From Candidatus Bipolaricaulia bacterium (GTDB taxonomy: Bacteria; Bipolaricaulota; Bipolaricaulia; JBHIAT01), in assembly GCA_046758705.1 (NCBI GenBank), contig JBHIAT010000067.1:1-17444 (forward strand): 17,444 nt of DNA. Reading direction: 5' to 3'. A program made the position numbers and the translations under genes. The number at the start of each line of letters is the position of its first letter. Positions within the stretch are counted from its first letter, which is position 1. Shown one piece after another: positions 1-17,444 of this stretch. The notes beneath the pieces are model-generated. The model did not search any database. It was given only the letters and a program-made list of their open reading frames with translations, and was not told the origin of the DNA.

Positions 1-79
1 GTTTAGGGATCTCTTGATGTCAGGGCGTTTTTCTTGTGGAGGGAAAAGATCAGATCTTTTAGATAGGGCTTAGGGCTAG

Positions 80-154
80 GGCGGCATAGCCAAGTGGAAA
101 GGCAGGGGTCTGCAAAACCCTTATACCCCGGTTCGAATCCGGGTGCCGCCTCCA
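80..154 (+). tRNA. tRNA-Cys (anticodon GCA)
   Basis: Acceptor stem GGCGGCA(80-86)/TGCCGCC(144-150); D arm TAGCCAAGTGGAAAGGC; anticodon arm GGGGT-CTGCAAA-ACCCT with GCA at 112-114; T loop GTTCGAATCC; U discriminator at 151 and encoded CCA at 152-154. Confidence 0.98.
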
Positions 155-237
155 CCTGTCCGATCGTAAGCAAGGCACAGCGCGAGGCGCGCAAGCTCAT
201 TAACGAAGGGTTCCAGGGCTCCGACCAGGAACCCAGG

Positions 238-363
238 TCAGCCTCTGCTAACCCTGATGACGAGCCAGAGAAATAAGAGGGCGAGGACGACGAACGAGGC
301 AAGCAAGGAGTACGTTTGGTATGCTTCCCAGGCGAACTCGAGAAACTCCCAAATCTGACTCAG
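238..363 (-). CDS. Putative small single-pass membrane protein, 41 aa, CTG start (MSQIWEFLEFAWEAYQTYSLLASFVVLALLFLWLVIRVSRG)
   Basis: Translated by hand; below the ORF-track cutoff. SD AGGAGGTG (378-371) lies 7 nt upstream of CTG (363-361), TATAAT at 399-394, a ~17-residue hydrophobic run then RVSRG, TGA at 240-238, and a hairpin at 208-234 downstream. Confidence 0.55.
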   Translation of the reverse strand: MSQIWEFLEFAWEAYQTYSLLASFVVLALLFLWLVIRVSRG

Positions 364-420
364 GGTGTGCCACCTCCTGAACTCTCACATCCGATTATAC
401 CCAGTTAGGGTGTGAGAGAG

Positions 421-462
421 AAAACACCTCGTTTGAGCAGGTATGGTTGCTCAAGACCGAGG
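421..462 (-). terminator. Probable intrinsic terminator downstream of the S9 peptidase
   Basis: Minus strand CCTCGGTCTTGAGCA-loop-TGCTCAAACGAGG (imperfect stem) followed by TGTTTTCTCT. Confidence 0.5.
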
Positions 463-524
463 GACGGGCATCGATCTCTTGATCTTGATCTGCGTGTGCA
501 TTCACCGGAATCCCTCCTTGTAAC

Positions 525-2459
525 CTACAGCTCCGGCTCGAAATCGATCGGGTCGGCGAGCTCGAAGCCGAAGACCTGTGCGTAGAAGTAGAGCTCACCC
601 TCGAGGGTGCGCTTGATGTTCTCGGCGCATCGGAAGCCGTGCTGCTCGCCCTCGAACGGGACGTACACGACGGGCAGCCCCTTGGCGCGCAACGCCTCGA
701 CCATCAACTCAGCCTGGTTGGGTGGGACAATCTTGTCCTCAAGCCCCTGAAAGAAAATCACCGGACACGAGAGGCGATCGGTGAAGTTGATCGGCGAGCG
801 CTCCCGGTAGAGGTCGCGACGCTCGGGGTAGGGACCGATCAGCCAATCCCCGTAGCGCGACTCGAACTTGTGAGTGTCCTTGACCAACGCTTCCAGGTCG
901 CTGACCCCGAAATGGCTGGCGCCGGCCTTAAAGACGTCTCGGAAGGTGAGTGCGGATAGTGTCGTGTAGCCACCCGCGCTGCCTCCGGTGATCGCGAGCC
1001 GATCGCCGTCGACCTCACCCCGTTCGACCAGGTAGCGCGCGCCGTTCACACAGTCGTCCACGTCAACGACACCCCACTGACCTTCAAGCCGTTGACGATA
1101 TGCCCGACCGTAGCCGGTGCTGCCGCCGTAATTCACGTCGAGGATGGCAATGCCACGGCTGGTCCAGTACTGGATCCTCAGGTTAAGCGTGCTGGAGGCG
1201 GCCGCCGTCGGCCCACCGTGGCTTTTGACCAACAAGGGCGACCGCTCGCCGGATGGAGTGGTGTAGTCGCGGTTTCTTGGCCGATAGAAGAGCGCGTAAG
1301 CCGTGCGCCCATTCTCGGTCGGGAACTCAATCGACTCTGGGGTCGAGAGATATCCGGCATCGACGGCGGCCTCACTCGAGCGTCGCAGCACCTCAGGCCG
1401 CCGCGTGGCCAAGTCGAACTGGACGATGGACAGCGGTTCTGTGGGTGAGCCGGCGCGGAACACGACACGCCCGGGCACCGCGCGGAGGCGCATGATCTCG
1501 GAGTATGGAACCTCGATCGGCTCGAGTTCACCGGTCGCCGTGTCGAGGCTTGCCAGGTGCCAGGTCCCCTGCTCAGTGTAACTGCAGATGATGCGGTCGG
1601 CTGACTCAACCGCATAGGTGGACATTCCAAAAACCCACTGTGGCTGTCCGAACTCGGCCTCCAGCTCGATGAGGGGCTCGACGTGTCCGTCGCGCCAGCG
1701 GTAGAGATTCCACCAGCCGGTCCGGTCGGAGACAAAGTACAGGACACCATCTGGCGACCACTCCGGTTGGAAGATCGACTCATCGGACCCACCGGCAACC
1801 TGCTCGGTCCGACCGATGGAGCCGTCGTCCTCCAGCTCACCAACCCAGAGCTCGGTCCCGTCCCACGGCATGTTCGGGTGGTTCCAAGTGAGCCACGCCA
1901 GGTGAGACCCATCCGGGCTGAGACATGGCGACGAGTAGAAGTCGTTTCCAGAGACAAGCACCTTACCGTCCGCTTCCCCCTCGACGTCGAGGCTCACCAA
2001 CGTGTTGACCGGTTCGCGTCCGGCATCGGTGTGGTCCTCGCGTACGCAGATCATCCGGCTCTGGCGACGGTCGATGACGCCGTCCGCATAGCGCAGCCCT
2101 GCCTTGGGCACCTCAGGAGTGATCGGCCGCGGTGGGGCACCGAGATCCTGACGGTAAACGCGTTGATCGGTGAAGTTTGAGAAGTAGACGGTGCCGTCAG
2201 CAATGACGAAGGCGCCGCCACCGTACTCATGCACCCGTGTTCGAGCGTTGAACGGGGATGGTGTGATATCGGTCGTCCGCCCGTCCGGGGTCCGTCGCAC
2301 GATGACGTAACGGCCACCCTCCGCCGGGCGTGCCTCGATCCAGTAAACATCTTCGCCGTCGAGTTCAAGCTGATCAAACCCGATCTCCCCGGACACAATC
2401 AGATCCGAAGTGATCGGCGATTTCCAAGAGCCGTACGGCGCCACCTGAGGTTCAGACAT
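525..2459 (-). CDS. S9 (prolyl oligopeptidase clan) dipeptidyl aminopeptidase / acylaminoacyl peptidase
   Basis: N-terminal [10 protein letters not shown], beta-propeller region, [14 protein letters not shown], nucleophile GGSAGG, catalytic Asp (GLEDKIVP) and His (GEQHGF). Start moved to ATG 2459, which has AAGGAGG upstream. Confidence 0.95.
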
Positions 2460-2556
2460 TTTGTTTTTCCTCCTTTTGTGTCCCAAAAATCGGACCCAAT
2501 ATAATATAAACGGCTACGTCTGAGGCCGAGGCGCTGTGGACATTACTGGATACGGG

Positions 2557-3288
2557 CTATTCGGGATCGGTTTGACGTCCTCGGAGGATCAACTCGCTCA
2601 AATCCTCCACGCTTTGGATCTCGGCCCGCGGATACACCCCGATCACCGACCCGCGGTCCATTACCCCGACGTCGTCCGCCACGGCCAACGCAAGCGGCAA
2701 CTTTTGTTCAACCAACAGCACCGTCAAACCTTCCTCTTTGAGTTTGAGGATCGAATTTTGGATGGCGTCGACCAGGATTGGTGCCAACCCTTCGGTCGGC
2801 TCATCCATCAATATGATGTCTGGATTCATGATTAACGCCCTGGCAATCGATAACATCGAGCGCTCGCCCCCTGACAACGTGTCTGCTCTAGCCGTCAGGC
2901 GCTCTTGTAACGGCGGGAACAGCTCCAAGACTGTTTCGAGGGTGAACGGCTCCAGGCGTATCGGGTTGACCAGATGGAGATGCTCCTCCACCGAGAGGCT
3001 CTGAAAAAGCCGCCTACCTTGCGGTATCAATGCCAAACCGAACGCTCGACGTTGATAAGCCGGACGGCCGAGCAGCTTGACCCCCTTCACTTCAACGTTG
3101 CCGCTGGTCGCTGGCAATAATCCCATGATGGTGTTGATCAAGGTGGTTTTGCCAACCCCGTTGCGCCCTACAATGGTTGTCACAGAACCGGCGAGCACTC
3201 CTAATGTGACCCCTTGTAGAACATGACTTAGACCGTAGTGTACATGGAGGTTCTCGATCCGGAGCGCTACTTGGTCAGTTGCTACCAA
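2557..3288 (-). CDS. livF: Branched-chain amino acid type ABC transporter ATP-binding protein (LivF-like)
   Basis: Walker A GRNGVGKTT, signature LSGGE, Walker B MDEPTEGL, LLVEQ. Probable TTG start at 3288 with AGGAGG 6 nt upstream. Confidence 0.93.
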   Translation of the reverse strand: MVATDQVALRIENLHVHYGLSHVLQGVTLGVLAGSVTTIVGRNGVGKTTLINTIMGLLPATSGNVEVKGVKLLGRPAYQRRAFGLALIPQGRRLFQSLSVEEHLHLVNPIRLEPFTLETVLELFPPLQERLTARADTLSGGERSMLSIARALIMNPDIILMDEPTEGLAPILVDAIQNSILKLKEEGLTVLLVEQKLPLALAVADDVGVMDRGSVIGVYPRAEIQSVEDLSELILRGRQTDPE

Positions 3289-4033
3289 GGTAAACCTCCT
3301 TGACGACCGGATCTTGACGCACAGCATCCGTCGGGCCGTCGGCGATGCGCTTCCCATAGTGCAAGACCGTAAGGTGATCGGCGAGTTTAAAAACGACGTT
3401 CAAGCTGTGTTCGATAATGACGATGGTCAATTGCTTCGGCAGGCGTTGAATCAAATCGATGATGACTCTGGTCTCTGCCTCCGACAGACCCGCGGTAGGT
3501 TCATCAAGCAATAGGATCCGAGGTGCCACTGCCAGCGCCACCGCGATTTCAAGTTGGCGCTGTTCCCCATACCCCATGTTCCTTACCCGGGTATCTCTCA
3601 AGTGCTCCAAGCGTAGCTCCTTCAGCAGTGCTTCGGCGACCGCCTGGGCGCTTTGATCTTGTCGAGCTGAACGCCAGGGGTGTCGGTGATGGTTAAGCCT
3701 GACAAACGCTCCGATGAGCACATTTTCCAGCGCGGTGAGCTTCGGCAGCAGGGTGGTGAGCTGAAAAGTTCGTACGATCCCCAAGTGCACGCGTGTGTGA
3801 GCAGGCAGATGGGTGATGTCCCTGTCTCGCAACCACACGTTTCCTGAGTGGGGTTTGACAAAACCGGTGATCACATTGAACAACGTCGTTTTACCGGCAC
3901 CATTCGGCCCCAAGATCCCGTGCCGGGTCCCTTCCTTCACTTCCAGGTCGACATCCTTTAACGCCGTCAACCCCCCGAATTGCACCGTCAGTTGGTTCAC
4001 GGTCAACACGATATCGTCCTGTGTCATTTTCAT
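3275..4033 (-). CDS. livG: Branched-chain amino acid type ABC transporter ATP-binding protein (LivG-like)
   Basis: FGGLTAL, GPNGAGKTT, RTFQ, YGEQRQLEIA, LLDEPTAGL, IEH, C-terminal VKEVYLG. Confidence 0.94.
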   Translation of the reverse strand: MKMTQDDIVLTVNQLTVQFGGLTALKDVDLEVKEGTRHGILGPNGAGKTTLFNVITGFVKPHSGNVWLRDRDITHLPAHTRVHLGIVRTFQLTTLLPKLTALENVLIGAFVRLNHHRHPWRSARQDQSAQAVAEALLKELRLEHLRDTRVRNMGYGEQRQLEIAVALAVAPRILLLDEPTAGLSEAETRVIIDLIQRLPKQLTIVIIEHSLNVVFKLADHLTVLHYGKRIADGPTDAVRQDPVVKEVYLGSN

Positions 4034-4043
4034 GGTTGCCCTC

Positions 4044-5012
4044 TCAACATCGGGGCTTTAGTTTTCGGCCACTGAGGCGCGATCGATAGAAATAGTGAAC
4101 CGTTCTCGGCAACGAAGCCAACCCTTCAGGAAGGACCACCGCGGTCACGATGTAGAGGCATCCAAGCACCATGATCCAGCTCTGCGTCTCGCCGACGAGC
4201 AGAGTCTTCAGCACATGAAGCCCTGCTCCGGCGAAGAACGGCCCCCACAGCGACCCAGCCCCTCCGATGATCACCGACAGCATCATCTGAGCGGAAAGGC
4301 GCCAATCCAGTGAACTCGGTCCCACGAATTTGTTGAAATAAGCGCTTAACACACCGTAGACTGCCCCAACGCTGGCGGCGATCACAAATGCGATCGTCCG
4401 GCGCGCGTGGACGTTGTAACCCAAGGCCGCTGTTCGCATGGGGCTTTCACGCACGGCAAGCAGGCCAAGACCCATCGGGCTATCGGCGAACCGCCTCACC
4501 AAAAACGTCAACAGGACCACCCAAAACAGGGTGAACCAGTAATACCCGCCACTCGCATTCAGATCGACGTCTAGTACGGCGAGAGAGGGACGGATAACCC
4601 CAGGAATACCGTTTTCACCGCCCGTAAACGAAGTCCAGCGGATGGTCAATCCCCAGACCACCTGCCCGAAGGCCAGGGTCATGGTCAAAAACGTCAACCC
4701 GCGAAGGCGCACCGCCAAGGGGGCAAACGCAAGCGCCACCGCCGTCGACAAGCCGATACCGATCCCCGCCGCTGCCCACGGATCGATCCCCCATCGTGTA
4801 ATGGAAAGCGCAGCCGCGTACCCTCCGAGGCCGAAGAAGGCAGCGTGCCCCAGGCTTGGTAACCCGGTGAAGCCCACCAAGATATCCAACCCCATTGCAA
4901 AGCCGCCGAAGATGAACGCCTGCGTCAACAGCTCAGTCCAGTACGTTCCCGCCGCCAGAGGCAAGAAGGCCAAAACGAGCCCAAGGCTGATGACCAGCGC
5001 ATCCCGATTCAC
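4044..5012 (-). CDS. livM: Branched-chain amino acid type ABC permease (LivM-like)
   Basis: Multi-TM protein with GFTGLPSLGHAAFFGLGGY, MTLAF, TGGENG and IIGGAGSLWGP motifs; GTG start overlaps the upstream stop. Confidence 0.93.
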   Translation of the reverse strand: MNRDALVISLGLVLAFLPLAAGTYWTELLTQAFIFGGFAMGLDILVGFTGLPSLGHAAFFGLGGYAAALSITRWGIDPWAAAGIGIGLSTAVALAFAPLAVRLRGLTFLTMTLAFGQVVWGLTIRWTSFTGGENGIPGVIRPSLAVLDVDLNASGGYYWFTLFWVVLLTFLVRRFADSPMGLGLLAVRESPMRTAALGYNVHARRTIAFVIAASVGAVYGVLSAYFNKFVGPSSLDWRLSAQMMLSVIIGGAGSLWGPFFAGAGLHVLKTLLVGETQSWIMVLGCLYIVTAVVLPEGLASLPRTVHYFYRSRLSGRKLKPRC

Positions 5013-5875
5013 TCCACTACCTCCCTGCCAAACAGCCCAGCCGGGCGGAGCAGCAGGATAAGGATAACGGGTAAGAATAGGGTGAAATAGCTGATTTCAG
5101 GGAACAGCGCTCTGCCAAACGTGTCCACCAATCCCACCAGCAGGCTGCTGAGGAAAGCCCCTTTGAGACTCCCGATGCCACCGACGACGATCACCACCAC
5201 GGCAAGCAGCAGGACATCGAAGTCAAGGCCGATGGAAACGCCCAGTACCGGCCCCCCGAGAACACCGGCGAACCCGGCCAAGGCAGCCCCGACGGCAAAT
5301 ACAGTCGCATACACCCGATCCACCCGGATCCCCATCGCGGCGGCCATGTCGCGGTCATCCACACTCGCCCTGATGACAGCGCCCAGACGGGATCGCTCCC
5401 AGAAGACCCAGAGCGCGACGCCCACCACAATGCCCAGCCCAATGAGAAACAGGCGGTAGAGTGGATAGATCACGCCAAAGACGGAAATGGAGGTCGCGAA
5501 CACGTCAGGCGTACTTATTCTCCGTGGGATCCCTCCCCAAATGATCAAAAAAGCGTTGTTGAATACAAAAGCCAGCCCGAGCGTCAGGAGGACCTGGTTG
5601 AAGGGACTGCCGAGCAAGATGCGAGTAAAAGTTTGCTGGATCACCAACCCCAATGCCGCCGCCGAGATCGCCCCGCATAATAAGGCCAGAAAGTAATTCC
5701 CGGTGGCTTGCACCACGGACCAACCCACATATCCTCCAAGCAGGAACAGGCCACCATGGGTTAAATTCAGAATACGCATTAAACCAAAGACCACCGTGAG
5801 CCCACTTGCGACGAAATACAAGAGAGCCCCGGTGGTCAGCCCGTTCAGGATCTGAAATATGATGAACCGAGACAA
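5009..5875 (-). CDS. livH: Branched-chain amino acid type ABC permease (LivH-like)
   Basis: LNGL, ASGLTVVFGLMRILNLTHG and VVGGIGSLKGA motifs. Probable TTG start at 5875 after GGGGAGG; the longer ORF-track N-terminus looks spurious. Confidence 0.92.
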   Translation of the reverse strand: MSRFIIFQILNGLTTGALLYFVASGLTVVFGLMRILNLTHGGLFLLGGYVGWSVVQATGNYFLALLCGAISAAALGLVIQQTFTRILLGSPFNQVLLTLGLAFVFNNAFLIIWGGIPRRISTPDVFATSISVFGVIYPLYRLFLIGLGIVVGVALWVFWERSRLGAVIRASVDDRDMAAAMGIRVDRVYATVFAVGAALAGFAGVLGGPVLGVSIGLDFDVLLLAVVVIVVGGIGSLKGAFLSSLLVGLVDTFGRALFPEISYFTLFLPVILILLLRPAGLFGREVVE

Positions 5876-5998
5876 AAAACCTCCCCGTGCTCTTAGGCGA
5901 CGACGGCTTGATCGAAGATCAGGGGGCCGGAGCACTGTCTAAAGTCTCCAAGCCCCCCGTTCCCCAACAATCACTTCATTGACATTCGTCTACATCGA

Positions 5999-7204
5999 TC
6001 AACCCTCAGGAGGCGTCCAGTTCTGTGAAACGTTCGAGATGATGTCGATCAACTTCTGCCTGATACCGCCGTCCTCTGCACGCACCACCTCTGTCAGGTA
6101 GATATTTCTGACCGACTGTCCGTTGTCATCGAAGCGGAACGGGCCACTCGTACCGATGAACTCCAACCTCGCCAGCGCACTGAGAAACGCCTGTGTATCG
6201 CTCAGATCTCCCTTGACCGCTTGGATGGCTCTGGCGGCGACCTCTCCGCCCAGGTATCCTTCTTCGATATACATGTTCGGTTCGCCACCGATCTGAGCGC
6301 TGAATAGCACAAGGAACCGTCGGTTGGCAGGATTGTCAAGGCTGGACACATACTGGGATGCCTGCACCAATCCCAGAGCCGTCTCGCTCATGGCTCCGAG
6401 TACACCCGTGGAGAAGTACCCATCGGCGACCACTTGCAGGCGCGGCGTCAACCCAAACTCCTGGAGCTGCTGCATGAAGGCAATCGCTCCCGGGCCGGCA
6501 AAGAAGGCATAGATCACATCAACTCGGTTCGGATCCACTCTACCGATGAACGGCCCGTAATCCGTCGTGCCCAACGGCGGCATTTGCTGGGTGGCGATGG
6601 TCCCTCCCGCCGCGGTGAACGCATCGATAAACATCCCAGCTCTCTCTTCACCGACCAGGAAGTTCCAGGCAAATGGCGCTGCCCGCTTCAGGCCAAGCTT
6701 CTCTCCTACATACCATCCCAACGGGCGTTCCTGCTGACCGTTGGCCATGGCCACACGGAACACAAACGGACTTCGCCCTTCCCCGGTGACCGCACGGGCA
6801 CCCGCAATTACGATCAAAAGCGGCACCTCAGCCTCATCTGCGAACTGGGCGAGGGGAACGGAAACCGCAGAGTTCACCGTCCCCATGAGAAAATCCACCT
6901 TTTCTCGGTCGATCAAGCGTCTGGCTTGATCCAGTGCCTGCTGAGGATTGCCTGCGGTGTCGGCAAAGACGAGCTCAACATTCACTCCCTCGATCTCGTG
7001 GTTGTTGAAATAGAGCTCGATGCCTTGGTTTTCCCATTGACCGAAGATAGCCAAACCACCACTCACAGGATTGAGCACGCCAATCTTGACCGTTCTTGCT
7101 GCTTGAGCCTGGGCGGCTATCGACATACCGCCGGCATACAGGAAGGCCAGCAGCGCCAACAACATCGGTGTTACAACTGTCCAACGCCAGGGATAGTTCT
7201 TCAT
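5999..7204 (-). CDS. ABC transporter substrate-binding protein, Leu/Ile/Val-binding (LivJ/K) family; substrate unknown
   Basis: Signal peptide, VKIGVLNPVSG, FADTAGNP, SGPFRFDDNG; SD AGGAGGAGG; first gene of the Liv-type operon. Confidence 0.92.
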   Translation of the reverse strand: MKNYPWRWTVVTPMLLALLAFLYAGGMSIAAQAQAARTVKIGVLNPVSGGLAIFGQWENQGIELYFNNHEIEGVNVELVFADTAGNPQQALDQARRLIDREKVDFLMGTVNSAVSVPLAQFADEAEVPLLIVIAGARAVTGEGRSPFVFRVAMANGQQERPLGWYVGEKLGLKRAAPFAWNFLVGEERAGMFIDAFTAAGGTIATQQMPPLGTTDYGPFIGRVDPNRVDVIYAFFAGPGAIAFMQQLQEFGLTPRLQVVADGYFSTGVLGAMSETALGLVQASQYVSSLDNPANRRFLVLFSAQIGGEPNMYIEEGYLGGEVAARAIQAVKGDLSDTQAFLSALARLEFIGTSGPFRFDDNGQSVRNIYLTEVVRAEDGGIRQKLIDIISNVSQNWTPPEG

Positions 7205-7230
7205 GGGAACCTCCTCCTATTTCGGGTTCG

Positions 7231-7294
7231 AATGATAATTCATTATTCATCTCCCAGCGAAGTTTTGTCAAGGCGTCGCGACGCGTAATATACT
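7231..7294. promoter_or_regulatory. Back-to-back sigma70-type promoters for the ABC operon (-) and the M20 peptidase (+)
   Basis: Minus: TTGACA(7271-7266)-18 nt-AATAAT(7247-7242). Plus: TTGTCA(7265-7270)-18 nt-TATACT(7289-7294). Palindromes AATGA-TAAT-TCATT (7231-7244) and GCGTCGCGACGC (7273-7284). Confidence 0.55.
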
Positions 7295-7331
7295 TACCCC
7301 AAGCCATCATCTACCAAGGAGGAAAATACAG

Positions 7332-8648
7332 ATGTCATCGACGATCTATCAAAGACCTGTGGAGTTGTTGCAGGACTTGATTCGTTTTGACACCACCAAT
7401 CCGCCGGGCAACGAAGTTGAGTGCATGAACTATATCGATGGTCTGTTGACCGAAGCAGGTATCGAAACGACCCGGCTCGCCCGCGACCCCAATCGCCCGA
7501 ATCTGATAGCCCGCTTGAAGGGACAGGACAACGCACCACCGTTGTTGCTTTACGGGCACGTGGATGTGGTCACAACGGCAAACCAGGACTGGCAACATCC
7601 GCCGTTCGAAGGGAAATTGGTGGACGGCTACGTCTGGGGCCGAGGCGCTCTGGATATGAAAAGCGGCGTCGCCATGATCCTGGCCGCCTTCCTGCGCGCC
7701 AAAGCCGAAGATCTCGCTCTACCGGGTGACGTCGTGCTGGCCATCCTAAGCGACGAGGAAGCGGGCGGTGACTACGGGGCCAAGTACCTGGCCGAAAATC
7801 ACGCGGATCTGTTCGAAGGCATCCGCTATGCCATCGGGGAATTTGGTGGTTTTCCATTGTATGCCGGTCAACAGAAATTTTACCTCATCCAAGTCGCTGA
7901 AAAGCGGATCTGCTGGACGAAGGCGATCATACACGGACCCGGTGGACACGGATCCCTGCCCATGCGCGGCGGTACGATGGCCAAGCTGGCCCAATTGCTT
8001 CAACGGTTGGATGAACACCGCCTGTCGGTGCATATCACGCCCATCGTACGCCAAATGTTGGAGACGATAGCTGAAGGGGTGCCTTCTCCTACGAACTCAA
8101 CCTTGACTCAACTTCTAGATCCGGATTTGACGGACAAGGCTCTGGATGAGCTAGGGCAAAACGGGCTTATGTTTGATGCGTTGCTGCACAACACGGTCAA
8201 CGCCACGATCGTCAACGGCGGCGATAAAGTCAACGTGATTCCCAGCGAAATTATCCTTAAGCTGGATATCCGGTTGCTCCCCGGTTACGGTCCCGATGAT
8301 GTGATCGATGAACTGCGCCAGATTGTCGGTGACGAGGTCGAATTTGAGATCAGCCGTCACGATCCCGGCCCCGCTGAGCCGGATATGGAACTGTTCGACA
8401 CATTAGCAGACATCCTGTATAAGGCTGATCCAGAGGGCGTATCGGTGCCCCTGGTGATGCCTGGAGCCACAGACGCACGGTTTTTCTCTCAGTTGGGCAT
8501 TCAGACTTATGGTTTCTTACCGATGAATCTGCCTGAGGAGTTTAACTTTTTACGGACCGTTCACGCCGCGGATGAACGTATCCCCGTAGAAGCCGTAGAT
8601 TTTGGGACCGATGCGGTTTACGAAGTGTTACAACGATTCGGAGACTAG
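7332..8648 (+). CDS. M20/M25/M40 family metallo-hydrolase (ArgE/DapE-like peptidase)
   Basis: GHVDVV, GRGALDMKSG, SDEEAGG, IGEFGG, GATDARF and HAADER metal-binding/catalytic motifs; SD AAGGAGG. Confidence 0.95.
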   Translation: MSSTIYQRPVELLQDLIRFDTTNPPGNEVECMNYIDGLLTEAGIETTRLARDPNRPNLIARLKGQDNAPPLLLYGHVDVVTTANQDWQHPPFEGKLVDGYVWGRGALDMKSGVAMILAAFLRAKAEDLALPGDVVLAILSDEEAGGDYGAKYLAENHADLFEGIRYAIGEFGGFPLYAGQQKFYLIQVAEKRICWTKAIIHGPGGHGSLPMRGGTMAKLAQLLQRLDEHRLSVHITPIVRQMLETIAEGVPSPTNSTLTQLLDPDLTDKALDELGQNGLMFDALLHNTVNATIVNGGDKVNVIPSEIILKLDIRLLPGYGPDDVIDELRQIVGDEVEFEISRHDPGPAEPDMELFDTLADILYKADPEGVSVPLVMPGATDARFFSQLGIQTYGFLPMNLPEEFNFLRTVHAADERIPVEAVDFGTDAVYEVLQRFGD

Positions 8649-9145
8649 CTCAGGTTCTCAGGAGGAATCAACTCAGAGAAGGCGTCGACCGCCTTCTGCC
8701 AGTAAGAGAGGCCCGCTTCTCCATCCCAACTGGGTTCGCGAACGCGCCTCAGATAGACCAGTGTGCTCAAGTGGTAAAACATGTGCTGGGTCACGCGCTT
8801 CAGCACCCAAGCCAACGTCAGTGGTCCCCGATCCGTCGAGACCGGGGCGTTGAACTGCTCCGGTGTGGCAGCAGTTACGTAGCTTGTCACCAGTTCTTTC
8901 ATTTCATGAAGAAACGCCAGCGTGTGTTCCAATGCGTTGTCTTCCGGGTAGTCGAGCACGTCATAGCCCAGCTTGCTCAACCAAAAACGCTCCGATCCGC
9001 CCACGTGGACAAGCAGCTCTTGGATCGATTTCACGTGCTCAGTGGGCTTCCAAACGGCGTCCTGTTGGGATAGCCCGTCAGCGGCTTGATAAACAGCCTG
9101 CCGCGCCAGTCGATAAACGGCTAAAAGTTCCGAAGCGGTTGCCAT
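8645..9145 (-). CDS. DinB/YfiT-like family protein, probably leaderless
   Basis: SIQELLVHVGGSERFWL and QHMFYH (H-x3-H) give the His triad pattern. Start placed at ATG 9145 from promoter geometry. Confidence 0.82.
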   Translation of the reverse strand: MATASELLAVYRLARQAVYQAADGLSQQDAVWKPTEHVKSIQELLVHVGGSERFWLSKLGYDVLDYPEDNALEHTLAFLHEMKELVTSYVTAATPEQFNAPVSTDRGPLTLAWVLKRVTQHMFYHLSTLVYLRRVREPSWDGEAGLSYWQKAVDAFSELIPPENLS

Positions 9146-9152
9146 CGTGGGC

Positions 9153-9181
9153 ATGATAGTGCGATTCAGCCGCGAGGTCAA
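9153..9181 (-). promoter_or_regulatory. Sigma70-type promoter of the DinB-family gene
   Basis: TTGACC(9181-9176)-17 nt-TATCAT(9158-9153), then 7 nt to ATG 9145; no SD. Confidence 0.65.
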
Positions 9182-9193
9182 TTATCATGTCAT

Positions 9194-10488
9194 AAAGTTT
9201 GCGTGTCGGAAACCCCGCACCTGGGTGCGGGGAGGAGACCCGCCAAGTCCGTTAGGACTTGCCTCCCACCCCCCTCCATGAGCTATAATTATAGCGCTAT
9301 GCCCGAAGTGACCAAGACTCTCAAAGTGAAACTTAACCCCGGAACCCAGGAAAAACGCGCCCTGGATGACACCATGCACCTGGTGAGTGAGGTCGCCAAT
9401 TATATCGCGAACGTGGCCCATGAAAACCGATGCTGGAATAAGGTCGCCCTGCATCACCTGACCTACTACGACGTGCGTGAGAAGTTTGCGCTTCCCGCCA
9501 ACTTGGCCTGTACCACCAGAGACAAGGTGGCCGAAGCCTGCAAGTCGGCCAAGACCAAGCGAAAGCGGAAATTCAGCCGATATACGCCCATCCGGCTGGA
9601 TGCCCGCACGTTTGGCATCTTGAAGGACGGCCGGGCTTCGATCTCGACGGTCCAAGAGCGCATCCGCGTCCATATGGAGATGGGTGACTGGCAGCGATCC
9701 GTCCTCAACACCTGGAAAGTGAACGGGGCTGCCGAAATCACCTACCGGAAACAGACGGATACTCACTATCTTCACATCGTCGTTAAGCGAAATGTGGATC
9801 CGCCCGAACCGACCGAACGGAACCGAACCGTCGGCGTGGATATGGGCATGTACAACCTGGCCACAACGAGTCACGGCCAGCAACATTCGGGTCATCAAGC
9901 CCATCAGATTCGTCGCCACCACCGAAACCTGCGCAGGCAACTCCTTTCCAAAGGCACACGGGGCAGTCGGCGTCTCGTGAAACGGCTTCGGGGGAAGGAA
10001 CGCAGGCAGGTGCAAGCGATCAATCATGTGATTAGCCGCCGCATTGTCGACTCCCTGGAACCCGGCGATACCCTCGTGTTGGAAGACCTGACCTACATCC
10101 GAGAACGGGTGAAGCCACGGAAAGAACAACGCGCTGATTTCCACGCGTGGCCGTTCAGGCAACTTCAACAGTTTATCGAGTACAAGGCCCTGGAGCGTGG
10201 AATTGCGGTGATCCACGTCGATCCCCGGGACACATCGAAGACCTGTTCTCGGTGTGGCCGTTATGGTTCTCGAAACGGCCATAAATTCTCCTGTTCCGCA
10301 TGTGATCATCGCAATCATGCCGATTTCAATGCGGCGTACAACCTTGTTCGGGTGGCGAGTGTGGCGCACCCGGCTGGGCCACGGTCAACTGGCCCCGAAG
10401 CAACGTCCGTTGACGCCGAAGCCCCGCCTTCGGGGAATTGAGGCCGAGGACGGTTGCAAGCCCCGGACCTTGGTCCGGGGTAGTTGAC
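9194..10488 (+). mobile_element. Non-autonomous IS200/IS605-family element (IS1341-like, tnpB only), 1295 bp, target TCAT
   Basis: Left hairpin CCCCGCAC-CTGG-GTGCGGGG (9213-9232) preceded by GAAA. Right hairpin CCCCGGAC-CTTG-GTCCGGGG (10461-10480) preceded by CAAG and followed by TAGTTGAC. No tnpA and no target duplication; removal restores an ORF. Confidence 0.9.
9299..10441 (+). CDS. tnpB: RNA-guided endonuclease TnpB (about 380 aa)
   Basis: N-terminal TLKVKLNP; RuvC-I VGVDMG, RuvC-II LVLEDL, Zn finger TSKTCSRC...FSCSAC, RuvC-III HADFNAAYNL; all three acidic catalytic residues present. Start ATG 9299 follows TATAAT (9284-9289). Confidence 0.96.
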   Translation: MPEVTKTLKVKLNPGTQEKRALDDTMHLVSEVANYIANVAHENRCWNKVALHHLTYYDVREKFALPANLACTTRDKVAEACKSAKTKRKRKFSRYTPIRLDARTFGILKDGRASISTVQERIRVHMEMGDWQRSVLNTWKVNGAAEITYRKQTDTHYLHIVVKRNVDPPEPTERNRTVGVDMGMYNLATTSHGQQHSGHQAHQIRRHHRNLRRQLLSKGTRGSRRLVKRLRGKERRQVQAINHVISRRIVDSLEPGDTLVLEDLTYIRERVKPRKEQRADFHAWPFRQLQQFIEYKALERGIAVIHVDPRDTSKTCSRCGRYGSRNGHKFSCSACDHRNHADFNAAYNLVRVASVAHPAGPRSTGPEATSVDAEAPPSGN

Positions 10489-10508
10489 TGAAGATCTTGC
10501 AAAAGAAC
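10349..10508 (+). ncRNA. Predicted TnpB omegaRNA (reRNA): scaffold to 10488 plus flank-derived guide TGAAGATCTTGCAAAAGAAC
   Basis: Stems CGGGTG/CACCCG (10349-10372), GGGCCA/TGGCCC (10376-10395), GCAACGTCC/GGACGGTTGC (10400-10457) enclosing CCCCG/CGGGG, and the right-end hairpin. Loop GTCAAC (10384-10389) is complementary to terminal GTTGAC (10483-10488). The 5' boundary and guide length are estimates. Confidence 0.72.
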
Positions 10509-11061
10509 AAGCTCTCCAGGAGATTGGTCTATAAAGTAGCCCGCTATCGGGCCAGGTATATGGTCAGCAAGATAGAACCATACCTCAATCAGCAGGACGA
10601 CATATTGGATATTGGAGCCGGAACTTGCACTATATGCGAGGCTTTACGGGAAAAAAGTTCAAGGTCACCCCTTTGGACGTTCAAAACTTGAGCTTCGTTG
10701 ATCAGATAGAACCAGTGATCTACGATGGCGATAATATGCTATTTGAGGATGACCGGTTTGATGTCGCATTGATCTTGACCGTCTTGCACCATACCCCTCA
10801 TCCCGAAAAAGTTATTAACGAAGCAAAGCGAGTTTCTAAAAGGATCGTCATCATTGAAGACATCTATATGAACTTCATCCAGAAGTATCTGACTTACTTT
10901 TTCGATAGTCTGTTGAATCTTGAGTTCACGGGGCATCCACACACCAATAAGAATGACCAGGAATGGAAGGCGCTGTTTGAACAGTTAGGATTGAAATTGA
11001 AAGATGCAAAGTACAAAAGATCGTTATTGCTGTTCAAAAATGTGACTTATCACCTTGAAAA

Positions 11062-12234
11062 ATGAAATGGCTCCAGATCTTCGAACAGAAGGCTCAACAA
11101 CACCACGATCTGTGGGCAGCAGCTGGGGTGCATTATATGGGGGCAGACATCTCCCTATTGCTGGGAGACCTGCAAAAAGCCGAGGAGTATGCGTATAGAG
11201 CACTCGAAACTGCAGAACGCGTGGGGGACAAAATCGGTATAGCCATGAGCCATTATCGAATTGATACGATCGCGCTTTGCCAGGGTTCTTGGAAACAGGC
11301 CACGGATGCGTTTCAGACGACCTCACAACTATGTGGAGAACTCGGTTCTCTGGAGAGCTGTGGAACTCGATCGGTTAATGAACGGATAACGCTTGCTTTA
11401 GGGCAAGTGTATCTGACGAACGGCAAACGACAGGAGGCGGTGAAGCAATTTGAACGGGTTATGACCCTGGCGAAACCCGATGATTCTGTGCTCGTTGACG
11501 CATTGAGCAGACTCGAAGAAGCGTATGACGATCCCGAAGCATTCCGTGCCTTTTGTCATCGCTTCCGAGAAGAACATCCCGAGATTGGTGACTCACCTTT
11601 CGTCCAGTGGTTTCTTGAAATGGCAGAAACTCGGGAGTTCTCGGAAACTCTCTTTCACGACGAGTTTGCAGAGTCGCTTTCGTCTTCATGGGTCTGGCAG
11701 GATCCATTTGATGACTGCTCGTTCACGGTGCATAGCGATCTGCAACTTCATGCCGCGAACGGGCGAGAACTCTGGCACACTAACCTGAGCGCTCCCCGCA
11801 TTTTACAGCCGGTTTCGGGAGATTTTTCGGTTCAGACGATCTGCGTGCCCGTCTCCAGAGGAAAACCTGCTATCGGTGGGATTTTGCTGTGGAAGGACAA
11901 GGAGAACTTCCTGCGGCTCGACAAAGGAACCCGAGGTACGGACGAAGTCTCGTTCATGGGATGCCTGGGGAACGAAGATGTGTTCATCGGACGCGGGCAC
12001 TTGGCTTGCGAGCGTGCCTTCCTGCGCCTGGAGCGGCTAGGAGGTCGCGTGAACGCCCTGTGTAGCGCAGACGGGGTGAACTGGTACACCGCCGGATCTG
12101 CGGGCTTTCTAGTTGAGAACCCGGTTAAGGTTGGTGTTTGCGCCATCGGCGCTATTGACCGCACCATCTATCACGGTGCTTACCCGGAAGGGACAGCGAT
12201 TCGGTTCGAGTCGTTCCAGTTGCGGGGGAGATAG
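11062..12234 (+). CDS. Tetratricopeptide-repeat protein with C-terminal concanavalin-like beta-sandwich (DUF1349-like); possibly N-terminally truncated
   Basis: TPR-like helices (LGDLQKAEEYAYRAL, LGQVYLTNGKRQEAVKQFERV), then FHDEF...WVWQDP, NLSAPRILQPVSGDF, LRLERLG, CSADGVNW. ATGA overlap with the methyltransferase stop. Confidence 0.7.
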   Translation: MKWLQIFEQKAQQHHDLWAAAGVHYMGADISLLLGDLQKAEEYAYRALETAERVGDKIGIAMSHYRIDTIALCQGSWKQATDAFQTTSQLCGELGSLESCGTRSVNERITLALGQVYLTNGKRQEAVKQFERVMTLAKPDDSVLVDALSRLEEAYDDPEAFRAFCHRFREEHPEIGDSPFVQWFLEMAETREFSETLFHDEFAESLSSSWVWQDPFDDCSFTVHSDLQLHAANGRELWHTNLSAPRILQPVSGDFSVQTICVPVSRGKPAIGGILLWKDKENFLRLDKGTRGTDEVSFMGCLGNEDVFIGRGHLACERAFLRLERLGGRVNALCSADGVNWYTAGSAGFLVENPVKVGVCAIGAIDRTIYHGAYPEGTAIRFESFQLRGR

Positions 12235-12287
12235 GGGTGTAGCACCGAGATCAACGGTCCAAACCGGATGATCGGGCTTAGGAATCA

Positions 12288-13337
12288 TCACTCTCGTATC
12301 GGAACGTACCCGCTTTCCTTGATAACTGCCTGGCCTTCCTCAGTGAGTAGCCAGTTTCGAAGTAGCACTGCGGTGCTATCTTGGGGCATACCTTCTCGTA
12401 TCACAGCATAGACCTCAGTCGTCAACGGGTAGCTGCTGTCCGCAATGCTGTCTGATGTTGGGCCCACTCCATCGACACCGATTAGCTTTACATACTCGCT
12501 GGGGAAAATGAACACTGCATAGTAATAAACAGAATAGCCTATGCCCAAAGAATCTTCACCGATGGCGTTTATCGGACCCATCATCGTCTCCAATATCATA
12601 TCTGGTGAATCTGTCATAGCGATGCCCTGCATCACTAGTGTTTCCATCAGCTCCTGGCTACCTGAGTTTCGATTCCTTTGGTACGTGTGAATCTCTTCCC
12701 CGGCACCGTCGCTTTGCTCTCCACCAGCCTTCAACTCTGACCAGTGTGTAATCTCTCCCGTGTAGATGTCTCGTATGGTTTCTAGCGTGAGATCATCCAC
12801 CGGGTTCTCGGCATTCACCAGAAACACGAAAGCGTCCAGAGCAACAGCTTGCACATCAAGCACAACTCCGCTTTCTCGAGCTGCCTGTAGTTCGTCCTCG
12901 GAAGGGAGTCGAGCCACCAGGATGAAATCAGCATTGCCCTCGATAAGGTTCACATATGCTCCATGTGTGCCGCTATGCCAAATGCTGTTTATCCGTTCCA
13001 CCAACTGGGGCGATTCCTCGAAGCTCAGGTCAGGAACCAGCCTTCTCGTCGTACCCAAAGCCCAGCTTTCCTGCCAGACGCATGGAACACCGAGAATTCT
13101 GCAGGCCAGAAGTACTTGCAGGGGATGTGCTGAAGTTGAACCATCAACGCTGGGATAATCAAGTGCAATCGGGGCAACTGATGAGGTGTGCGTTGGTGAA
13201 GGAGTTGGGGATGTAGGTAGCCGACCACAACTAGTGAGTAGCAATATGAACACCATAATAACCAGAAATGGAGGATACAGGCCCTGGTTTATTGTACAGA
13301 ACCAATCTCTACCACAAAAACCTTTCTTGCTTCTCAT
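12288..13337 (-). CDS. PstS-like phosphate/anion-binding lipoprotein (PBP superfamily); start uncertain
   Basis: Lipobox-like LLLTSC, Pro/Thr linker, VDGSTSAHP, GTHGAYVNL, ALDAFVFLVN, YQRNRNSGSQ, IGYS, SYPL, EGQAVIKESGY. Confidence 0.85.
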   Translation of the reverse strand: MRSKKGFCGRDWFCTINQGLYPPFLVIMVFILLLTSCGRLPTSPTPSPTHTSSVAPIALDYPSVDGSTSAHPLQVLLACRILGVPCVWQESWALGTTRRLVPDLSFEESPQLVERINSIWHSGTHGAYVNLIEGNADFILVARLPSEDELQAARESGVVLDVQAVALDAFVFLVNAENPVDDLTLETIRDIYTGEITHWSELKAGGEQSDGAGEEIHTYQRNRNSGSQELMETLVMQGIAMTDSPDMILETMMGPINAIGEDSLGIGYSVYYYAVFIFPSEYVKLIGVDGVGPTSDSIADSSYPLTTEVYAVIREGMPQDSTAVLLRNWLLTEEGQAVIKESGYVPIRE

Positions 13338-13413
13338 TATAGCGATGTGTGCCACTAGGCAACGTCAGCCTTGCCGAAGCAACTATACCACGCTTTGGCG
13401 GATCGCAGAAATC

Positions 13414-13590
13414 TCACGCCCCGGGGATCGGGCCGATCCCTGTCATCTTCACTGGTATGAAGCCTCCTTTGAGTGCCGAGCCGTGGATCAGCAGTCCGAT
13501 GAACCAGGGGCGTGTATGTTCCAAATAGACGTGGGCTGCGTCTATGACCGTCTGTCGTGCCTCAGGAACTAGGGGCGAGACGTCAATCAT
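13414..13590 (-). pseudogene. N-terminal fragment of a probable nucleotidyltransferase-fold protein
   Basis: SD GAGGAG plus ATG 13590. MIDVSPLVPEARQTVIDAAHVYLEHTRPWFIGLLIHGSALKGGFIP has the hGS-x3-G motif, but the expected SDxD does not follow and the frame stops after 58 aa. Confidence 0.55.
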
Positions 13591-13653
13591 CTCTCTGCTC
13601 CTCAAGGGATCGACTCGGACAGTATAGGTCGTTTGGGGGATAAAAGCTTGGTT

Positions 13654-14055
13654 TCATAAGGTTGAAATGCGCTCAACCACAAGCTGCGCATCTTCAAGAG
13701 ATATGTCTGCGAGTGAGGATAATCCTGAAACCTTATCATCGTAATCAGCTTGCCTTCGCCGGCCGCGAAGTCGATCCAGTAGCACACCAATTTCATAACC
13801 TATCTCATCATCATCTATATCTATATAACCCATCTCAGCTGCATCCATAAACCATCGGGGAACATCTTTATGGATCATCTCTCCAGGTACTTCGATTCCC
13901 CACTGATCCCGTAGGAAATTCCGCGCTGTGTTGAGTGCTGCGTAATAAGCCCGGCTAACGGCTGCCCGCAAGCAACCTTCCTGATAGTCACTTGTGGTAC
14001 TATGGCTCTCAAGATGCCTCGCCACAGCCAGATAGTCAGCCCATTGGAAACTCAT
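13654..14055 (-). CDS. HEPN-domain-like protein (UPF0332-like), putative toxin/RNase
   Basis: FQWADYLAVARHL, RAAVSRAYYAA, conserved H (MIHKDV) and LRGRRRQADYD; 133 aa, all-helical; ATGA overlap with the upstream gene. Confidence 0.8.
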   Translation of the reverse strand: MSFQWADYLAVARHLESHSTTSDYQEGCLRAAVSRAYYAALNTARNFLRDQWGIEVPGEMIHKDVPRWFMDAAEMGYIDIDDDEIGYEIGVLLDRLRGRRRQADYDDKVSGLSSLADISLEDAQLVVERISTL

Positions 14056-14498
14056 TCGAACTTCACATCGAAGTTAAGCCGTCCTTTAACCTGAGGAAGC
14101 TGCTTAAAATACCATTCATGGTCAAATCTCTGAAGTCGTTTCCCGGCTTCCTCAGGTGTCAGATCAATTGCAATATAGCCAAATAGCTCTACTAACCCTT
14201 GAACTTCGGGATCTGCAACGAGCTCTAGGAAGACTTCAGAATTGGATCCAAAGTGCTTCTGGATCTCGACGTAGGCTTCTTCTAAAAGATCTGTTAGAAA
14301 GGGGTACTTGCGAATGAACCCTGTCACCTTCATTACATCTTGGAAAATGAATAATCTCTCTAAACGACGAACTTTCGCTTCAAATGCACGTACGATAGAT
14401 GTTCCAATCACCTCTTCCCAAAGCTCTTCCACGCTCTCGTGTGTTGCCAGGCCCCTCCGGGATTCCCACTGCCTTGTAGCAGTTGCCAAGTAGCTCAT
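14052..14498 (-). CDS. Uncharacterised 148-aa protein, candidate antitoxin partner of the HEPN gene
   Basis: Coupled on both sides (TGATG at 14500-14496, ATGA at 14055-14052); SD GAGGAGGTG; acidic domain with LELVADPE and LQRFDHEW. Function inferred only from position. Confidence 0.7.
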   Translation of the reverse strand: MSYLATATRQWESRRGLATHESVEELWEEVIGTSIVRAFEAKVRRLERLFIFQDVMKVTGFIRKYPFLTDLLEEAYVEIQKHFGSNSEVFLELVADPEVQGLVELFGYIAIDLTPEEAGKRLQRFDHEWYFKQLPQVKGRLNFDVKFE

Positions 14499-15241
14499 CA
14501 GCTTTTCACCTCCTCGAAAAGTTCGCGGAGCTTATCAGTGATGCAGCCCTCAAAGACCTCCTCCACCCGAGCATGGGCGTTATCCACCCACTGAAACACG
14601 GTCTCCAGCTCCACCCCGTTAGGTTGTTGTAGAGAATAGTCGAGATCCAGAAGGATAGCGATTGTCTCGGGTTGCTCGGAGTTAACGTTGACTGATTGCA
14701 GTCGAAGGCTATCTCTGCTATCTTCGTAGGGGATGTCGACACCAACGATGAAGGCACCATGATCCCGTGGTAGCTTGGGTCCGAGAAATGGGTAGAAGGA
14801 AAAATAATCCTCTAATTCAACCCCCGGACCTGGAAACTCTATTCGATTAATGTAACGGAGACCGATCCGCTGGATGCCAGTCGGTTTAGCAACCTCGCAG
14901 TACATCTCAAATCCTCTTCGAATGAGTGGTAAAAAGCCTTTCCAAGTTGGATAGGGTTTTAAATGATTGACTGCTAAGAGATTTTGGTCTACTTGAATAA
15001 GAGCTTTTTCATCTTCTCGTAGGAACTGCATGCGATCAGCTGTGCGGACTTCCTGTTCGACCCCCTCTGCTCTGGAACGGAGGCCGACCTCAAACTGTTT
15101 AGCTTGGCGTCTCTTTGGAAACTCGTTTTGGAGTTCTTGATAAACAAGTCCCGGAATTGCCAAATCCCAGGGCGAACTTGGATCGAATCGGAACTCACAT
15201 ATTACTTCGATAATGGGCGGATTCCTGTACTTTCTTCCCAT
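14498..15241 (-). CDS. TIGR04255-like family protein (function unknown)
   Basis: N-terminal YRNPPIIEVICEFRF, YPTWKGF, RIGLRYINRI and LLDLD; 247 aa; SD AAGGAGGT. Confidence 0.85.
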   Translation of the reverse strand: MGRKYRNPPIIEVICEFRFDPSSPWDLAIPGLVYQELQNEFPKRRQAKQFEVGLRSRAEGVEQEVRTADRMQFLREDEKALIQVDQNLLAVNHLKPYPTWKGFLPLIRRGFEMYCEVAKPTGIQRIGLRYINRIEFPGPGVELEDYFSFYPFLGPKLPRDHGAFIVGVDIPYEDSRDSLRLQSVNVNSEQPETIAILLDLDYSLQQPNGVELETVFQWVDNAHARVEEVFEGCITDKLRELFEEVKS

Positions 15242-15473
15242 GGCGACCTCCTTACAATGCTACCTCAAGTTAACCTTGGGTTACAATGTACCAAGCCAAT
15301 GAGAACCGCCATTAGGTTTTCTCACTTTCTTTCTCCACTCCTCGTTCCTTTCTCCTCCTTATTCTTCCCCATCCTACCTCAATCTCAGATACCCGAACGC
15401 TGCAGTGCCAGCAGGCGGTCAGTTTGATCACTCAGCCCATTTTGTCCCTCTCAAGGTCTGAAGTCAATGACGG

Positions 15474-15502
15474 TTGACATCATCCTTGGGCGGTGATAGA
15501 GT
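15474..15502 (+). promoter_or_regulatory. Sigma70-type promoter of the sugar isomerase
   Basis: TTGACA(15474-15479)-17 nt-TAGAGT(15497-15502) with extended -10 TG at 15494-15495. Confidence 0.7.
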
Positions 15503-15542
15503 CAGACAGGAGCTGTTTTTCTCTATCAGAAAGGAGATACTG

Positions 15543-16961
15543 ATGGATCAACAAGCGACTTTCGGAGTGATCATCGGCAATCGAGGTTTCTTCCCTGACC
15601 AACTGGCCCAAGAGGGAAGAGAGGAAATCATCAAAGTCTTAGAGGAACAGGGCTTCGATGTCGTCATCCCCTCTCCCGATGAGACGAAATACGGTTGCGT
15701 GGAGAGTTGGGAGGACGCTCAGGCGTGTGCCAAACTCTTTACACAACACAAAGAGGAGATCGACGGCATCTTGGTCTCCCTACCCAACTTCGGGGACGAA
15801 AAGGCCGTCGCGACCACGCTCAGATTGGCCGACCTCGATGTGCCGGTCTTGATTCATGCTTATCCTGACGATTCTGATAACATGGTGCTAGGAAGACGAA
15901 GAGACTCCTTCTGCGGCAAGCTCTCGGTGTGCAATAATCTCACTCAGTACGGTATCCCGTTCACCTTAACCGACCTGCACACAGTGTCTCCTGAATCCCA
16001 GGCCTTTGCTGAAGATTTGAGCTCTTTTGCAAGCGTCTGCAACGTGGTTAAAGGTCTCAGGCGTGCCCGCATTGGTGCGATCGGGGCACGCCCTGCCGAC
16101 TTTAACACCGTCCGTTACAGCGAGAAGTTGCTTGAGTCCGTAGGAATATCGGTTGAAACGATTGACCTATCGGACGTTCTGGGCAAGATCGACAGATTGA
16201 GAGCCAATAACAAACGGGTGAAGGACAAACTCGAGGTCATCCGCAGTTACTACCCCTCAACGGGCGTTCCCGAAGAATCTCTGATGAAAATGGCCAAATT
16301 CGGGACGGTGGTCTCGAACTGGATCGAGCAGAATCAGTTAGACGGCGCTGCTATTCAATGCTGGACGGCACTTGAGGTCTACTACGGGATCGTCCCGTGT
16401 ACGGTCATGAGCATGCTGTCCGAATCCCTTATCCCCAACGCCTGTGAGGTCGACGTCACCGGCTCACTGTCGATGTACGCGCTTCAACTCGCCTCGGGGA
16501 GTCCGAGTGCGATCGTCGATTGGAACAACAACTTCGGCGACGATCCGAACAAAGCCGTGCTGTTCCACTGCAGCAATTTCCCGAAGAGTTTCTACAGGGC
16601 ACCCCAGATGAGTTTCCAAGATATCATCGCCGGGACGGTCGGCAAGGAGAACACCTTCGGCACCGCTGTGGGACAGATCAAAGAGGGGCCGATCACGTTC
16701 TTTCGGATGTCCACCGATGATATCAATGGGCAGATCAGCTGTTACGTCGGAGAGGGTGAGATCACCGAGGACGCCGTGAAAACCTTTGGGGGCTGGGGCG
16801 TGGCCAAGATCGATGACCTACAGGGGATGTTGAAATACATCTGTGAAAACGGTTTTGAGCACCACGTCGCCATCAACTACTCCCAAGTCGCGAGCGTGTT
16901 GGAGGAAGCCCTGAACAAATATTTGGGCTGGAGCGTTTACCATCACAATGGAGGGAGTTAG
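15543..16961 (+). CDS. L-fucose/L-arabinose isomerase family protein
   Basis: GNRGFFP, LPNFGDE, RRDSFCGKLS, IQCW, ACEVD, LFHCS and GFEHH. Start moved to ATG 15543 after SD AAAGGAG; the ORF-track TTG start is the -35 box. Confidence 0.92.
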   Translation: MDQQATFGVIIGNRGFFPDQLAQEGREEIIKVLEEQGFDVVIPSPDETKYGCVESWEDAQACAKLFTQHKEEIDGILVSLPNFGDEKAVATTLRLADLDVPVLIHAYPDDSDNMVLGRRRDSFCGKLSVCNNLTQYGIPFTLTDLHTVSPESQAFAEDLSSFASVCNVVKGLRRARIGAIGARPADFNTVRYSEKLLESVGISVETIDLSDVLGKIDRLRANNKRVKDKLEVIRSYYPSTGVPEESLMKMAKFGTVVSNWIEQNQLDGAAIQCWTALEVYYGIVPCTVMSMLSESLIPNACEVDVTGSLSMYALQLASGSPSAIVDWNNNFGDDPNKAVLFHCSNFPKSFYRAPQMSFQDIIAGTVGKENTFGTAVGQIKEGPITFFRMSTDDINGQISCYVGEGEITEDAVKTFGGWGVAKIDDLQGMLKYICENGFEHHVAINYSQVASVLEEALNKYLGWSVYHHNGGS

Positions 16962-16971
16962 TTAACTGTAC

Positions 16972-17018
16972 TTGACTTCTTGCTCATTAACCCATAGAGT
17001 TGTCTGTGATGAGCAAGA
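16972..17018 (+). promoter_or_regulatory. IS607 tnpA promoter with flanking 10-bp inverted repeat
   Basis: TTGACT(16972-16977)-17 nt-TAGAGT(16995-17000); TCTTGCTCAT(16978-16987)/ATGAGCAAGA(17009-17018). Confidence 0.65.
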
Positions 17019-17420
17019 TTTACAGGATTGGTGAATTTGCAGAGCGGATTGGCAAGTCTCCGTCGACGCTCCGACGCTGGGACAGCGAAGGTTGCTCCCA
17101 GCGAAGCGTACATCCGGCGCTCAGCTGACTATGACGAGTCCGTGATCGAGCGTATCGAAGCGGGCAAGATCAAGCATTTAGTCATTGCCCATCAGGATCG
17201 TTTGGTCAGGTTCGGATTTGACTTCTTCCTGGGGTTTGCCCAAAGGCATGGTTGCCCAGTGACGGTCGTCAACCAAGAGCAACTATCCCCTGCGCATGCG
17301 CAAGAGATGGTTGAGGACTTGATGACCATCGTTCACTGTTTTTCTTCTCGTCTCTATGGATTGCGTAGCTACAAGAAACAGATACAGAGACAGATAAGGG
17401 AAGCTGCCGAGGATGGCTAA
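17009..17420 (+). pseudogene. tnpA: IS607 TnpA serine transposase pseudogene (frameshifts and internal deletion)
   Basis: From ATG 17009: MSKIYRIGEFAERIGKSPSTLRRWDSEG (MerR-like HTH). A shifted frame gives LLPAKRTSG, and a third gives YDES joined directly to IERIEAGKIKHLVIAHQDRLVRFGF...EMVEDL...SRLYGLRSY. The YxRVS catalytic segment is absent. Confidence 0.88.
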
Positions 17421-17444
17421 AGTCACACGTATTGCCTACAGCAA
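17413..17444 (+). CDS. Probable start of IS607-associated TnpB (partial, MAKVTRIAYS...)
   Basis: ATG overlaps the tnpA 3' end by 8 nt and the frame is open to the window edge; only 10 codons are visible. Confidence 0.55.
   Translation, partial: MAKVTRIAYS

Follow-up and report, generated by a model that had tools for sequence, protein, structure and literature searches.

A tnpB-only, non-autonomous insertion sequence of the IS200/IS605 family, a common kind of known element, occupies positions 9194 to 10488 (1295 bp, + strand) of the window, that is, of the whole 17,444-nucleotide stretch of Candidatus Bipolaricaulia DNA that was analysed. The best explanation of the data as a whole, which we hold with high confidence, is that this tnpB-only element lies directly 3' of TCAT in codon 3 of a methyltransferase gene, that guides of the IS608 type specify its ends, that its TnpB would favour its retention in the manner of a published model, and that the interrupted gene is broken twice. 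Both the ends and the likely transposon-adjacent motif (TAM) of such an element were readable from a single copy by the published IS608 rule and could then be checked with a metagenomic empty site. This is of use for annotation and for the choice of TnpB, omega RNA and TAM sets, and no new biology is added by it. Most of the derivation had been made in an earlier note on this DNA, and the letters and coordinates on which it was built (ATG at 9187-9189, TCAT at 9190-9193, GAAA at 9209-9212, CAAG at 10457-10460, TGAC at 10485-10488, and GAGGT followed by 8 nt) were all found to be correct. The derivation itself is correct, yet it is an application of published rules and of a published retention model.

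Ends of the element and the empty site

The stretch was present in four public runs of one hydrothermal-vent study (X1 to X4), and the assembly may stem from X1 and X2. When contigs from these runs were compared with the window, the occupied allele was found letter for letter in X1, X2 and X3. The fourth run, X4, comes from a different sample and represents a related strain (~94 % identical). One of its contigs (635 nt, depth 5.6) joined position 9193 directly to position 10489, so that exactly the 1295 bases of the element were skipped. The left side of this contig matches 8587-9193 (607 nt) with 34 substitutions and a 4-nt gap, and the right side, which starts at 10489, is made up of the final 30 letters only. 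Among the differences listed for the contig, a list that leaves out 29 further ones, none lies within 9163-9193. The X4 contig is an empty site and fixes the ends of the element at 9193|9194 and 10488|10489, with no target duplication. The earlier note had proposed that this junction be sought in relatives and in reads. It was present in the X4 contig and in none of the reference relatives, as no flank match was found in the same-class genomes (n = 40) and the genome set contained no close relatives.

Insertion 3' of a set tetra- or pentanucleotide and a seamless empty site, by which members of the IS200/IS605 family are recognized, were both observed: TCAT precedes the element, and at the X4 joint no letter fits either side and none stands between the two sides. 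Instead of terminal inverted repeats, the element has a subterminal hairpin at each end, 19 nt inside the left end and 8 nt inside the right end.

If the X4 joint came from an unrelated organism or from a chimeric contig, the ends would not be independently established. Joints with a likeness below 95 or with short sides do often come from other organisms, and here the right side is 30 nt only and the depth is only 5.6. We nevertheless consider such an origin extremely improbable, because 607 nt of a DinB-like neighbour gene and the intergenic region match at ~94 %, of the thousands of positions possible the joint connects precisely the two that were predicted, and there are no letters common to both sides that could have caused a false join. 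As regards the history of the empty site, an ancestral, never-occupied site and the product of a precise excision are not separable by the sequence of the joint. The divergence of the flank (~6 %) suggests that the empty site comes from a sister lineage. No excised allele was observed in the contigs of X1-X3, which says nothing either way as contigs drop rare variants.

The right cleavage site, TGAC (10485-10488, + strand), constitutes the final four bases of the element. Apart from the X4 joint, it was delimited by six other right ends in the same genome, which diverge directly after TGAC. All six end in ...GGGGTAGTTGAC and share ...CCCCGGAC-loop-GTCCGGGGTAGTTGAC, and their similarity is lost directly after ...GTTGAC. 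Five of them are located at contig ends and one is internal, with the caveat that contig C241 shows only 3 letters past the end and that these are identical to those of contig C44. A further right-end-like contig in X4 departs from the window sequence at 10488, and short high-depth contigs of X1-X3 also stop at this position.

The left cleavage and target site, TCAT (9190-9193, + strand), lies outside the element. It is located by the empty-site joint (9193/10489) and is the site predicted by the left guide, and it is the putative TAM. The element is present as a single full copy in its genome, and no second copy was found in the own genome, in 40 same-class genomes, in the genome contigs (best TnpB 43 %) or in the metagenome contigs (best 46 %). 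The closest TnpB by protein search was 64 % identical and the closest for which DNA was fetched was 46 % identical. As no second copy was found, neither the preference for a 5' flank nor the TAM draws confirmation from sister copies, and the likely assignment of TCAT as the TAM is based on one insertion, the pairing rule and relatives. The alignment of other copies, which had been suggested as a check on both ends, bore out the TGAC| end in six other right ends but had no second copy from which TCAT| could be read.

Guides, hairpins and the fold of the left end

The ends were compared with those of IS608 from Helicobacter pylori (IS200/IS605). According to the passages of the IS608 paper that were compared, a spacing of 19 nt separates the left cleavage site from the foot of the hairpin 3' to it, the right site follows its hairpin at a distance of 10 nt, and the foot of either hairpin is preceded on its 5' side by a guide of four bases, the left one of which includes A+18 (PMC3201880). 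In the same passages, the second guide base, A-34, is the partner of T-4 and the first, G-35, that of C-3, and for A-2 there is no guide partner (PMC3201880). The rule used in the earlier note, by which guide positions 1, 2 and 4 pair with site positions 2, 1 and 4, agrees with this part of the description.

On the left, the guide GAAA (9209-9212, + strand) occupies element positions +16 to +19, as in the IS608 passages, and is directly followed by an inner hairpin with a perfect 8-bp stem and a 4-nt loop (9213-9232, + strand). On the right, the guide CAAG (10457-10460, + strand) is directly followed by a hairpin that also has a perfect 8-bp stem and a 4-nt loop (10461-10480, + strand) and that shows compensatory changes in relatives. 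When both ends were folded as single-stranded DNA, z-scores against shuffles were -2.4 for the left end and -3.6 for the right end. The rule predicts TCnT from GAAA, where TCAT was observed, and TGnC from CAAG, where TGAC was observed. All six rule-specified letters match (chance 2.1e-4 with the base composition of the window). As the ends are fixed by the X4 joint, the two predictions that had been made from the guides were met at independently placed ends. By IS608 pairing, the 4-nt guides at the 5' hairpin feet would specify the cleavage sites, namely TCAT, which belongs to the left flank, and TGAC, with which the element ends on the right.

As far as the compared passages go, the element resembles IS608 in its subterminal hairpins with a 4-nt guide at each 5' foot, in seamless insertion and excision, in the crossed pairing (with T at site position 1 and A at site position 3 at both ends) and in a left site that is external to the element, at a distance of 19 nt from the hairpin. 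It differs in several respects. IS608 has both tnpA and tnpB, whereas this element has tnpB only; the cleavage sites of IS608 are TTAC and TCAA, whereas TCAT and TGAC were found here; and the right site is 10 nt from the hairpin in IS608 and 8 nt in this element.

The pairing rule was also applied to the right ends of TnpB relatives. A total of 145 fetched loci with a complete 3' end and enough flank were used; the longest perfect hairpin of at least 7 bp near the stop codon was picked, and the predicted site was required to end 6-13 nt past it. Such a hairpin was present near the 3' end in 43 of the 145 loci and the predicted site in 21 of these 43, compared with a mean of 8.4 fits when the guides were shuffled among loci (21 was reached in 0 of 1000 shuffles), for loci that are not independent and with a picked hairpin that is sometimes the wrong one. 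The relatives that fit the rule include two classes in which guide and site covary, one with CAAG or CAGG and TGAC, the other with GAAC and TCAG. In addition, AAAG was seen by eye together with TTAC in loci L091-L093.

In the four relatives whose left ends were inspected, the left hairpin was preceded by TCAT at a distance of 18-24 nt (two of the four have 19 nt), with the reservation that those ends are not independently fixed. Left ends of another type were read by eye and carry little weight, as the ends of these elements are unverified. L090 (GCGA with GCAT, 19 nt) fits the rule, C27 (GGGA with CCAT) fits it in one register only, L010 (GCGA versus ACAT) does not fit it, and C19 is ambiguous.

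When the left end was folded as DNA, a structure of two tiers was observed (9201-9243, + strand). An outer helix (9201-9207/9237-9243, 6 of 7 positions paired) encloses the internal loops GGAAA and AGGA and, within these, the inner hairpin at 9213-9232. The same two-tier fold was found in L091:575-636, L092:525-586, L093:373-434 and L094:609-675, where the inner hairpin again has 8 bp and the loops read GGA(A/T)A and AGGA(A). The left ends of the relatives were folded singly, and their 3' internal loops vary in length by one base. All five left ends form the outer helix with 6-7 of 7 pairs, and this pairing is kept although the letters of the helix are wholly different among the five elements.

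An additional outer helix around the left guide and hairpin is not mentioned in the IS608 passages compared, and this covarying helix is the only feature of the element that has no counterpart in the passages that served for comparison. A tentative reading, about which we have more doubt than conviction, is that the left end of this clade is built unlike the IS608 textbook case, with the guide and the invariant AGGA(A) placed in an internal loop that is clamped by the 7-bp outer helix. The helix would then be a possible extra element of specificity or control for left-end cleavage, and hence for which TnpA mobilises these tnpB-only elements.

TnpB, the predicted omega RNA and a putative transposase in trans

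The tnpB gene (9299-10441, + strand) encodes 380 aa and matches Pfam OrfB_IS605 and Cas12f1-like_TNB (PF01385, 37.8 bits; PF07282, 81.8 bits; both above the cut-off). The RuvC residues D181, E262 and D342 and the zinc finger cysteines C316, C319, C332 and C335 are present, and the D-E-D triad and the four Cys are in register with solved TnpB/Cas12f chains. It is the RuvC and zinc-finger half that aligns with the solved structures (E-value 1.9e-19 to 9nzp_A and 2e-5 to 8bf8_A), in a set that also contains 8j3r_A and the TnpB chains of 8bf8, 8exa and 8h1j. Only residues ~146 to 352 align, and no sequence match was found for the N-terminal half in the PDB search.

A TATAAT or TATACT box was seen by eye 6-10 nt before the tnpB start in the window (9284-9289), in loci L010, L090 and L091 and in contigs C19 and C27. 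The position of this box suggests a leaderless tnpB mRNA. The TATAAT at 9284-9289 is absent from the list produced by the consensus promoter scan of the + strand.

A probable omega RNA scaffold takes in the 3' end of tnpB and continues to the last base of the element (10330-10488, + strand, with an approximate extent derived from a consensus fold with three relatives). In these four sequences, the right-end hairpin and one second stem are paired through compensatory changes. The Rfam search for an omega RNA matched no family and returned three sub-threshold matches at chance level only. The adjoining flank (10489-10508, + strand) is, by its position in the published model, the putative guide of the omega RNA and its target, with a length of 16-20 nt. 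The 16- and 20-nt sequences 3' of the right end occur at one genomic locus only, where they are preceded by GTTGAC and not by TCAT; the predicted guide would thus match the empty allele, in which the flank is next to TCAT, and spare the occupied one.

This scheme follows the one described for ISGst elements of Geobacillus stearothermophilus, which are tnpB- or iscB-only and are mobilised in trans. In the parts of that study that were compared, TnpA and TnpB/IscB read the same motif adjoining the left end, TTCAT is the measured TAM of a related ISGst element and TTCAC is the corresponding right-end motif (bioRxiv 10.1101/2023.03.14.532601). The element in the window is likewise non-autonomous, with TnpB and an overlapping (here predicted) omega RNA, and TCAT and TGAC are close to the TTCAT and TTCAC of ISGst. 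It differs from the ISGst case, as presented in those parts, in that activities were measured there, whereas they are predicted here, and in that the ISGst element with TTCAT encodes IscB and not TnpB. In a literature search for TnpB together with TCAT (as a whole word) and TAM, no such report was found; TTCAT was found in Meers et al.

The ISGst model, in which the TAM is common to TnpA and the nuclease and the donor joint consists of the TAM and the right flank, was applied here by analogy. A Y1 transposase (TnpA) supplied in trans would cut and rejoin at 9193|9194 and 10488|10489, so that the top strand is excised and the flanks are resealed by an enzyme made elsewhere. The omega RNA would derive from the right end and the 3' part of tnpB, and its guide would be the flank that starts at 10489. 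In the empty allele this flank is preceded by TCAT, and TnpB would cut there; in the occupied allele it is preceded by TGAC and would be spared. Recombination with, or repair from, a sister copy would reinstate the element. Both TCAT as the probable TAM and retention by cutting of the empty site follow the published model, and the idea of retention is that published model and not a new one.

The transposase itself would be encoded elsewhere. No tnpA, the gene for the Y1 HUH transposase that characterizes the IS200/IS605 family, is located within 9194-10488, which places the element among the tnpB-only, non-autonomous kind. The family is described, in the part of the preprint compared, as including such elements (bioRxiv 10.1101/2023.03.14.532601). 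Six genomic matches to the Y1 transposase family PF01797 were found, all six over the cut-off and all in other elements; four of the six cover most of the 121-position model without an internal stop, and intact TnpA genes are located on C27, C207 and C257. In C27, the sole complete tnpA-tnpB element that was read, the left hairpin differs from that of this element. As none of the Y1 transposases of the genome is linked to this element or its hairpins, ongoing excision is hypothetical.

The element could therefore be an immobile relic which has no cognate TnpA and never excises, with a TnpB that is idle or has a non-homing role, e.g. as a guide-RNA-directed regulator like the nuclease-dead TldR proteins. 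Such a relic would agree with the absence of tnpA from the element, with its single copy in the genome, with the different hairpins of the C27 tnpA-tnpB element and, weakly since contigs drop rare variants, with the lack of an excised allele in the X1-X3 contigs. Against it, both ends, the guides and the cleavage sites are intact and mutually consistent, and the D-E-D triad and zinc finger of TnpB are intact, unlike those of nuclease-dead derivatives. Furthermore, right ends related to this one are found in several copies in the same genome and interrupt its assembly at five contig ends, which points to recent activity of some transposase on such ends. We regard the relic as improbable.

Related right ends and miniature elements were observed at several places. 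Contigs C151, C123, C101, C44 and C241 of the same genome (G000) end 23-27 nt inside a right end of the same type. Five contig ends inside such right ends indicate that the related elements are multi-copy and break the assembly. The bodies of these multi-copy elements were not found in the binned contigs, and the 23-mer inside the end was present only in C151 and C123. A 254-nt element without tnpB was found at C41:17301-17554 and C241:4-257 (99.6 % identical, with different flanks); its right end reads ...GGGGTAGTTGAC, and a short hairpin (CACCCGTGTGGGTG) lies close to its start. It resembles a miniature element that carries a right end of this type. A second tnpB-only element is located at C19:28171-29400 (- strand) of G000. 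Its TnpB is 44 % identical, its right guide is CAAG, and it ends in ...TTCATGAC, 8 nt after an imperfect hairpin. Two same-class genomes carry a right-end-like hairpin and tail with no tnpB match nearby (L008, G025:C217:148-180, TAATTGAC; L009, G007:C87:33216-33257, TAGTTTAC), and these may be solo ends or miniature elements.

The interrupted methyltransferase gene

The gene that is interrupted begins at 9187-9193 (+ strand) with ATG TCA T, which comprises two full codons, the start codon included, and the initial base of codon 3. A ribosome-binding-site-like GAGGT (9174-9178, + strand) stands 8 nt before the ATG. The remaining part of this class I SAM methyltransferase gene (10489-11065, + strand, 41.6 % G+C) was recognized by a match to Pfam Methyltransf_11 and by its homologues, which cover it in two reading frames, and is a pseudogene. 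The Methyltransf_11 match lies in the 3' part (30.7 bits compared with a cut-off of 21.2), and a full-length open frame is absent. A search with the 3' part (10625-11062) gave 422 homologues at E<=0.001; among the matches listed, most are 194 aa long and many are named as proteins of the Parcubacteria group.

All of the 194-aa homologues that were fetched (14/14) have the same N-terminal length and start with M-x-x-x-F/V-L-Q/K-K. The N-terminus of the restored empty allele, M-S-L-K-I-L-Q-K, has the length found in these 14 proteins, as expected from the MSLKILQ-length start that the earlier note had proposed to check in homologues. Residue 3 of the homologues aligns at 10488-10490. Given homologues of 194 aa with the same N-terminal length, the element splits codon 3, and the empty allele reads ATG TCA T|TG AAG, as had been deduced previously and as both the X4 joint and the homologue alignments demonstrate. 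The element would thus have inserted directly 3' of TCAT, in codon 3 of a 194-codon gene for a SAM-dependent methyltransferase, and no target bases would have been duplicated.

When three homologues were compared with the window by tblastn, residues 3-58 were found in one frame up to 10655 and residues 56-194 in another frame, one base back, from 10646. The frame switches between 10646 and 10655, and this means that the A6 run at 10651-10656 (+ strand) lacks one base and carries a -1 frameshift relative to the homologues. Precise removal of the element had been stated to leave the start in frame with the downstream methyltransferase; this is true for the first 58 codons and fails beyond them at the frameshift.

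A homopolymer run is a common site of error, and the assembly may itself have been built from two of the three sequencing runs that cover it (X1 and X2). If the frameshift were a sequencing or assembly error, the gene would be intact save for the insertion and excision would restore it. However, the separately built contigs of X1, X2 and X3 carry the same run (0 other letters and 0 gaps at depth 10-12), and X3 is not marked as a source. An error was consequently judged very unlikely. Because the run is without an indel in these contigs, the frameshift was taken as real and not as an assembly slip.

Two lesions, the insertion and the -1 frameshift, each make the methyltransferase gene a pseudogene. 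Owing to the second lesion, precise excision would give a stub of 64 codons and not a working enzyme, and retention of the element no longer decides whether the methyltransferase works. The proposal that TnpB selects against excision and so keeps the gene inactivated is moot, since excision would not restore the gene; with the frameshift as another cause of inactivity, the idea does not apply at this locus.

The remnant has a G+C content of 41.6 %, compared with 57.1 % for the genome and 54-57 % for the neighbours. Its best homologues are 65-70 % identical and belong mostly to bacteria of the candidate phyla radiation. By composition and similarity, the methyltransferase looks like a horizontally acquired gene in decay. 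Its stop codon overlaps the ATG of the next gene (11062).
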